IMG/VR virus record: IMGVR_UViG_2563366802_000013
Span: 1 to 44,878 of that record
Reading direction: 5' to 3' (one strand)
Origin: a virus
Lineage: Duplodnaviria > Heunggongvirae > Uroviricota > Caudoviricetes
Length of the DNA stretch: 44,878 nucleotides
Positions within the stretch are counted from its first letter, which is position 1. Each line of letters opens with the position of its first letter. This document shows, piece by piece, positions 1 to 44,878 of this stretch. The position numbers were made by a program, and so were the translations under genes. The notes under the pieces were generated by a model that saw only the letters and a list, made by a program, of their open reading frames with translations, did no database searches and was not told the origin of the DNA.

Positions 1-9115: not shown

Positions 9116-9586
9116 TCACAGATACTGAAGCCCTGTATATTCGCGGGGGTCGTATAATTTTCCGATGTTGTTGTTCAGCGGGTTAGTGACGGACAGAGTG
9201 ACCGACGCGGAGTCAGCGTCGATGTCGACCGTTTTGACGTAGAGCTGCCAGGACTTAATCGGTACCGAAACGTCGCCGCTGTCGAAGATCTGCCGGGTCG
9301 CCGTGATAGCCGTCAGCCTAGCAGCCCCCTTCCACTGTTTCATTAGCGCTTTGATGTCCGACGACAGCCGGCCTAACTTCACCGTCGCGTCGATCACCGG
9401 CGTGCCGCTCTGCTGACTCTCTTCGATTTCAAAGCGCGCTGGCGTGTACGTCTGGCCGCCTAGCGTCTTCGCAAAGAACTGCTTGTCGACCAGGCGGACA
9501 TAGCCAAAGGATGGATGGTAGAACGTGATGGTATCGTACAGACCGCGCGTCGGGCGCTGCTGCTTATAAGCTCTGAAGGTAGGCAT
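9116..9586 (-). CDS. Minor tail protein (lambda L-like position)
   Basis: 156 aa; position between M-like and K-like genes; tight spacing. Confidence 0.5.
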   Translation of the reverse strand: MPTFRAYKQQRPTRGLYDTITFYHPSFGYVRLVDKQFFAKTLGGQTYTPARFEIEESQQSGTPVIDATVKLGRLSSDIKALMKQWKGAARLTAITATRQIFDSGDVSVPIKSWQLYVKTVDIDADSASVTLSVTNPLNNNIGKLYDPREYTGLQYL

Positions 9587-10083
9587 TACGGCACTCTCGG
9601 TAAAGATTCCGGGTCGCGCCCGTCAGGATAACCAGTGACAACGATATCCAGCCACGAATCCCACGGTGGCGGCAGTTCAACAATGATATCGTCGAACTCG
9701 TCGTCGGCGTTGTAAAGGTGGTTCGCGATAACCGTCCCTGTCCAGGTCACCACCCCGCCGTCGATACTGGTTTGCACCGGCATCTGCGTGAAGTGGAGCT
9801 CCTGTAGCTGCAATCCACTGCCGCCAAGATTGATATTCATCCGAAACCAGTTCAGACCACGGTTGAGATAGTTAGGGCTGCGCAGCCACTGCTGAAATGC
9901 GCGCTCCTGCGCCAGAGTGAAGATCCATGTCAGTGACCAGGTCACCTTCAGGTCGTCGGTTTGATTCTCGAAGATAGCCGGGCCGACCGCTGGCTGATCG
10001 GTCTGGAACCCGGTATCGAGCGTCATGTTTTTGCTGGCCTTCTGCGCCAGCGGCAGCCAGTCGGGATAGTCGATAATTGGCAT
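9586..10083 (-). CDS. Minor tail protein (lambda M-like position)
   Basis: 165 aa; start overlaps the tape-measure stop; position immediately after TMP. Confidence 0.5.
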   Translation of the reverse strand: MPIIDYPDWLPLAQKASKNMTLDTGFQTDQPAVGPAIFENQTDDLKVTWSLTWIFTLAQERAFQQWLRSPNYLNRGLNWFRMNINLGGSGLQLQELHFTQMPVQTSIDGGVVTWTGTVIANHLYNADDEFDDIIVELPPPWDSWLDIVVTGYPDGRDPESLPRVP

Positions 10084-12590
10084 CAGCCCTGCCCCCTTGG
10101 CGTGCGTTTAACGTTCATGTTGCTGGTAATGGCGTTGCTTGCCGGGCCGCCGTTATTCATGTCAGCGATGAATGCCTCAAGCGTCCATGAACCATCACCG
10201 TTCTGTGTAGCCTGAGCATCTACAGAGGCGGATGAGTAGTTGTAGATGTTGAGAATCGGAGCGCCGCCACCTCCACCCGAAGCCATGTCCTTATTGCTGA
10301 TCACCCTGCCGTTGTCGCCCGGTATCATGTACTGCTTACCGGTACTGGCCTGGTAAATCTCCGGCTTCCCTCGCTCACCGACCTGATAAAGACCTCCTGC
10401 ATTCACCGGGCCGCCATTGTAACGCATACCGGTTAAAGCAAGGCCCTGTGCCAGGCCTACCGTTGAAGCAATTCCTGTCATGGCAGGAACTGAGTTGGCC
10501 CCAAATGAAGCGAGGCTCGCCATGGCGGCGGCAGGAGCCCAAGCTGTAGCCAAGATTGCAGCCTGAGATGCTCCAGCAGCAGTAGCTGCTGCGCCCAATG
10601 TCTGCCCGATAATGAAGTTTTTGAGAGCCTCAACCCCAACCTGGACTAGCGCATTTACCACGCTATTCAGCATCGTGTTACCGAGTGAGCGCATAGCATC
10701 CTGCGCTGACATCGTTCCGGTGATCAGCCCGGTTAACGCATTGGATGCATTGCCTGAAAACGCATCTACTGCACTTGTCAGCATTTCATAACCAAGACCT
10801 TGCTGGCTGAGCAATTGCCACTGAGCGGCTGTCATCTGCTCATTGAACTGGTTTTCCTGCGCAGTCTTTAAGGCAAGGTACTGGGCATCGGTAGCTGCCT
10901 TTGCAGCAACGAACTGATCGTAATTTATTTTCCCTTTTTGGTAACTTTGCTGGAGTATCGCCTGTTCCTGCTGCTGATATTGCTGCATCAGGGCTAACTT
11001 CTGGTTATTTTCGTTCACCAGTTGCTGTACCGGGTCAACTTCGGCTCGGGCAGAAGCTACCGGATTGACTGTGGCCTGGGCGTTAATCTTGGCGAGGTTA
11101 TTCTGGTGCTCGAGCGCCATTTTCTCCGTGGCAGCGTTATACTCCTTGAGATCTATTTTCCCAGCGTTCAGTGCGGCCTTCAGATTTTGCATGGATTCTG
11201 CGTAGGATTTATTCTCCGCCTGCAAAGGCATTGCCTTAAGTGCTTCAGTTACCCCTCTGGCTGCCGCTGCTGCATCCCATGCTTTGGCGGCGTATTCTCC
11301 AGCCTCTTTAATCTGTGCTTGAGTTGCAGCGCTACCGAGTGACTGCTGAGCATTCAGAACAGCTTGCGCACGAGACAACTCACCCAAGCTTCCTGCGGAA
11401 AGTTGCGCCTTCTGTCTAAGCTCTTCCAGCTTTTCGTTAACTGTCTGCTGCGCCTTAGCATATTTTTCTGCTTCCTTTTCGGCCTGAGTCTTTTTCTTTT
11501 TGCCTGTACCAGCAACAGCCTTTATCTCGATCGGCTTTGTGTTTGCCGCGGTCTGTGATGCTTTGGAAACAGCGGCCAGGTCGCCAACCAGCATGGCGGC
11601 TTTATTGCTTAGCCCGGCCAGCGCTTTGTTTTGCGCCTCCCAGCCATCAAGCCCAAGCCATGACCAGGTTCGCGCCCGGCGGGTAAACATCTCTGCTGTG
11701 CTGTTCAGTTCTGAAATCTGCGCATCCGCTGAGATTGCCTTCCCCACCAGCCTGTCGAGAGCGGCCGTCATCGAGTCGATAACCGCAACCAGTCCTGTGC
11801 TTGCGCCTGTCGCCTGGTTAACAGAGTCAATCATCGACAGGAATGAGTTTGTCAGCGCGGTATTGGCTTGAGCCAGAGTACGAGGAAGTTTTTCGAACTC
11901 TGCATTTACTGAGCTGGTTTGTTTCTGGATGGCATTAAGCGCATCTTCTGCTGTCAGTTTCCCGTCCAACATCAGTTGACGCAGTTCGCCGATACTTACG
12001 CCCATCCCGGCGGCGATCTGCCGCGCCAGTTCAGGCATTTGCTCAAGGATGGAGTTGAACTCCTCCGCCCGGACAGTGCCGGAGGAAATTGACTGGCCGA
12101 ACTGACGAAGAGCATTCGCCATTTCTTCGGAAGAGGATCCGCCAATGCGACCTATTTTCTGAAGTGTTTCGGTGAGCTGGATGATCTGGCCGTTCGTCGC
12201 GCCGGTATCGCGCAACGCCGTGCTGAGAGTCTCCCACAGCTTCGCTGTATCCTGTAGCGAACCACCCGTTGCCGAACTGATGCGCATCAGACTCTGCATA
12301 GTCTGCGAGGCTGCCCCTGCGCTACCAGTGAGCCTCTCTATACGCGCGTTGAGCTGGCTCATGTTGTCAGCAGCAACGAGAAACGCCTTACCCCAGTCAA
12401 CTACGAGTGAGGCGGCAATTGCCCCGGCGACGCGGTTGATGTTCGTCTGCAACTCATCCATCTTTTTGGCTGCATTGGTCGCCGAGTTGCCGATGGAGTC
12501 GAGCGACTTATTGGCCTTTCCCTGGGCCTTGAGCAAGCCAGATACATCGGCCTCGATGTCGTAATAAATCTCGCCTGCTTTCTCAGACAT
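10083..12590 (-). CDS. Tail tape measure protein
   Basis: 835 aa; Ala/Gln/Leu-rich coiled-coil composition with Gly-rich C-terminal region; ATG with GGAG SD; canonical position. Confidence 0.9.
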   Translation of the reverse strand: MSEKAGEIYYDIEADVSGLLKAQGKANKSLDSIGNSATNAAKKMDELQTNINRVAGAIAASLVVDWGKAFLVAADNMSQLNARIERLTGSAGAASQTMQSLMRISSATGGSLQDTAKLWETLSTALRDTGATNGQIIQLTETLQKIGRIGGSSSEEMANALRQFGQSISSGTVRAEEFNSILEQMPELARQIAAGMGVSIGELRQLMLDGKLTAEDALNAIQKQTSSVNAEFEKLPRTLAQANTALTNSFLSMIDSVNQATGASTGLVAVIDSMTAALDRLVGKAISADAQISELNSTAEMFTRRARTWSWLGLDGWEAQNKALAGLSNKAAMLVGDLAAVSKASQTAANTKPIEIKAVAGTGKKKKTQAEKEAEKYAKAQQTVNEKLEELRQKAQLSAGSLGELSRAQAVLNAQQSLGSAATQAQIKEAGEYAAKAWDAAAAARGVTEALKAMPLQAENKSYAESMQNLKAALNAGKIDLKEYNAATEKMALEHQNNLAKINAQATVNPVASARAEVDPVQQLVNENNQKLALMQQYQQQEQAILQQSYQKGKINYDQFVAAKAATDAQYLALKTAQENQFNEQMTAAQWQLLSQQGLGYEMLTSAVDAFSGNASNALTGLITGTMSAQDAMRSLGNTMLNSVVNALVQVGVEALKNFIIGQTLGAAATAAGASQAAILATAWAPAAAMASLASFGANSVPAMTGIASTVGLAQGLALTGMRYNGGPVNAGGLYQVGERGKPEIYQASTGKQYMIPGDNGRVISNKDMASGGGGGAPILNIYNYSSASVDAQATQNGDGSWTLEAFIADMNNGGPASNAITSNMNVKRTPRGQG

Positions 12591-12606
12591 CAGTTTTCTC
12601 CGGGCA

Positions 12607-12631
12607 TAAAAAAACCCACCGAGTGGTGGGT
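12607..12631 (-). terminator. Intrinsic terminator downstream of the lipoprotein moron
   Basis: Minus-strand hairpin ACCCACC-actc-GGTGGGT followed by a U7 run. Confidence 0.55.
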
Positions 12632-12647
12632 TAGTTATTCGTGTCGT

Positions 12648-13022
12648 TTATTGGCATCGTTCTGTGTAGGCCGGTGGTGGAGGCGTATCTTTCGAACTGA
12701 GGAAGTGATCACCAAGGGTGTAGTCGACGCCTTTTGAGAACATCCCCTTCGATTTCATTTTCAGCTCAACAAAGAATGGATGGAACCCTGCATAGGCACC
12801 GAAACCGTTCTTTCCGTTAATTTCCCCGCAAACAACAGCATTAACACGACCGTCATCGGCATCTGTCATCTTCACGACTTTCACGTTACGGAATTGTGCG
12901 CTGCCAGGATCCAGTAGATTGGCTGAAACTTCAGATTGTGCCAGAGAAATTGCCTTTTCCTCGCCCGGCTTACAGCCAGCCAGAACCAGTGGAATCACCA
13001 AAGCCAAAAGTATTTTTTTCAC
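12648..13022 (-). CDS. Lipoprotein (moron inside tail operon; candidate superinfection-exclusion or envelope factor)
   Basis: 124 aa; signal peptide with lipobox LVLAGC; GTG start with SD; followed by its own terminator; inserted between tail chaperone and TMP. Confidence 0.7.
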   Translation of the reverse strand: MKKILLALVIPLVLAGCKPGEEKAISLAQSEVSANLLDPGSAQFRNVKVVKMTDADDGRVNAVVCGEINGKNGFGAYAGFHPFFVELKMKSKGMFSKGVDYTLGDHFLSSKDTPPPPAYTERCQ

Positions 13023-13094
13023 TCTTATCCCCTGAGTTTTATTGTCGAGCCATATTACGCCCGGTCAGGCGATTACGGTACATCCATTATTAAC

Positions 13095-13856
13095 TCAGGC
13101 CGCTTTCTTTGCTGATTTTTCGCGCTCAATCATTTCCTGCCAACGGCGATCGTCATCGTCCATAACCGCGTCATACTCTTCCCTGGTGAAGCCTTTCTGG
13201 TCAGGGTATTTGGCTTTAAGCATCATAGCGAACTCGGTCATAGTAAGATTTTCAGCCTCTTCCCTGCTGATCCCGAAATGGTTTCGCGCCGCCATGATGT
13301 ATTCAGTCGCATGAAATTCCGGCGTCGTTTCCTTGCTTTCGTGCTTCTGCAACTTACGAACCTTCGCCCGTCCGATAACGCCATGCATGATCAGCGACTG
13401 AGCTATCAGAATCAGGTTCTCAGGCGGGAGAGAGCCGCGGCGCCATACAAACGTACGCCTGCCAGTACGTGAAGGCTCATGCCAGCCTGTCAATTCAGAA
13501 ACGTCCTCGTCACAGCATGACTGAATGACGTTAATAGCCGAGAGCAATGCCTCGCGCACAAAAGCAGCTGAACCTGCTGCATCAAGTGCCCACCGAGGCA
13601 TGGAAACATCGCCGAAGTAATGAGCGTAAAATCTGCGCTGATGCTCTGGTATCGCACTGTGAATCTCTCGCGCCGCTTCAAGCATCTTTGCCACATCGTC
13701 ATTGAACAGCGCATAGAAAGTGCGGACGATATGCTCTGGCTCGCCGATCCGAGTCATGTTACGGAACGATGGGCGGAAGAAGTATTCACGGCCACCAGCA
13801 CCAATCAGGCACTCGCCAATTTCTTTCAATGGGGTCATATCGTTCTCCATAACCAT
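13095..13856 (-). CDS. Tail assembly chaperone (G/T-like position)
   Basis: Position between major tail protein and TMP; start uncertain (several in-frame Met near 13838-13856); Asp-rich acidic C-terminus. Confidence 0.45.
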   Translation of the reverse strand: MVMENDMTPLKEIGECLIGAGGREYFFRPSFRNMTRIGEPEHIVRTFYALFNDDVAKMLEAAREIHSAIPEHQRRFYAHYFGDVSMPRWALDAAGSAAFVREALLSAINVIQSCCDEDVSELTGWHEPSRTGRRTFVWRRGSLPPENLILIAQSLIMHGVIGRAKVRKLQKHESKETTPEFHATEYIMAARNHFGISREEAENLTMTEFAMMLKAKYPDQKGFTREEYDAVMDDDDRRWQEMIEREKSAKKAA

Positions 13857-13888
13857 TATCAAGGGCAGCACGCCGCCCTTTGTAGTGA

Positions 13889-14644
13889 TTACGGTGCGGC
13901 AGTCACGGTCACAGCACATGTGTCGGTGAAATCACCATCTGCGGTTGTAGCTGTAATGGTCGCGGTTCCGGCGGAGACGGCCGTTACCAGGCCGGTTGAA
14001 CTGACGGTGGCTATGGATGGTGCCGAAGTCGTCCAGGTGATCGCCTTATTAGTCGCATCGGTTGGCTGAACAGCGCCGCTCAGTTGCTGGGTTGACCCAA
14101 CTACCAGAGATGCAGTTGCAGGGGTAACTTCAACGCCAGTGGCCGCGATGGAATCAGCGACTTCAAACACGACAGTGTCGGCGTCGTAGACCTTCCACTC
14201 GCCGGAGAAGGTGGAGATATCGTTGGTACCGAAGTCACCAGACCATGAAGTGGTGTTCATGTAGCCCTGGATATAAGTACCGGCGTTTTCACCAGCAAAG
14301 TCGAACCGCACCCACAGGTTAGGCTGACGGCCTGCCTGCACTTCGTCAAAGATATACTTCGACAGACGCCACGCGCCGATCTCGTTATCTTTGTCAGACT
14401 TACGAAACTCCCCTTCACCGGAGATCGTCAGATCCATGTTGTTGACCAGGTTCTCCACCAGCCCTTTGGCATCATCTGCCTCGGAGTTGATGGTATTCAT
14501 CGAATAGTCGATGCCCTTGGTCGTCATAGCGCCGAGACGTTTCCACTCGGAAAGCGCTGGCACTGCGTCGGGGCAGCCAAAGGCCATGCGTAGCACAGCT
14601 ACTTTCCCGATCAGCTTGCCAAAATCATTAGCACAGCCTTGCAT
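13889..14644 (-). CDS. Major tail protein with C-terminal Ig-like (Big_2-type) domain
   Basis: 251 aa; C-terminal Thr/Ala/Val-rich Ig-like segment (ATGVEVTPATASLVVGSTQQL...TATITATT); position upstream of chaperone/TMP. Confidence 0.7.
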   Translation of the reverse strand: MQGCANDFGKLIGKVAVLRMAFGCPDAVPALSEWKRLGAMTTKGIDYSMNTINSEADDAKGLVENLVNNMDLTISGEGEFRKSDKDNEIGAWRLSKYIFDEVQAGRQPNLWVRFDFAGENAGTYIQGYMNTTSWSGDFGTNDISTFSGEWKVYDADTVVFEVADSIAATGVEVTPATASLVVGSTQQLSGAVQPTDATNKAITWTTSAPSIATVSSTGLVTAVSAGTATITATTADGDFTDTCAVTVTAAP

Positions 14645-14656
14645 GTGTACCTCTCA

Positions 14657-14685
14657 AATAAAAAAAGGCCGCCGGATGGCAGCCT
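14657..14685 (-). terminator. Intrinsic terminator/attenuator upstream of the major tail gene
   Basis: Minus-strand hairpin GGCTGCC-atcc-GGCGGCC followed by U7AUUU. Confidence 0.45.
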
Positions 14686-14703
14686 GATGGGTTGGTGATG
14701 GGG

Positions 14704-15087
14704 TTATTCGCCGTAGACGCACATGAACTGGAGTCTGAAGACCAGGCGGCCCTCTTCGGTCAGGATAGGTGCTGGCATATTGCCGAGGTTTTGAATCAGG
14801 CCAAGGCATTCGTCGGTAATATCGTTCTGTTCGACATAATTGATAATTTCCTGAGCCTTTTCAGCGGCTGCACGGCGCTTGTCCTTAGCGGAGATGACAT
14901 CCACCAGCACGTAGTGGTCAGATCCGAGGTCATTTCGAATGTCGGTACCGCCGTTAGGCCGGAACACGATGAATGCATCAGTTAATTTTGTCGTGTCGTC
15001 CCACGCCAGCAGCTGAACGATGAAACCAGTGGTAAGCCCGGCATCAACGAAATAGTTACGCACGCGCTCATACATGGCAGGTGTCAT
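14704..15087 (-). CDS. Tail completion / neck protein (hypothetical)
   Basis: 127 aa; position between head-tail joining genes and major tail protein. Confidence 0.45.
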   Translation of the reverse strand: MTPAMYERVRNYFVDAGLTTGFIVQLLAWDDTTKLTDAFIVFRPNGGTDIRNDLGSDHYVLVDVISAKDKRRAAAEKAQEIINYVEQNDITDECLGLIQNLGNMPAPILTEEGRLVFRLQFMCVYGE

Positions 15088-15311
15088 GCTTTCAAGTCCT
15101 CTTTTTCAAAGAGAACAGTTATTTTCCCGCGCAGCTTCCGGGAGTAAACACTGAAAGGTTCTTTACGATGACGCCTTAGCGGATAAGGATGAAAACACAA
15201 CACCCCCTTCTCTTCGTCAGCCCAAATTACGCGGCTAATTCTATTTCCATTAACGAAAATCTGGCGACGACCCCGGCCGTCTGCAAAATGGTGGAATGTC
15301 TCTCGTTTCAT
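15084..15311 (-). CDS. Hypothetical small structural-module protein
   Basis: 75-aa ORF with overlapping stop/start junctions to neighbours. Confidence 0.35.
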   Translation of the reverse strand: MKRETFHHFADGRGRRQIFVNGNRISRVIWADEEKGVLCFHPYPLRRHRKEPFSVYSRKLRGKITVLFEKEDLKA

Positions 15312-15676
15312 ACTGAAAGCTCCTTGCGCATTACGGCATCAATCTGGCTGCGGGTATCTTCAAAGCCTTTAGTGAGGAACTCTTTCTGCGCGGTGGCGCG
15401 ACGGAAGGTTTGCGGCACATTCGGATCGTGAACGAAAACAGCATAGTTGGCCGTATATCCCACCCGACCTGTCAGCTGAACGCCGTTGTTAATCAACTCC
15501 CGATACTGGCTATTTAGCAGCGTTGAGGTGTCGATTGGCGTATAAAGCGCGGCCTGTGAGCTGCCGATTATCATCGCTGACTGTAATGCCCGGACAACCT
15601 TGCGCCCTTTCACATCGTTGATGATGCGGTTGAGCCCGGCTTTCGACTGCTTAACGCCACGCACTTTGATGCCCAT
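15308..15676 (-). CDS. Head-tail joining protein (HK97 gp10-like)
   Basis: 122 aa; basic N-terminal segment and position typical of the HK97 gp10 family. Confidence 0.55.
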   Translation of the reverse strand: MGIKVRGVKQSKAGLNRIINDVKGRKVVRALQSAMIIGSSQAALYTPIDTSTLLNSQYRELINNGVQLTGRVGYTANYAVFVHDPNVPQTFRRATAQKEFLTKGFEDTRSQIDAVMRKELSV

Positions 15677-15678
15677 GG

Positions 15679-16035
15679 CTACACTCCCGTAATTATCGCC
15701 CAGTCATCTTCCAGACCGTCGAGAGTGTCGTTCCAGCGCGTCACGTGACGAACCTCATCGGCACCTGCCACGACCGGGTCTGTTTCAGTGCTCACACCAA
15801 TCAGAATGTAATCGCCCTCATCAGCTAACGCATACGCAGTAAAGAAGGTGTTTTTTACGACAACCTCTTTACCGATGGAGCCGAGCTTTGCAGACAGGCC
15901 GCCGATGTAGTCGCACATGATGGTTTCAGGCGGTTCGTATGGGTCGACAGGATCGCCCCACTCGTCATTACCGCCCGCTCCCTTACGCCATATCGTGCAT
16001 GGCTTGTTGTATGACCATGAAGCAGTAGACGACAT
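15679..16035 (-). CDS. Head-tail connector/head completion protein (hypothetical)
   Basis: Track ORF extends to 16257, but the probable start is the internal Met near 16035 (MSSTASWSYNK...). Confidence 0.4.
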   Translation of the reverse strand: MSSTASWSYNKPCTIWRKGAGGNDEWGDPVDPYEPPETIMCDYIGGLSAKLGSIGKEVVVKNTFFTAYALADEGDYILIGVSTETDPVVAGADEVRHVTRWNDTLDGLEDDWAIITGV

Positions 16036-16207
16036 CAGCCCTCCTTCCAGCGCAGCACCTTCGCGCCAGTCGCCCGGATGCGCGCGCAGTTGATATGCCA
16101 CTCGCCGTCCGATTTCACGTAGCCGGTAGTCTCCCGCCCGGTATCGGTCTCGACCCATACGCGAGTGAGCGGCTTCGGCTTGCCTTCCTTTACCGATTTG
16201 TACGTCA

Positions 16208-16609
16208 TCACTTATCCCCGCACATACAGCCGCCCTTCCCGATCCAAATGCCAGCAAACGCCGGTGCTGCGGTAGGGTCAGCAGGAATCAGCGAGGTGGC
16301 ACAGCCGTAAGTATCCAGACCGCGCAACAGATTTACTGAGGCTTTCCAGCGGTCGGTGAACGATTGATACCGGAACGAGCGCGATGCACCACTCGGAGCT
16401 GTCTGGCTTGAGATGTACTTATCCCCCTGCCCGAGCCCCATAAGCGCCAGCAGATAGAGTTGAATCAGCAGCGCTGTCGATGCCGGATAATGCGCATCGA
16501 GACACTCCTGAATGCTGTTGGCCTGGTCGACGAGAGCCTGAAGAACAAAATCGGGAATGGTAATTCCCTGGCTCTCCAGATATTCCTTCGCCTGTTCGAG
16601 AGTTACCAT
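16208..16609 (-). CDS. Head-tail adaptor protein
   Basis: 133 aa; first gene after the terminator cluster following the capsid genes. Confidence 0.5.
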   Translation of the reverse strand: MVTLEQAKEYLESQGITIPDFVLQALVDQANSIQECLDAHYPASTALLIQLYLLALMGLGQGDKYISSQTAPSGASRSFRYQSFTDRWKASVNLLRGLDTYGCATSLIPADPTAAPAFAGIWIGKGGCMCGDK

Positions 16610-16646
16610 TATCGACTCCGTGAAATACCCCGCCGGAGCGGGGCAT

Positions 16647-16668
16647 AAAAAAACCGCCTTAGCGGCGG
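16647..16668 (-). terminator. Intrinsic terminator after the capsid gene block
   Basis: Minus-strand hairpin CCGCC-gctaa-GGCGG plus U7, followed by a second hairpin CCCCGC-tccg-GCGGGG (about 16627-16642). Confidence 0.5.
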
Positions 16669-16671
16669 CTG

Positions 16672-16965
16672 TTATTCAGCAGGGAAAAGCTTTTCGAGCT
16701 CGCCATCAGGCAACAGCTCACTGAGCTTTTCAGCGCCCAAATTGCCTTTGAACTCAATACCCAGCTCAGTAAGGCGGCCCTGAATAATCTCTTTGCGAGA
16801 TTTCTCACCGGTACCGGCATCAGGAGTCGACGGTGTAAGTTCTCCGCCTGCCTCACCATTCATGAGACGGACGTTAGACTTCAGCGCCGGGTGAAGTTCT
16901 TTCAACTCCACCACCTGCCCCACCTTTACGCCGAACCACGGGCGCACAACTTCGTATTTAGCCAT
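16672..16965 (-). CDS. Hypothetical head-associated protein (possible decoration or HeH-like motif protein)
   Basis: 97 aa; directly downstream of the major capsid gene and followed by a terminator. Confidence 0.45.
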   Translation of the reverse strand: MAKYEVVRPWFGVKVGQVVELKELHPALKSNVRLMNGEAGGELTPSTPDAGTGEKSRKEIIQGRLTELGIEFKGNLGAEKLSELLPDGELEKLFPAE

Positions 16966-16974
16966 GCTGTTTCC

Positions 16975-18051
16975 TTACGCCAGGTTAGCGCCGTAGACAA
17001 CACCAGACAGGCCCTGATCGTCTGCGGTGATTTGCAAACCTTCAGCAGACATAATCTGGAAGTTGTAGTTAACGTTAGGCAGTGGACGCGGCAGTGGCAC
17101 AACGCCGACAGCCATACCAACCAGTGGGGAGATCACGTCACGACGACGAACGTACGCGATAAACTCGTTACCGGTCAGCGCGAAGCTCATGCGGATTTCT
17201 TTCACCGGTGCGAATGGAAGAACAGCCTGCAACACAGTGCCGCTTACAACGCCATTCACCACGTACGGCTGCGCCAGGTTTGCCCAGATTTCCGGGGAAA
17301 CCCACATCACATCGTATGCGGCGACTTTGTTCGTGCGTGCGGTGGTACCGAATGCGCCTTTACCGAAGAATGCAAAGATCGCGGTCATGTCAGCGGCGGT
17401 CAGGTCGATGTTCGCGCCACCAGCACCAGACCCAAGGTTAATCTTCTTGGTGTGACGGTGGTTCTTGATGCCCTGCGCCGGATATGACTGAACCTGAATT
17501 TTTGAATCGCCGTTCAGGTAGTAGTTGACGCGCTTCTGGTTGAACTTACGCATCTTCGCCATCTGCGAGTCCAGCACCAGATCAATGCCAACAGAGTTCA
17601 GGCCAGCAGCATGACGCCAGTTAACACCGTAACCAGCAGTGAACACCGGAATCGGATCGCCGTCGCTCGCGTAGTCAGTGTGGTCGAAGGAGAACGGCGC
17701 CTGACCATCGATGCTTACTGACACGTCGTCAGCGATGTCGCCGACCACGTTATACAGCTTGGCGGTTTTACCAACCGGCAGCACGGTCTGAACGCCGATC
17801 AGGTCGTTTACGATTTCCATGCCAACTTCCTGATCCCGCAGCTGCAGCACCTGGTTGTCAATCTCAGCCCAGAAGTCACGGGAGAAACCGCCAACAGCGT
17901 TACAAGCCAGCATGTCAGGCGTCATCATTGCGCGGTTAGCTGCAATGATGGAATCGTTCTGCAGGTTCCACATGTTGCGGTTTGCCCACAGCTCGCTCCA
18001 GTGCCCTCCGAGGCGGGAGTTAGTCGCCAGCGTCTCTTTTGAGAAGTACAT
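16975..18051 (-). CDS. Major capsid protein
   Basis: 358 aa; ATG with AAGGA SD; position after scaffold/protease and before the terminator; composition typical of HK97-fold capsid proteins. Confidence 0.85.
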   Translation of the reverse strand: MYFSKETLATNSRLGGHWSELWANRNMWNLQNDSIIAANRAMMTPDMLACNAVGGFSRDFWAEIDNQVLQLRDQEVGMEIVNDLIGVQTVLPVGKTAKLYNVVGDIADDVSVSIDGQAPFSFDHTDYASDGDPIPVFTAGYGVNWRHAAGLNSVGIDLVLDSQMAKMRKFNQKRVNYYLNGDSKIQVQSYPAQGIKNHRHTKKINLGSGAGGANIDLTAADMTAIFAFFGKGAFGTTARTNKVAAYDVMWVSPEIWANLAQPYVVNGVVSGTVLQAVLPFAPVKEIRMSFALTGNEFIAYVRRRDVISPLVGMAVGVVPLPRPLPNVNYNFQIMSAEGLQITADDQGLSGVVYGANLA

Positions 18052-18068
18052 ATGTGTTTGTCCTTTTG

Positions 18069-18518
18069 TTACGCGCCAGCTGCGGCGACAGTGCCAACGC
18101 GCATGCGCACGCGAATGAAGTCGGTGGTGCTGGCAGCGATGGTGTATTCATCCTGGCTGTAGCCGATCACTGAATCGGTGTCGGAGGTGGCAAGGGTGAA
18201 CTGACCAGCCGTGCCCAGCTTGATAGGGCTGTCTTTCTTATACGCACCGGGAAGACAACGTAACGCCAACTCACGACCTTCTTCGACGTAGTTACCTACT
18301 GCCGAATCCCCGGCCGGGATTTCTTCGGTGATTGTCAGCCCCTGGTGGTAACCAACATCGATGATGTACAGGCGACCGGTTAGCGCGGTGGCCTGAGCGA
18401 ATTTATCGGATGAGTTGATAGTTGCGGCGGTGCCAGGAAGCAACGCGGCGGCCGTTGTGCGGGTTTCGGTCTTGTACAGAGACTGACCGTCGATATTAAC
18501 GCGACGATAACGTGGCAT
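18069..18518 (-). CDS. Head structural protein (decoration/scaffold-like, hypothetical)
   Basis: 149 aa between scaffold/protease gene and major capsid gene. Confidence 0.45.
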   Translation of the reverse strand: MPRYRRVNIDGQSLYKTETRTTAAALLPGTAATINSSDKFAQATALTGRLYIIDVGYHQGLTITEEIPAGDSAVGNYVEEGRELALRCLPGAYKKDSPIKLGTAGQFTLATSDTDSVIGYSQDEYTIAASTTDFIRVRMRVGTVAAAGA

Positions 18519-18530
18519 TATTCCGGCTCC

Positions 18531-19796
18531 TTACTTGAAGTGTTCGTCTGCGGCTGGTGCGCCGGTTTCTTTGTGCTGCTGAGCATTGTTGGTGCCCAGC
18601 GGCGCAGCTTCGCCCAGCGACTTGAACATCGCGTCCAGAGCTTCGCCTGACAGAGCGTTCGCGACGATATCGCCATGGACCTTCGCAACCGCTTCGCGCT
18701 TTGCTTTCTCTTCGGCACGGGAGTTCGCGGTCAGGGTTTCCGCGAGTTGCTTCTGATTGGCCTGCAGCGCATCAACCTTTTCCGCGAGAGGCTTAATAGC
18801 CGCTTCAGTATTGGTCGCAACAGCCTGGCCGATCATGCTGCCGATTTGTTCCAGTTCTTCTTTGGTTAAAGGCATGTCGCCCTCCGTTTTGTGGTTTGGT
18901 GCAGGCTGTTCCTGCGGTGTGAATAGAGCTTTGAATTTGTTAGCGACGACGGCCACCCACGACTCCTGGCGCGCTACTGCGGTTCCGGTATCGTCGATTG
19001 TGATCTTCCCGCCATCAGCGGAATAACCGTAAACCTGAGCATCACCGCCATTTCGCACGATGACCACCTGCGAGTCAGTGAAGTCAGCAACCCAGGCATA
19101 TTCATCCGTGCCAGGCGCAAACTTGGCTTTGGCTGCCCGATCGAGGCGCTGCTCTCGCTCCCGGTAGGATTCACCCACCAGCGCGCCGGAGTTCGCCTTA
19201 AGCGGTTGAGCCAGATCGGCGTTAACCATCAGGCCAACGCCCTGCTCTGGTGTCGCTGCGCCGACTTCGTGCAGCAGGATTGCGTCATGGTCCATGCCGT
19301 GGATATCAGCCACCCACTCAGCACCTGTGGCGCGCTGCTGATCGTTGGGTTCAAGTTGGTCGAGGAATGCGGCAACACTGGTATGAATCGGCGGAACGTC
19401 TTCACCACGCTCAATAGCAGCGACACGTTCAAGTAGTTCTTTACCGCCTTCTGACTCACTGGCACGGGCTACATCAACCCACTTTTCGAGGTAGATGCGA
19501 TTACCGGACTTCTTAACGTTGCGGTTCCACGCGCCGATATGGCCTGCGTTAATCCCCTCTGGGGAGAAAGCAGACACGAACTGACCGTTAACCTGAGGAT
19601 GCCCAAGCGGTGCCAGGGTACCCTCCAGCCCCTTATAGTGGGCGTCGATTTGCTCTTGCGTGTACAAGCCGCCATTCATGACGACGTTCGCCGGCAGCGT
19701 GTAGCTCGGCAACACCAGATGCTCACGCCCGTTGTATGTTTCGCGCCGGATAGACTGGCTGTTCACCTTCGTGGTGATGTTGACCTGCATAGGCAT
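18531..19796 (-). CDS. Prohead scaffold/protease-like protein
   Basis: 421 aa; charged coiled-coil C-terminus (EEKAKREAVAK...) typical of scaffolds; position between head morphogenesis and capsid genes. Confidence 0.5.
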   Translation of the reverse strand: MPMQVNITTKVNSQSIRRETYNGREHLVLPSYTLPANVVMNGGLYTQEQIDAHYKGLEGTLAPLGHPQVNGQFVSAFSPEGINAGHIGAWNRNVKKSGNRIYLEKWVDVARASESEGGKELLERVAAIERGEDVPPIHTSVAAFLDQLEPNDQQRATGAEWVADIHGMDHDAILLHEVGAATPEQGVGLMVNADLAQPLKANSGALVGESYREREQRLDRAAKAKFAPGTDEYAWVADFTDSQVVIVRNGGDAQVYGYSADGGKITIDDTGTAVARQESWVAVVANKFKALFTPQEQPAPNHKTEGDMPLTKEELEQIGSMIGQAVATNTEAAIKPLAEKVDALQANQKQLAETLTANSRAEEKAKREAVAKVHGDIVANALSGEALDAMFKSLGEAAPLGTNNAQQHKETGAPAADEHFK

Positions 19797-19798
19797 AG

Positions 19799-20725
19799 CT
19801 ATTTCTCCGCCCAGGCGTAACCGCGCGCCTGCATCGATTTATATTCCTGTTTGAGTTTCGTGATGGTGTCCGGGTATTCCGGCTTGCCGTCCGCATCCAC
19901 CAGCACAGACTGCTGGCTGCATTTGCAGTTGATGGAGTTGCCATCTTTGCTGTACCAGTCACGCACCTCTTCATTGGTGTAGAGGTGGGCATGGCGCACT
20001 GCGTGGGTATGTCGCGTTGTCGGCGACAGAGCTGAGATGTGAACCAGCAGCGTTTTAAGGCCGAACAGGTCATTCGCCTCCTGGTCTTCATCCCATTTGG
20101 CCCGGCGCAGCGCGGTAGTCACTTCAGTGCGTGCTATCCGGTTCGCCCGGCGTTTCTCGATGCCGGTCTGGTCTGTCAGGTTGCGGGCAATGTCCAGCGG
20201 ATTGAGTCCTCGGCCCACGCCATCAGTCAGCACGCGTGCCATATCTCGCTTAACGTCAGCAGTAAGACCCTTCATTTCCTCAAACACACGGGCATGCACC
20301 AGCGCCATGCGTTGCTGGTACGGGTCGCTTGCGAGGATGGACGCCAGCGACTCACGTCCTGCTGCATACACGGGGGATTGCTGGCTTAGGTTGTAGAACG
20401 ACTGCCCGGTCCCTTTCTCCGATGCCAGATCGATGTACTCGTAAAACCACAGGTCGTAATCGCCACCTTCAAGCAGCACCTGATCAACCAGGTAACTGGC
20501 ATCGTTCAGGATGATGGAGAGTAGCGTTGGGTTTAGCTGGTATTCGTATCTGGCGTTTACTGCGAGGGAGGAAGGTATTTTGTCGAGTGCTGATTTGTAC
20601 GCTTTGCCAATCTTATTCATTCGCCTGGCGAAGTCTTTCATTGCCCGGCGTTCCAGCGCATCGGCTCCGGTCGGATCCTGGTAGTTACGCGGCAGAATCG
20701 GTGGCTTCGTCTTTTTCGTCGCCAT
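19799..20725 (-). CDS. Phage head morphogenesis protein (SPP1 gp7 / Mu F-like)
   Basis: 308 aa directly downstream of portal; composition and position typical of the minor head protein family. Confidence 0.75.
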   Translation of the reverse strand: MATKKTKPPILPRNYQDPTGADALERRAMKDFARRMNKIGKAYKSALDKIPSSLAVNARYEYQLNPTLLSIILNDASYLVDQVLLEGGDYDLWFYEYIDLASEKGTGQSFYNLSQQSPVYAAGRESLASILASDPYQQRMALVHARVFEEMKGLTADVKRDMARVLTDGVGRGLNPLDIARNLTDQTGIEKRRANRIARTEVTTALRRAKWDEDQEANDLFGLKTLLVHISALSPTTRHTHAVRHAHLYTNEEVRDWYSKDGNSINCKCSQQSVLVDADGKPEYPDTITKLKQEYKSMQARGYAWAEK

Positions 20726-22031
20726 CTTCTCCTAACGGCTCCTCGTCATCATTGTCATAGCCCGCAGCAGTGCGAATCTCTTTACGACTGAATGCTGGCT
20801 CTTCGCCACTGCCCTGCATGGTCTGGTTAATCTCGCCCATGGTCTTGGCGTTAGTGAGCTTCTCAGTACCGGTCTGTTCGTTCAGGTCATCCCAGATAAC
20901 AGCCTTCTGGCTTACTGAGTCGACTATCTGCAGGTCGATAAGCTTGTCGCAGAAGTCCTCTATCTCGAAAGCGAGGTCTACTCGGCGCGACTGACAGCGA
21001 GCATTAAAGTATTTCTGGTCTTCAGTGCTGGACCGCTCAGCCTGCTGGTTACCAACCAGAATGCGGGTCGGGATATCAACTCCGGCGGCAGCGGTTTGCA
21101 GGTTGACGTTATAGGTCGCTGACGGATCAGCTACAGCAGTAACCAGCGGTGTCACCGTGGCCCCTTGGGTTGTCATCAAAACATCGTTGCCACGGTTCAT
21201 TTCCCCGGCAACTTCGTTAAACTTATCCTGCAACTCGTCAATGCTCACGCCATAAAGTGACGCAAGATTGTTGAAGTCGATTTCCTTCTCAAAGTTGACA
21301 TTAAGCTGGCGCGCGGCGTTCTTCAGGAATGACTCGCCGGATCCACCCTCTACCTTCTCCAGGCTTACAAAGGCGTTATAAGCTGGCTCAAGGAAGCCAA
21401 TAGCATCGTCTGAGTAATCACCAAGGATGAAAACGCGATCGGGGTGGATATTGACGCGGCGACTTGAACCATTCGGCAAGCGTTCGGCGTACTGCCACAT
21501 TTTCGGCTGACCGTAAGTCTTCGAGTTCAGCCCAGTGTCCCACTCGCTCACCGTTAGCGATCCGGCCCATGCCACGGAAACCTTCTGCAACCCTCGCCCT
21601 TTGGTAACCGGAAGGTTCCAGTCTTTTTCATCGCGGACGTGCAGAAGGATGCCTGCATAACGACCGACAAGGCGACGACGATCCGCCTCGGCAAATGAGC
21701 GCCAGAACCGGTTGTTGAATACCTGCTTTGACTTGTTTTCCCAGGCGGTTTCGTTTTCACTCTCGTCGGCATCGTCACCCTCAATGATTTCCGGGTTCGT
21801 CTGCCAGCACTTGCCCACCAGCTTCTCAACGGCACCGTGAGCGATACCACCGCGCCGGTACAGGGCATAGAGATTTTCGTAGGTTACCTGCTCAGGGAAG
21901 CCATACTCACACCATGCGGAATGGCGCTTATTGTCCAGCCCCATCGTCGGTGCCATCAGCCCCATACGGGCGCGCGCCATCCGCGCATCGTTCAACGCAT
22001 GGTTGACGGCGAGAGTTAATTGGTCAGTCAT
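20685..22031 (-). CDS. Portal protein
   Basis: 448 aa immediately downstream of terminase large subunit; acidic C-terminal tail. Confidence 0.75.
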   Translation of the reverse strand: MTDQLTLAVNHALNDARMARARMGLMAPTMGLDNKRHSAWCEYGFPEQVTYENLYALYRRGGIAHGAVEKLVGKCWQTNPEIIEGDDADESENETAWENKSKQVFNNRFWRSFAEADRRRLVGRYAGILLHVRDEKDWNLPVTKGRGLQKVSVAWAGSLTVSEWDTGLNSKTYGQPKMWQYAERLPNGSSRRVNIHPDRVFILGDYSDDAIGFLEPAYNAFVSLEKVEGGSGESFLKNAARQLNVNFEKEIDFNNLASLYGVSIDELQDKFNEVAGEMNRGNDVLMTTQGATVTPLVTAVADPSATYNVNLQTAAAGVDIPTRILVGNQQAERSSTEDQKYFNARCQSRRVDLAFEIEDFCDKLIDLQIVDSVSQKAVIWDDLNEQTGTEKLTNAKTMGEINQTMQGSGEEPAFSRKEIRTAAGYDNDDEEPLGEDGDEKDEATDSAA

Positions 22032-22046
22032 GGTTTATCCGTTTGG

Positions 22047-23525
22047 TTAGCGAAGGCGTTTCGGAATCATCATCCCCACAGGTTGCGATCCATTCAGTTC
22101 AGTCAGTGCGTAAACCATTGCATCGAGGCGGTCAGGTGATTTCTTAGCGGTGGCGGGGATGTATTCCATCAGCTGGTTCTCCAACACGTAGAGATTGCCG
22201 TGATTTGCCACTCTCCCCTGTTCGTAGAGCGCCGATATCGGCTCCGCGCGGGCATACTTACCTTTGCTGGCATGGACACGAATGATGCGACCTTTGAACC
22301 CGGCGTTGCGGAGTGTCTCCTCCGCCATATCTCCGCCCTGGTTCGTCTCAATAACTATCGCGTCAGCTTCGTGTTGCTCATAAGCCGATATGGCTTTCTT
22401 GGCCCATCCAGCTGGTGAATATTTTCCGCTGTAATCGCCATCCACAGAGAACTGCTTTTTGTCACCGGCACCATATGAGCTGGCAGCGACAATGCCTGTT
22501 TCATCGCTTTCGTCGCTATTTGTTGCCTGTGGGTCAATCGCCACGACAGTGCGAACCTTATCGTGATGAATTTGCAGCTCGCGTGCCGCGCTGATCATAA
22601 CTTCTGTCCACAGGGCTCCTTCAGCATTAAATCTGCGAGGCTTCTGCATATACTGCGCTTCGGCAGTGCGCCTGTGAGAGAACAGAGATAAGCGATGCGA
22701 CTCGTTGTGCTTGAAAGGCCACAGCCAGCCATCAGGCAGGCCATGGTCAATCGGTATTGCGTGGGAGTTCTCAGGGTACTGCGCAGCGTATGGTTGGCTA
22801 TTGTCGATAATCACCGGCAGGTTCAGGTGATGCCATTTCTCACCACTCCCGCCCCGCAGAAGATAGCCGCTCAGGTCGTGGTAGTGGATCCGCTGCATGA
22901 TGACAATCATCGGCGTCGTCTCGATCGCCAGTCGTGATTTAATTGTCTCGTTAAAGCGATTGTTGACGCCGTCGCGGACGATCTCCGAATAAGCGTCGTC
23001 CGGCTTAACCGGGTCATCGATAATCAGCGCGCCCTGCCAGCCCGGTTCCATGTGTCCGGCACGAAAGCCGGTAACCTGTCCCGCAGCTGACGAAGCATAA
23101 ACGCCGCCGCCGTGCTCGGTCCACCACATCGCCTTACTGTCAGCGTCATCGCGTAGCGACATCGGCCACATCGACTGATAGGCCTGCGACTTAATCATGC
23201 CGCGTGCGGTGGAGGAGTTCAGCAGCGCCAGATTGTGCGAATAGGACAGGTGCATGAATCGGGCCCGGCAGTTCAGCGCCAGCCCGCGCCCCATCATGTT
23301 GATGGTCGCCAGCTCCGTTTTTGTGTACCCAGGCGGGACGTTGATGATTAGGCGCTGAATCTCACCATCAATGACGCGGTCCAGCGTCTGCTGAATAACC
23401 TTGTGGTGGGGAGCGACAATCATCTTTCCGCCGGTGCGCTGCTTAAAGAAGTATCGCGCGTAGTAGAGCCCGTCCTCTTCGCATTCAACCTTACGGGCAA
23501 ATGCCCTTTGCTCAGCAGTCGTCAT
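22047..23525 (-). CDS. Terminase large subunit
   Basis: 492 aa; N-terminal ATPase region and C-terminal nuclease region with acidic residues; start overlaps TerS stop. Confidence 0.9.
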   Translation of the reverse strand: MTTAEQRAFARKVECEEDGLYYARYFFKQRTGGKMIVAPHHKVIQQTLDRVIDGEIQRLIINVPPGYTKTELATINMMGRGLALNCRARFMHLSYSHNLALLNSSTARGMIKSQAYQSMWPMSLRDDADSKAMWWTEHGGGVYASSAAGQVTGFRAGHMEPGWQGALIIDDPVKPDDAYSEIVRDGVNNRFNETIKSRLAIETTPMIVIMQRIHYHDLSGYLLRGGSGEKWHHLNLPVIIDNSQPYAAQYPENSHAIPIDHGLPDGWLWPFKHNESHRLSLFSHRRTAEAQYMQKPRRFNAEGALWTEVMISAARELQIHHDKVRTVVAIDPQATNSDESDETGIVAASSYGAGDKKQFSVDGDYSGKYSPAGWAKKAISAYEQHEADAIVIETNQGGDMAEETLRNAGFKGRIIRVHASKGKYARAEPISALYEQGRVANHGNLYVLENQLMEYIPATAKKSPDRLDAMVYALTELNGSQPVGMMIPKRLR

Positions 23526-23991
23526 CCTCCATCATCTCCTGCCGTGCGGATTTGTATTCCTCTTTGCTCATGGTGATCGTCTGGATGGCGCCACCATTAG
23601 GGCCGGAATGTTCAAATTTGTGCTTATTGGTGTAGGCATCTCCGCATTCCTTCGCCGCCTGCTCAATTATCTCGGCAGTAAGTGCGAGGTTCTTCATGCC
23701 CTCGGCACGCGTTGCCATTCGGTCGAGAACGCGCAACCGGTACGCTTTGTTCGCGATCGGTATGTCGGCGATCTCATTCTGGAATCGTTTACGGGTGGCG
23801 TTGAACAGGTCAATCCACTTCTGGCTCAACTTGGCCGCCATTGCATTGCCTGGCGTATATTGCGACACCTGCTGCCGTGAGACATCGATGCCGTATTCAG
23901 CCTTTACAAGCTCAATGACTTTTACCGGGGTCTCGTAGCAGGCGAGTGATTGAACGATGAAGGCTTTAACCTCTGTCGATAATGCTGCCAC
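23512..23991 (-). CDS. Terminase small subunit (HTH-containing)
   Basis: Probable GTG start at about 23991 preceded by GGAGGTG SD (track ORF extends to a TTG at 24009); N-terminal HTH-like segment; overlaps TerL start. Confidence 0.65.
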   Translation of the reverse strand: MAALSTEVKAFIVQSLACYETPVKVIELVKAEYGIDVSRQQVSQYTPGNAMAAKLSQKWIDLFNATRKRFQNEIADIPIANKAYRLRVLDRMATRAEGMKNLALTAEIIEQAAKECGDAYTNKHKFEHSGPNGGAIQTITMSKEEYKSARQEMMEDDDC

Positions 23992-24022
23992 AGGCCACCT
24001 CCATGACAATCTGAATAAAGCG

Positions 24023-24661
24023 TTACGCCAGCTTCAACATGCACGTCCCGCATGACCTGGCTATATCGATGTGAGCCACTTCTGCTGGCGCATTGGCCGC
24101 ATCAACGAGCTCCTGTACTTCTTTGCTGGCACCGTATCGCCGTACGACACCAGTGAATTCTTCGACGTCGTGGCCGCGCAGTGTAAGCACTGGCTTCCCG
24201 GTCTCTTTGTTGAACTTCGGCGCGCCGAAATCATCTGTGGCCTGGGCGATGTGGTAAAGCTCATGCTCTACCAGTGCGCAGAATTCAAGGTCGCTACACT
24301 GTGAACAGTAATCGGCCGCCAGCGTGATGATGAACTTCGGTATGCGTCCGAACCATTCATGCATCTGCTGTTCCATTCTGGCTTTCTGCCAACCGCCGGC
24401 GCGAAGCATTACCTGTTCGGCCTGACCGAGAACATAGCGCCCCTTCTTCGCGAAAGAGTCAGACGCCCACATGAAGCAGAGGTCAGCTTCAAGAAGGTGT
24501 TCATGGTCTGGGTTATGGATGCTGCCGGTATCGCTGAGGATTTGGCGGTTTATCCACTCACGCACTTCGTTGGCGGGAATGAGCCGGGTGTATGGCTGCC
24601 AGTTCTCGGAGGCGATGAAGTTAACTGGCGGATAAGGCCTGCGCTCGTCATCGTTAGCCAT
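24023..24661 (-). CDS. HExxH motif protein (putative zinc metallopeptidase-like), function unknown
   Basis: 212 aa; HELYH motif in ...CALVEHELYHIAQ...; ATG start; between Rha and TerS. Confidence 0.6.
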   Translation of the reverse strand: MANDDERRPYPPVNFIASENWQPYTRLIPANEVREWINRQILSDTGSIHNPDHEHLLEADLCFMWASDSFAKKGRYVLGQAEQVMLRAGGWQKARMEQQMHEWFGRIPKFIITLAADYCSQCSDLEFCALVEHELYHIAQATDDFGAPKFNKETGKPVLTLRGHDVEEFTGVVRRYGASKEVQELVDAANAPAEVAHIDIARSCGTCMLKLA

Positions 24662-24664
24662 GGG

Positions 24665-24871
24665 TTACTCCGTTGTTTGTTCGGTCTGCTCTGCTGGTAC
24701 TGGCGTGAACTCCACGCGCTTCACGTCGGCAGGGGCAAAGTAAAGCCACTGTCCAGTTTCGGTAGCCAGCGGCACAAAGCCGTTTACCAGTTCAGGCTGA
24801 CGTCGTGACATCTTGCCCGTGAAGGTTTCGCCTGTTTGCGTGGTTAGGGTGATTTGGTAGATGTAGGACAT
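24665..24871 (-). CDS. Hypothetical 68-aa protein
   Basis: ATG with AAAGAGGT SD; stop 1 nt before the HExxH gene start. Confidence 0.45.
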   Translation of the reverse strand: MSYIYQITLTTQTGETFTGKMSRRQPELVNGFVPLATETGQWLYFAPADVKRVEFTPVPAEQTEQTTE

Positions 24872-25026
24872 GATTACCTCTTTGCCTTGTCGCAGCTGTT
24901 GCCCTGCTTCTCAGAAGTGCTTAGCCACTTACGGCTTACCCGTCAGCAAGATATGATCACCATCCTTGCGGGGTTACACAGATCATTATCGAAGCCCCTC
25001 AGTGAAGAGCTTCTGTAATGTCGCGA

Positions 25027-25551
25027 TCAGCCAATCAACAATTCTGGCTGCGTCACCTGCATGATGTGCTCATGCTCAACGGCCAGAACGCGCTTTTCCT
25101 TCTTGCGTTCGTTCATCAATCTGCTGCCGATCGTGCCTTTCAGCTTCGAACGCGTTTCTTTGATGGCGTAGCGGTGCTGCATTTCTTCGCCCATCGCCAG
25201 ACGTCTGCTAAGTTGTTCGGCCATCCAGTTAAATGCGGCGATGTATTGCTCTTTAATAGCGGTAGCTACTTTCCCGGTAAATCCCATTACCAGCATCATC
25301 CACCCGTCTTTTGTGATGTTGTACATCAGACGCATTTCGCCTTTTTTATCGAGATATTCAACGGGCTCAAAATTGAGCCGGTTAAAATCAGGCGAGCAAT
25401 CAACCTCCAGCCGCTTGATAGCACGCAGAACGTTTTTATGCGCCTTGCCGAAATAGCTGGCGATCTTCATAGAAGTGGTGATGACCTTCCCGTTACATGG
25501 CATGACCATTTCGCGGAAGTCGAAGGCTGGAATAACTGACGGATTATTCAT
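25027..25551 (-). CDS. rha: Phage regulatory protein Rha
   Basis: N-terminal domain ...GKVITTSMKIASYFGKAHKNVLRAIKRLEVD matches the Rha/ORF6 N-terminal family; probable ATG at about 25551. Confidence 0.7.
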   Translation of the reverse strand: MNNPSVIPAFDFREMVMPCNGKVITTSMKIASYFGKAHKNVLRAIKRLEVDCSPDFNRLNFEPVEYLDKKGEMRLMYNITKDGWMMLVMGFTGKVATAIKEQYIAAFNWMAEQLSRRLAMGEEMQHRYAIKETRSKLKGTIGSRLMNERKKEKRVLAVEHEHIMQVTQPELLIG

Positions 25552-25696
25552 AGCGTCTTTACCTTTTAGAAAGATGAGCCTGTTCGCACAGAAAAGCCGC
25601 CCCGAGATGGTCGCCACCATATACGGCAGTTCTCAGGCTCAGCTTTCTGAAAGACTCGGGATTGTTATGCGCTGCGATGCGCGGTTTACTGCGGGC

Positions 25697-25724
25697 ATAA
25701 AAAAGCCCGACCGAAGTCAGGCTC
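25697..25724 (-). terminator. Intrinsic terminator downstream of the lysis cassette
   Basis: Minus-strand hairpin AGCCTGAC-ttcg-GTCGGGCT followed by U6. Confidence 0.5.
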
Positions 25725-25742
25725 TGTTATTTGGGTAACGAA

Positions 25743-26216
25743 TCATTTAAGACACTGCTCTTTGATGTAGTCCTGCATGCCGCGAATCATTTTGTCAGCG
25801 GTTGCGATTCCGTCCCGGTGATCGAAATAATTCCGTCGAGCGTCTGGAGTAAGTTCGGGGGATCCTGCATCATCCACGCCGGAGGCGGAGGTGGCTTTGG
25901 ACACTCCAGGGCAGGTTGCAGCGATGCGCAGCCGTTTAGCGCCAGAATCGACATCCCGACGCAAATCGTTAATGGTTTTTTTCGCATCGGACAATTCCTT
26001 CGTGTATTTGGCATCCAGTGCAGCGACATCACGCTGACGTGTCTGCATGTCTTTGATGGTAGCGTGAGCCAGGCTGAGTTTCTCAGTGGCTTTATCGCGC
26101 TGGTCTTTATAGGTGATGGCGTTGTCGCGGTAGTGGTTAACGAAGAACGCCAGCACGCCGATTACCGACACCACAATCAGTTGCAGCCAGTAACGCTTAA
26201 CCAGCGCGCCAATCAT
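25743..26216 (-). CDS. Rz: i-spanin Rz
   Basis: 157 aa; N-terminal TM segment then coiled-coil periplasmic domain; overlaps endolysin stop; contains embedded Rz1 frame. Confidence 0.8.
   Translation of the reverse strand: MIGALVKRYWLQLIVVSVIGVLAFFVNHYRDNAITYKDQRDKATEKLSLAHATIKDMQTRQRDVAALDAKYTKELSDAKKTINDLRRDVDSGAKRLRIAATCPGVSKATSASGVDDAGSPELTPDARRNYFDHRDGIATADKMIRGMQDYIKEQCLK
25787..25987 (-). CDS. Rz1: o-spanin Rz1 (embedded in Rz, +1 frame)
   Basis: Lipobox LALNGC followed by Pro-rich segment (PKPPPPPAW); start taken at internal Met about 25987. Confidence 0.7.
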   Translation of the reverse strand: MRKKPLTICVGMSILALNGCASLQPALECPKPPPPPAWMMQDPPNLLQTLDGIISITGTESQPLTK

Positions 26217-26653
26217 GATAGGAACAGAGTCCGCTCTGCCTCCCGCCGACGAGTCAGCCCGTTAAGGACCTTACCACCCGCTTTATTCCAGCGCAGGAAC
26301 TCATCGGCAGCGCCAGCGTAATCTCCGGCGTTGAGTTTTCGCAGAAGAGTCGATGTCGACAGTGACCGGGCTCCGAGGTTGTACGTGAACGACACCAGGG
26401 CGTCGAATTGCCCCTGAGTCAGACCAACTTTAACCAGGCGAGACACGTCGCTTTCGTAGCTGACAAGTCCGGTCTTCAGCAGGCGTTCTGCCGTTTCCTG
26501 CTTAATCGTCATCCCGGCGCGGATTGGTTTGCCATCGACAGGCTGAGTCCAGCCATATCCGATCGTCCATACACCGACACTGTCCCGGTAGGCGGTGAGT
26601 CTACAGCCTTCGAATTCTTTGATTAGGGCAATGCCCTTTTCGCTGGTTTGCAT
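26213..26653 (-). CDS. Endolysin (phage lysozyme, glycoside hydrolase 24-like)
   Basis: 146 aa; N-terminus GIALIKEFEGCRLTAYRD...WTIGYGWT is the classic T4-type lysozyme catalytic block. Confidence 0.9.
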   Translation of the reverse strand: MQTSEKGIALIKEFEGCRLTAYRDSVGVWTIGYGWTQPVDGKPIRAGMTIKQETAERLLKTGLVSYESDVSRLVKVGLTQGQFDALVSFTYNLGARSLSTSTLLRKLNAGDYAGAADEFLRWNKAGGKVLNGLTRRREAERTLFLS

Positions 26654-26656
26654 GGA

Positions 26657-26932
26657 CTACTCCGTTATAACGACCTTCGCCAGGTTCCCGCGAGCCAGCC
26701 ACACCGCCATGCAGATGACGGAGTTAAGCAGCAGGTCGCCGAGGTTAACCTGTACGTAGTGGCCGAGCAGAATGTTGAAGGCATTGAATCCGGCGGCAAG
26801 GATGACCAGATAGGCCAGCACCGCGACACTAAGGCGATGACGCTTTCCCTCTTTCCGGAAAAACATCAGCCTGACCATGATTAACAGGCAAACTATGGCG
26901 TTTGCATCCATCAGAAGAAGCTGCCATGTCAT
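26657..26932 (-). CDS. Holin-like membrane protein (second holin or antiholin)
   Basis: 91 aa with two hydrophobic segments; immediately upstream of the endolysin. Confidence 0.6.
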   Translation of the reverse strand: MTWQLLLMDANAIVCLLIMVRLMFFRKEGKRHRLSVAVLAYLVILAAGFNAFNILLGHYVQVNLGDLLLNSVICMAVWLARGNLAKVVITE

Positions 26933-27330
26933 TTATCTTCCTCCCCCAGCCCTGGCATCTTCCCGCTTTTGGATTTGCGGAGAATACGCAGCAGGACTGC
27001 CACGGAAATGGAAGCAGTGACAATTGCACCTACAGCTGGCGATACCTCAATGCTGGCCGGTGGCTTCATCAGGCTTAACGGCGTGTTGATGATTCCGGCC
27101 ATGATTTTCGCCATGGGAACGGAGAAGAACACGCCACTGATAAACGATATCAGCGCAAAGATAGCCTGCTTCCAGAGTTGATGGGGATCTGAGGTCAGAA
27201 CGTATAGCGCCGTTCCGGCGAGTGATCCGAGCATCACTGCTGGAGTCGCCTCCGGAAACAGCGTGGCAAAGGTTACACCGACTGATGACGATGCAAGACC
27301 AACGCCTACGATAGTGAAGGTCTCAGACAT
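26929..27330 (-). CDS. Holin
   Basis: About 133 aa from internal ATG near 27330 (MSETFTIVGVGLA...); three hydrophobic segments and a charged C-terminus; first gene of the lysis cassette. Confidence 0.6.
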   Translation of the reverse strand: MSETFTIVGVGLASSSVGVTFATLFPEATPAVMLGSLAGTALYVLTSDPHQLWKQAIFALISFISGVFFSVPMAKIMAGIINTPLSLMKPPASIEVSPAVGAIVTASISVAVLLRILRKSKSGKMPGLGEEDK

Positions 27331-27510
27331 ATTTATTCCGTGTGTAGTTGGTTCAGGCCCTCGGGACGATTTAACAAGAAGGCATGTCGAGGGTGGTTCC
27401 CGGGGCCTGGAATAAAAAACCTGGCGACAAGCCAGGAAGATGAGGGTAAGGCAATGTCGGCTCTCTGGCCGAAGGGTCCCAGGTAGTGGGTTCTGTGTGC
27501 GGCGTACCGC

Positions 27511-27543
27511 AAATAAAAAAGCCCCGCACGATGGCGAGGCTTG
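27511..27543 (-). terminator. Candidate tR'-like terminator in the late leader downstream of Q
   Basis: Minus-strand hairpin AGCCUCGC-caucgu-GCGGGGCU (one G-U pair) followed by U6AUUU; lies between Q and the holin gene. Confidence 0.45.
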
Positions 27544-27602
27544 GCATTCATTCATGTCACACACAACAACGGCAACATATACGATTTATTCTGCTCATTT
27601 GT

Positions 27603-28103
27603 TCATTGAAAAGCAAGCGCGTTATGAGGATTTTTTGCAATTTTCCTCATATTTTCGCGATTGTTAAACGCATTTTGCAGCGGTTGGTACAAACAGAACA
27701 GTGAGGCATTGATGATTTGCTTCACCTCTCTACGGATTGTCGAGATGCTTGGGTGTTTATACTGATTTCCGCCACGCGTCTTCATCAGGCGAGGCTTACT
27801 TACTGCATGCTGCCATGATGCAATTCGGATCTCGCTGGAGTTACAAACGTAGTAGGCGAAGACAACCCGCCAGGCATTTTCATCCACATTCTTCAGATAG
27901 TGACGAATTACAGCATCAATGAGCATCCCGTCATCATCACTACATACCGGTCGTGATGCTTGCTGGGGCTCGACGGTAGCCATGAATCTGGCAATCATGT
28001 TGATCATCGCTTTATCAATCTTGCCGGTCTGGCACCATGCGCCCCACAACTGGAGCCACTGGTCTACCCATTGATGCTGGTCTTTGGTTAATTCCAGTTT
28101 CAT
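27603..28103 (-). CDS. Q: Late-gene antitermination protein Q (phage 21/82-type family)
   Basis: 166 aa; motifs WLQLWGAWC and RPVCSDDDGMLID...FAYYV match the Q antiterminator family as I recall it; positioned immediately upstream of the lysis genes. Confidence 0.8.
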   Translation of the reverse strand: MKLELTKDQHQWVDQWLQLWGAWCQTGKIDKAMINMIARFMATVEPQQASRPVCSDDDGMLIDAVIRHYLKNVDENAWRVVFAYYVCNSSEIRIASWQHAVSKPRLMKTRGGNQYKHPSISTIRREVKQIINASLFCLYQPLQNAFNNRENMRKIAKNPHNALAFQ

Positions 28104-28215
28104 TACGCGGCTTCCTTCTGAGGCTGGTTGGTTTTAGTCTGGCTGTGCTTTGCTACTGGTGGCAGGTTGGCGCGCTTAACGCTTTCGGCCTGGTATCGGG
28201 TTATCTCGTCTCTGG

Positions 28216-28575
28216 TCACGGCGCGCACTCCCCAATAATGATCTGCCCCTTCTCTCCCCAAAGTTTTGTCACCCGACCATCCCAGACGCGGCTGTCGTCG
28301 TCGAAAATTGCATCGAGTAGCGCCTTTTCCAGGTTGTCTTTATCCGGTTTCTGCTGATGAGCCTGGCCGTTAAGTTGCGCGCGCTTCTTCTGGCTCCAGC
28401 TTTTTGGCATGGGAATGATGAAGGTGACGTGATAACCGGACTCAGGCAGACAGATCCCGAGCTGGCGTACTTCGGCTTTAAAAGCCCAATATGCCGCTGT
28501 TGCCGGACGTTTTACCCACCGGTCCCGTTGAGTCATGCGGGGTTTGCTGACTGGCGTGATATCGAAAATATTCAT
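28216..28575 (-). CDS. rusA: Holliday junction resolvase RusA-like
   Basis: Probable start at internal MNIF (about 28575); motif KPDKDNLEKALLDAIFDDD resembles the RusA acidic catalytic block; ATGA overlap with the upstream gene. Confidence 0.65.
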   Translation of the reverse strand: MNIFDITPVSKPRMTQRDRWVKRPATAAYWAFKAEVRQLGICLPESGYHVTFIIPMPKSWSQKKRAQLNGQAHQQKPDKDNLEKALLDAIFDDDSRVWDGRVTKLWGEKGQIIIGECAP

Positions 28576-28862
28576 ATTTTCACGAGCCCCTCTCTCAGCC
28601 AGATGACCTGCGTGCGAGCCATGCCTTCCAGCGCGCACTCCTTTGCATATTCCGCATCGACCAGACGGGTGCGGCGATCAATCTCGTCGTGGCAGCTGCT
28701 GCATGCGATGGTGGCAATCAGGTCAGGCGGCTTGATCCCGGTGCCGCACAGGCCGGCCAGGCGGATATGTGCCAGCACTGAGGTTTCAGAATTTCCATTG
28801 CAAACGCCAGGGATACGCACCTGGCATTCGCGGCCGCGCGCGGCTTTGCATAAATTAGCCAT
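28572..28862 (-). CDS. Cys-rich nin-region protein (DUF1364-like zinc-binding)
   Basis: 96 aa; CQVRIPGVCNG...SSCHDEID cysteine pattern; typical nin-region neighbour of RusA. Confidence 0.55.
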   Translation of the reverse strand: MANLCKAARGRECQVRIPGVCNGNSETSVLAHIRLAGLCGTGIKPPDLIATIACSSCHDEIDRRTRLVDAEYAKECALEGMARTQVIWLREGLVKI

Positions 28863-29025
28863 GCGTTCTCCGTGCCGCGAGACGCAGCCATTTCTGATCC
28901 ACCAGGCGGGCGGTGTACCCCTTCAGGGTCGGGATGTCGGACGGATTAACCGCAGGCTTACGCTGGCGGCGCGCCGGAACGCGGAATATTTCGTTTGTGA
29001 TTACGCGGGAAAGTGGAGTAGACAT
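28855..29025 (-). CDS. Hypothetical 56-aa basic protein
   Basis: Below the track's 60-aa cutoff; ATG with AGGAGG SD; TGATG overlap with the HNH stop; stop overlaps the DUF1364 start. Confidence 0.35.
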   Translation of the reverse strand: MSTPLSRVITNEIFRVPARRQRKPAVNPSDIPTLKGYTARLVDQKWLRLAARRTHG

Positions 29026-29546
29026 CAGGCCTCCTGCTTATCGCGCAGCTGCTGGTAGCAATGACTATTGGGCAGTCCGTGATTGACATGGTAACCATGC
29101 TCAGCCTTTGCCTTGTCGCGAGCTTGCTTTGCTTCTTCCATGCTCTCGTAAACACCCACGAACTTTCTTTTTCCGTCGGCGTTGATCTGGACATGCCACT
29201 TGCTTAGTTTTTTATTCCAATGGATACCAATCTCACCTGATGTATTGGTGCTGGGTAGCGATTTGTTACGGGTATTATCCGACTGGCTTATCAGCCTAAG
29301 GTTTTCAATCCGATTGTCTGCTCGGACGTGATTTATGTGGTCAACCTCCATTCCTTCCGGAATTGGGCCGTTTATCATTTCCCATACAATTCTATGCGCC
29401 AGGTATTGACAGCCAGAGTATTCAAACCTTCTGTAGCCATCGCTAAGACATCCTGCAACGTCACCAATTTTTACCCTGTTAGCTGGCTTTATGGCCCACA
29501 CAAGATTTCCATCAACAATGGAAAATATATCGCTCCAGTTATGCAT
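29025..29546 (-). CDS. HNH homing endonuclease with AP2-like domain (second copy)
   Basis: 173 aa; HNH core MEVDHINHVRADNRIENLRLIS; paralogous to ORF 8641-9108 (shared YLAHRI...E.NGPIP block). Confidence 0.8.
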   Translation of the reverse strand: MHNWSDIFSIVDGNLVWAIKPANRVKIGDVAGCLSDGYRRFEYSGCQYLAHRIVWEMINGPIPEGMEVDHINHVRADNRIENLRLISQSDNTRNKSLPSTNTSGEIGIHWNKKLSKWHVQINADGKRKFVGVYESMEEAKQARDKAKAEHGYHVNHGLPNSHCYQQLRDKQEA

Positions 29547-29994
29547 CTTGGGCCTCCCTCAATTTCTGGTATTGGGAGTCGGAAGGGATGGTCAGGTGAC
29601 AGCCGATGTTCATCGCCCAGGCTTCGACTTTGCACAGGAAGATGTACATCTCGCCGGTTTCCAGATCAGACGTATGGCGGAGTGATTGAACCGTGGTTAC
29701 CTCGCCGGACACGACGTCTACACGGTCTTTGCTTTCGTAGCCGAGATAGGTGTGCTTCATCGCGTCTTTAACCCACTCAGGCGTAGCGAATGTTTTGCCG
29801 CGGGCGATGAGGTACTCGCTGATTTCCGTGTACCACATGTGGCTGAGCGCGTTCTGCGACAGGCTGCGCTTCTCGCGCCACGGCTTAACCTGAAGGCGGA
29901 AGCATTGCCCGGCATCCAGCAATGGCTGAATCTGCTGGCCGATGGCCGCGAAGTTACCGCGATGGAGTTTGATGCCGTCTACTGGCAGAGTCAT
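29539..29994 (-). CDS. ninB: NinB-like recombination protein
   Basis: 151 aa; block RSLSQNALSHMWYTEIS resembles the lambda NinB RSLDQNRKLW region as I recall it. Confidence 0.7.
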   Translation of the reverse strand: MTLPVDGIKLHRGNFAAIGQQIQPLLDAGQCFRLQVKPWREKRSLSQNALSHMWYTEISEYLIARGKTFATPEWVKDAMKHTYLGYESKDRVDVVSGEVTTVQSLRHTSDLETGEMYIFLCKVEAWAMNIGCHLTIPSDSQYQKLREAQDA

Positions 29995-30229
29995 ACGGCC
30001 TCCTTAACGGAAACCGCAGAATGCAGAAAATGGCAGGTGCATTTCTGCATCTGTGACAAGGTGAGGAGTTCAGATTGTTGTCGCATTTAAGTCCCCTTAA
30101 ATGCGCAGAAGTCACCGCCGGGTGTTCAGGCCGTCAGCAAAGAAAGTATGGACGGTTGATTCAACAAAATCAACTGAAGAGAAAGGCCTCCGAAGAGGCC
30201 TGTTTGTTATGCGTCGAATGGGTTAGGCG

Positions 30230-30430
30230 TCATCGCTTGTCCCTTTTCAGTTTGGCGATCGGGTTGTTCCACGCGTCAATATCCTCCTGGATAAGTTTTC
30301 CTTTCCCTTTGCATAGTTCGCATTTTGTCAGCAACCCAAAGCACTTAGGGCACTTAACAAATGGACCAAACTCTCTCTTCCATGAAAGCACGCGAGCATT
30401 GATGATTATCTTGTTTAAGCTTTCCATCAT
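30230..30430 (-). CDS. Small zinc-ribbon protein
   Basis: About 66 aa from internal Met; CPKC...CELCKGKG motif; start abuts the stop of the upstream gene. Confidence 0.4.
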   Translation of the reverse strand: MMESLNKIIINARVLSWKREFGPFVKCPKCFGLLTKCELCKGKGKLIQEDIDAWNNPIAKLKRDKR

Positions 30431-31041
30431 GCCTCCTGCTGCGGTGCTGCTGGCAGTGGCATCCAGTGGGTTGGGCTCCATGATGCTCCTGGTATAATCC
30501 AGCCATCTATATCTGCATCCGGATGCCCAGGGCAATTTGTTGCCCATTTCATTGCATAGCCGCCAGGAGCTGATTGCCATGGCGCAGCAACTATCACACC
30601 TGTTGATGGGCTTGGCATCCGCTTACTGCAATCCACCCAACCGTCTGTCAACTCATCACGATTACTTACAGGTTCGGCACCATGAAGCATGGCGGCGCGG
30701 CACTGATTGAATCCATGTGCCCATGCTGATGCAAGAGCCATATCGTCTTCGGTGATTTCCTCTGGAACATCTTCCCAGCAAACTTCATCAGGCACAGATA
30801 CCGGCGCAGGCGGGGCGGAGCGATACAGAAGCACATCCCCCATCTCTGCTCTGGATGCTGGCCACACGTCAGCATCGGAGCCAGATTTGAGATAATCAAG
30901 ATTGGACTGGTCTATGACGCACACAGGCTCCGCTTCGAGCGATGCCAGCGCGATACGCGCCAGCTCCACTACATCATCGTGCGTATAGCATTTCTCGCCG
31001 CTGGCGATACCAGCAACGCGTTCTTTGGTAATAGTGCTCAT
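30427..31041 (-). CDS. Hypothetical protein with C-terminal DUF551-like domain
   Basis: 204 aa; C-terminal W...SKRMP...HWMPLPAAP pattern characteristic of DUF551 phage proteins. Confidence 0.5.
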   Translation of the reverse strand: MSTITKERVAGIASGEKCYTHDDVVELARIALASLEAEPVCVIDQSNLDYLKSGSDADVWPASRAEMGDVLLYRSAPPAPVSVPDEVCWEDVPEEITEDDMALASAWAHGFNQCRAAMLHGAEPVSNRDELTDGWVDCSKRMPSPSTGVIVAAPWQSAPGGYAMKWATNCPGHPDADIDGWIIPGASWSPTHWMPLPAAPQQEA

Positions 31042-31475
31042 GATGCCTCTCCTTTACCGGCTGCGGCGGGTACGTCGATGCCAGCAGCAGACAAAGCTAT
31101 TCGGAACGCTTCCTTCAAATCTGCAATCTGCTTGTCTTTGGCTTCCAGCTCATCCAACATCCTACCCAGAGTTTTGGTGTGCATTTCTTCTCGCTCAAGC
31201 AATGCTGTTCCGCAATGTCGTTGCTCAAGTTCAGCAATCTCATTCAGCAGCGCCAGCATTGTTTCCGGGCTAGCTGCAGCGATATATCTCAATACGTTTT
31301 CAGACTGTTTCACTCTCCCTGCGGCTTTATTCAGACAGTAGATAGCCTCTGCTCCGCCTACTGTGATATATCCCCGCCCTGGGGCGCTGAGGTCGCTGGT
31401 GTAGACGTACTCCCAGTCATTTTGTCCTGCACGTTCAGCCGCTTCACGTAATGCGCGTTTGTCGATGTTGCTCAT
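31038..31475 (-). CDS. Ead/Ea22-like protein
   Basis: 145 aa; N-terminus MSNIDKRALREAAERA... followed by coiled-coil segment typical of Ead/Ea22-like proteins. Confidence 0.65.
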   Translation of the reverse strand: MSNIDKRALREAAERAGQNDWEYVYTSDLSAPGRGYITVGGAEAIYCLNKAAGRVKQSENVLRYIAAASPETMLALLNEIAELEQRHCGTALLEREEMHTKTLGRMLDELEAKDKQIADLKEAFRIALSAAGIDVPAAAGKGEAS

Positions 31476-31786
31476 TGGGCGGCCTCCTTCACTTCCTTAT
31501 CGCCATTTACCCATCCTTCCTGGAAATCAACATCACCTGGGTAGATGCATTTTGCAGCGTGCTGAACATCACTCCAGTTCATGTTATTTGCTGCCCAGTC
31601 TTCTATTTCAAAATCATCAGAGCGGAATAGCGGAAGGGTGTCTTCTGCCAAACTACGGTATAAATCACCGCCAAACTCTTTGGCGTAATGCTCAGCTCTG
31701 TGCGTGGCAATCAACTGGACTGGCACTGCCCAAACACTGCTGTCAGGCATCGTGACGTGAAGCTCTTTATCGATTACTCTGCTCAT
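31472..31786 (-). CDS. Hypothetical protein
   Basis: 104-aa ORF with overlapping junctions to neighbours. Confidence 0.45.
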   Translation of the reverse strand: MSRVIDKELHVTMPDSSVWAVPVQLIATHRAEHYAKEFGGDLYRSLAEDTLPLFRSDDFEIEDWAANNMNWSDVQHAAKCIYPGDVDFQEGWVNGDKEVKEAAQ

Positions 31787-32355
31787 GACTGCACTCCTTT
31801 GCGAAGCTGGGCGGCGATGTCTTCGAGTACTCCATCAGCGAATGAGCGATCGAAATCTCCCTCTGGCGCGTCAGCCATAAACTCTGTGGAAGTTAGTATC
31901 ATTCGTGCGATGTCCGCAGCGTTCCTTGCGGTGTCGTCGATAAATCCGGCATCCCATGCAGCAAGCATTCGATTAGCAACAAAGTAAGCACCTTCTTCGC
32001 GAGCTTTTGATTGCACTCCAGCCAGGAAAGCTTCGGTAGCTGGGGTTTTCGGGAACATCTGCGACTCCTCAGCATTGACGTAAGAATCACAAACGTCGCT
32101 ACCATCGCCATCATATGAATAACAGCTCTGAGAAATGAACGACTTCAGCCCCGCATTCTCCGCAGCCAGCGCCGCGCATCTGGCTTCAAGTGCGGCGTAG
32201 TCTTCGTAATCAACCATATCGCCTTCAGCACTCTCTATCACGTCGCAATGGCACGCATGCTCATCACAGGCCACCCACTCATAACGTTTCACGTTCATAC
32301 CCCTACCCTCCCCCAAACCATCAATACCCTTCTCATCGCCGGACTGTTTCGGCAC
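31783..32355 (-). CDS. Hypothetical acidic protein (Ea22-like coiled-coil segment)
   Basis: Probable start at internal Met about 32298 (MNVKRYEWV...); Cys/His cluster near the N-terminus. Confidence 0.4.
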   Translation of the reverse strand: MPKQSGDEKGIDGLGEGRGMNVKRYEWVACDEHACHCDVIESAEGDMVDYEDYAALEARCAALAAENAGLKSFISQSCYSYDGDGSDVCDSYVNAEESQMFPKTPATEAFLAGVQSKAREEGAYFVANRMLAAWDAGFIDDTARNAADIARMILTSTEFMADAPEGDFDRSFADGVLEDIAAQLRKGVQS

Positions 32356-32639
32356 TCCTGGCAGATCACGTTTGTGCCCGTCCGCTGAATTAACTTCGAC
32401 TTGCCCTGCTTCATGCCCGGTATAGTGTCAGGGGCGAAGCGCATGCCGTAACTGGTAAGGCTGTACAGGCGCTGGCCGTATTTTCCTTCGCAGCTGATCA
32501 GGCCGTCAGCCAGCAGCGTGCTCACCGTCCCGGATATCTTTTTGGTGTCCATGCCGATAAGACCTGCCAGCTTGGCGTTGTTCAGCCCTGGGTTGTTACG
32601 CAGGGCTGCCAGCACCTGCTCACGGATTGTTATGGTCAT
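32295..32639 (-). CDS. Winged-helix DNA-binding protein (hypothetical)
   Basis: 114 aa; N-terminal HTH-like segment (LAALRNNPGLNNAKLAGLIGMDTKKISGTVSTLLADGLI); directly downstream of dnaB. Confidence 0.45.
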   Translation of the reverse strand: MTITIREQVLAALRNNPGLNNAKLAGLIGMDTKKISGTVSTLLADGLISCEGKYGQRLYSLTSYGMRFAPDTIPGMKQGKSKLIQRTGTNVICQECRNSPAMRRVLMVWGRVGV

Positions 32640-34072
32640 CAGAATCCCCCTTTCTTTTTCGGCTGCTGCTCACGCCCGCGGCGTTCTGCGGCGGCGGCCT
32701 GCTGGTCTGTGTCGTAAATTGCCCCGTTGATCTGATTGCAATAAACCGTTCCGGTACTGCCGTGGCGGTTGAGTCGCAGGATTAACTCGGTTTCTCCCGG
32801 CGGCACGCTGTCATCGAAAGCACCTTCCCGGTGGATACCAACCCAGTAGTCGCAGTCCTGCTCAATCTGCCCTGTGTCGCGGGAATCGCTCGGTAACGGG
32901 CGTTTATTCACTCGCTTCTCCAGTTCGCGGTTGAGCTGGGTCAGCAGCACGACGACGCAGCCAAGCTCTTTAGCGAGGTTCTTCAACCCTTTGGTGATCA
33001 TCCCGTAGGCAAGGTCATTACGGTCTGCTTTTTCGGCGGTCATCAGCGTCAGGTAATCAACCAGAATCATGCCTACGCGGCCCTTCTCGCGTTTGATTCG
33101 GCGGCTTTCGCTAACGATGTGCGCCAGTGACAGGCCCGGAGTGTCGTCGATGTACAGCATGTCGATTTCACTCAGCCGGCCCGCTGTAGCGATCGCCTTC
33201 TTAAAGTCGCCGTCGTAGTCTCCCTGGTACTGGTCGTCGGCGTCATCCGTGGCGGGCATGTAAAAAATGCTCGGGTTTACGCCGGACTTCTGCCCAACAA
33301 GCTTTTCGAGGATCTGGTCGCTGGGCATTTCCAGGCTAAACATCAGCGCTGGCTTTTTCTCGCGAATCGCGCAGTTGATCGCCATCTGCCCGTACAGGGT
33401 TGTCTTGCCCATCTTTGGTCTTGCGCCAATCACAAACAGGGAACCTTTCACCAGGCCTTTCGGCGCTAACAGTCGGTCGAGTGACGGGATGCCGGTACTC
33501 ATGCCACGCTGTTCGCCTGAAGGGTCGAAACGCTTCTCCAGATCCGCCACCCAGTCATCCATAACCTCGCCGAACGACCGCAACCCACGGCGACTGCCGG
33601 TTTTTGAATGGTCTGCGAGCTGGGTGAAAATACCCTGAATGGCCTCGTACTTCTGCGTGGCACTCATGCCGTTGCGGGAATACAGCAGCTCAGTAGCTTC
33701 GGTCAGGCGGTTGATACCGTAGCGCTCCATTGCGGCTTCCCGGACTGATGCAGCGTATGCAACGATGTTTGCAGCGCTTGGAGTGTTCTTGGCGATCTCC
33801 GCCAGGTATGCAAAGCCACCTACCTGCTCCGCGAGCCCTTTGCCTTCGAGCGCGTCGAACAATGTCAGACCATCGACTGGCTTGTTGTCGCGGAACATCT
33901 GGCGCATCTCGGCAAAGATCAGCTGGTGAGGTCGGCTGTAGAACGACTCAGGCTTGAGCATCGCCAGAACCTTCTGGACTCGCTCGCTGTTGTCATCGTC
34001 CAGCAGCAGGCCACCGATAACGCTCTGCTCTGCTTCGAGGTTATGAGGTACAGCCATGAATTCAGCGGTCAT
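32639..34072 (-). CDS. dnaB: Replicative DNA helicase (DnaB family)
   Basis: About 477 aa; N-terminal DnaB domain (NLEAEQSVIGGLLLD), Walker A (GARPKMGKT) and RecA-like fold motifs; ATG near 34072. Confidence 0.9.
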   Translation of the reverse strand: MTAEFMAVPHNLEAEQSVIGGLLLDDDNSERVQKVLAMLKPESFYSRPHQLIFAEMRQMFRDNKPVDGLTLFDALEGKGLAEQVGGFAYLAEIAKNTPSAANIVAYAASVREAAMERYGINRLTEATELLYSRNGMSATQKYEAIQGIFTQLADHSKTGSRRGLRSFGEVMDDWVADLEKRFDPSGEQRGMSTGIPSLDRLLAPKGLVKGSLFVIGARPKMGKTTLYGQMAINCAIREKKPALMFSLEMPSDQILEKLVGQKSGVNPSIFYMPATDDADDQYQGDYDGDFKKAIATAGRLSEIDMLYIDDTPGLSLAHIVSESRRIKREKGRVGMILVDYLTLMTAEKADRNDLAYGMITKGLKNLAKELGCVVVLLTQLNRELEKRVNKRPLPSDSRDTGQIEQDCDYWVGIHREGAFDDSVPPGETELILRLNRHGSTGTVYCNQINGAIYDTDQQAAAAERRGREQQPKKKGGF

Positions 34073-34961
34073 CACGATCCCCCTCGCGCACTTCGATGTA
34101 GAGCTTTTCGGTCAGGAACTTATCGAATTTCATGCGGCGCCAGGTCTTCCCGGATTTCTGGTCTGGTCGGTCTTCAAGCATCCAGCGGCAGTTCTGAGCG
34201 ATGTAGCGCAGATAGCTTCTGAAACCGTCCATATCCATCGGCTTGCCGTCCAGGTTGCGGGCAATCTTGTTAGCCTTACCCCAGAAGGTGCGGATCAGAT
34301 TGCGTCGCTCATCAGTGAGGCATCTCCACCCCCGGGCTTCAGGCAGTTCGTCTTTCAGGCATTGCCATACTTCATCGCATGACAAACGGGACTTTTTCTC
34401 TTCAGCGGGTTTCTGGTCATTTGCGACATACTTACTACCGTTAGGTAGTAAGTTATTTAATATATTGTTATCTGTGGACACTGGCTGGACATCGGCTGGA
34501 CACTCCACCTCCGCAGGCATTGGTACGGCTGCGCTTGGGCTGGACACTGGCTGGACATCGGCTGGACAAAAATTTGACTGATATTCGTCATATTTGACCA
34601 CTTTTAGAACAGTGAAACGGTTGTTCGACTTGGTGGTGATCATGCCCAGATTCTGGAATTTACGGAGCAGTGATTTAACGCGATCAGCGGTCAAACCCGT
34701 TTCCATTGCCAGTGTGTTTCGCCCGGTGATGAACTCTCCGCGCTCGCAGATCACATCGCCAACATCAGTAGATACCAGTGTCTGTTCATGATTAGCACGC
34801 AGGAGCAGGTGAACCCATAAATGAGCCGCCTCAGCGTCCTTGTAGAACGGCACATCCATAATTTTACGGTGCAGCAAGGCAAACCCCTTACCGTCATTCG
34901 TGCGCGGTTTCTGGAGCCTTCTGGCCTCTCTGGCTTCGGCTAAATTGGATACGTTACCCAC
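34062..34961 (-). CDS. Replication initiator (lambda O-like) containing the origin iterons
   Basis: Probable GTG start near 34961 with AAGGAG SD; N-terminal DNA-binding region; internal repeated peptide CPADVQPVS encoded by the iterons; C-terminal helicase-loading-like domain. Confidence 0.7.
   Translation of the reverse strand: MGNVSNLAEAREARRLQKPRTNDGKGFALLHRKIMDVPFYKDAEAAHLWVHLLLRANHEQTLVSTDVGDVICERGEFITGRNTLAMETGLTADRVKSLLRKFQNLGMITTKSNNRFTVLKVVKYDEYQSNFCPADVQPVSSPSAAVPMPAEVECPADVQPVSTDNNILNNLLPNGSKYVANDQKPAEEKKSRLSCDEVWQCLKDELPEARGWRCLTDERRNLIRTFWGKANKIARNLDGKPMDMDGFRSYLRYIAQNCRWMLEDRPDQKSGKTWRRMKFDKFLTEKLYIEVREGDRDDR
34476..34567. repeat. Origin-of-replication iterons (six copies of GCTGGACA-containing 11-bp units in two clusters) with adjacent AT-rich tract
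   Basis: GGACACTGGCTGGACATCGGCTGGACA at about 34476-34502 and again at 34538-34567; AT-rich stretch at about 34440-34472; located inside the O-like gene as in lambda ori. Confidence 0.6.
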
Positions 34962-35100
34962 GGCCAATCTCCTTACGTTTCAGTTCTTCCAGAATGGCGC
35001 GCATCTTCTCTGCCACAATCGGGTTAACCGAGCGGATGAAGCGGTCGCGGGTTATGTTTTTATGTACAGCGGTATGGTAATAGCGTGGATTTTTTGCCAT
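34954..35100 (-). CDS. Hypothetical small basic protein (48 aa)
   Basis: ATG near 35100 with AGGAGG SD; between YdaT-like and O-like genes. Confidence 0.35.
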   Translation of the reverse strand: MAKNPRYYHTAVHKNITRDRFIRSVNPIVAEKMRAILEELKRKEIGRG

Positions 35101-35189
35101 TATTCCTCCTGCAATGAGTGCACACGATTTGCATCTGAAGGCCAGTTCTGTTCGCGCAGACTGGCTTTCGCCATTTTTGAAACTTCCCA

Positions 35190-35732
35190 TCACATAACCC
35201 CCAACATCGAAGTGACCATAGCCATCAGCGGCGCGGTCAGATCCGGGTCGACACGGAACATCTCTACAATCCCCTCACTGAGTTCCTTGAGCTTCTGGTG
35301 ACGCGGGGCGTTCATCGCAACGGCCACTTTCGCCTCGCTCGTTTCCTTCTCAAGTCGAGCTAAGCGGGACATGAAACTATCCTCGGGAAGAAGTCGATGG
35401 CGATACTCCAGAGGCAGCACGGCCATGATTGCGGGCGTCAGCTGGCGCACGTTCTCGCGGTACTGCTCGGAGTCGAAGCGATTATCCAGGAAGCGAAACA
35501 GTTTCTGGCGCGCCCGGCTGATGTCTTCCGGAAAGCTGATGGCGGTACCGCCCTGCTCCCGGTATTCGTTGATGATCAGCGCCGAAACGACGTCCTGATT
35601 GTCCAGCGCCGACGACCATGCCCGGACCGCATCGCGGATCTTTTCGTGGTCTGGCGCCGCTTTAGCTTGAGCGCGGTTTATCACCGCTCCCTGGTGTATT
35701 CCGGTATTGTGTTGATACGCAAGTGAATGCAT
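35190..35732 (-). CDS. YdaT-like regulatory protein (CII-position)
   Basis: 180 aa; resembles Rac prophage YdaT as I recall it (QKLFRFL, LTPAIMAVLP blocks); directly downstream of the Cro/YdaS-like gene. Confidence 0.55.
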   Translation of the reverse strand: MHSLAYQHNTGIHQGAVINRAQAKAAPDHEKIRDAVRAWSSALDNQDVVSALIINEYREQGGTAISFPEDISRARQKLFRFLDNRFDSEQYRENVRQLTPAIMAVLPLEYRHRLLPEDSFMSRLARLEKETSEAKVAVAMNAPRHQKLKELSEGIVEMFRVDPDLTAPLMAMVTSMLGVM

Positions 35733-35761
35733 TGCTTTCCCTTTCGTGGTTAGGGCCGCCG

Positions 35762-35989
35762 TTAAGCGGCATGGTTCTCTGGGTGTGGAAACAGGTCGGG
35801 AAGATCAGGTCGAATTTCGTGTGCCTTAATCTCGCCACCAGTAGCGTTTACGATGGCTGTTACTTTTTCCGGAGATACGGAACCACCGTTAAGCCACTTG
35901 TGAACCGCTGGCTGGCTAACGCCGCAAATATCTGCGAGTCGCTTCTGGCTGCCAACGATTTCTAAAGCTCGTTGAATAACTTTGTTCAT
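35762..35989 (-). CDS. cro: Cro/YdaS-like HTH repressor
   Basis: 75 aa; HTH SQKRLADICGVSQPAVHKWLNG; divergent from cI across the operator region. Confidence 0.75.
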   Translation of the reverse strand: MNKVIQRALEIVGSQKRLADICGVSQPAVHKWLNGGSVSPEKVTAIVNATGGEIKAHEIRPDLPDLFPHPENHAA

Positions 35990-36022
35990 GGATTTTACCT
36001 ATCCGATTACTGGATTAATGAA

Positions 36023-36093
36023 AAGATAACCCAAGTTATGACCATTGTCCATAACCTTTGTTATTTTACTCTGCATAACCTGAGTTATATATT
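36023..36093. promoter_or_regulatory. OR operator region with divergent pR/pRM: three 14-bp palindromes ATAAC-N4-GTTAT
   Basis: Sites at 36026-36039 (ATAACCCAAGTTAT), 36051-36064 (ATAACCTTTGTTAT), 36075-36088 (ATAACCTGAGTTAT), spaced 24-25 bp; candidate pR -35 TGGACA / -10 TATCTT on the minus strand; candidate pRM -10 TATATT just upstream of a nearly leaderless cI ATG. Confidence 0.6.
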
Positions 36094-36099
36094 GGCGCT

Positions 36100-36804
36100 A
36101 TGAAAACATTCGCAGATCGACTTAACGCGGCTATGAGAGCCGCAGGCATATCCCAAGGGCAGCTGGCTGAGAAAGTCGGCATATCTCAACCTGCAATTCA
36201 GAAAATGACATCAGGCAAAACCACAGGCAGCCGTAAGATGGTTGAGCTTGCTCATGCATTGAACGTGCGTCCGGAATGGCTCAGTTCGGGCATAGGCTCA
36301 ATGCAGGACGAAGGACGCAAGGACTCCGCTATCCCACCAGAATCGGAATGGGGTAAAGTTGACGCTTGGGATAGCAAAACAGATCTGCCAGATGACGAGG
36401 TCGAAGTGCCATATCTGAAAGACATAGAACTTGCGTGTGGTGATGGTTCCTGCTTGGAAGATGACTATAACGGATTCAAACTTCGTTTTGCGAAGTCTAC
36501 CCTTCGTAAGGTGGGAGCCCAGAAAGATAGCGTGCTGTGCTTCCCGGCATCAGGAAATAGCATGGAGCCCATGATCCCGGAAGGGACGACGGTCGCCATC
36601 AACACGAACGACAAAAAGATCGTTGATGGCAAGGTTTATGCAATAAGCCAGGACGGATGGAAAAGGCTAAAATCCATTTATCGTGTGAGTCCTACCCGCA
36701 TCGTGATTCGCAGCTTCAACAGTGAAGAGTACCCTGATGAAGAAGCGGATATCGAGAGCGTAGAGATTATTGGTCGCATGTTCTGGACATCTACTATCTG
36801 GTAA
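36100..36804 (+). CDS. cI: CI-type prophage repressor (N-terminal HTH, C-terminal S24 LexA-like autopeptidase)
   Basis: 234 aa; HTH ISQGQLAEKVGISQPAIQKM; S24 catalytic block GNSMEP and Lys in ...DGWKRLK... Confidence 0.9.
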   Translation: MKTFADRLNAAMRAAGISQGQLAEKVGISQPAIQKMTSGKTTGSRKMVELAHALNVRPEWLSSGIGSMQDEGRKDSAIPPESEWGKVDAWDSKTDLPDDEVEVPYLKDIELACGDGSCLEDDYNGFKLRFAKSTLRKVGAQKDSVLCFPASGNSMEPMIPEGTTVAINTNDKKIVDGKVYAISQDGWKRLKSIYRVSPTRIVIRSFNSEEYPDEEADIESVEIIGRMFWTSTIW

Positions 36805-36818
36805 TCAAGAGGGAAGGG

Positions 36819-44677: not shown

Positions 44678-44878
44678 ATGCAACACCAATTACAACCCGA
44701 CTCATTGGTTGATCTGAAATTCATCATGGCAGATACTGGTTTCGGAAAGACCTTCATCTATGACCGCATCAAAGACGGCATCCTGCCAAAAAGCAGACTC
44801 ATCCACGGTCGAGCTCGCTGGTTATATAGTGAGCATTGCGCATTCAAAGAAAAGCTCCTGAACCGCAACGATGGGTAA
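44678..44878 (+). CDS. AlpA/Xis-like excisionase or transcriptional regulator
   Basis: 66 aa from ATG about 44678 with GGAG SD; sequence ...KTFIYDRIKDGILPKSRLIHGRARWLYSEH... matches the AlpA family HTH; stop is the last base of the window and int starts at base 1. Confidence 0.7.
   Translation: MQHQLQPDSLVDLKFIMADTGFGKTFIYDRIKDGILPKSRLIHGRARWLYSEHCAFKEKLLNRNDG

Follow-up and report, generated by a model that had tools for sequence, protein, structure and literature searches.

A moron-like lipoprotein gene in an exchangeable slot before the tape measure gene of a lambdoid prophage

The stretch of DNA analysed here (44,878 nucleotides, IMG/VR record IMGVR_UViG_2563366802_000013, hereafter the window) is a lambdoid, Q-dependent prophage in which a gene for a 124-aa lipoprotein separates the last tail-assembly gene, coding for a DUF6246 protein, from the tape measure protein (TMP) gene. 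Comparison of this junction with those of related prophages indicates that the lipoprotein gene is a classical moron, most probably acquired horizontally as a cassette between these two genes. The layout itself is ordinary, indeed textbook, and the cargo comes from a large and still uncharacterised family of lipoproteins.

Setting of the slot in the prophage

The slot is bounded on its left by the DUF6246 gene (247 aa, 13095–13838, minus strand; PF19759, E 3.6e-73, with the start taken from RefSeq annotation of relatives) and on its right by the TMP gene (835 aa, 10083–12590, minus strand), the latter identified by PF20155 TMP_3 (E 2.4e-57) together with matches to tape measure PHROGs, and initiated by an ATG at 12590 with an SD GGAG at 12601–12598. 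The gene for an Ig-domain major tail protein precedes that for the DUF6246 protein, which is presumed from gene position only to be a tail assembly chaperone, a structure search with this protein having been uninformative. Every gene in the slot region of the window lies on the minus strand. The Q-type antiterminator gene (27603–28103, minus strand; PF06530 Phage_antitermQ, E 2e-21) is followed downstream on the same strand by holin, lysozyme and Rz genes, all upstream of the tail genes, and a CI-like repressor gene is located at 36100–36804. No match to the region was found by Megablast in the phage collection, and hence no sequenced isolate of a close phage.

The lipoprotein gene

The initial annotation had described a 124-aa lipoprotein with a GTG start, an SD and a LAGC lipobox, and each of these elements was found on the minus strand at 12648–13022, the gene call drawing on the ORF list, the LPAM_1 and phrog_2320 matches, dN/dS, a RefSeq CDS and an AF2 model. 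The GTG start codon occupies 13022–13020, with an SD AGGGGA at 13033–13028, 5 nt 5' of it; codons 1–16 (13022–12975) specify the signal peptide, 12974–12972 the lipobox Cys17, and 12971–12651 the mature domain. The N-terminus, MKKILLALVIPLVLAG followed by the lipobox C, is a canonical SPase II signal peptide, comprising a positive n-region, a hydrophobic h-region and a lipobox of the form [LVI][ASTVI][GAS]C (MKK-ILLALVIPLV-LAGC). The signal peptide check gave a Pfam LPAM_1 match of 23.4 bits against a cut-off of 20, and the lipobox is kept in orthologues.

An identical 375-nt CDS is present in RefSeq in E. coli XJ5.2, the prophage of which is 99.9% identical to the window, under the name 'membrane lipoprotein lipid attachment site-containing protein'. 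More than 60 protein clusters with 85–98% identity to the lipoprotein were recovered from Enterobacter, Klebsiella, E. coli, Salmonella and Citrobacter, and comparison with the orthologues of E. coli M37H and Klebsiella aerogenes yielded dN/dS values of 0.06–0.09 at a dS of ~0.9. Because of these dN/dS values and the breadth of these clusters the ORF is a genuine gene under strong purifying selection, and no chance ORF. A gene on the opposite strand across the region was considered and rejected, the plus-strand ORFs being short and the minus-strand frame being the one under purifying selection.

Empty, swapped and filled slots

When the junction was compared in the 27 complete E. coli genomes that matched it, the lipoprotein proved to be present in only five. 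A further four, the GB089 group, have flanks 93% identical to those of the window around a slot occupied by a different 119-aa secreted protein encoded by AT-rich DNA (36% GC), while the slot of FDAARGOS_1277 holds a 109-aa secreted protein, that of LR-28 four genes, and that of strain 53 a KilA-N gene plus others. The slot is empty in E. coli CUPF06, where 36 bp separate the DUF6246 stop from the TMP start, in E. coli L73 (61 bp), and in Erwinia endophytica (44 bp); across the E. coli prophages with an empty or alternative slot the flanks remain 86–93% identical. A second sample, consisting of 24 species-representative genomes or prophages found via the DUF6246 protein, gave DUF6246–TMP gaps ranging from 44 bp to 3.5 kb, and within it the lipoprotein was confined to four representatives, all Enterobacter.

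Since prophages that are collinear apart from this slot have it either vacant or occupied by unrelated genes, the lipoprotein gene is interpreted as cargo, and the earlier description of it as moron-like was upheld. It constitutes extra DNA that is present or absent in otherwise collinear genomes and, to a modest extent, its base composition is unlike that of its neighbours, with a GC content of 48.0% and a GC3 of 46% compared with 52–55% and 56–62% respectively for the DUF6246, TMP and major tail genes. In alignments the left boundary of the cassette is marked by a break in similarity within the last few DUF6246 codons, which differ by cargo type, and the right boundary by its resumption at the terminator.

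The insertion point had been considered unusual, a view that was not borne out, the site being a textbook moron slot of the kind seen in the HK97 order gp15 – terminator – TMP. HK97 gene 15 was the first moron to be described. In the GenBank record its product is entered as 'moron product', and between the gene and TMP there is a putative terminator, 12 nt short of the TMP start. The sister phage HK022 does not have gene 15.

A terminator present with and without cargo

The strong intrinsic terminator claimed to follow the lipoprotein gene is indeed present (12606–12632, minus strand), as judged by a terminator scan, fold energy and conservation in relatives. It begins 15 nt past the lipoprotein stop codon and reads AACCCACC-ACTC-GGTGGGTT (12632–12613), giving a stem of 8 pairs (12632–12625 with 12620–12613) closed by the loop ACTC, after which come a T-run of 7 T (12614–12608) and, directly after the terminator, the TMP SD. 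The dG from 12632 to 12608 is −13.4 kcal/mol, with a z of −3.56 against shuffles.

Its assignment to the lipoprotein gene as 'its own terminator' had to be revised. A hairpin, a T-run and the sequence ATGCCyGGAG stand directly 5' of the TMP start in 23 of the 24 species-representative loci, with compensatory changes in the stem, and the terminator was likewise found in every E. coli variant examined and in all three of the empty slots seen (CUPF06, L73 and Erwinia endophytica). Because of this occurrence in 23 of 24 loci and in the three empty slots, the terminator before the TMP gene is a constant of the slot, with a stem sequence that tracks the cargo: the stem is CCCACC/GGTGGG in all lipoprotein carriers, including E. 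coli M37H with flanks only 86% identical to the window, and CCCGC/GCGGG in GB089, despite flanks that are 93% identical. Since the stem follows the cargo and not flank identity, cassette exchange seems to include the terminator stem, with the T-run and ribosome-binding site serving as the right-hand anchor. The lipoprotein gene thus ends, as expected of a moron, in a strong hairpin plus T-run of a stem type that travels with it, yet the terminator is also retained by slots from which cargo is absent. This retention suggests a role in the phage backbone, for example to keep the tail genes insulated in lysogens or to adjust mRNA levels; in an empty slot, such insulation or 3'-end stabilisation of the upstream message are both possible. 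A second intrinsic terminator is located at 14685–14666, before the major tail gene. An Rfam search of 12400–13300 returned sub-threshold matches only, driven by the terminator hairpin.

The leader and candidate promoter

Between the window, E. coli M37H and K. aerogenes the 46 nt 5' of the start codon are almost invariant, at a divergence at which synonymous sites are near saturation (dS ~0.9). This conserved leader (13023–13070, minus strand), near-invariant in relatives and carrying the positioned TAnnAT of slot cargo genes, includes a −10-like TAATAT (13057–13052) that ends 29 nt before the GTG and is followed by GGGGATAAGA; an alternative, weak CTGACC-N16-GACAAT (13068–13063 and 13046–13041) lies in the same leader. 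A consensus promoter scan of the window found two sites in 7 kb as against 4.8 expected, which is chance level, and the best candidates had a poor −35.

A comparison across the slot was more informative. When the 21 cargo genes of the slot that code for exported proteins, for the most part not homologous to one another, were right-aligned on their start codons, a TAnnAT hexamer ending 27–34 nt before the start codon was observed in 17 of them, the expectation being that one hexamer of this type would occur by chance in such an 8-nt range in ~3% of sequences. The hexamer is mostly TAGGAT, is often preceded by TGn as in an extended −10, and is followed by an GGGGATAGGGAT-type SD; several of the 21 genes also have TTGnnn at 16 nt spacing, and TGaTAGGAT recurs before a 49% identical homologue in a lambda-like phage. 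A promoter-gene-terminator unit is consequently a well supported reading for the slot as a class, as far as sequence comparison can carry it, and a plausible though weaker one for the copy in the window. Comparison accordingly speaks for the promoter proposed in the initial annotation, through the near-invariant leader and the 17 of 21 cargo genes, but the window's own scan does not, with its chance-level return and poor −35.

Genomic contexts of homologues

Homologues with 46–50% identity were located after ogr at the ends of P2-like prophages (Salmonella phage SEN5, K. oxytoca), where they are preceded by a terminator and a promoter-like element and followed by a terminator of their own. Others separate gpK from gpI in lambda-like phages (Fraca, LMessi and a metagenomic contig), a position marked as a moron slot in the GenBank record of HK022. 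The family profile also gave significant matches to more distant members. One of these, in a Caulobacter prophage, comes immediately after a CI-type repressor gene and has the same orientation. In a Rhizorhabdus prophage the homologue is flanked by a DUF6441 gene on one side and a gene for a TMP-like protein of 1008 aa on the other, with a terminator again just before the TMP-like gene. Two more are inverted, one between major tail and chaperone genes in a metagenomic siphophage, the other between the tail assembly chaperones and TMP of Gordonia phage Dorito, in this case with the lipobox LIAGC. Eighteen other Gordonia phage records gave tblastn matches at genome positions similar to that in Dorito, and further distant members occur in T5-like and Acinetobacter phages. 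The 'PG_binding_1' label borne by ORF76 of an Acinetobacter phage was not reproduced by a Pfam scan.

Of the 13 homologue contexts whose neighbours were examined, 12 were phage or prophage and one was an ordinary chromosomal, non-phage context. The lipoprotein gene would on this showing be a passenger with transcription of its own that recurs in many types of phage, often in particular beside the TMP gene. Adjacency to TMP genes was seen in phages of Enterobacterales, Rhizorhabdus (Sphingomonadales) and Gordonia (Actinobacteria).

Family, conserved residues and predicted fold

At a threshold of E ≤ 1e-3 the family profile matched 13,226 clusters, built at 50% identity, of which 6,074 also passed E ≤ 1e-10. 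The lipoprotein belongs to phrog_2320 (E 1.9e-32 over residues 1–105), but this membership does not explain a mechanism, since neither phrog_2320 nor any of the related PHROGs matched has an annotated function. Other searches were similarly silent on function: there is no Pfam model for the family, the Pfam match being limited to the LPAM_1 signal; NCBIfam and PADLOC scans of the lipoprotein, the DUF6246 protein and the GB089 cargo produced nothing meaningful; a PDB sequence search with the family profile gave chance matches only; BFVD returned only unannotated phage lipoproteins; and nothing relevant was found in the literature on DUF6246, phrog_2320, phrog_791 or Gordonia phage lipoproteins beside TMP. 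This very large family recurs beside TMP genes across phyla, and assignment of a single function could cover thousands of hypothetical proteins.

The family shares the motif DPxSAxF...CGxxNxKNxxGAYxG, its invariant residues being D38, P39, S41, F44, C65, G66, N72, G75, A76, Y77, G79 and F83; C123 is nearly so, and a C65–C123 disulfide is likely from this pattern of conservation. An AlphaFold model of the lipoprotein (pLDDT 81, pTM 0.71) predicts an antiparallel sheet of four strands against which a helix packs, together with a short helix at the C-terminus, a small alpha+beta domain with a predicted cystatin/NTF2-like fold, for which the fold match is generic. The residue after the lipobox Cys governs the membrane sorting of lipoproteins (the +2 rule), and because that residue is here a Lys, the lipoprotein is predicted to be sorted to the outer membrane.

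Exported cargo throughout the slot

In nearly every cargo-bearing locus of the DUF6246 type, a prophage lineage that is widespread in enterobacteria, the gene adjacent to TMP codes for a lipoprotein or a signal-peptide protein. These exported cargo proteins belong to at least 12 different PHROG families, all without known function, one of them with a BamE-like domain. Comparison of the family with the alternative cargos by hhalign gave a weak match to the GB089 protein (probability 59%) that includes the signal peptide, the others aligning over the signal peptide only, and homology is not claimed. Cargo type does not track either the length or the N-terminal sequence of TMP. Such turnover among unrelated exported cargo fits a conflict interface, and the DUF6246-type slot is a compact hotspot that can readily be mined for candidate phage-conflict genes acting on the envelope. 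What is worth following is the exported cargo across the slot, with its shared leader and terminator, and the recurrence of the family beside TMP genes.

Comparison with exclusion morons

The closest parallel in position is HK97 gene 15, which occupies the same slot, from the last tail-assembly gene to TMP, in the same small gene-terminator-TMP layout. Its product is a prophage-expressed inner-membrane exclusion protein that blocks DNA entry, with a specificity that maps to the tail (PMC3594210). The two proteins are nonetheless dissimilar, gp15 being a 62-aa, YebO-like protein of the inner membrane and the present product a 124-aa lipoprotein of predicted outer-membrane location with a folded periplasmic domain; an hhalign probability of 0.3% and an hmmsearch E of 0.5 indicated no sequence relationship between them and no place for the lipoprotein in the YebO family. 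Comparison with HK022 gp20 similarly disclosed no sequence relationship.

A parallel in protein type is provided by Ltp of Streptococcus thermophilus phage TP-J34, a prophage lipoprotein that is regarded as a moron and blocks DNA injection (PMC3952083), and for which TMP is the reported target according to the title of a paper cited there (Bebeacua et al. 2013). Like the gene studied here, Ltp is a prophage lipoprotein moron, and if that title is taken at its word it shows that exclusion can target TMP. Tab of phage JBD26 was considered as a further analogue and rejected, its gene lying between terminase genes and so in another slot.

Proposed role

By analogy with these systems, the role tentatively preferred, at a confidence that falls short of even, is that of an envelope-level phage-exclusion factor acting at the periplasmic entry step rather than by shielding one particular receptor at the cell surface. 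A weak constitutive promoter (−10 TAATAT, 13057–13052) would drive the lipoprotein gene in the lysogen, and the terminator would keep the resulting transcript out of the tail genes. In the lytic cycle, given the presence of Q, polymerase modified by it would be expected to read through both terminators (14685–14666 and 12632–12608), at which stage the lipoprotein gene would also be carried on the late transcript. After lipidation the protein would reside in the outer membrane, facing the periplasm, where it might interfere with the passage of tail tip or tape measure and with DNA entry.

In favour of exclusion are the precedent of HK97 gp15, a prophage-expressed exclusion protein of the same slot and layout (PMC3594210), and that of Ltp, a lipoprotein with TMP as its target as reported in the title cited above. 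The slot-wide pattern points the same way, with TMP-adjacent exported cargo drawn from at least 12 unrelated PHROG families and members of this family beside TMP in phages of Enterobacterales, Rhizorhabdus and Gordonia. Independent transcription is favoured by the invariant leader, the TAnnAT in 17 of 21 cargo genes, and the homologues placed after ogr, after a CI-type gene and, in two cases, inverted within tail operons. Weighing against exclusion, the protein matched nothing of known function in PADLOC, NCBIfam or PHROG, and adjacency to TMP could be due to nothing more than a site that tolerates insertions. Nor does cargo type track TMP length or N-terminal sequence. The terminator, persisting as it does in empty slots, may serve the phage backbone independently of the cargo, and lysogen expression in particular has against it the poor −35 and chance-level consensus scan of the window, its case being a comparative one.

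A broader proposal, more doubtful than the role suggested for the single protein, is that this family, very large and so far unrecognised, of exported proteins from phages and bacteria represents a novel class of exclusion factors that act in the periplasm against tape measure or tail-tip penetration. The pre-TMP slot of DUF6246-type prophages would then be a hotspot dedicated to swapping exported anti-phage proteins of this kind, bounded at one end by a conserved TGnTAGGAT promoter with its leader and at the other by a conserved terminator. If true, it would explain the presence of the family beside TMP genes in phages of Enterobacterales, Sphingomonadales and Actinobacteria.

Alternative explanations

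The size of the family, at some 13,000 clusters, its invariant motif and the existence of at least one non-phage chromosomal member also weigh against exclusion, in that they could mean a general envelope function. It is conceivable, though rather unlikely, that the lipoprotein is an envelope factor that benefits the host and has nothing to do with phage entry, for example a periplasmic protein that inhibits, or gives immunity to, cell-wall hydrolases or toxins of the protease type, or a stress- or serum-resistance lipoprotein like lambda Bor. Besides the very large family and the chromosomal copy, the invariant loop residues and the BamE-like nature of one alternative slot cargo lend themselves to this explanation. 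Set against them are the generic character of the fold match, the failure to identify an inhibitor motif in the cystatin/NTF2-like lipoprotein, and Pfam scans of longer family members and other cargo proteins that revealed no informative domain fusion. The phage or prophage location of 12 of the 13 homologue contexts is a further objection, and an animal-virulence role in particular is argued against by occurrence in soil actinophages and alphaproteobacterial prophages.

It is improbable that the protein is a late-only accessory, made from the Q-antiterminated transcript and silent in lysogens, which might for example modify the envelope of the dying cell. The late-operon orientation of the gene, its own SD, the poor −35 in the window and the presence of Q are all compatible with such expression, but a positionally fixed −10-like element across unrelated cargo genes is not what it would predict. 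Nor would it account for homologues outside late operons, namely those that follow ogr and lie between two terminators, the one that follows a CI-like repressor gene and those inverted in tail operons, and the relatives with an empty slot show the lipoprotein to be dispensable for virion production in that lineage.

The initial annotation had drawn an analogy with Cor (HK022/phi80/N15) and Llp (T5), which like the present protein are small phage lipoproteins of Gram-negative hosts. A lipoprotein of this type would, from the outer membrane, inactivate the phage's own receptor, preventing adsorption or DNA triggering and sparing progeny from debris. The present protein resembles them as a small, outer-membrane-sorted lipoprotein encoded in a tail region, and Cor is itself annotated as 'moron product' in the GenBank record of HK022. 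The analogy is a functional one only, since hhalign with HK022 Cor aligned 19 columns, all of them signal peptide, and hmmsearch gave an E of 0.026 over residues 1–24, placing the lipoprotein outside the Cor family; moreover, neither phrog_1119 (Cor) nor any exclusion-annotated PHROG was among the PHROG matches. The Cor gene lies downstream of a J-type tail fibre gene, and the Llp gene adjoins that for a receptor-binding protein. The lipoprotein gene, unlike these, is unlinked to tailspike type: L73 has the window's GDSL tailspike with an empty slot, and in HL15 and SF10 the lipoprotein is accompanied by a different spike. Because the lipoprotein does not travel with the receptor-binding module, a Cor-like block of the phage's own receptor is disfavoured, and with homologues of about 50% identity distributed among P2-like, lambda-like, T5-like and Gordonia phages, the receptor-binding proteins of which are unrelated, this too is an improbable explanation.

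That the gene is a conserved structural one, coding for a virion or tail-assembly component, is effectively refuted in spite of its location inside the tail gene block and the name 'predicted phage tail protein' given to one relative in a JGI record, because the SPase II signal peptide would export the product from the cytoplasm, the site of tail assembly, and the gene is absent or replaced in collinear relatives and found with unrelated tail types.

Putative promoter and leader of the slot, and terminator elements

A comparison of the exported and largely non-homologous cargo genes that occupy the slot between the DUF6246 and tape measure genes (loci L024-L047, L002, L007 and L010) revealed a TAnnAT element, mostly in the form TGnTAGGAT, at a fixed position, its end lying 27-34 nt 5' of the cargo start codon, and a GGGGATAGGGAT-type Shine-Dalgarno sequence downstream of it. 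Such an arrangement suggests that a common promoter and leader serve as the left anchor of cassette exchange in the slot. At the other end, the terminator hairpin preceding the tape measure gene was retained in the empty slots (L001 1560..1590, L008 and L029) despite the complete lack of cargo. Elsewhere within the late operon of the window (14666..14685, minus strand), the tail terminator protein gene is separated from the major tail protein gene by another strong intrinsic terminator, in which AGGCTGCC-ATCC-GGCGGCCT precedes a T-run.

Start of the lipoprotein gene, and outlying or possible family members

Directly 3' of the GTG start of the lipoprotein gene lies a run of seven A residues (window 13013..13019, minus strand). 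The equivalent run in Enterobacter cloacae M-7 (L028 4820..4827) consists of eight, thereby shifting the frame of the signal peptide; the additional residue could be either a sequencing error or the mark of a slippage-prone tract.

In E. coli GB089 the lipoprotein is replaced by an AT-rich gene coding for a secreted protein (L002 1379..1738, minus strand), which gave a weak match to the profile of the lipoprotein family (hhalign probability 59%, E 9e-5), its stretch '...VCLKVSGRKNDG...' being aligned with 'VCGEINGKNGFG'. On this alignment, the GB089 cargo may be a very distant relative of the family. Gene 16 of Gordonia phage Dorito (L053 3926..4264) encodes a family member with a lipobox; it has the tail assembly chaperone genes on one side and the tape measure gene on the other, and its orientation is opposite to that of the structural operon. 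Similar tblastn matches were recorded in 18 other Gordonia phage records at comparable genome positions.

Other genes of the prophage

A more obvious exclusion candidate in the window prophage is a convergent pair comprising an Acyl_transf_3 (Oac-like O-acetyltransferase) gene (2019..3107, plus strand) and the tailspike gene (3143..5725, minus strand), the product of which combines a Tail_spike_N domain and an SGNH/GDSL esterase domain in one protein. The two genes appear to couple a lysogenic-conversion function with a receptor-modifying spike, and in relatives the tailspike is replaced by other spike types.

Two HNH_3 endonuclease genes were detected, both on the minus strand (8641..9108 and 29025..29546). 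The first, flanked by the NlpC/P60 tail gene on one side and by the minor tail genes on the other, has the appearance of a homing-endonuclease insertion and, as read from differences in coverage, is missing from some relatives. A short Peptidase_S24-like open reading frame (1159..1548, minus strand) adjoins the integrase gene, and a gene with a YdaT_toxin domain (35190..35732, minus strand) is located near the immunity region.

Follow-up and report, generated by a model that had tools for sequence, protein, structure and literature searches.

The window is the whole 44,878-nucleotide stretch of viral DNA that was analysed. The chromosome of E. coli strain L73 contains a lambdoid prophage that matches the window region with 100% identity. 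The genes that define the locus all lie on the minus strand and are listed here in the order of their transcription:

27603-28103, minus strand: Q antiterminator
25743-27330, minus strand: two holins, lysozyme and Rz
25027-25551, minus strand: rha-family regulator, the upstream neighbour (Phage_pRha, E 1e-28; RefSeq coordinates)
24872-25026, minus strand: gap of 155 nt between rha and p68
24665-24871, minus strand: p68, a 68-aa ORF (phrog_6581)
24023-24661, minus strand: mp212, a 212-aa PF18894 "putative phage metallopeptidase" with a minimal zincin-like domain
23992-24022, minus strand: spacer of 31 nt between mp212 and the presumptive small terminase, with a GGAGGTG ribosome-binding site (read from the sequence)
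23512-23991, minus strand: DUF2280 ORF with a GTG start, presumptive small terminase (PF10045, E 2e-42)
22047-23525, minus strand: large terminase (Terminase_6C; phrog_38, E 2e-95)
20685-22031, minus strand: portal (Phage_portal_3 and phrog_146 over the whole length)

The original prediction had placed a 212-aa ORF with an HELYH motif and a 68-aa ORF between rha and the terminase genes, and its coordinates, lengths and motif were all found to be correct. The intergenic region to rha, which it had given as 150 bp, measures 155 nt. The strong ribosome-binding site noted for the 68-aa ORF is the Shine-Dalgarno sequence AGAGGT, located 5 nt ahead of the ATG. The TAA stop codon of p68 is separated from the ATG of mp212 by only 3 nt, and mp212 has its own GGAG 6 nt 5' of its start. 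This tight spacing may allow coupled translation of the two genes in this prophage. Further downstream, the DUF2280 ORF and the large terminase ORF overlap by 14 nt. The mechanical list of ORFs starts the DUF2280 ORF at a TTG at position 24009; the GTG at 23991 situated behind the GGAGGTG is likelier and is also the choice made in RefSeq. Consensus scans from rha to the terminase genes found neither a promoter-like nor a minus-strand terminator-like site, in agreement with read-through late transcription. The RefSeq name of the portal gene, "anti-CBASS protein Acb1 family protein", probably misleads, because the portal profiles Phage_portal_3 and phrog_146 match the protein over its full length.

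To judge by its profile matches, mp212 is a typical member of PF18894, a family that is catalogued but uncharacterised. The Pfam profile PhageMetallopep (PF18894) matches it with an E-value of 9.6e-44 and 149.2 bits (cut-off 23.7) over profile positions 2-134 of 134, and phrog_513 does so with an E-value of 2e-101. The members of PF18894 and PHROG 513 have the size, the conserved HExxH and the phage or prophage setting found in mp212, and the match is full-length. The relatives form 2956 clusters at 90% identity and 806 clusters at 50%. The earlier statement that neither protein could be placed in a known family was thus wrong for mp212, for which RefSeq has the name "putative metallopeptidase"; a confident assignment to a known family was also the outcome that the original prediction had taken as speaking against it. 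Searches of Pfam returned no Peptidase_M78 match and no SprT-like match at E-values up to 0.1, while NCBIfam gave nothing meaningful and PADLOC only a chance-level match (E 0.006) to an unrelated model. Among the 240 best relatives in the database, none is a fusion of the metallopeptidase with DUF2280 or another domain; all are single-domain proteins.

Nucleotide diversity among close relatives of the mp212 gene is 0.027, 0.016 and 0.185 at the three codon positions, showing that the protein is under purifying selection. On the evidence of sequence comparison, both mp212 and p68 are real genes rather than chance ORFs.

Roughly one in four family representatives is longer than mp212, with 250-330 residues. 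Most of these longer members are extended at the N-terminus by about 50 residues; the extension is helix-turn-helix-like and has the conserved pattern Y-S/T-x-E-x-K-x-x-A-L ... G-D-x-x-x-A-A-K-x-x-x-V-P-x-x-x-L-x-x-W. Its matches to known profiles are weak and sub-threshold (HTH_Tnp_1, 3e-5; HTH_8, 9e-5; MerR, 2e-4). The extension suggests an action of the enzyme on DNA or close to it, and might also explain why PHROG 513 bears the label "transposase", since the helix-turn-helix of the long members is transposase-like. The label looks like a propagated misannotation.

The conservation of individual residues was scored among 127 diverse relatives, whose identities range from 33% to 88%. Positions H53, H55, W65, W91, G105 and T113 are conserved in relatives down to 33% identity, as are H133-E134-x-x-H137, H164-D165-x-E167, R175, G177 and C204-G-x-C207. 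The conservation of H133, E134, H137 and H164 is 98-100%. The motifs that could form metal sites are the following:

24497-24505, minus strand: H53-x-H55, additional conserved histidines (96-98% conserved)
24251-24265, minus strand: HELYH, H133-E134-L-Y-H137, the presumed catalytic zinc site, on helix 124-136 of the model (H133 and E134 invariant, H137 99% conserved)
24161-24172, minus strand: H164-D165-V-E167 of RGHDVEEF, candidate third zinc ligand (H164 invariant, D165 and E167 at least 90% conserved)
24041-24052, minus strand: C204-G-T-C207, the C-terminal CGxC (C204 98%, G205 96%, C207 90% conserved)

H53 and H55, together with C204 and C207, possibly form a second metal site.

The AlphaFold model of mp212, built from 100 diverse relatives, has a pLDDT of 93.5 and a pTM of 0.87; the pLDDT drops to 73 and then to 52 in the last 12 residues. 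The model contains a minimal zincin core, in which the active-site helix bearing the HExxH packs against a mixed beta-sheet. The original prediction had proposed a check for a zincin fold and a third zinc ligand. The fold is present in this confident model, and for the ligand H164, with D165 and E167, provides good candidates, identified by sequence only. The model is nearest to the minigluzincins and to Spartan/Wss1. The similarity is remote, and a Foldseek comparison with the PDB gave nothing significant. PDB sequence searches with mp212 and with the family profile gave chance matches only, and in a viral structure library the only proteins found were other members of PF18894.

The arrangement of the motifs resembles that of SprT and Spartan, and the core structure is similar, although mp212 does not belong to their sequence profile (PF10263). 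Spartan has HEMIH-x14-GHGPEF, which was confirmed in PDB entry 6mdx, and mp212 has the comparable HELYH followed by RGHDVEEF. However, the 14 residues that separate the HExxH from the third histidine in Spartan are replaced in mp212 by a 25-residue beta-hairpin insert, and mp212 has no recognisable zinc ribbon, unlike SprT, Spartan and Wss1. The minigluzincins projannalysin, proabylysin and selecase are 10-13% identical to mp212. They are about 100 residues shorter, the additional part of mp212 comprising, among others, an N-terminal region in which RPxPP and HxH motifs occur, and the archaeal minigluzincins have no phage or DNA context.

The HNH accessory proteins (gp74) of HK97-like packaging machines are small metal-dependent enzymes whose genes lie beside the terminase genes. 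The HNH genes and the mp212 gene are both conserved directly next to terminase genes, so that a functional analogy is possible, although the fold and the motif of the proteins are unrelated. The linkage of mp212 follows the family of the small terminase and not that of the large terminase or the portal, unlike that of the HK97-like HNH proteins. By this analogy mp212 could be a metal-dependent nuclease, or another non-peptidase hydrolase, which helps the terminase to cut pac or cos DNA as HNH proteins do. This is distinctly unlikely. The best structural matches of the model are peptidases, and the invariant glutamate of the HExxH is a hallmark of peptidases that is absent from YbeY. Furthermore, the large terminase has a nuclease domain of its own (Terminase_6C).

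The 68-aa protein p68 matches phrog_6581 with an E-value of 1.8e-37 and has no Pfam, NCBIfam or PADLOC match. Its only match in the PDB is a short low-complexity stretch in designed beta-trefoils. The AlphaFold model (pLDDT 78) shows a five-stranded beta domain, residues 4-57, and a disordered acidic tail. The relatives of p68 form 301 clusters, and all those among the matches listed are from Enterobacteriaceae. In 74 of 80 close loci p68 is found upstream of near-identical metallopeptidase genes, at distances of 4 to about 950 nt. Over the 80 species-level genome loci a homologue is detectable by BLAST in 17, and only 9 of 76 have it as their closest upstream ORF. Homologues are absent from Pseudomonas, from other genera and from all nine remote loci described below. 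The region 5' of the metallopeptidase gene is hypervariable, as 48 of the 76 upstream ORFs (loci L084-L163) are singletons. Together with the rarity of p68 as nearest neighbour, this identifies the upstream slot as a position for hypervariable cargo. On these counts p68 is one of many occupants of a variable slot and not an obligate partner. Other occupants include a 123-aa protein with an HECAH motif of its own (L096, 4626-4997) and a protein that is proteasome-beta/HslV-like, as judged from the annotation of a phage record (L158, 4403-5029). The upstream-slot proteins of the other loci, these two included, have no Pfam matches.

The original prediction had treated the 68-aa ORF as a coupled partner, perhaps in a toxin/regulator pair, and had alternatively considered virion maturation, in which mp212 would be a prohead protease. 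That either of these should be right is now extremely improbable. The 3-nt gap and the good ribosome-binding site do suggest coupled translation in this prophage, but the pair is largely refuted by the confinement of the p68 family to a part of the Enterobacteriaceae and by its variable distance from the metallopeptidase gene. No recognisable prohead protease was found in this head module, which would leave room for a maturation protease. However, mp212 matches no known prohead protease family in Pfam or PHROG, and its gene is situated upstream of the terminase genes, outside the portal-to-capsid block. In the phage of a relative the metallopeptidase coexists with a Peptidase_S78 prohead protease, and it pairs with several different head modules.

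The conserved partner of the metallopeptidase is, by gene order, the downstream DUF2280 gene and not p68. The DUF2280 protein matches PF10045 with 143.8 bits (cut-off 24). It is presumptively the small terminase because of its position, the 14-nt overlap with the large terminase ORF and its helix-turn-helix-like N-terminal sequence. DUF2280 is found directly 3' of the metallopeptidase gene in all of 80 viral contigs that were selected for their similarity to mp212. The same is true for all 79 species-representative genome loci that have downstream sequence; these span Enterobacterales, Pseudomonas and the Betaproteobacteria Methylotenera and Pusillimonas. The genome loci were found with the narrower alignment A2, the diverse alignment A1 being too variable for a locus scan. 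When viral contigs were instead selected for their similarity to the small terminase, the metallopeptidase gene was directly 5' of DUF2280 in 80 of 80. Pooled over loci chosen by either gene, the metallopeptidase is directly upstream of DUF2280 in 239 of 239 close-to-moderate relatives. The spacing between the two genes is similarly short in 159 of 168 pairs.

The arrangement extends to nine remote relatives, 33-50% identical, from metagenomes and genomes. All nine metallopeptidase genes lie upstream of a large terminase gene. DUF2280 is adjacent in six, is separated by one gene in another and lies about 4 kb downstream in a further one; in the ninth the small-terminase position is occupied by a different protein of 91 residues. 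DUF2280 is thus found within about 4 kb downstream in eight of the nine, whatever the large-terminase family. The large terminases of these loci belong to at least three families (Terminase_6, Terminase_3 and GpA-type), and some are unassigned. The adjacency of metallopeptidase and DUF2280 is near-obligate in phages of Proteobacteria and independent of the type of large terminase.

Among GenBank phages, 144 records have the metallopeptidase and 328 have DUF2280. Broken down by host genus, the two genes occur in almost equal numbers (Acinetobacter 62/62, Pseudomonas 44/47, Vibrio 8/8, Burkholderia 7/7). The excess of DUF2280 is accounted for by 181 Salinibacter phages, in which no PF18894 gene is detectable. 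DUF2280 terminases can thus work without the metallopeptidase. The Salinibacter gene upstream of DUF2280 was considered as a diverged metallopeptidase and rejected, as it codes for an unrelated 172-aa protein (seen in the region 3432-4480 of L167, Salinibacter phage 5_7). Phage phi80 was also examined: the gene that immediately precedes cos there is not a relative of mp212. In a Brevundimonas prophage (L256, 4692-4967) a gene for a 91-aa protein, which has no relation to DUF2280, stands between the metallopeptidase gene and the large terminase gene. As read from the gene order, this protein is a natural swap in the small-terminase slot. Culturable phages that have the pair include Pseudomonas JBD44, Salmonella vB_SosS_Oslo and several Acinetobacter phages.

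The alleles of the two genes do not travel together. Metallopeptidases that are at least 95% identical adjoin small terminases that are only 53-100% identical, with a median of 71%, which points to a recombination joint between the two genes. The pairing, as far as these alignments go, is one of families and not of alleles. The lack of co-inheritance argues against a tightly co-evolved protein interface.

The linkage might be caused in cis, by a pac or cos site in or beside the metallopeptidase gene, with no functional tie between the proteins. Third-codon diversity among close relatives falls to 0.10 at codons 160-200 (24062-24181, minus strand), compared with 0.2-0.3 in the middle of the gene. 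This dip could be due to a cis-acting site such as pac, or to a mere recombination tract. Several deposited phage genomes end just past the metallopeptidase gene and begin at the small terminase gene, but the ends of records may be no more than annotators' conventions. A cis-acting cause would leave the conservation of the catalytic residues and the strong purifying selection on the protein unexplained. In addition, small-terminase alleles have been swapped beside near-identical metallopeptidase genes, the opposite of what would be expected if the site were matched to the DNA-binding domain of the small terminase. This explanation is very unlikely.

The reading that is preferred, tentatively and at close to an even chance, is that mp212 acts as a metalloprotease associated with DNA and cooperates with the small terminase at the onset of packaging. 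The protein would be a soluble zinc hydrolase of about 200 residues with a minimal zincin core, whose third histidine would be that of a GH-D-x-E-F motif, as in SprT and Spartan. Its gene would be transcribed late and, with DUF2280, would make up a conserved unit of two genes with which the packaging operon begins. Either the small terminase or a different packaging component may then be processed by the enzyme, or the enzyme may strip proteins from the DNA that is about to be packaged. We infer the link to DNA, the protease activity and the role in packaging. Against this reading speak the Salinibacter phages that have DUF2280 only, the separate inheritance of the alleles, and the two remote phages in which DUF2280 is 4 kb away or its place is taken by another protein. 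p68 would be an unrelated occupant of the upstream slot and would not be needed for the unit.

Much as with mp212 and DUF2280, ImmA/IrrE (COG2856) and ImmR are an HExxH protease and a helix-turn-helix protein encoded side by side on a mobile element. By analogy, mp212 might cleave its DNA-binding neighbour. However, the neighbour of mp212 is a presumptive terminase subunit and not a repressor, the expected expression is late instead of early, and mp212 has no Peptidase_M78 match.

Zincin effectors are common in conflict systems, and mp212 may instead be an anti-defence effector, as the original prediction had also considered, or a host-takeover effector, a late protease that cleaves a host or satellite protein and is encoded merely at the border of the packaging operon. 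Its target would be, for example, an immune sensor recognising the terminase or the portal, or a protein with which a satellite hijacks the small terminase. The gene adjoins the hypervariable cargo slot with its many singletons, its alleles recombine freely relative to those of the small terminase, and it is missing in the Salinibacter DUF2280 phages. All this would suit an effector. Typical counter-defence genes, however, are patchy in distribution, unlike a gene that is present in all 239 loci, in both directions of sampling and in many genera. PADLOC gave no defence-related match, and the helix-turn-helix extension points to DNA and not to a cytosolic target in the host. An effector of this kind is thus unlikely.

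A more far-reaching version of the packaging role is that the PF18894 zincins are an unrecognised class of accessory factors for DUF2280-type small terminases in phages of Proteobacteria, and that a DNA-targeted protease is a prerequisite for packaging. The small terminase would then have to be processed, or the packaging start site cleared of proteins, before packaging could begin. This proposal must be regarded as rather doubtful. Were it true, its importance would be comparable to that of the HNH proteins of HK97-like phages.

The mp212 gene itself is ordinary, being a member of a known family that is named in RefSeq; the new lead is its pairing with DUF2280. The pairing of the zinc hydrolase with DUF2280 is near-universal in temperate phages of Enterobacterales, Pseudomonas, Acinetobacter, Vibrio, Burkholderia and Rhizobiales. 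In the searchable open-access literature the PF18894 family is only mentioned in passing, as an accessory gene, and no description of the pairing was found in the searchable literature. Should packaging require the enzyme, it would represent a new type of component of phage packaging machines and would give a role to both families. The "transposase" labels in circulation for the PF18894 family would then also be corrected.

Relatives of the metallopeptidase on Sinorhizobium megaplasmids (H163, H172-H181) are often split into two to four aligned pieces. The fragmentation suggests that they are decaying prophage remnants.

Several nuclease genes were observed in the same prophage and in other phages. 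Two HNH endonuclease genes are located in the prophage, one in the tail module, at about 8373-8840 of the window (L001, 4351-4818), and one in the nin region, at about 29025-29546 (L001, 25003-25524). A gene for a TnpB/InsQ RNA-guided endonuclease lies within the prophage near its dsdC-side end, at about 42797-43957 (L001, 38775-39935). In some Acinetobacter phages a gene for an HNH or Vsr-type endonuclease adjoins the metallopeptidase gene.

Follow-up and report, generated by a model that had tools for sequence, protein, structure and literature searches.

Are the two different membrane proteins encoded ahead of the endolysin gene in this prophage a holin and an antiholin from separate genes, or do they share one function? 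The question is raised by the region upstream of positions 25743-26216 of the window (i.e. the whole stretch of 44,878 nucleotides analysed here), for which the initial annotation had described an Rz1 gene embedded in Rz, downstream of two holin-like genes. It had proposed that holin and antiholin are specified by two genes in this phage rather than by a dual-start motif. We here consider the layout of the lysis cassette, the properties of the two membrane proteins (termed hol133 and hol91 according to their lengths), their distribution among other phages and the roles they may play in lysis.

Layout of the lysis cassette and its surroundings

The window comprises a complete lambdoid prophage, and all of its genes described below are on the minus strand. 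It matches a lambdoid prophage of Escherichia coli L73 with 100% identity; for the 2-kb stretch around Rz/Rz1, the identity to the L73 chromosome (NZ_CP033378.1) is likewise 100%. In L73, RefSeq lists an antiterminator Q, a 'putative holin' (133 aa), a 'phage holin family protein' (91 aa), a lysozyme (146 aa) and a 'lysis protein' (157 aa) in this order, followed by Rha, metallopeptidase and terminase genes. ORF listing and translation of the window gave the same genes, all on the minus strand. The interval 25743-26216 is exactly the ORF of Rz, the 157-aa i-spanin (PF03245, phrog_13). The holin pair and the endolysin gene lie outside of it, at 26213-27330, and comprise hol133 (26929-27330; PF16931, phrog_198), hol91 (26657-26932; PF05449, phrog_217) and a GH24 lysozyme (26213-26653; PF00959, phrog_7). 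Rz1, the 66-aa o-spanin, is found at 25787-25987 (PF06085, phrog_3198). All five lysis genes match curated families far above the respective thresholds; NCBIfam has no model for these holins or spanins. At two junctions, hol133/hol91 and lysozyme/Rz, neighbouring genes overlap in an ATGA motif.

Directly upstream of the cassette we found the gene of a Q-family late-gene antiterminator (27603-28103; PF06530 Phage_antitermQ, E=2e-21; 'antiterminator Q family protein' in RefSeq). Q is separated from the first lysis gene by a leader of 272 nt, which contains two intrinsic-terminator-like hairpins (27542-27519 and 27436-27420), both with U-runs, recognised by a consensus scan and in the sequence itself; in the consensus scan, the number of such hairpins in the leader does not exceed the expectation from shuffled sequences. 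Because their position is typical of lambdoid late operons, the hairpins at 27420-27542 are candidate tR'-like sites that may be overridden by Q. Another intrinsic-terminator-like hairpin with a U-run follows just past the Rz stop codon (25697-25730; RNA fold of -19.2 kcal/mol, z=-2.8), and the homologous stretch carries the label 'terminator' in Salmonella phage epsilon34. The cassette is a common, standard lambda-style arrangement, publicly annotated except for Rz1, and its reading as a lambdoid late-operon lysis cassette is very probable.

Some further genes of the prophage deserve mention. The stretch from the lysis cassette to the terminase genes (24023-25620) encodes a regulator of the Rha family (PF09669), a phrog_6581 protein of 68 aa and a 'putative phage metallopeptidase' of 212 aa (PF18894), for which PHROGs gives the category 'transposase'. 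The gene at 20685-22031 is located between those of the large terminase and a minor head protein, and its 448-aa product bears the PGAP name 'anti-CBASS protein Acb1 family protein'. A match to Pfam Phage_portal_3 (E=2e-16) was obtained for this protein, and in all likelihood it is the portal protein, the name Acb1 apparently having been carried over from another annotation. In the early/nin region, RefSeq lists a homologue of the DNA polymerase III theta subunit and an HNH endonuclease between a ybcN-like gene and ninE (window ~30791-31045 and ~29025-29546; L001 2556-2810 and 4055-4576).

Rz matches the Rz lysis protein family PF03245 over residues 32-155 (E=1e-40) and phrog_13 (2e-68). According to hydropathy, its only hydrophobic segment lies near the N-terminus (residues 8-30), i.e. 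an N-terminal TMD, followed by a periplasmic domain with Cys102 and Cys155. The Rz1 start is situated 229 nt past that of Rz, and since 229 mod 3 is 1, Rz1 is read in the +1 frame; its stop lies 44 nt ahead of the Rz stop, which makes it fully embedded in Rz. Its sequence begins with MRKKPLTICVGMSILALNGC followed by ASLQPALECPKPPPPPAW..., and it matches the Rz1 lipoprotein precursor family PF06085 (E=1.5e-16) and phrog_3198 (5e-22). Signal peptide and lipobox read MRKKPLTICVGMSILALNG followed by Cys, the lipobox being LNG with Cys at position 20 and Ala, a non-Asp residue, at +2. The protein has a basic N-terminus, a hydrophobic core and a second Cys at position 29, and its mature part contains 10 prolines in 47 aa, including a run of five. 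Hence the initial annotation, which had placed Rz1 wholly inside Rz in the +1 frame, had pointed to an LNGC lipobox and a poly-proline stretch and had called the architecture a known one, agrees with the frame arithmetic and the family matches in each of these respects. Most Rz homologues down to ~55% identity keep a +1-frame ORF with signal peptide, lipobox Cys and the motif PPAW(M/A)M, so that Rz1 is a conserved gene rather than a chance ORF. With an i-spanin, an o-spanin and full embedding in the +1 frame all present, the prediction of a lambda-type embedded two-component spanin is fully supported. The RefSeq (PGAP) feature table of L73 lists only the enclosing 'lysis protein' (Rz) and not Rz1, a common omission.

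The endolysin (146 aa) matches PF00959 with E=1e-50 as well as phrog_7. By inspection, its residues E15, D24 and T30 show the Glu-8aa-Asp-5aa-Thr spacing of the T4-lysozyme catalytic triad, and hydropathy gives no N-terminal hydrophobic window and neither a SAR nor a TM segment. As judged from these features, it is a soluble cytoplasmic GH24 phage lysozyme of the T4/P22 type. A soluble endolysin without an N-terminal hydrophobic segment needs a holin that forms large holes, for which a pinholin would be insufficient. A pinholin/SAR-endolysin system was considered and rejected, as no SAR domain is present in this lysozyme or in the 15 partner endolysins discussed below.

The two holin-like membrane proteins

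Two distinct holin-like membrane proteins do precede the endolysin gene, as had been proposed. hol133 matches PF16931 (Phage_holin_8) with E=2.2e-11 and 44.4 bits versus a cut-off of 26.4, and phrog_198, named 'holin', with 1e-30. The corresponding values of hol91 are 1.9e-20 and 73.1 bits versus a cut-off of 25.4 for PF05449 (Phage_holin_3_7, formerly DUF754), and 2.5e-28 for phrog_217, likewise named 'holin'. The initial annotation would have been undermined if one of the two proteins had lacked TM segments. This is the case for neither of them: hydropathy gave four hydrophobic segments for hol133 and three for hol91, and AlphaFold2 models built from the family alignments, which are only of moderate confidence (pLDDT 66 and 72, respectively), show helices at residues 3-24, 30-46, 52-85 and 98-121 of hol133 and at residues 3-23, 34-55 and 64-79 of hol91. 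Both are small membrane proteins with at least one TMD, encoded beside an endolysin gene, and thus have the features by which holins are recognised.

In the hol91 family, about 4 K/R residues are found in loop 1 and about 3 in the C-terminus, with essentially none in the N-terminus and loop 2. From this distribution and the model, hol91 is a candidate for a class-I-like holin with three TMDs in N-out/C-in orientation, the class I topology of lambda S105. For hol133, the situation is less clear-cut. Its C-terminal tail is highly charged and cytoplasmic (RKSKSGK...EEDK; family mean of 4.8 K/R), loop 2 is cytoplasmic as well, and the first helix is weakly hydrophobic and rich in Gly, Ala, Ser and Thr. 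The protein may have four TM segments with the N-terminus inside or three with the N-terminus outside.

The initial annotation had further assumed separate holin-like genes instead of a dual start, and this holds as well, since neither gene has a second Met after a K/R codon. hol91 begins with MTWQLLLMD, devoid of K/R, and homologues do not share its Met8; hol133 begins with MSETF and its next Met is residue 33. A dual start of the lambda type was therefore rejected for both genes. In the two families, the N-terminal K/R means amount to 0-0.12 per protein. The hol91 start, which overlaps the hol133 stop in the ATGA motif, is preceded by a strong Shine-Dalgarno sequence, GGGAGGAAG, while that of hol133 is weak. 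The start of hol133 is backed by RefSeq and by the alignment with its homologues, which extends over the full length of the protein. Some gene callers and databases give a 200-211-aa 'holin' ORF that runs from a GTG through the leader hairpins. We rejected the corresponding 211-aa GTG-started extension of hol133 (26929-27564), as it crosses both terminator-like hairpins and homologues start with MSEP or MSET.

An aberrant hol91 orthologue was encountered in E. coli XJ5.2 (NZ_CP074354.1; L002 3596-3870), where a 1-nt deletion, changing GTGGCGGTG to GTGCGGTG, causes a frameshift in a cassette that is otherwise 93% identical; RefSeq lists this hol91 as a 54-aa C-terminal fragment only. Similar hol91 fragments of 52-54 aa recur in the protein database (P0068 and P0069), pointing to prophage decay or to a sequencing error that occurs repeatedly.

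Distribution and exchange of the holin-like pair

By tblastn against GenBank phages, homologues of hol133 and hol91 were found adjacent to each other in very different phages. We scanned 15 phage records, with hosts among the Gamma- and Betaproteobacteria, with profile HMMs of both families; the sample includes N4-like phages (Pylas, Pollock), P2-like phages (Burkholderia AP3, Ralstonia RSA1, Aeromonas LPM4), lambdoid phages (mEp390, HK639, AsXd-1, 705R4), Casjensviridae (Seifer, MA11) and others. A hol133-family gene is located immediately upstream of a hol91-family gene in 15/15 records. Three scans of IMG/VR, seeded with divergent members, gave the same picture, the pair being adjacent and in the same order in 159/159, 77/77 and 79/79 assessable loci (315/315); the few apparent exceptions have no upstream sequence because the contig ends there. 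It has to be considered that the loci within each scan are closely related and therefore represent few independent observations. The arrangement was also seen in one Enterobacter chromosome, here according to precomputed Pfam labels. Overlap or coupling of the hol133 stop and the hol91 start occurs nearly everywhere, with distances of -3, -10 and -25 being the commonest. The PF16931 + DUF754 pair is thus a very widespread and strictly co-inherited holin module present in hundreds of phages; databases label it variously as 'holin', 'holin/antiholin' or 'hypothetical'.

The pair is rare in E. coli, where 2/5426 complete genomes have most of the cassette, and common in Enterobacter prophages. Copies with 99-100% amino acid identity occur in hundreds of prophage contigs of IMG/VR and in two Enterobacter phages, ENT1 and BHUENT3. 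In IMG/VR, near-identical pairs (98-100%) are joined to at least three endolysins: the GH24 enzyme, a 158-aa lambda-R-like protein and a 180-aa protein, which we take to be of the GH108 type because its N-terminus resembles that of the Seifer endolysin, the record of which cites GH108 InterPro families. At least five enzyme types are represented among the partner endolysins of the 15 phages. No N-terminal hydrophobic segment was seen in any of these endolysins, and partners this diverse, all without such a segment, would require a non-specific large-hole holin. In sister E. coli prophages, Q is of the same family, the leader DNA matches and the lysozyme and Rz genes are close relatives of those here; one 101-aa LydA-type holin (PF16083) is found in place of the pair, which has been swapped as a block. 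Replacement of both genes by a single holin argues that the pair is functionally equivalent to a holin gene. Taken together, hol133 and hol91 behave as one exchangeable unit that serves soluble endolysins non-specifically.

IMG/VR loci L010-L169 link pairs with 98-100% amino acid identity to three unrelated endolysins and to Rz genes of 30% to 100% identity, a clear case of modules being shuffled precisely at the border between holin and endolysin genes.

The two families have diverged to a similar degree (mean pairwise identities of 0.32 and 0.33). A mirror-tree comparison gave a Pearson correlation of 0.71 (Mantel p ~2e-4) and a Spearman correlation of 0.17, the signal being driven by a few close pairs and favouring none of the role assignments discussed below.

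Division of labour and comparison with known systems

Pairs of this kind have been labelled before. In Burkholderia phages KS5, KS14 and KL3, Lynch et al. 2010 (PMC3091744) called the first protein a 'putative antiholin' and the second a 'holin (DUF754)', expressly giving gene position and TM counts as their grounds. GenBank notes read 'Antiholin paired with adjacent holin' for Klebsiella phage Pylas and 'putative holin-antiholin' for both genes of Klebsiella phage Seifer. The existing 'antiholin + holin' labels have thus been assigned by inference only, from gene position and TM counts; in our literature search on PF16931, PF05449, DUF754, the InterPro identifiers and two-component holins we found no functional study.

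A holin plus an antiholin is a plausible interpretation of hol133 and hol91 and one of two readings that fit. In the version that we favour, and to which we would give an even chance, hol91 would be the hole-former, because of its three TMDs and an N-out/C-in topology like that of lambda S105, and hol133 a dedicated timing partner, i.e. an antiholin-like regulator. Two points count against this assignment of roles: a long charged tail at the C-terminus, considered characteristic of holins, is present in hol133 and not in hol91, and both proteins are named 'holin' by PHROGs and Pfam. The reverse assignment, with hol133 as the hole-forming holin and hol91 as antiholin or regulator, would account for the classic cytoplasmic tail of hol133, with its family mean of 4.8 K/R, and would conform to the Pfam and PHROGs names of this protein and to its first place in the operon. 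We nevertheless consider it improbable: the class-I layout with three TMDs in N-out/C-in orientation belongs to hol91, the Shine-Dalgarno sequence is strong for hol91 and weak for hol133, hol91 directly precedes the endolysin gene in all sampled phages, and it is the DUF754 protein that was called holin, by inference, in Lynch et al. 2010 (PMC3091744) and in the records of Pylas and AP3. Still far less credible is the idea that hol133 does not take part in lysis and represents a moron or a superinfection-exclusion membrane protein inserted between Q and the holin gene. Lambdoid phages commonly carry morons directly after Q, and in mEp390 and one Enterobacter locus (L340) a reverse-strand gene indeed lies between Q and the pair; yet hol133, translationally coupled to hol91, occupies the same position in N4-like and P2-like phages, where a Q region is absent, and the two genes are swapped out together as one block.

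The other reading that fits is a two-component holin, which agrees with the data as well as holin plus antiholin does. In this case, hol133 and hol91 would be subunits of one obligate heteromeric holin, neither of them forming holes alone and no antiholin being involved. Strict co-inheritance across unrelated phage types fits such an obligate system just as well: adjacency and order are kept across ~20-35% identity and unrelated phage families, start/stop overlap or coupling (ATGA in the window) is nearly universal, and both families diverge at about the same rate (0.32 and 0.33). Moreover, a phage can usually do without its antiholin, so that occasional losses would be expected. On the other hand, the IMG/VR loci form three groups of close relatives and thus provide few independent observations, and conserved antiholins encoded by separate genes also exist, e.g. 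P1 lydA/lydB and T4 t/rI. The concept of a heteromeric holin has been documented for Gram-positive and mycobacterial phages (PMC6116005). On balance, an obligate heteromer is possible, though we are doubtful about it. With similar reserve we put forward its generalisation, namely that PF16931 and PF05449 constitute, instead of a holin with a dispensable antiholin, an obligate heteromeric holin widespread in phages of Gram-negatives, in which the helical hairpin at the N-terminus of hol133, weakly hydrophobic and rich in Gly, Ala, Ser and Thr, is possibly a membrane-exiting (SAR-like) timer. If true, no system of this kind would have been defined in Gram-negative hosts before, and the window would be one of hundreds of equally good examples.

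The cassette as a whole very probably acts as a late-operon lysis cassette of a lambdoid prophage along the canonical three-step holin-endolysin-spanin pathway. According to this proposal, Q-antiterminated late transcription through the leader with its two terminator-like hairpins would express five translationally coupled genes. The two-gene holin module of hol133 and hol91 would accumulate in the inner membrane and open large non-specific holes at a programmed time, allowing the soluble GH24 lysozyme to escape to the periplasm and to degrade the murein. The complex of Rz in the inner membrane and Rz1, the outer-membrane lipoprotein, freed from the murein mesh, would finally disrupt the outer membrane.

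The spanin genes are the part of the cassette closest to phage lambda. Lambda Rz and Rz1 belong to the same Pfam families (PF03245 and PF06085), Rz1 is likewise fully embedded in the +1 frame and the N-terminus of Rz contains a TMD; the lipobox Cys, a non-Asp residue at +2, a proline-rich mature part and the motif PPPPPAW are common to lambda Rz1 and the protein encoded here. We take the Rz cysteines at ~102 and 155 and Cys29 of Rz1 to be at positions equivalent to those in lambda, and the basic N-terminus, hydrophobic core, lipobox, second Cys and proline richness of Rz1 also correspond to those of lambda Rz1. Apart from the length of Rz1 (60 aa in lambda versus 66 aa here) and the Asn at -2 of the lipobox (LNGC) there is no difference of substance. 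The annotated Rz/Rz1 genes of phi80 have 84.5% DNA identity to the Rz/Rz1 region described here over 229 bp.

With regard to the holin function, hol91 resembles lambda S105/S107 in its predicted class I topology with three TMDs in N-out/C-in orientation, and the position at the head of a Q-dependent late operon and the service to a soluble endolysin are alike as well. Unlike in lambda, there is no dual-start motif, no detectable similarity to S105/S107, and a second membrane-protein gene is present instead. A holin regulator from a gene of its own is known in concept from P2 Y/LysA and P1 LydA/LydB, and P2 LysA is, like hol133, a multi-TMD membrane protein of ~140 aa. P2 LysA is also the one characterised antiholin from a separate gene with which annotators compare hol133. 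However, hhalign detected no homology between hol133 and P2 LysA (probability 2.5%), for which no Pfam family exists, or between hol91 and P2 Y (0.1%), so that homology provides no basis for assigning the roles. Given this result and the different gene order, with P2 lysA placed after the endolysin gene and hol133 before hol91, hol133 was rejected as a LysA-type antiholin. The pinholin-plus-regulator pair gp62/gp63 of N4 (PMC12642591) was also dismissed as a precedent, the two proteins having 2 and 1 TMDs and different lengths. The review PMC6116005 cites T4 and P2 for antiholins encoded by separate genes and states that the holin-like pairs of SPP1 (gp24.1/gp26), PBSX (XhlA/XhlB) and Ms6 (Gp4/Gp5) may jointly constitute the holin. 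These pairs are similar to the one described here in that adjacent holin-like genes possibly form one functional unit; in contrast to it, they come from Gram-positive or mycobacterial phages and their sequences are unrelated. The nearest counterparts are the annotated PF16931 + PF05449 pairs of the P2-like Burkholderia phages KS5, KS14, KL3 and AP3, Klebsiella phages Pylas and Seifer, Ralstonia phage RSA1 and coliphages Pollock, mEp390 and HK639. As in the window, the two genes overlap, occur in the same order and are located directly upstream of a soluble endolysin and spanins; identity to most of them is 20-35%, and the partner endolysins and spanins differ, as is usual for the ordinary mosaicism of phage genomes.

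Follow-up and report, generated by a model that had tools for sequence, protein, structure and literature searches.

Two HNH-AP2 genes in a lambdoid phage genome: probable homing endonucleases that appear to have been acquired separately at two precise junctions

The stretch of DNA analysed here (the window, 44,878 nt, IMG/VR record IMGVR_UViG_2563366802_000013) is the genome of a temperate lambdoid phage with a mosaic make-up, of the Enterobacter/Citrobacter type and akin to Cobrasixvirus, phi80 and HK639. Among sequenced phages, Enterobacter phage CobraSix comes closest, matching 36-44% of each half of the window at 86-94% identity, and further pieces are common to phi80, HK639, ES18 and Klebsiella phages. 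The overall GC content is 52.6%. The window contains two genes of one HNH nuclease family, one in the nin region and one in the tail cluster, and both are on the minus strand.

The nin-region gene (29025-29546, minus strand) is an intact ATG-to-TGA open reading frame of 173 aa, a free-standing predicted homing endonuclease with an HNH_3 domain followed by an AP2 domain, lying between ninB and ninE at exactly the coordinates given in the preliminary description. The upstream gene encodes NinB (29539-29994, minus strand; Pfam NinB E 8e-5, just below the cut-off), a NinB/Orf recombination mediator whose counterparts in Enterobacter and Citrobacter prophages are 93-99% identical to it, and the downstream neighbor encodes NinE (28855-29025, minus strand; Pfam NinE E 4e-5). 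These are followed on the same strand by genes for a YbcO-family nuclease (28572-28862), RusA (28216-28638) and the antiterminator Q (27603-28103). The HNH gene and ninB overlap by 8 nt, from the ATG of the former to the stop of the latter (ATGCATAA); at the other end, the HNH stop and the ninE ATG overlap as TGATG. The GC content of the gene is 46%, compared with 56-60% in the adjacent genes.

The Pfam search assigned residues 48-93 of the nin-region protein to HNH_3 (PF13392) with an E value of 4e-22 and 78 bits against a gathering cut-off of 24.8, and matched residues 105-147 weakly to AP2 (PF00847), with an E value of 0.007 and 17 bits against a cut-off of 33.3, which is below the gathering score. 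A precomputed PF00847 hit exists for some homologs of the two HNH proteins of the window. Because a sequence search of the PDB gave marginal matches (E 0.078 for I-HmuI and 0.1), a structure model and a fold search were used. The AlphaFold2 model, which covers the nin-region protein, has an overall pLDDT of 80.6, with 85-95 over residues 1-90 and below 50 over residues 153-173. In the AP2 region it places strands at 108-111, 116-123 and 126-133 and a helix at 136-150, that is, the three-stranded sheet on a C-terminal helix that characterizes the AP2/ERF fold. The top PDB match of the model in Foldseek was I-HmuI (1u3e, probability 1.00), in accordance with a beta-beta-alpha-metal nuclease fold, while residues ~105-150 matched AtERF1 (1gcc, probability 1.00, TMt 0.62), the TEM1 AP2 domain (7et5/7et4, probability 0.97-0.99) and PfAP2 (3igm), so that both plant and apicomplexan AP2 domains were recovered.

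The tail-cluster gene (8641-9108, minus strand), found by tblastn, encodes a 155-aa protein of the same free-standing type, also a predicted homing endonuclease, with HNH_3 at an E value of 1e-22 (79.5 bits against the gathering cut-off of 24.8) and a weak AP2 profile match (18.5 bits against the cut-off of 33.3). Its GC content is 44%, compared with 57% in the flanks; for the two HNH genes, values of 44-46% against 56-60% in the flanking genes indicate a foreign composition. Upstream lies a 156-aa minor tail gene with a weak DUF1833 match (9116-9586, minus strand), which corresponds to the "minor tail protein" of CobraSix, and downstream an NlpC/P60-family minor tail gene, similar to lambda K (8247-8639, minus strand; Pfam NLPC_P60 E 2e-7). 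A spacer of 7 nt separates the 156-aa stop codon from the start of the HNH gene, and a single nucleotide lies between the end of the HNH gene and a new ATG that opens the NlpC/P60 gene. The same cluster includes, on the same strand, genes for an 824-aa tail protein (5786-8260), a 165-aa protein (9586-10083) and the tape-measure protein (10083-12590).

When the nin-region protein was searched against the window by tblastn, one other significant match was found, at 8647-9105 on the minus strand (157 aa, E 2e-29, 55% positives), with no third copy in the window and no further match below an E value of 0.4. The two proteins are 41-42% identical across essentially their full length, including the N-terminal hairpin region (NWSD..F...DG.L.W), the HNN nuclease core and the AP2 region. 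The shared blocks reported from the preliminary reading (YLAHRI, E, GPIP, DHI and ENLRL) are present in both, and the pairwise alignment extends well beyond the generic HNH motif to the whole protein, which bears out their assignment to one family with the same HNH_3 and AP2 architecture. The catalytic and metal-binding residues are kept in both copies, namely the D-H dyad, the N of DNR/NNN, the N of NLR and the distal N; in an alignment of 31 sequences that includes both window proteins, D69, H70, N82 and N94 are invariant and N78 is nearly so. At the DNA level, the likeness of the two genes is confined to ~114 nt around the catalytic motif. No shared flank or site motif was found, since Smith-Waterman scores of the upstream flanks, of the downstream flanks and of the empty sites of CobraSix all fell within the distributions obtained from shuffled sequences.

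Despite the common family, each copy has its own series of relatives. For the nin-region protein, a large database gave a series of 98% (Enterobacter asburiae), 85%, 73%, 64% and 61% identity, followed by a plateau at ~50%. In every recovered context of this lineage (61-98% identity), the gene stands after ninB with the same 8-nt ATGnnTAA overlap, and the gene that follows it varies, being ninE (loci L004-L008), ninG (L009) or unrelated small genes (L010-L012). For the tail-cluster protein, the series was 100%/94% (Citrobacter/Enterobacterales), 77% (Salmonella), 69% and 64% (Serratia), 63% (Klebsiella) and 59% (Providencia), and in each recovered context of Citrobacter, Serratia and Klebsiella (P0077, P0079 and P0081, respectively) the gene is located between the 156-aa and NlpC/P60 genes. 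A quick NJ tree of 33 family members, based on ~150 columns and calculated without support values, assigned the two proteins to separate clades, with numerous other phage proteins in between. By identity, the other window copy ranks 20th for the nin-region protein and 21st for the tail-cluster protein among the 31 other family members, so that each copy has many relatives closer than the other copy, 19 of the 31 sampled proteins for nin and 20 of the 31 for tail. Recent intragenomic paralogs would be each other's closest relatives, and these two are not.

The distribution of the genes in IMG/VR shows the same separation. For the nin-region gene, an exact 47-nt pattern had no match due to SNPs and a conserved 54-nt pattern retrieved three contigs; the tail-cluster gene was found on two contigs by exact pattern and additionally in L133 (95% protein identity) by the scan of the tail junction. 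None of the other IMG/VR contigs found to carry either gene carries both. Given the separate clades, the closer relatives outside the window, the unrelated flanks and the lack of co-occurrence, the two genes are best read as remote relatives within one large family, each acquired on its own together with its module, and not as the product of spread within this genome.

Both genes also appear to be insertions relative to close relatives. In CobraSix, the HNH gene is absent from either place: ninB abuts ninE with an ATGA-type overlap, as it also directly abuts ninE in the HK639 annotation, and the minor tail gene overlaps the NlpC/P60 gene. No HNH gene directly follows ninB in any of the ninB loci of 35 species-representative genomes. 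A distant locus of Pantoea stewartii (L060) has a weak, partial HNH-like match ~200 nt downstream of ninB. Among the best 80 IMG/VR loci of each scan, an HNH gene follows ninB in 3 of 80 (NinB at least 93% identical), the other 77 being empty, and the tail junction is occupied in 13 of the 76 usable loci and empty in 63 (156-aa protein at least 96% identical). Only 2 of these 13 carry the tail-cluster lineage (95-100% identity); the remaining 11 have, at the very same junction, a different HNH_3 lineage with 47-49% identity. Most related phages lack both HNH genes. Both copies show what is expected of a free-standing homing endonuclease gene (HEG), that is, presence/absence polymorphism at a precise site, and the same lineage at the same position in diverged backgrounds.

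The ninB end shows how precisely the nin-region insertion is bounded. In empty alleles, the NinB protein ends in ...IPQSCEYQQLRDKQEA and the DNA in TACCAGCAGCTGCGCGATAAGCAGGAGGCCTGATG, of which the final ATG is the ninE start, so that the empty ninB/ninE junction reads ...GAGTACCAGCAGCTGCGCGATAAGCAGGAGGCCTGATG... In the window, the last 14 codons of ninB (29539-29583, minus strand; 45 nt) are a recoded replacement, with the protein end SDSQYQKLREAQDA and the DNA ...TACCAGAAATTGAGGGAGGCCCAAGATGCATAA, and this stretch holds the HNH gene's ribosome-binding site (GAGGGAGG) and start codon (ATG). Identity to the empty alleles is 51-60% in these 45 nt, compared with 90-95% in the first 411 nt of the gene; the other HNH carriers match the 45 nt at 100%. 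Among the best 80 IMG/VR ninB loci, all 3 carriers and none of the 77 non-carriers have the recoded end, which, judging from this linkage, appears to be part of the mobile cassette.

The original 3' end of ninB is left over on the other side of the insertion (29025-29057, minus strand), as TACCAG CAGCTGCGCGATAAGCAGGAGGCC TGA, coding for YQQLRDKQEA. The HNH open reading frame has no stop of its own and reads in frame into this leftover, so that the protein ends in ...NHGLPNSHC-YQQLRDKQEA. The leftover still supplies the ribosome-binding site of ninE; it is the same, nucleotide for nucleotide, as the end of ninB in the empty allele of CobraSix, and it agrees with most empty alleles. The C-terminal tail of the nuclease is recognized as a ninB remnant from three features. 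In the relatives P0004 and P0005 (158 aa), the HNH reading frame closes directly behind the conserved NHG motif with a stop of its own, and in frame past this stop lies a remnant (KLKDKQNQ and KLKDKQNE, respectively) that mirrors the local ninB end; the tails of P0002 (YQQLQQKQEA) and P0003 (HQLRDNQGA) resemble the natural ninB alleles L044 and L032; and the model predicts disorder for the tail. Across the nin lineage, the C-terminal tail of the HNH protein follows the local ninB alleles. The net insertion at this site is 514 nt, with a TACCAG repeat at its bounds.

At the tail junction, the altered sequence is on the downstream side. The first ~96-98 nt of the NlpC/P60 gene (8542-8639, minus strand), about 32 codons, are recoded in linkage with the tail HNH lineage and provide a new start codon. 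The first ~96 nt are 54-59% identical to alleles without this lineage, compared with 87-93% over the next 290 nt, and the recoded stretch is 97-100% identical to the carriers L064 and L133. In empty alleles of the CobraSix type, the start of the NlpC/P60 gene lies within the last part of the upstream gene (MTQRNTLAFSTSDF...). The carrier L133 has this start, now orphaned, as an in-frame N-terminal extension of the HNH open reading frame of P0076 (MTQRNTLAFSICEVD-MNWSD...). The fusion in L133/P0076 is the mirror image of the nin fusion.

Codon comparisons point to strong purifying selection on both HNH genes, with dN/dS values of 0.06 for the tail-cluster gene (against L133) and 0.08-0.19 for the nin-region gene (against the carriers L143, L144, L145 and L004); these values come from close pairs, the distant members of the clades being saturated at synonymous sites and giving no estimate. 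Furthermore, the nin-region gene is 98.5% identical between carriers, compared with 85-95% for the flanking ninB/ninE DNA, and such an excess of conservation over the flanks is what would be expected of an element that moves among diverged backgrounds.

Here it is proposed that the two genes are, with high probability, independently acquired free-standing HEGs of the HNH_3 (HNN-type, I-HmuI-like) plus AP2 family that spread by intron-less homing, both proteins probably being homing endonucleases. The nin lineage would insert ~10 codons before the end of ninB, and the tail lineage at the junction of the 156-aa and NlpC/P60 genes, within the first NlpC/P60 codons. Transcription of the nin copy would belong to the delayed-early nin operon and that of the tail copy to the late operon, with the translation of each coupled to that of its neighbors. 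Upon co-infection, or infection of a lysogen, each putative nuclease would cut or nick the HEG-less allele near its junction, and repair from the HEG-bearing genome would copy the HEG together with adjacent sequence, including the recoded end of the neighbor gene. The recoded ends would keep the neighbor gene intact and, most likely, would also destroy the recognition site and so confer self-immunity. However, they could instead be passive hitch-hikers, brought along by co-conversion from a diverged donor, and not immunity determinants. A more specific proposal is that both HEGs follow a "terminal-codon replacement" design, inserting ~10 codons inside the end of a conserved gene, with a recoded terminus that restores the gene and abolishes the recognition site; this is put forward tentatively, at slightly less than even chances. 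As part of the same joint reading, and held equally tentatively, the displaced terminus would persist in frame as a remnant, which can end up fused to the nuclease, and such remnants are found as the C-terminal YQQLRDKQEA of the nin copy and the N-terminal MTQRNTLAFS of the tail-lineage relative P0076/L133.

The preliminary description had interpreted the two genes as the result of intragenomic spread, in which a single HNH-AP2 gene was duplicated or transposed to a second site and the copies then diverged. The common domain architecture, the full-length similarity (41%, E 2e-29) and the 114-nt stretch that is alike at the DNA level are what such an origin would leave behind. However, 19-20 of the 31 sampled family members rank above the other window copy, each lineage occurs alone at its own site in many other genomes, the flanks and target sites share nothing, and CobraSix, the closest sequenced phage, has neither gene, so that recent spread within this genome is considered very unlikely, and the alignment of the flanking DNA and the search for insertion-site motifs, which might have supported it, gave nothing above shuffle level. 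Both lineages may still have had a very ancient common origin within a phage genome, which differs from recent spread. Domestication is a somewhat better but still improbable explanation, according to which one or both proteins no longer home and are kept for the benefit of the phage, with possible roles in marker exclusion against co-infecting relatives, in degradation of host, satellite or competitor DNA, or in sequence-specific DNA binding through AP2. It would account for the strong purifying selection (dN/dS 0.06-0.19) and for the translational coupling of both genes inside the delayed-early and late operons, and co-option of the DNA-binding domain of an HEG has been reported (PMC10448857). 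On the other hand, among the best 80 loci per scan, closely related modules carry the genes in only ~4% of cases for nin and 3-17% for the tail junction, so that they are dispensable, and a nuclease gene more conserved than its flanks, at strictly the same insertion point in diverged backgrounds, argues for ongoing mobility; marker exclusion, moreover, belongs to HEG biology itself and is no true alternative.

HNH proteins of siphophage genomes are sometimes essential for packaging, and this makes a third origin conceivable, in which one of the genes encodes a terminase helper like gp74 of HK97, which is needed for cos cleavage. Neither gene adjoins the terminase genes, which encode TerL (22047-23525) and a DUF2280 small-subunit-like protein (23512-24009); both belong to the HNH_3 plus AP2 family and not to the gp74-type HNH (PF01844 E 0.087), and both genes are missing from the majority of relatives whose packaging and tail modules are the same, which leaves this explanation as the least probable of all, scarcely credible. 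The genes near the terminase encode the DUF2280 protein, a metallopeptidase and a Rha protein, and none is an HNH protein.

Two family members in a 45-kb genome are ordinary for phages, and the remark in the first reading of the DNA, that intragenomic spread of a homing endonuclease is uncommon enough to note, is not supported. The nin-region protein matches 3,761 of 50,697 phage records at 6,119 places, and the tail-cluster protein matches 2,246 records. The best homologs in this phage database are 46-53% identical to the window proteins. Many siphophage genomes of 45-50 kb contain 3-6 copies of the family, such as Escherichia phage DTL (6) and Salmonella phage LPSTLL (5). In a 2007 report, the Xanthomonas phages Xp10, OP1 and Xop411 (~44 kb) were described as having 7, 6 and 8 free-standing HNH genes, respectively, including dispersed HNN-AP2 copies without conserved flanks, with T1, Rtp, T5, RB16 and RB43 as further multi-copy cases (PMC2248197). 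Similarly, Barth et al. (2023) described HNH-AP2 HEGs and "HEG islands" across phage lineages (PMC10448857).

The closest known systems are the phage HNH(HNN)-AP2 HEGs, which include the class of Magnani et al. (2004), the HNH genes of T1, T5, Rtp and Jersey-like phages, group I of Xp10/OP1/Xop411 (PMC2248197) and the "IPA-HNH" HEGs of ICP1 (PMC10448857). The window copies share with them an N-terminal I-HmuI-like HNN motif (DH...DNR...NLR...N) followed by AP2 in a protein of ~155-175 aa, a free-standing position between conserved genes, several diverged copies per genome, a variable presence among close relatives and flanks that are not shared between copies. They differ from them in their location, a temperate lambdoid phage/prophage, where they occupy two defined junctions, one at the 3' end of ninB and one between the minor tail and NlpC/P60 genes. 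In the literature searched, neither junction has been described as an HEG site, and a search for ninB together with HNH and homing gave nothing relevant to the ninB insertion site. I-HmuI of SPO1, a nicking enzyme (PDB 1U3E), is the closest solved structure by both sequence and fold, sharing the HNN-type active site and the N-terminal beta-hairpin region; however, it is intron-encoded and has a helix-turn-helix C-terminal DNA-binding domain, whereas the window proteins are free-standing and have AP2. The identity to the nin-region protein is ~23%, and a different arrangement of the domains keeps the global TM-score low (0.37).

The proposed homing resembles the intron-less homing of SegF, SegG and MobE of T4, in which an HEG lies between genes, the HEG-less allele is cut, repair proceeds from the HEG-bearing genome and flanking markers are co-converted, and the HEG-linked polymorphisms in the neighbor genes of the window would fit the target-site immunity of such systems. 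The nuclease family differs, as the Seg proteins are GIY-YIG and MobE is an HNH enzyme without AP2, and homing has been demonstrated experimentally for the T4 HEGs, whereas for the window HEGs it would follow from the genomic pattern. Unlike the T4 HEGs, the cassettes of the window replace terminal codons of the neighbor gene, and one HEG is fused to the leftover of its target gene.

The presence of two family members in one genome does not imply spread within that genome, and multiple HNH-AP2 genes per phage are routine. The significance of the finding is limited. Its modest value lies in two precisely bounded natural HEG cassettes together with their empty alleles. If the recoded ends are immunity determinants, the target sites of both HNH-AP2 proteins could be read from the empty alleles, and the empty ninB/ninE junction and the NlpC/P60 5' end would give testable target-site predictions for uncharacterised HNH-AP2 nucleases. 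The cassettes also provide an example of how HEGs may contribute to mosaic boundaries in lambdoid phages.

Among 76 closely related tail modules (usable IMG/VR loci among the best 80, with a tail protein at least 96% identical), 11 have a different HNH_3 lineage at the junction between the 156-aa minor tail gene and the NlpC/P60 gene, where the window carries its tail HNH gene. The 11 loci are L063, L071, L077, L080, L088, L094, L095, L103, L106, L118 and L123. Their HNH_3 proteins are only 47-49% identical to the tail HNH of the window, and their insertion junction is exactly equivalent to window positions 8640-9115. This single junction is contested by different lineages of free-standing homing endonuclease genes (HEGs).

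In two further loci, L066 and L067, the junction is empty, and a 9-nt spacer region, TAAGGCACGCGCATGA, separates the stop of the 156-aa gene from the NlpC/P60 ATG. The spacer is similar to AAGGCACGGAACATGA, the sequence at which the other-lineage HNH gene ends in L063 and L071 and which comprises the conserved R-H-G C-terminus of the HNH and an overlapping ATG. Going by this resemblance, the spacer may mark a site that has lost a HEG, as opposed to one that never held any. In L133 (IMG/VR contig 2830791761_000004), the tail-lineage HNH ORF is in-frame with the orphaned original NlpC/P60 start, MTQRNTLAFS, which overlaps the upstream gene; the fusion product, P0076, has 170 aa, and the fused region is equivalent to window 9106-9150. 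The window lacks the ATG of this orphaned start and has TAC at the same place. Enterobacter phage BHUENT6 (PV874196; locus L024) also has an empty 156-aa/NlpC-P60 junction. One gene beyond it, flanked by the NlpC/P60 gene and a large tail protein, is a third kind of HNH_3-like gene (L024 741-1268, minus strand), whose 175-aa product is about 30% identical.

Window positions 26657-27564 (minus strand) hold two neighbouring genes for holin-family proteins, one of the Phage_holin_8 type (211 aa) and one of the Phage_holin_3_7 type (91 aa); the genes for lysozyme and Rz follow them. Between the lysis genes and those of the terminase, the window encodes a Rha-family regulator (25027-25620) and a phage metallopeptidase (24023-24661).

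In the nin region of the window, the stretch 27603-29025 (minus strand) has ninE and, 3' of it, genes for a YbcO nuclease, for RusA and for a Q antiterminator of the PF06530 type, whereas the genes 3' of ninE in CobraSix and several HNH carriers (L004, L006) are NinG, YlcG and a PF06323-type Q. Because the genes after ninE differ in this way, the HNH-ninE unit is combined with alternative nin/Q modules, and a mosaic boundary directly adjoins the nin HEG. A related Enterobacter prophage, L005 (a Logan SRR23237994 contig), resembles the window nin region. It also has the ninB, HNH, ninE arrangement, as well as a second, distinct HNH_3/AP2 gene between ninE and ninG (1606-2073, plus strand, 155 aa), with about 40% identity to the nin copy of the window. 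Since L005 has HNH genes at both ninB/ninE and ninE/ninG, the nin region is a multi-site HEG hotspot.

Follow-up and report, generated by a model that had tools for sequence, protein, structure and literature searches.

A perfect 10-bp inverted repeat upstream of the ninB/ybcN-family gene of a lambdoid phage most likely forms an RNA hairpin in which the start codon of a very small leader gene is concealed. We studied this repeat in a window of 44,878 nucleotides, positions 1 to 44,878 of IMG/VR record IMGVR_UViG_2563366802_000013. The hairpin, which we call H2, is one module of a cassette of about 190 nt that comprises, in order of transcription, promoter-like hexamers, hairpin H1, H2, a leader open reading frame (ORF) and hairpin H4. 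Judged from its pattern of sequence conservation, H2 is a real and probably functional element of an ordinary mechanistic kind. In the reading that we favor, and to which we give a probability of roughly 0.6, H2 gates the leader ORF, and translation of the leader ORF opens H4 for ninB/ybcN, in the manner of a two-lock translational relay. The object of interest is the whole conserved cassette more than the palindrome alone.

Results

Genomic setting of the repeat

The window is a lambdoid phage or prophage whose closest relatives are the Enterobacter phages CobraSix and ENT1 and the coliphage HK639. Its early-right operon lies on the minus strand (Table 1), and the ninB/ybcN-family gene, whose product is an Orf-family recombination mediator, is followed on its 3' side by genes for an HNH endonuclease, YbcO, RusA and the Q antiterminator. 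The HNH endonuclease gene (29025-29546; Pfam HNH_3, 4e-22) is an insertion that separates ninB from ybcO, with an 8-nt overlap at the ninB stop; in phage 82, phi80, HK225 and DLP12, the relatives examined, it is ninE and not an HNH gene that comes after ninB/ybcN. About 60-100 nt 3' of the Q gene, a strong terminator-like hairpin on the minus strand (27500-27545; GCCUCGCCAUCGUGCGGGGC then UUUUUUAUUU) is presumably the pR'-proximal terminator of a 6S-RNA-like arrangement. The only motif common to the cassette and the late promoter region 3' of Q is a CCTGAAC heptamer at chance level. On the 5' side of the repeat, the small Zn-ribbon ORF carries the motif CxxC...CxxCxGxG and matches phrog_4517, a family of unknown function. 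It probably encodes only about 67 aa; its likely start is an ATG that follows GGAGG and falls within the end of the DUF551 gene.

Table 1. Features of the early-right region and of the leader cassette, in window coordinates.
Feature	Position	Strand	Remarks
cI-like repressor	36100-36804	+	
O	34062-34967	-	
DnaB-like helicase	32639-34075	-	
DUF551 protein	30427-31041	-	
Small Zn-ribbon ORF	30230-30433	-	stop at 30230
Intrinsic-terminator-like hairpin	30184..30201	-	AGGCCUC-UUCG-GAGGCCU then UUCUCUUC; terminator scan: 7 pairs, 5 GC, T-rich tail
Promoter-like element	30145..30173	-	-35 TTGATT 30173..30168; 17-nt spacer; -10 CATACT 30150..30145
Hairpin H1	30112..30140	-	9-nt loop CCUGAACAC
Hairpin H2	30082..30105	-	CGCAUUUAAG-GGGA-CUUAAAUGCG; predicted -13.3 kcal/mol
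Leader ORF	29991..30086	-	31 codons (MRQQSELLTLSQMQKCTCHFLHSAVSVKEAV); UGA overlaps ninB AUG (AUGA)
Small hairpin	30034..30053	-	CAG-A-UGCA-GAAA-UGCA-C-CUG; RNAalifold consensus, inside leader ORF
Hairpin H4	29991..30020	-	UCUGCGGUUUCC-GUUAA-GGAGGCCGUA(U)GA; predicted -16 kcal/mol
ninB/YbcN-family gene	29539-29994	-	151 aa; Pfam NinB weak; NCBIfam PRK09741 1e-76

The repeat, CGCATTTAAG-tccc-CTTAAATGCG, is present at 30082-30105 with all 10 positions of its arms complementary around a 4-nt spacer. A first-pass annotation of this DNA had placed it downstream of ninB, in a 235-bp gap rich in structure. The length of the gap, from the Zn-ribbon stop (30230) to the ninB start (29994), is as described, but the genes here run on the minus strand, which puts the repeat on the upstream side of ninB with respect to transcription. 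The gap is indeed structured; it is not empty, however, since 96 nt of it form a conserved 31-codon ORF with its ATG inside the repeat. This leader ORF, with its ribosome-binding site (RBS) and start codon inside a hairpin, had been missed. Two further hairpins named in the same annotation are both present, ATGCAGAAA/TTTCTGCAT at 30021-30029/30042-30050 and AGGCCTC-cgaa-GAGGCCT at 30184-30201. The second had been counted toward a regulatory density of structure, but it is the intrinsic terminator of the upstream gene: it follows directly on the Zn-ribbon ORF in a tR2-like position, combines a G+C-rich stem with a U tract and lies outside the conserved cassette. H2 itself does not have this make-up, as its A/U-rich stem is followed by ACAACAAUCUG, and the terminator scan does not list it.

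Anatomy of the cassette

The promoter-like hexamers that open the cassette are nearly invariant over 117 aligned copies, with a variable spacer between them, and the annotation of phage 82 (X92588) marks the same hexamers as a putative -35/-10. Most relatives carry CATAAT at the -10 position where the window has CATACT. The version in the window scores 8/12, which accounts for its absence from the promoter scan list. The Cappable-seq and SMRT-Cappable-seq supplements have no transcription start site entry for the predicted promoter upstream of ylcH, the E. coli K-12 homologue of the leader ORF. The -35 hexamer is overlapped by a dyad that is unique in the window (TTGATT-N6-AATCAA, 30156-30173). 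Its ATCAA half is nearly invariant among copies despite the variable spacer, and its spacing is unlike that of the FNR/CRP type.

H1 of the window contains an A·G mismatch and reaches -6.7 kcal/mol, against a typical value of -15.7. Its 5' arm (GCUGACGG) comes from one H1 variant and its 3' arm (CCGGCGGU) from another, and it is weakened because the two arms have these different origins. From the sequence, the chimera looks like the product of a crossover inside the conserved loop. The linker between H1 and H2 reads CUUCUG in the window.

In H2, a Shine-Dalgarno-like GGGG lies in or next to the loop, which sits 5 nt 5' of the leader AUG (30086-30084), and the AUG itself lies in the 3' arm. The RBS and AUG of an ORF are thus held within a hairpin, the geometry by which start codons are sequestered. 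Folding of the minus-strand transcript, the check that had been proposed for this repeat, predicts H2 as a stable hairpin (-13.3 kcal/mol), and the 161-nt leader as a whole folds better than 200 of 200 shuffled sequences (z = -3.6).

Within the leader ORF, the small hairpin closed by a GNRA tetraloop is almost invariant in nucleotides, and four sequences preserve one of its pairs by changing both sides (UGCU..GGCA). This small hairpin and the longer ATGCAGAAA/TTTCTGCAT pairing (30021-30050) are in competition, and the small one is the better conserved of the two. The longer hairpin is not clearly an RNA-level element: its antisense folds better, its pairs include 24 A·C mismatches and some variants break the pairing. 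Searches against Rfam gave no match at gathering thresholds over the whole window, and at E <= 10 on 29900-30300 only weak matches, which fall on the upstream terminator.

Comparative evidence for an RNA helix

Searching IMG/VR with two exact conserved words gave about 160 loci, from which 117 distinct copies of the cassette were aligned; most of these copies are very similar because the retrieval used exact words. A covariance model of H1 and H2 recovered 63 copies, exactly one of them in the window, and base pairs were counted on 61 distinct copies. In this alignment of closely related copies, which the covariance model had fitted to the structure, standard pairs fill 96.4% of cells, compared with 82.9% in shuffles (0 of 500 reach the observed value) and 24-48% when the partners are slid. 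All cells of the H2 helix are paired (100%), with 5 of its 10 pairs changing on both sides and 4 invariant, and the H1 helix is 93% paired, with compensatory change at 9 of 11 pairs. At least 8 different H2 stem sequences, all of them complementary, occur on a constant loop, which reads GGGA in all well-formed copies except one with GGAA. They include CGCAUUUAAG (the window type), UGCGCUUUGAG, CGCAUUUGAUG, CGCAUAUGAUU and UGCAUCUGAUU, among others, and a stem of the phage 82 type in which UAAACG/CGUUUA with a bulged U is joined to GCGC/GCGC. Independent compensatory events in H2 are few, corresponding to three main stem types and some singletons. Isolate phages retrieved by BLAST, and thus not selected by pattern, carry the same H2 types.

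The two strands differ in what they tolerate. Among non-Watson-Crick combinations, G·U outnumbers A·C by 77 to 1 in H1, 6 to 0 in H2 and 175 to 2 in H4. The sense strand is the more stable one in 12 of 12 H2 variants and in 66 of 66 H4 variants, where it folds at -15.2 kcal/mol against -7.3 for the antisense. A constant center, arms that vary and remain complementary, wobble on one strand and a bulge together argue for an RNA helix and not for a DNA operator.

A DNA site had been among the first proposals for this repeat, in the form of a dyad-symmetric binding site for a regulator; a cruciform or recombination site would belong to the same class. Its perfect symmetry in the window is what such a site would show, and earlier annotators attached palindrome labels to parts of the cassette, a regulator-binding site in phage 82 (on H1, not on H2) and 'IR4' in phi80. 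We nevertheless regard a DNA site as very improbable. An operator of this type would have conserved arms, a free center and usually more than one site, and H2 reverses that pattern, with varying arms around a conserved center. G·U-type wobbles are confined to one strand and one major variant has a bulged base. The 24-mer occurs once in the window even when 3 mismatches are allowed, and its half-site is not enriched. Neither the dyad, nor its half-site, nor the dyad at the -35 hexamer has second copies elsewhere in the window beyond chance, and the operator reading therefore falls away. The cassette is also found in phages of differing immunity and antitermination types.

Taken as a palindrome alone, the repeat does not stand out statistically. 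Perfect inverted repeats with arms of at least 10 and loops of 3-8 nt number 2 in the window, while 40 dinucleotide shuffles give 0.48 on average, and the repeat owes its significance to its conservation with covariation. A palindrome devoid of function, carried by a segment that spreads through recombination among lambdoid phages, would be in keeping with a count within chance, with the near identity of most copies and with the location of the cassette at a mosaic junction. Such a passive origin is highly improbable in our estimation; differing stem sequences all preserve the pairing, the loop and the position of the AUG. The sole other perfect 10-bp inverted repeat of the window (34430-34453, ACTTACTACC-taac-GGTAGTAAGT) lies within the O gene, beside a stretch rich in A/T and two groups of TGTCCAGCC iterons (34470-34570). 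The layout of 34430-34570 is that of a lambda-type replication origin.

A leader ORF that overlaps the ninB start

Homologues of the leader ORF are ylcH (b4588) of E. coli K-12 and orf33 of phage 82. Its start codon, ATG or, in one stem type, GTG, lies 4-6 nt after the H2 loop in 114 of 117 copies, and in 112 of the 117 a frame of 29-33 codons ends in ATGA or GTGA, overlapping the next start. The frame is kept through indels even though the N-terminal third of the peptide is hypervariable and differs in length (variants include MRPQSELLTLSQ, MRTYNPNSLLPSQ, VQTTIRTPFNQSQ and MRNTKSTSHHLSQ), which argues in favor of translation of the ORF and suggests that the act of translation matters and not the peptide. 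Because the center of the ORF is conserved at the nucleotide level, the ORF could in part be a by-product of RNA-level constraint. The leader peptide has no family match in NCBIfam or PHROGs. No Ribo-seq or proteomic record of ylcH translation was found in the part of the literature searched.

H4 buries both the Shine-Dalgarno sequence (GGAGG) and the AUG of ninB. Three covarying versions of its stem occur (CGGUUUCC/GGAGGCCG, CGUUACCUC/GAGGUGGCG and CGUUUGACCUC/GAGGUGAAGCG), all of which bury the downstream Shine-Dalgarno sequence and start; H4 is partly recovered by RNAalifold, and its support comes from per-variant folding and wobble asymmetry. An overlapping stop and start combined with a buried downstream RBS is the arrangement of genes that are coupled through a leader. 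The gene 3' of the cassette belongs to the Orf/NinB family in nearly every copy, either as a YbcN-type (151 aa) or as a NinB-type (143-149 aa) gene. On the 5' side, at least 23 different and unrelated genes occur.

A transcript end beside H2 in E. coli K-12

Published Term-seq data place an RNA 3' end at position 572349 (+) of MG1655 (Adams et al., 2021; PMC7815308, supplementary files 1 and 3). This end precedes ylcH by 19 nt and ybcN by 117 nt. On the K-12 cassette, the position is 5 nt past H1 and coincides with the 5' foot of the H2 homologue. The end does not indicate that transcripts terminate at H2 itself; H1 is either a weak terminator, with a U-poor tail (ACUUCU), or the marker of a cleavage site. 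The first-pass annotation had suggested a regulatory or RNA-processing site rather than a plain spacer, a suggestion that was to be given up if the dyad were not conserved in related phages and no transcript ended there. Related phages and prophages retain the dyad, and in K-12 a transcript end lies beside its homologue, so the idea of a regulatory RNA structure survives; the DNA binding site offered along with it does not.

The same transcript end bears on the possibility that H2 is chiefly an element of mRNA processing or stability. A cut or end between H1 and H2 would then leave H2 to shield the 5' end of the nin mRNA. The K-12 3' end falls within the very 5-nt linker that abuts the H2 homologue on its 5' side, an exonuclease trimming from downstream would be expected to halt at H2 and not before it, and the linker (ACUUCUGCGC) is nearly invariant across copies. 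Weak termination at H1, however, explains the 3' end equally well. No matching 5' end is documented, and the constant placement of the AUG in the 3' arm is left unexplained. We therefore judge a primary role in processing to be quite unlikely.

A further possibility is that the pair of hairpins H1 and H2 serves as an antiterminator RNA in cis, resembling either HK022 put or a site of the nut/boxB type. HK022 put (putL or putR) is an RNA of about 70 nt with two irregular stem-loops that acts on the zinc-binding domain of the RNA polymerase beta' subunit, and HK639, a close relative of the phage in the window, reportedly uses put-type antitermination. With two adjacent stem-loops in about 65 nt, right after promoter-like hexamers and just past a terminator, the cassette invites the comparison. 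Yet the covariance model of H1 and H2 finds nothing significant in the HK022 region 24000-36000 (best match 9.4 bits, E = 0.31). In put, the stems contain non-canonical pairs and a triplex and are irregular (PMC9378689); H1 and H2 form regular helices and lack these features. Phi80 has the cassette besides its own N and annotated nut sites. The 10-bp stem and GGGA tetraloop of H2 also differ from the 5-bp stem and GNRA-like pentaloop of boxB, and no boxA-like CGCUCUUA, expected 8-9 nt upstream in a nut site, is present upstream of H2. An antitermination role accordingly seems to us improbable in the extreme.

Distribution and earlier annotation

BLAST of the segment found the cassette in phi80, 82, HK225, HK639, CobraSix and other phages, and in 475 complete E. 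coli genomes. A copy of the phage 82 type is present in 2954 of 5426 complete E. coli genomes, including the DLP12 prophage of K-12 MG1655, and the cassette also occurs in O157:H7 prophages. A 15-mer scan of genome contigs gave almost only chance matches, a single Lelliottia locus (L207) being real, so that the distribution of the cassette among taxa other than E. coli and Enterobacter phages is poorly sampled.

The leaders of DLP12 ylcH-ybcN and phage 82 orf33-orf151 share with the window the hexamers, H1, H2 with its GGGA loop, an ORF of 31-33 codons and the overlapping stop and start. The window, phi80, HK225 and HK639 have the 'type A' H2 stem, whereas 'type B', which is UAAACG/CGUUUA with a bulged U, is found in phage 82 and DLP12. 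Compared with DLP12 and phage 82, the window has a weaker -10 (CATACT) and the chimeric H1.

Some viral contigs contain two copies of the cassette (L032, 12917-13116 and 10506-10705; L031, 2277-2340 and 4588-4651; L099, 6808-7007 and 10915-11114). On L032, the upstream copy consists of promoter, H1, H2 and a degenerate leader ORF and is followed by inserted moron-like genes, including one for a Rha/Bro-like protein; the second copy is followed by ybcN. Phage PhiR26_1 has the cassette in front of a Rha gene, beside a PD-lambda-1 defence gene.

Parts of the cassette have been noticed before. The annotation of phage 82 (X92588) gives, besides the putative -35/-10, a 'possible regulator-binding site' on H1 (not on H2), an RBS and orf33. 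In phi80, the arms of H2 are marked only as the repeat 'IR4'. HK225 (HK225_060) and RefSeq call the small ORF hypothetical, and K-12 annotation places ylcH directly before ybcN. The hairpin and the small ORF were thus recorded in 1996 (phage 82), in 2012 (phi80) and as ylcH, by annotations that give no function, and our search of the literature found no functional study of the cassette.

Discussion

The features described above suggest how two hairpins could act in series. H2 would form on the minus-strand early-right/nin transcript and display the Shine-Dalgarno-like GGGG in its tetraloop while pairing the leader AUG, and few ribosomes would then start the leader; initiation would be throttled because H2 base-pairs the AUG. 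Ribosomes that translate the leader would melt H4, terminate at AUGA and could reinitiate on ninB. As a ribosome would have to melt H4 and could reinitiate at AUGA, NinB synthesis would be coupled to the leader, with H2 as the upstream gate. The anatomy, its conservation and covariation, the strand asymmetry and the maintained frame are observed; the model adds the suppositions that leader translation is reduced by H2, that expression of ninB requires the leader and that some factor opens H2. We infer the last point because a hairpin of -13 kcal/mol would by itself nearly silence the ORF. No alternative 'open' conformation of H2 was identified, and a stem of this predicted stability would be too stable to serve as a thermometer at physiological temperature.

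One candidate for a factor acting on H2 is a protein. H2 could be an RNA operator on whose constant GGGA loop host CsrA or a phage RNA-binding protein represses or activates translation of the leader, a proposal that refines our main reading and does not replace it. CsrA prefers GGA in hairpin loops that overlap ribosome-binding sites. The H2 loop is near-invariant on a variable stem, and a GGA is also found at the junction of loop and 3' arm in H4. The conservation of the loop is, however, already accounted for by its Shine-Dalgarno role, and the two GGA sites lie about 95 nt apart, farther than a CsrA dimer typically bridges. Searches turned up no CLIP or interaction record, and the Hfq CLASH supplement contains neither ylcH nor ybcN. 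We hold an RNA operator to be unlikely.

In a broader and tentative version of the two-lock relay, the cassette of about 190 nt may be an autonomous riboregulator of the nin recombination genes, with two RBS locks that are opened by a specific signal. That signal could be a trans-acting RNA or protein, or an H1 RNA of about 31 nt from the same promoter, with the invariant CCUGAACAA loop of H1 as recognition element. We consider such an autonomous device unlikely.

If the model is right, the cassette is of a mechanistically well-known kind, which combines hairpins that sequester start sites with coupling through a leader ORF. In mok-hok of plasmid R1, and in the coat-dependent opening of MS2 RNA, translation of an upstream ORF is coupled to that of a downstream gene whose RBS is sequestered. 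The cassette resembles these systems in that the downstream Shine-Dalgarno sequence and AUG are locked in a predicted hairpin that only a ribosome on the upstream ORF would open, with overlapping stop and start and a structured upstream start. It differs in that it is without a toxin, with no antisense RNA evident and no opposite-strand promoter predicted, that the leader peptide is not hydrophobic and that the downstream gene encodes a recombination mediator. For H2 itself, the closer likenesses are the initiation hairpin of the MS2 coat gene and lambda cIII, where alternative mRNA structures set the level of translation. There, as in H2, the AUG is paired in a stable local hairpin, with the Shine-Dalgarno sequence near or in the loop.

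The isrK-orf45-anrP locus of Gifsy-1, a lambdoid prophage, has one promoter from which come both a short RNA that is terminated and a long mRNA that is inactive in translation. It has in common with the cassette a promoter (a predicted one in the cassette) followed early by an RNA 3' end, a read-through mRNA with a small ORF at its start, and a place in the nin-Q region. It differs in that no sequence or Rfam match links it to the cassette, although isrK is in Rfam.

The cassette precedes an Orf/NinB-family recombination mediator in many lambdoid phages and prophages and is without an Rfam family. It is also a patch of shared homology at a mosaic junction. Recombination appears to have taken place inside it, as the H1 of the window is chimeric. 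If the relay holds, it would explain a low and coupled level of the recombination genes of the nin region. The ybcN-rusA operon of DLP12 is reportedly poorly expressed, which would be consistent with a block at the relay. The cassette would then provide a compact, well-conserved model for two-step translational gating.

What the first reader, a model, noticed from the sequence alone, without database searches (positions are those of the whole stretch)
34440..34567. Replication origin iterons embedded in the O-like initiator gene
Two clusters, each with three copies of an 11-bp unit ending in GCTGGACA, lie about 35 bp apart next to an AT-rich tract, inside the O-like ORF. They are translated as the repeated peptide CPADVQPVS. 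This mirrors lambda ori (iterons plus AT-rich region within O) and defines the likely origin.
Basis: partly seen in the sequence, partly recalled or inferred. Interest (0 to 1): 0.4.

Follow-up and report, generated by a model that had tools for sequence, protein, structure and literature searches.

The report
Phage replication origin inside initiator gene
The repeats are real and are very probably the replication origin of a lambda-like prophage, lying inside the gene for the protein that binds them; this layout is already known from phages HK022, HK620, Sf6 and L, and only the repeat sequence (TGTCCAGCC) is new.

Summary
Observation confirmed. GGCTGGACA occurs five times exactly within 86 bp (about 0.4 copies expected in the whole window), plus one truncated unit. 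The units form two triplets of 11-bp direct repeats exactly 66 bp apart, next to a 16-bp tract of 6% GC and a perfect 10-bp-arm palindrome. All lie in the middle of a 299-301-aa initiator gene on the minus strand, upstream of a DnaB-type helicase gene.

Interpretation supported by comparison, not by experiment. The protein is 52% identical over its full length to HK620 O. [quoted passage not shown]

New evidence from 74 distinct relatives:
- Third codon positions vary at 4/30 sites in the origin elements against 135/223 in the flanking coding sequence.
- The spacer and unit positions 9-11 are hypervariable.
- The repeat sequence changes with the N-terminal winged-helix domain, not with the C-terminal domain.
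- The palindrome keeps its pairing while its sequence changes.
- The origin DNA encodes a predicted disordered linker.

Verdict: a new specificity variant of a known kind of origin. It is like lambda in layout but not in iteron structure. Modest interest.

The parts
34062..34967 (-). Initiator gene (O / gp18-like, HK022-HK620-L-Sf6 type). The ORF as listed starts at TTG 34967 (301 aa). The real start is probably GTG 34961 (299 aa), as in relatives that begin MGNVSNL.
   Evidence: ORF list. PHROG 345 E 4.7e-68 over the full length. 52% identity to HK620 O over 299 aa. 98% DNA identity to Enterobacter phage CobraSix gene 58. Start inferred from the alignment of homologues.
34578..34865 (-). Coding sequence of the N-terminal winged-helix domain (about residues 35-130), the presumed iteron-binding domain. 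It ends in the conserved motif VVKYDEYQ.
   Evidence: AlphaFold2 model has pLDDT about 70-84 here, with a helix-strand-helix-helix-wing order. Foldseek matches winged-helix DNA binders such as CodY, SmtB and TubR at E 0.01-0.1. The PHROG 345 profile matches the lambda O N-domain at E 5e-17. This domain's type tracks the iteron class.
34569..34601 (-). Last 11 codons of the N-domain (VVKYDEYQSNF). The stretch is 30% GC, unusually conserved at the DNA level, and always exactly 33 nt long before unit 1.
   Evidence: 4/33 columns vary, and 2/11 third positions, among 74 distinct sequences. GC. Constant offset in 15 representative loci.
34536..34568 (-). Iteron cluster I, the first in the direction of the gene. 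Units are 34568-34558 TGTCCAGCCGA, 34557-34547 TGTCCAGCCAG and 34546-34536 TGTCCAGCCCA. It encodes CPADVQPVSSP.
   Evidence: The 8-nt core TGTCCAGC is nearly invariant in 74 distinct relatives even at wobble positions, while unit positions 9-11 vary.
34503..34535 (-). Spacer of exactly 33 bp (three unit lengths). It is hypervariable in sequence but constant in length.
   Evidence: 22/33 columns vary against 181/668 in the flanking coding sequence. The length is the same in all four iteron classes.
34470..34502 (-). Iteron cluster II. Units are 34502-34492 TGTCCAGCCGA, 34491-34481 TGTCCAGCCAG and 34480-34470 TGTCCACAGAT (truncated core, invariant in 74/74).
   Evidence: Natural single-cluster variants retain exactly this arrangement.
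34454..34469 (-). AT-rich tract (gene strand AACAATATATTAAATA, 6% GC), the presumed site of first strand opening.
   Evidence: 1/16 columns vary among 74 sequences. It lies on the same side of the iterons, relative to transcription of the gene, as the AT-rich region of lambda ori.
34430..34453 (.). Perfect palindrome with 10-bp arms and a 4-nt loop (ACTTACTACC TAAC GGTAGTAAGT on the gene strand).
   Evidence: As single-stranded DNA it folds at -8.6 kcal/mol, z = -5. A palindrome with 9-11-bp arms sits at the same offset in ten different sequence versions (eight enterobacterial plus two distant relatives, besides a loop variant of the window's own), each with shuffle p <= 0.006. Lambda has an analogous palindrome with 12-bp arms and a 4-nt loop.
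34074..34385 (-). Coding sequence of the C-terminal helical domain (about residues 195-298), presumed to recruit the phage helicase.
   Evidence: pLDDT 80-92. PHROG 24933 matches residues 182-301. This domain recombines independently of the N-domain and iterons. Its role is inferred from lambda O.
32639..34075 (-). DnaB-type replicative helicase gene. It overlaps the end of the initiator gene by 14 nt.
   Evidence: Pfam DnaB_C at 1.3e-58 and DnaB N-terminal domain at 1.6e-31. The same gene order is found in HK620, HK022, L and Sf6.

Best explanation
This is the replication origin of a lambda-like (lambdoid) temperate phage or prophage. It lies in the stretch of the initiator gene that encodes the linker between the protein's two domains.

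Proposed mechanism. Only the anatomy and the selection signatures are shown; every step below is inferred.
1. Rightward early transcription produces the initiator.
2. Its N-terminal winged-helix domain binds the 11-bp units (core TGTCCAGC). The units are direct repeats one helical turn apart and have no dyad symmetry. Proteins probably line up head to tail on one face of the DNA, two strong sites plus one partial site per triplet.
3. The two triplets, held exactly 66 bp apart, assemble into a higher-order complex like the lambda O-some.
4. This complex strains and opens the adjacent 16-bp AT tract. The palindrome next to it can extrude as a hairpin.
5. The C-terminal domain brings in the phage's own DnaB-type helicase, encoded by the next gene.

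Because the DNA carries the function, the protein segment it encodes (residues ~131-193) is only a disordered linker.
For: Anatomy: five exact units and one truncated unit, 11-bp spacing, 66-bp cluster offset, a 6% GC tract and a perfect palindrome.

Homology and precedent:
- Full-length homologue of HK620 O and member of PHROG 345, with a DnaB-type helicase gene downstream.
- The HK620, Sf6 and L records annotate the same structure as an origin; Sf6 and L mark it putative.

Selection on the DNA itself, in 74 distinct same-class sequences:
- Third codon positions vary at 2/15 sites in iteron cores.
- They vary at 4/30 sites in cores, AT tract and palindrome together, against 135/223 in the flanking coding sequence (Fisher p = 8e-7).
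- The spacer and unit positions 9-11 are hypervariable, 34/48 against 181/668 (p = 2e-9).
- Each core is read in all three frames (11 mod 3 = 2), so protein-level selection cannot explain this.

Specificity:
- Iteron class follows N-domain similarity (Mantel r = 0.63, p = 0.0002), not C-domain similarity (r = 0.004, p = 0.44).
- Window vs L007: same N-domain, 51% C-domain identity, same iteron.
- HK620 vs Sf6: 98% C-domain identity, 50% N-domain identity, different iterons.

Geometry and structure:
- Unit offsets are identical in 15/15 representatives across four classes.
- The palindrome is maintained through sequence turnover.
- The origin-encoded protein segment has pLDDT < 50, between two folded domains.
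- The plaque-forming phages CobraSix and Chronis carry the same module.
Against: There is no experimental evidence for this class, and I found none for the HK022/HK620/L/Sf6 type either. The database 'rep_origin' features and the sentence in the phage L paper are themselves inferences by analogy with lambda.

Pfam Phage_rep_O does not match this protein. A shallow profile comparison with lambda O found nothing. Homology to the one experimentally proven case therefore rests only on a PHROG profile hit.

The AT tract is short, 16 bp against about 40 bp in lambda.

Variants with a single cluster are common (P0008 in 20 contigs), so the second triplet may be dispensable or those prophages may be defective.

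The column-count statistics ignore how the sequences are related to one another.
Confidence: 0.85

Rival explanations
1. The repeats are only a duplicated coding segment, a repeated peptide in a protein linker, with no function as DNA.
For: The repeats are in frame and encode CPADVQPVS twice. The 66-bp unit can be lost by recombination without breaking the frame.
Against: The cores are conserved at wobble positions in all three reading frames (2/15 sites vary against 135/223 in the flanks). Amino-acid-changing positions between the cores and in the spacer vary freely. The encoded segment is predicted disordered. The repeat sequence tracks the DNA-binding domain type. The adjacent non-repeated AT tract and palindrome are also frozen at the DNA level.
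Confidence: 0.02
2. The units are initiator-binding sites, but their main role is control, such as autoregulation, titration or pairing of copies (handcuffing). Strand opening and helicase loading would occur at another site.
For: In iteron plasmids the same repeats also serve in copy control (general knowledge; reviewed in PMC4980987, listed but not read). Nothing here locates the actual start of synthesis.
Against: An extremely AT-rich tract and a conserved hairpin lie immediately beside the sites, in the same order as in lambda ori. No second cluster of units exists in the window: the only other exact copy is a single one at 21932. No promoter-like site overlaps the repeats.
Confidence: 0.06
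3. The palindrome plus T-rich tract (34430-34463) is an intrinsic terminator for transcription entering against the direction of the gene, not an origin element. This concerns that part only.
For: The consensus scan scores it as terminator-like on the + strand. The phage L record carries automated terminator features at the same place.
Against: The tail TATTTAATAT is a poor U-tract and the stem has only 4 G-C pairs in 10. The scan found fewer terminator-like sites than in shuffles, 2 against 2.7. No transcription unit is known that would enter from that side. Lambda ori has an equivalent palindrome. Position and pairing are conserved with the origin module in relatives whose downstream sequence differs.
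Confidence: 0.07

Closest known systems
Putative origins inside gene 18 / O of Salmonella phage L and Shigella phage Sf6 (TGTCCAACGG units)
   Same: The architecture is identical. There are two triplets of 11-bp direct repeats 66 bp apart, starting 33 nt after the VKYD[DE][YF]Q codons. The last unit is truncated, followed by an AT-rich tract and then a palindrome with a 4-nt loop. A DnaB-type helicase gene lies downstream. The protein is in the same PHROG 345. The first six bases of the unit (TGTCCA) are shared.
   Different: Core positions 7-9 differ (GCC here, ACG there). The N-domains are only about 46-50% identical. The palindrome sequence differs (TCTCTAATAC-TRAC-GTATTAGAGA, loop TGAC in Sf6 and TAAC in phage L). 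Hybrid-phage work cited in the phage L paper (Hilliker 1981) showed that L replication genes cannot individually substitute for those of P22, which bears on specificity among these gene-18-type initiators.
Origins inside the O genes of coliphages HK620 and HK022; the same O type is found in VT2-Sakai and other Stx phages
   Same: Full-length homologue, 52% identity. The first ~50 codons are 85% identical at the DNA level. The two-triplet geometry is the same, and HK620 annotates it as rep_origin in two pieces. A DnaB-type 'P' gene lies downstream.
   Different: The units are [G/T]TACCAGCA. The recognition-helix and wing regions of the N-domain differ.
Bacteriophage lambda ori within gene O
   Same: The origin lies inside the initiator gene, between the parts encoding the N-terminal DNA-binding domain and the C-terminal partner-binding domain. 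The order along the gene is iterons, then AT-rich tract, then a palindrome with a 4-nt loop. Iteron specificity resides in the N-domain. The lambda O N-domain matches the PHROG 345 profile at E 5e-17.
   Different: Lambda has four ~18-19-bp iterons, each an imperfect inverted repeat bound by an O dimer (PMC7466680), spaced about 20-24 bp apart. Here there are six 11-bp direct repeats with no dyad symmetry. Pfam Phage_rep_O does not match this protein. The AT tract is 16 bp against about 40 bp. The partner is a phage DnaB-type helicase, not the lambda P loader.
Phage P22 gene 18 origin
   Same: Same genome position and same helicase partner type (gp12).
   Different: According to PMC8022706, P22 gene 18 holds four ~20-bp repeats, and L gp18 is only 25% identical to P22 gp18. 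That is a different iteron architecture.
Winged-helix response regulators on direct repeats (PhoB/OmpR type). This is an analogy for the binding mode only, from my own knowledge.
   Same: Winged-helix domains bind head to tail to direct repeats spaced about 11 bp apart, on one face of the DNA.
   Different: These are unrelated proteins that regulate transcription. No homology was tested or is claimed.

Membership tests
HK022/HK620/L/Sf6-type lambdoid initiator with intragenic origin (PHROG 345) | Full-length protein homology to HK620 O / phage L gp18 | tested here: met
   52% identity over 299 aa, E 6e-113. PHROG 345 E 4.7e-68 over residues 5-301; HK620 O and L gp18 hit the same PHROG.
HK022/HK620/L/Sf6-type lambdoid initiator with intragenic origin (PHROG 345) | Six imprecise 11-bp direct repeats in two triplets in the middle of the gene | tested here: met
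   Units lie at +33, +44, +55, +99, +110 and +121 nt from the VVKYDEYQ codons, the same offsets as in HK620, HK022, L and Sf6.
HK022/HK620/L/Sf6-type lambdoid initiator with intragenic origin (PHROG 345) | AT-rich tract and palindrome immediately after the last unit | tested here: met
   16 bp at 6% GC, then a palindrome with 10-bp arms and a 4-nt loop. The equivalent elements are present in relatives.
HK022/HK620/L/Sf6-type lambdoid initiator with intragenic origin (PHROG 345) | DnaB-type helicase gene directly downstream | tested here: met
   Pfam DnaB and DnaB_C on 32639-34075, overlapping the initiator stop codon.
HK022/HK620/L/Sf6-type lambdoid initiator with intragenic origin (PHROG 345) | Repeat sequence specific to the N-terminal domain type | tested here: met
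   Mantel r = 0.63, p = 0.0002 against the N-domain; r = 0.004 against the C-domain; informative mosaic pairs.
HK022/HK620/L/Sf6-type lambdoid initiator with intragenic origin (PHROG 345) | Initiator binds the repeats and replication starts there | not testable with these tools
   This needs binding and origin-activity experiments. I found no published experiment for any member of this type.
Lambda O / ori-lambda family (Pfam PF04492 Phage_rep_O) | Match to Pfam Phage_rep_O | tested here: not met
   No hit at E <= 0.01 for the window protein, HK620 O or L gp18, whereas lambda O scores 5.7e-36. hhalign of A2 against lambda O gives probability 0.1%. There is remote similarity only: lambda O residues 16-169 hit PHROG 345 at E 5e-17.
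Lambda O / ori-lambda family (Pfam PF04492 Phage_rep_O) | Iterons of ~18-19 bp with internal dyad symmetry | tested here: not met
   No inverted repeat lies within or between the units. The lambda iterons show the symmetry under the same tool.
Lambda O / ori-lambda family (Pfam PF04492 Phage_rep_O) | Origin inside the initiator gene, in the order iterons, AT-rich tract, palindrome | tested here: met
Lambda O / ori-lambda family (Pfam PF04492 Phage_rep_O) | Lambda P-type helicase loader as partner gene | tested here: not met
   The downstream gene is a DnaB-type helicase.
P22 gene 18 type | Four ~20-bp repeats within the gene | tested here: not met
   The window has six 11-bp units. The P22 description is taken from PMC8022706; the P22 sequence itself was not examined.

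The most novel reading that the evidence does not exclude
The 11-bp direct-repeat origins of this initiator family may work by a binding mode different from lambda's dimers on palindromic iterons. Winged-helix N-domains would stack head to tail on two helically phased triplets held exactly 66 bp apart. A hairpin defined by its structure rather than its sequence would then mark where the phage helicase enters. The same plan (11-nt periodic repeats straight after the VKYD[DE]YQ motif, then an AT tract) seems to extend to homologous 'DnaD-like / replisome organiser' genes of phages of Firmicutes and Bacteroidota. If so, it is an ancient and widespread origin design that has never been studied biochemically.
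Probability: 0.35. Interest if true: 0.45.

Novelty: new member of a known kind. Interest (0 to 1): 0.27.

Why it matters
It places the origin of this prophage and of its relatives, including the isolated phages CobraSix and Chronis, whose records leave the gene unannotated or generic.

It adds a fourth iteron class to a family in which four classes share one rigid geometry: TGTCCAGCC here, TGTCCAACG, TTACCAGCA and TTGCCAACA. Together with the matching differences in the recognition helix and wing, this is a natural specificity series. It could be used to work out how a winged-helix initiator reads 11-bp direct repeats, and to build replicons that do not cross-react.

It is also a clean example of dual coding in which the DNA function dominates: wobble positions are frozen, amino-acid-changing positions are free, and the encoded peptide is a disordered linker. 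The basic idea, an origin inside the initiator gene, has been textbook knowledge since lambda, so the surprise is small.

Tried and rejected
- Profile comparison of the family alignment with lambda O (hhalign) gave no signal. The alignment is shallow (Neff 1.6), so this is uninformative rather than negative.
- A sequence search of the PDB and NCBIfam returned nothing.
- The Foldseek search gave only generic winged-helix regulators at weak E-values. It supports the fold class, not any family.
- DnaA-box idea: the truncated sixth unit, GTGTCCACA, matches TTATCCACA at 7/9. I dropped the idea because the equivalent units in HK620 (ATTACCACA) and Sf6 (TTGTCCATA) are no closer to the consensus.
- Conserved lambdoid oop/boundary sequence upstream of the gene: absent.
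- Extra iteron copies elsewhere in the window that might suggest control sites: only one isolated exact copy, at 21932. One-mismatch copies outside the origin (16, against about 11 expected) are not clustered.
- A literature search by the iteron strings returned only unrelated primer matches. Papers naming CobraSix or Chronis were only listed, not opened. The HK022 (PMC523588) and P22 (PMC94795) papers are not held, and the HK620 and Sf6 genome papers are not in the library. What those authors wrote is therefore known only through their GenBank features.
- Two of the five hairpin folds (L007, L009) used wrong coordinates and should be ignored.
- I did not use GC skew as evidence for an origin. 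The strand switch of transcription at the immunity region would confound it.
Full report
**1. What is in the sequence**

The region lies inside a 301-codon ORF on the minus strand, 34062-34967. The real start is probably GTG 34961, giving 299 aa. Read in the direction of the gene, the order is as follows.

| Element | Window coordinates | Sequence (gene strand) or note |
|---|---|---|
| Last 11 codons of the N-domain (VVKYDEYQSNF) | 34601-34569 | 30% GC |
| Unit 1 | 34568-34558 | TGTCCAGCCGA |
| Unit 2 | 34557-34547 | TGTCCAGCCAG |
| Unit 3 | 34546-34536 | TGTCCAGCCCA |
| Spacer | 34535-34503 | exactly 33 bp |
| Unit 4 | 34502-34492 | TGTCCAGCCGA |
| Unit 5 | 34491-34481 | TGTCCAGCCAG |
| Unit 6 | 34480-34470 | TGTCCACAGAT (truncated core) |
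| AT-rich tract | 34469-34454 | AACAATATATTAAATA, 6% GC |
| Palindrome | 34453-34430 | ACTTACTACC-TAAC-GGTAGTAAGT, perfect |

The nonamer GGCTGGACA occurs five times exactly within 86 bp. It occurs once elsewhere in 44.9 kb, where about 0.4 copies are expected. TRF finds period 11 in both clusters. The clusters are 66 bp (6 x 11) apart. There is no dyad symmetry within or between units. CPADVQPVS is encoded twice, 22 codons apart.

Five of the six units, not all six, end in GCTGGACA. The repeats read on the minus strand. The stated range cuts a palindrome that belongs to the module.

**2. Context**

- The ORF matches PHROG 345 'replication initiation O-like' over its whole length (E 5e-68). 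It has no significant Pfam or NCBIfam match.
- Its stop codon overlaps the start of a DnaB-type helicase gene, 32639-34075.
- Upstream lie a small overlapping ORF, a YdaT-like gene, a YdaS/Cro-like gene and a divergent cI-like S24 repressor gene. This is a lambdoid early-right operon.
- The closest phages are Enterobacter phage CobraSix (98% identity over the gene) and Klebsiella phage Chronis (93.5%). Both were isolated from sewage, and both carry the same repeats.
- The rest of the window is a mosaic related to CobraSix, other Enterobacter phages and phi80.

**3. This kind of origin is already described**

- The protein is 52% identical over its full length to HK620 O. Its first ~50 codons are 85% identical at the DNA level to HK620, HK022 and several Stx phages.
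- The HK620 record annotates a two-piece rep_origin inside O. The sequence there is GTACCAGCAGA TTACCAGCAAA TTACCAC, a spacer, then the same triplet again, followed by an AT-rich tract and a palindrome.
- The Sf6 record annotates a 'repeat region reminiscent of the phage lambda origin; similar to phage HK620'. The phage L record annotates a 'putative origin of replication'. Both have TGTCCAACGG units in the same layout.
[quoted passage not shown] It says that P22 gene 18 has four ~20-bp repeats. It also says that these proteins vary with their origin-binding specificity (PMC8022706).
- All of these statements are inferences by analogy with lambda. I found no binding or origin-mapping experiment for this type. 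I found no mention of the TGTCCAGCC units; papers naming CobraSix or Chronis were listed but not opened.

**4. New comparative evidence that the DNA itself is under selection**

I collected 21 genome loci and 80 viral loci that encode relatives. Among 74 distinct sequences with the same N-domain class, the results were as follows.

| Sites compared | Variable / total | Comparison | Fisher p |
|---|---|---|---|
| Third codon positions, N-domain | 59/100 | flank | |
| Third codon positions, C-terminal part | 76/123 | flank | |
| Third codon positions, iteron cores | 2/15 | vs 135/223 in the flanks | 0.0006 |
| Third codon positions, cores + unit 6 tail + AT tract + palindrome | 4/30 | vs 135/223 in the flanks | 8e-7 |
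| All columns, spacer + unit positions 9-11 | 34/48 | vs 181/668 in the flanks | 2e-9 |

Many of the changes in the spacer and in unit positions 9-11 alter the amino acid. Because 11 mod 3 = 2, the same core is read in all three frames across a triplet. Each core position is therefore a wobble position in one of the three units, yet the core TGTCCAGC is almost invariant in every slot. Selection on the protein cannot produce this pattern. A DNA-binding site can.

**5. Specificity tracks the N-terminal domain**

Four iteron classes share one geometry.

| Iteron class | Found in |
|---|---|
| TGTCCAGC[C/G/A] | this window and relatives |
| TGTCCAACG | phage L, Sf6 |
| [G/T]TACCAGCA | HK022, HK620, an Enterobacter adelaidei prophage |
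| [G/T]TGCCAACA | Brenneria and Pantoea prophages |

In all 15 representatives the units lie at +33, +44, +55, +99, +110 and +121 nt from the VVKYD codons. Similarity of the iteron consensus follows N-domain identity (Mantel r = 0.63, p = 0.0002) and not C-domain identity (r = 0.004, p = 0.44).

Natural mosaics make the same point.

| Pair | N-domain identity | C-domain identity | Iterons |
|---|---|---|---|
| window vs L007 | 100% | 51% | same |
| HK620 vs Sf6 | 50% | 98% | different |
| L011 vs L016 | 72% | 17% | same |

The residues that differ between classes lie mainly at the start of the predicted recognition helix (about residues 94-99) and in the wing (about 110-117). This comes from reading the alignment against the model and is an inference.

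**6. The palindrome**

A perfect inverted repeat with 9-11-bp arms lies at +148 to +156 in eight different enterobacterial sequence versions. Examples are ACTTACTACC, ACTCTCTTAC, CAATACTATC, CTCTTCTAC, ACTCATTAGAT, ACTTAATATCT, TCTCTAATAC and ATCTAATAC. Two distant relatives also have one at about that offset (+131 and +156). Each is unlikely by shuffling (p <= 0.006). Pairing is kept while the sequence turns over, which points to a structural element rather than a sequence-specific site.

As single-stranded DNA it folds at -8.6 kcal/mol (z about -5). Lambda ori has an analogous palindrome with 12-bp arms and a 4-nt loop after its AT-rich region. On the + strand the element also scores as terminator-like, which I treat as a minor rival explanation.

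**7. Protein architecture**

The AlphaFold2 model comes from a shallow alignment and has a mean pLDDT of 65. It shows three parts.
- A winged-helix N-domain, residues ~35-130, pLDDT 70-84.
- A segment with pLDDT below 50, residues 131-193.
- A confident helical C-domain, residues 195-298, pLDDT 80-92.

The low-confidence segment is the part encoded by the iterons, spacer, AT tract and palindrome. Foldseek matches the N-domain weakly to winged-helix DNA binders.

Lambda O's N-domain hits the PHROG 345 profile at E 5e-17. Pfam Phage_rep_O does not reach this protein, and hhalign with the shallow alignment finds nothing. Homology to lambda O is therefore remote at best.

**8. Variants**

Seven of the 120 best protein clusters are 277 aa long. 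Their DNA shows an exact 66-bp deletion that leaves one triplet, the AT tract and the palindrome, with an intact helicase gene downstream. One such protein occurs on 20 Salmonella contigs.

For lambda, work cited in PMC7466680 reports that the two iterons next to the AT-rich region suffice in vitro. A one-triplet origin may therefore still fire, but this is untested.

**9. Mechanism and verdict**

The best explanation (confidence about 0.85) is that this is the phage's origin. In this reading:
- The N-domain binds the 11-bp direct repeats, probably head to tail on one face of the helix.
- The two phased triplets build a complex like the lambda O-some.
- The AT tract opens, and the hairpin may assist.
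- The C-domain recruits the phage's DnaB-type helicase.

The anatomy and the selection signatures are shown. The binding, opening and loading steps are inferred from lambda and from the comparative pattern.

The feature works like lambda ori but fails the defining tests for membership of the lambda O family: the Pfam model, the dyad iterons and the P-type partner. It is a clear member of the HK022/HK620/L/Sf6 type, with a repeat sequence not previously noted. I rate it a new member of a known kind, of modest interest.

Noticed in passing
L018, L019, L021, L022 (about 300-450 nt into the homologous genes): Distant homologues of the N-domain occur in Flavobacteriales, Lachnospiraceae, Anaerosporobacter and Ruminococcaceae contigs. 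They also carry repeats with 11-nt periodicity directly after the VKYD[DE]YQ motif, followed by AT-rich sequence. Lag 11 is the best or second-best autocorrelation lag in 9 of 10 representatives. The design may be much older than the lambdoid phages.
   Followed up: partly
window 34569-34601: The 33 nt before unit 1 (codons VVKYDEYQSNF) are 30% GC and vary at only 2 of 11 third codon positions among 74 relatives. There may be DNA-level constraint on this side of the iterons as well, for example a second easily melted flank or a host-factor site.
   Followed up: no
L108-L111 (3340-3540 in L108 and L110): Natural single-triplet origins: an exact 66-bp in-frame deletion gives 277-aa initiators in Salmonella and Klebsiella prophages. 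One of them occurs on 20 contigs with an intact helicase gene. Whether these origins still fire is unknown.
   Followed up: partly
window 34430-34463, + strand: The origin palindrome and the following T-rich run score as an intrinsic-terminator-like site facing against the initiator gene. The phage L record has automated terminator features at the equivalent place.
   Followed up: partly
window 34470-34480: The sixth unit always has a truncated core (TGTCCAC, then AGAT) and is invariant in 74/74 relatives. In every class, the third unit of each triplet is the weakest or is truncated. Its 7/9 match to a DnaA box is not shared by the other classes.
   Followed up: partly
window 34815-34967 (first ~50 codons of the initiator gene): This stretch is 85% identical at the DNA level to HK620, HK022, mEp235 and many Stx phages. 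The rest of the gene has diverged beyond megablast detection. This marks a mosaic junction inside the N-terminal region, upstream of the specificity-determining part.
   Followed up: no
window 35190-36804: The immunity region has a cI-like S24 repressor gene (36100-36804, +). Opposite it lie a YdaS/Cro-like gene (35762-35989, -) and a YdaT-like gene (35190-35732, -), where lambda has cII. The conserved lambdoid oop boundary sequence is absent.
   Followed up: no
L013 (contig CACSKA010000001.1, labelled Chryseobacterium sp.): This 799-kb contig, labelled Chryseobacterium, carries an Sf6-like enterobacterial replication module: 86% identity to Sf6 in both domains and the same TGTCCAACGG units. 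Either the assembly is not Chryseobacterium or there was a recent transfer.
   Followed up: no
P0027 (246 aa, 2.3-kb contig): This variant keeps both iteron triplets but lacks the AT tract, the palindrome and the start of the C-domain. It is probably a defective copy or an assembly artefact.
   Followed up: no

Follow-up and report, generated by a model that had tools for sequence, protein, structure and literature searches.

The stretch of DNA analysed here (the window) is 44,878 bp long, and its interval 35990-36099 corresponds exactly to the 110-bp intergenic gap between a leftward cro gene and a rightward cI gene. As expected of a lambdoid switch, cro (minus strand) and cI (plus strand) are divergent across this gap. 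The genes and the terminator of the region are the following:

35762-35989, minus strand: cro, 75 aa, helix-turn-helix (HTH) protein of the YdaS/P22_Cro type with the recognition helix S25-Q-P-A-V-H-K-W32
36100-36804, plus strand: cI, 234 aa, 434-like HTH in residues 1-66 and a C-terminal S24 autopeptidase domain
36819-37508, plus strand: orf229, located after cI, no Pfam match, PHROG families of unknown function
37523-37549, plus strand: intrinsic terminator, GCCCCGC-AUU-GCGGGGU followed by a U-run, ending the cI-orf229 operon just before OL

Analyses of the deduced proteins revealed HTH_3 (1.4e-10) and Peptidase_S24 (4.9e-17) Pfam domains in the rightward protein, which is therefore a CI-type repressor. 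Its recognition helix is S29-Q-P-A-I-Q-K-M36, and its C-terminal domain is phi80-like and carries Cys113-Gly114, Ser154 and Lys188. Cro matched YdaS_toxin (8.9e-17) and HTH_3 (5.4e-07), while P22_Cro scored 27 bits, under its cut-off of 30.2 bits; PHROG described both CI and Cro as 'transcriptional repressor'. A YdaT-type 'cII'-like gene and replication genes are located past cro. The orf229 gene, whose product has a hydrophobic, signal-like N-terminus, occupies the position of rexAB in lambda and is probably co-transcribed with cI. The fold of the terminator has a free energy of -17.3 kcal/mol (z = -3.97), and none of 200 shuffled sequences was as stable; it was recovered by folding, having been overlooked by the consensus scan.

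Operator sites and promoters

The 14-bp palindrome ATAAC-N4-GTTAT is repeated in the cro-cI gap (OR) and again upstream of the early-left operon (OL). The operators, and the promoters given by a consensus promoter scan, are arranged as follows:

36026-36039, palindrome: OR1, ATAACCCAAGTTAT; overlaps the -10 of pR, its ATA end being the TAT of TATCTT on the minus strand
36051-36064, palindrome: OR2, ATAACCTTTGTTAT; shares its first base with the start of the pR -35, and the pRM -35 follows directly on its end
36075-36088, palindrome: OR3, ATAACCTGAGTTAT; spans the pRM spacer and ends on the base that opens the pRM -10
37615-37628, palindrome: OL3, ATAACTTATGTGAT; one mismatch, 21 bp from OL2, the same in HK639 and kept in about 45 related loci
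37636-37649, palindrome: OL2, ATAAATTAGGTTAT; one mismatch (position 5), its last T being the first base of the pL -35
37661-37674, palindrome: OL1, ATAACTAAGGTTAT; exact, overlaps the -10 of pL exactly as OR1 does that of pR
36051 to 36023, minus strand: pR, -35 TGGACA (36051-36046), 17-bp spacer, -10 TATCTT (36028-36023)
36065-36093, plus strand: pRM, -35 TTTACT (36065-36070), 17-bp spacer, -10 TATATT (36088-36093)
37649-37677, plus strand: pL, -35 TTGCCA, 17-bp spacer, -10 TATCTT

A search of the 44,878 bp for the exact palindrome ATAACNNNNGTTAT gave four copies, at 36026-36039, 36051-36064, 36075-36088 and 37661-37674, while the chance expectation derived from shuffled sequences was 0.05 and none of 100 shuffles gave four. 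With one mismatch allowed, the window contained seven sites against 0.81 expected, the additions being 37615-37628, 37636-37649 and a stray site at 6950 within an 824-aa ORF; six of the seven were confined to two 60-bp clusters. At the level of two mismatches the extra sites were at background (15 found, 11.1 expected in the whole window). Equally good copies scattered in coding DNA, which the original prediction had named as evidence against itself, are thus absent: all four exact copies lie in the OR and OL clusters, and the two-mismatch sites do not rise above background.

The three palindromes that had been proposed between cro and cI at intervals of 24-25 bp are all exact, with centre-to-centre spacings of 25 and 24 bp. 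Two palindromes had been proposed before the early-left operon, one of which is exact (37661) and the other carries one mismatch (37636), but this cluster contains a third site at 37615-37628, so that the spacings of OL are 21 and 25 bp. Besides ATAAC-N4-GTTAT, no second repeated motif was found in the 110-bp cro-cI region. A candidate fourth site at 35976-35989 (ATAACTTTGTTCAT, two mismatches) was indistinguishable from background or coding constraint and was left uncounted. It covers the start codon of cro, at a distance of exactly 50 bp from OR1.

Analysis of the junctions between operators and promoters indicated that the 17-mer ATAACNNNNGTTATCTT is present in exact form only at 36039 to 36023 (minus strand, towards cro) and at 37661-37677 (plus strand), which bears out the identical overlap of operator and TATCTT -10 hexamer claimed earlier for pR and pL. 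Each of the two -10 hexamers opens with the three bases that close its operator, OR1 at pR and OL1 at pL, while OR2 and the pR -35 have one base in common, as do OL2 and the pL -35. As in a lambdoid switch, the three dyad operators of OR overlap pR and pRM and the second cluster of three overlaps the early-left promoter. The start of the pR transcript is predicted near 36016, which would give cro a leader of about 27 nt with GGATAGG as ribosome-binding site. On the other side of the gap, the cI ATG at 36100 is separated from TATATT by only six nucleotides, GGCGCT, which contain no Shine-Dalgarno sequence, and the predicted pRM +1, seven nucleotides after TATATT, is the A of this ATG. With this start OR2 would be centred at -42.5 and OR3 at -18.5 of pRM.

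Conservation of the operators and promoters in related loci

Scanning of IMG/VR for the triple-site pattern yielded at least 119 contigs. Just past the third site, 116 of these contigs have the start of a CI-type ORF, and nearly all have a Cro homologue on the opposite side. The recognition helices encoded by these contigs read (S/T)QPA(I/V)QK in CI and (S/T/K)QPAV(H)KW in Cro, and these motifs persist even in proteins that are otherwise no more than 40-60% identical. Since the query fixed the ten half-site positions, conservation of the half-sites in this set is circular; the Cro-anchored and covariation sets are free of that constraint. Eight genome loci found through the Cro protein alone form, relative to the large set, the only one that is unbiased for the half-site columns. 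They belong to Enterobacter bugandensis (100% identity), Hafnia, Kluyvera, Serratia, Xenorhabdus (two loci), Symbiopectobacterium and Natronospirillum (43%).

All eight Cro-anchored loci carry three sites, with at most one mismatch, in the cro-cI gap. The offsets of the sites from the cro ATG are 35/36, 60/61 and 84-86 in the seven loci of Enterobacterales, and 23, 47 and 71 (spacing 24/24) in Natronospirillum. OL-type sites are likewise present in 8 of 8, at a distance of 0.9-2.4 kb and beyond cI; each of the two Xenorhabdus loci has one such site and the other six have two or three. The OL cluster recurs in about 100 loci with enough flanking sequence, as OL1 with CTTT, OL2 with TGCC or TGAC and often OL3 21 bp upstream, while stray sites outside the clusters of related loci (31 per 1.19 Mb) are close to background.

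Comparison of 57 distinct OR regions showed the operator spacing of 25/24 in 54. The centre of OR1, (T/C)CAA, is kept among the relatives and that of OR2, CTTT, in about 50 of the 57, while the centre of OR3 is variable (C-N-N-R). At OL1 almost all related loci have an exact site with CTTT behind it, and at OL2 nearly all relatives have A, T or G at position 5, with TGCC or TGAC coming after the site.

The palindromes and the recognition helices of CI vary together. The helix SQPAIQK occurs with the dyad ATAAC..GTTAT in the window, HK639 and PA28; AQPTIWR occurs with ATAGC..GCTAT or ATACG..CGTAT in 4A7, BTP1, Fraca and ASU11; and SQGAIQK occurs with AATCC/AATAC..GTATT in AsXd-1 and YP3. That a changed recognition helix is accompanied by a changed 14-bp palindrome at equivalent positions supports the reading of the palindromes as operators. 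The same palindromes are also found with other CI helices, SQVSIVK in one locus (L106) and SQVAVHK in another (L132), and the helix-to-site code is therefore not one-to-one.

The promoter hexamers are conserved in a way that bears on the start of the cI message. Among the 57 distinct OR regions the pRM -10 conforms to TAnATT in 53, its sole variable position being the least critical one, and the pRM -35 is TTTACT in 40. The distance from the end of OR3 to the cI ATG is 11 nt in 40 regions and 12 nt in 15 (together 55 of 57), and TAnATT stands at a constant 6-7 nt from the ATG in 55, while the 6-7 nt themselves and the spacers between the operators are nearly unconstrained. Conserved hexamers with free spacers are the pattern that would be expected of real promoters and of a leaderless start. 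We infer that the pRM transcript begins at the A of the cI ATG, or at most one nucleotide from it, so that the cI message would be leaderless as in lambda. The conserved TAnATT, the fixed distance of 6-7 nt and the want of a conserved Shine-Dalgarno sequence support the leaderless message put forward in the original prediction.

A message that starts further upstream, or one for which only read-through of the pRE type matters, would make the TATATT beside the ATG a mere A/T-rich edge of OR3. In four distantly related loci that carry these operators (L009, L080, L095 and L101), 35-45 nt with purine-rich stretches separate OR3 from the start of cI. The operator family thus does not require leaderless expression, which would mark a sub-family rather than the whole operator class. 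Within the class with 25/24 spacing, however, the retention of TAnATT in 53 of 57 regions at a constant distance from the ATG, across unconserved bases devoid of a Shine-Dalgarno sequence, and the presence of a TTTACT -35 with a 17-bp spacer that abuts OR2 as in lambda pRM, make a leadered cI message unlikely for the window.

A second alternative accepts the operators but places pR where the HK639 GenBank record has it. The 'putative pR' of that record (locus 3297-3325, minus strand) corresponds to 36034 to 36006 of the window (TTGGGT-17-AGTAAT), 17 bp further downstream than the pR favoured here, with the -35 TTGGGT in OR1 and the -10 AGTAAT at 36011-36006. In that case OR1 would obstruct the -35 and not the -10, with OR2 positioned upstream of the promoter, and the likeness between pR and pL would be coincidental at pR. 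The hexamer AGTAAT, however, went unreported by the consensus scan because its second position does not have the key A of a -10 hexamer (the -11 A). The columns under it are poorly conserved, while the -10 at OR1 is kept as TATnnT in 55 of the 57 distinct OR regions even as its sequence changes (TATCTT in 48, otherwise TATGAT, TATATT, TATTAT and others); the -35 TGGACA is found in 41 of 57. A start about 7 nt past AGTAAT would moreover cut into the cro ribosome-binding site GGATAGG, and pL in the same HK639 record has the arrangement TTGCCA-17-TATCTT. The unconserved columns, the missing -11 A and the damage to the ribosome-binding site favour pR as originally proposed, at TGGACA-17-TATCTT; the downstream placement appears decidedly improbable, and the 'putative pR' of the HK639 record is probably misplaced.

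It is very improbable that just one of CI and Cro, or another protein, binds the palindromes and that the other regulator uses a different or longer motif: although CI and Cro differ in fold outside the HTH and the two loci with a divergent CI helix retain the sites, S-Q-P-A-(I/V)-x-K opens the recognition helix of both CI and Cro and is conserved in both throughout the family, the two helices change together in relatives (in 4A7, AQPTIWR in CI and AQPTVWR in Cro), and the 110-bp region offers no other repeated motif.

Relationship to HK639 and to other immunity types

The comparison with known immunity groups that had been suggested revealed a match to HK639 (HM208537) in Cro, in the operators and in the CI HTH. 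Cro is identical in the two phages (75 of 75 residues), and OR1, OR2, OL1, OL2 and OL3 are identical, while OR3 differs only in its two central bases (CTCG against CTGA). Residues 1-64 of CI are about 90% identical, the recognition helix S29-M36 is the same, and the HTH residues 17-41 (ISQGQLA[E/D]KVGISQPAIQKMTSGKT) differ only by E24D. The DNA is 92.6% identical over 35710-36290 of the window, the 'putative pL' of the HK639 record is identical to the window pL, and pRM stands equally far from the ATG in both phages. The window thus shares with the HK639 group its OR and OL operators, the OR3 centre aside, and the recognition determinants of CI and Cro.

The two phages differ outside the recognition determinants. 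The C-terminal domain of HK639 CI is only about 25-30% identical to that of the window and has Ala-Gly rather than Cys-Gly; such a difference could shift cooperativity, not site specificity. The genes between cI and OL also differ, and HK639 carries two elements that are missing from the window, a leftward gene beside OL and, after pL, a putL-like antiterminator RNA. The original prediction held that the operators define the immunity specificity of this phage; the operator reading is supported, but the specificity is not particular to this phage and is that of the HK639 type. The same immunity type is also present in Stx1 prophages of O157:H7, for instance PA28.

Phage phi80 resembles the window in other parts. 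Its CI is about 60% identical to residues ~61-233 of the window CI, including the ACGDG motif, and its pL leader is 93.6% identical to 37677-37754 (about 78 nt after pL), including the position of the nutL boxA, while the CI N-terminal domain, the Cro recognition helix and the 19-bp operators of phi80 are all unlike those of the window. The rest of the window is mosaic, and its best match, Enterobacter phage CobraSix, covers only 36-44%. The phi80-like C-terminal domain and pL leader, together with the mosaic remainder, indicate an HK639-immunity module in a different lambdoid backbone. Neither a homologue of phi80 N nor one of HK639 putL was present in the window. An Rfam scan of the whole window at gathering thresholds returned no family and no put-type RNA behind either operator region, and the stability of the pL leader RNA was not above that of shuffled sequence (z = +0.86). 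A near-identity search of 5,426 E. coli genomes found the immunity region in only one, which indicates that this exact variant usually has a host other than E. coli.

The N-terminal domain of CI is close to that of the 434 repressor. Residues 4-64 of the latter (PDB 1per) aligned to it without gaps (E 5.5e-9), and 434 Cro aligned to the same domain as well (E 9.4e-8); likeness of fold was taken from these sequence alignments (the reference structures of the 434 proteins are 1per, 2or1 and 3cro). In both 434 and the window the operators are 14 bp long and number three in OR, and the recognition helices of CI and Cro begin alike. Gln30 of the window CI aligns with Gln28 of 434, the residue that contacts the first A of the ACAA half-site. 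The first base of the window half-site, ATAAC, is also A. The half-site of 434 is, however, ACAA(G/T) and its helix Q-Q-S-I-E-Q, against ATAAC and Q-P-A-I-Q-K in the window, and the window Cro is of the YdaS type and not a CI paralogue as 434 Cro is. The imm434 specificity, ACAA(G/T)-N4-TTGT, is not that of the window operators, and helix residues 2, 3 and 6 of the window CI are P, A and K in place of Q, S and Q. As judged by these comparisons, the system would work like that of 434 but is not imm434.

The likeness to lambda is one of layout. It includes divergent pR and pRM, three operators in OR with OR2 near -42 of pRM and OR3 over pRM, a second cluster of three sites at pL, a -10 set for transcription to start at the AUG of cI, and, in the position of rexAB, extra coding sequence that is probably transcribed together with cI. 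The lambda operators, on the other hand, are 17 bp long with spacings of 24/23, against 14 bp and 25/24 in the window; they are unrelated in sequence to those of the window, whose CI belongs to the 434 branch of HTH_3.

Phages 4A7, BTP1, Fraca and ASU11 have homologous CI N-terminal domains (54-58% identity), 4A7 and BTP1 have homologous Cro proteins, and all four carry 14-bp dyads in the equivalent cro-cI region, with a spacing of 25/25 in 4A7. Given their helix AQPTIWR and half-sites ATAGC/ATACG, these phages are predicted to be heteroimmune to the window phage.

Two further candidates were rejected. The characterised Stx1 phage H-19B has unrelated CI and Cro proteins, and its sole one-mismatch site lies elsewhere at chance level; as H-19B lacks this operator class, the published work on its operators does not cover it. 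The operators with 'ATAAC' strings of the Stx phage BAA2326 (PMC5977221) are weakly symmetric and serve a different repressor. In the papers searched, a set that excludes the HK639 genome paper (King et al. 2011), no account of these operators was found, and the passages on HK639 in PMC12315714 deal with Rec modules and Chi sites and not with the immunity region.

The predicted switch and its meaning

The evidence points to the genetic switch of a temperate lambdoid phage with immunity of the HK639 type, a reading to which we assign a probability of about 0.85. The palindromes are almost certainly the repressor-binding sites of a lambda-like switch. On this reading, dimers of CI and dimers of Cro would recognise the 14-bp ATAAC-N4-GTTAT dyad through their 434-like HTH. 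In the lysogen, by analogy with lambda and 434, CI at OR1 and OR2 would cover the -10 and -35 of pR, so that cro and the replication genes would be silent, while CI at OL1 and OL2 would occlude pL. From OR2, centred at -42.5 beside the pRM -35, CI would activate pRM; the repressors of lambda and 434 stimulate their own promoters from this position. OR3 lies over the pRM -10, where CI at high level, or Cro after induction, would shut off cI, and it would be the first target of Cro. The three-site clusters OR and OL, 1.6 kb apart, could loop. Induction would follow from RecA-stimulated self-cleavage of CI, with Ser154 and Lys188 as the catalytic pair; since the C-terminal domain is phi80-like and contains ACGDG, cleavage is predicted at Cys113-Gly114. 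The CI of phi80 is cut at Cys-Gly.

The locus would represent a conventional textbook lambdoid switch of the 434 branch, with an immunity type shared with many enterobacterial prophages, and the current understanding of such switches is unchanged by these results. Assignment of the immunity type as HK639-like predicts the phages that would be excluded by lysogens and comes with exact coordinates for the operators and promoters. It also extends the public annotation, as the HK639 GenBank record annotates promoters and no operators, and its 'putative pR' should probably be moved. Stx1 prophages of E. coli O157:H7, in which the affinity of repressor for operator affects the induction of toxin, carry this operator class as well.

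A wider reading, which we put forward tentatively and at odds slightly below even, is that the operator and the 'S-Q-P-A' helix define a large immunity class with operators so far undescribed, exchangeable CI C-terminal domains and a helix-to-half-site code. Such a class would include phages or prophages of Enterobacter, Klebsiella and E. coli (among them Stx1 prophages of O157:H7 such as PA28) and would reach as far as Xenorhabdus and Natronospirillum. One DNA-binding module, with the 25/24 spacing, occurs there in combination with CI C-terminal domains of at least four unrelated kinds (the HK639 type, the phi80 type and two more). If the reading is correct, the cooperativity and induction module would be freely swappable on a fixed operator scaffold, and the family would hold a natural code in which SQPAIQK specifies ATAAC, AQPTIWR specifies ATAGC and SQGAIQK specifies AATAC. 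The related repressors with altered helices and dyads may provide orthogonal repressor/operator pairs and a test set for HTH specificity.

Domain composition of CI and its pairing with operators

Comparison of the deduced amino acid sequences indicated that the predicted repressor CI (36100-36804) is a natural chimera, composed of an HK639-type N-terminal domain and a phi80-type C-terminal domain. The N-terminal DNA-binding domain showed approximately 90% identity to the HK639 type, and the C-terminal S24 domain showed approximately 60% identity to the phi80 type and carries the motif ACGDG with Cys113-Gly114, while HK639 CI carries SAGPG at the same position. Among the same-operator contigs listed, the CI C-terminal domains fell into at least four classes (94-100%, 59-66%, 42-47% and no detectable match).

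In E. coli O157:H7, the Stx1 prophages PA28, SH2026Stx1 and those of the Stx1a-converting series share the operator class of the window and harbor the recognition helices SQPAIQK in CI and SQPAVHK in Cro. The OR2 of PA28 is ATAACAATTGTTGT, with one mismatch, and lies within the following region.

L124 (phage PA28) 2927-2989: OR region

The immunity region of the classic Stx1 phage H-19B is unrelated to that of the window. A simple helix-to-site code has exceptions: locus L106 and Natronospirillum (L132) keep ATAAC-type sites despite the CI helices SQVSIVK and SQVAVHK, respectively, and LMessi (L138) carries the CI helix SQPAIWR with mixed sites, ATAAC..CGTAT.

The pR promoter and the region between cI and OL

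The 'putative pR' in the GenBank record of HK639 (TTGGGT-17-AGTAAT; 3297-3325 of the HK639 locus, corresponding to 36034->36006 of the window) is offset from the conserved TGGACA-17-TATCTT, which is the promoter favoured by the comparative analysis, and the public annotation may be misplaced. Four further features were located in and around the immunity region.

35976-35989: ATAACTTTGTTCAT, over the cro start codon, two mismatches and one perfect half-site
36819-37508: orf229, flanked by cI and the terminator, where lambda carries rexAB
37561-37569: run of nine C, between the cI-operon terminator and OL
37640->37612, minus strand: predicted sigma-70 promoter TTTATA-17-TATAAT, 10/12 consensus

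The site over the cro start codon lies at a distance of exactly 50 bp, or twice 25 bp, from OR1 and is indistinguishable from a chance match or coding constraint. The orf229 product has a hydrophobic, signal-like N-terminus; it had no match in Pfam, and its only PHROG matches were phrog_2578 and phrog_2320, both families of unknown function. orf229 may be a prophage-expressed gene, and in HK639 the same position is occupied by three ORFs unrelated to it. Homology to HK639 reaches its left limit at the nine-C run and picks up again at about 37581, and the run may mark a recombination junction or be prone to slippage. The predicted promoter, the top sigma-70 match of the region, is directed leftward from OL and overlaps OL2 and OL3. 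The equivalent promoter of HK639 faces the small leftward gene HK639_46, while this gene is absent from the window, so that transcription from the leftward OL promoter would run antisense into the cI-operon terminator.

The pL leader

The first ~78 nt of the predicted pL transcript (37677-37754) showed 93.6% identity to the phi80 pL leader, as well as to HK225 and Klebsiella KO-TP1, and the first ~50 nt match HK639 as well. Within this stretch lies one element.

37742-37750: boxA-like TGCTCATTA

Neither a phi80 N homologue nor an HK639 putL RNA was found in the window, and the structure of the leader RNA was not unusual. The leader similarity spans phages with different immunity and different antitermination mechanisms.

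Host of the immunity region

Among 5,426 complete E. coli genomes, only one, that of the sediment strain ET729, contained positions 35762-36300 at near identity, and Enterobacter bugandensis carries a Cro identical to that of the window. The host is most likely a member of the Enterobacter group.
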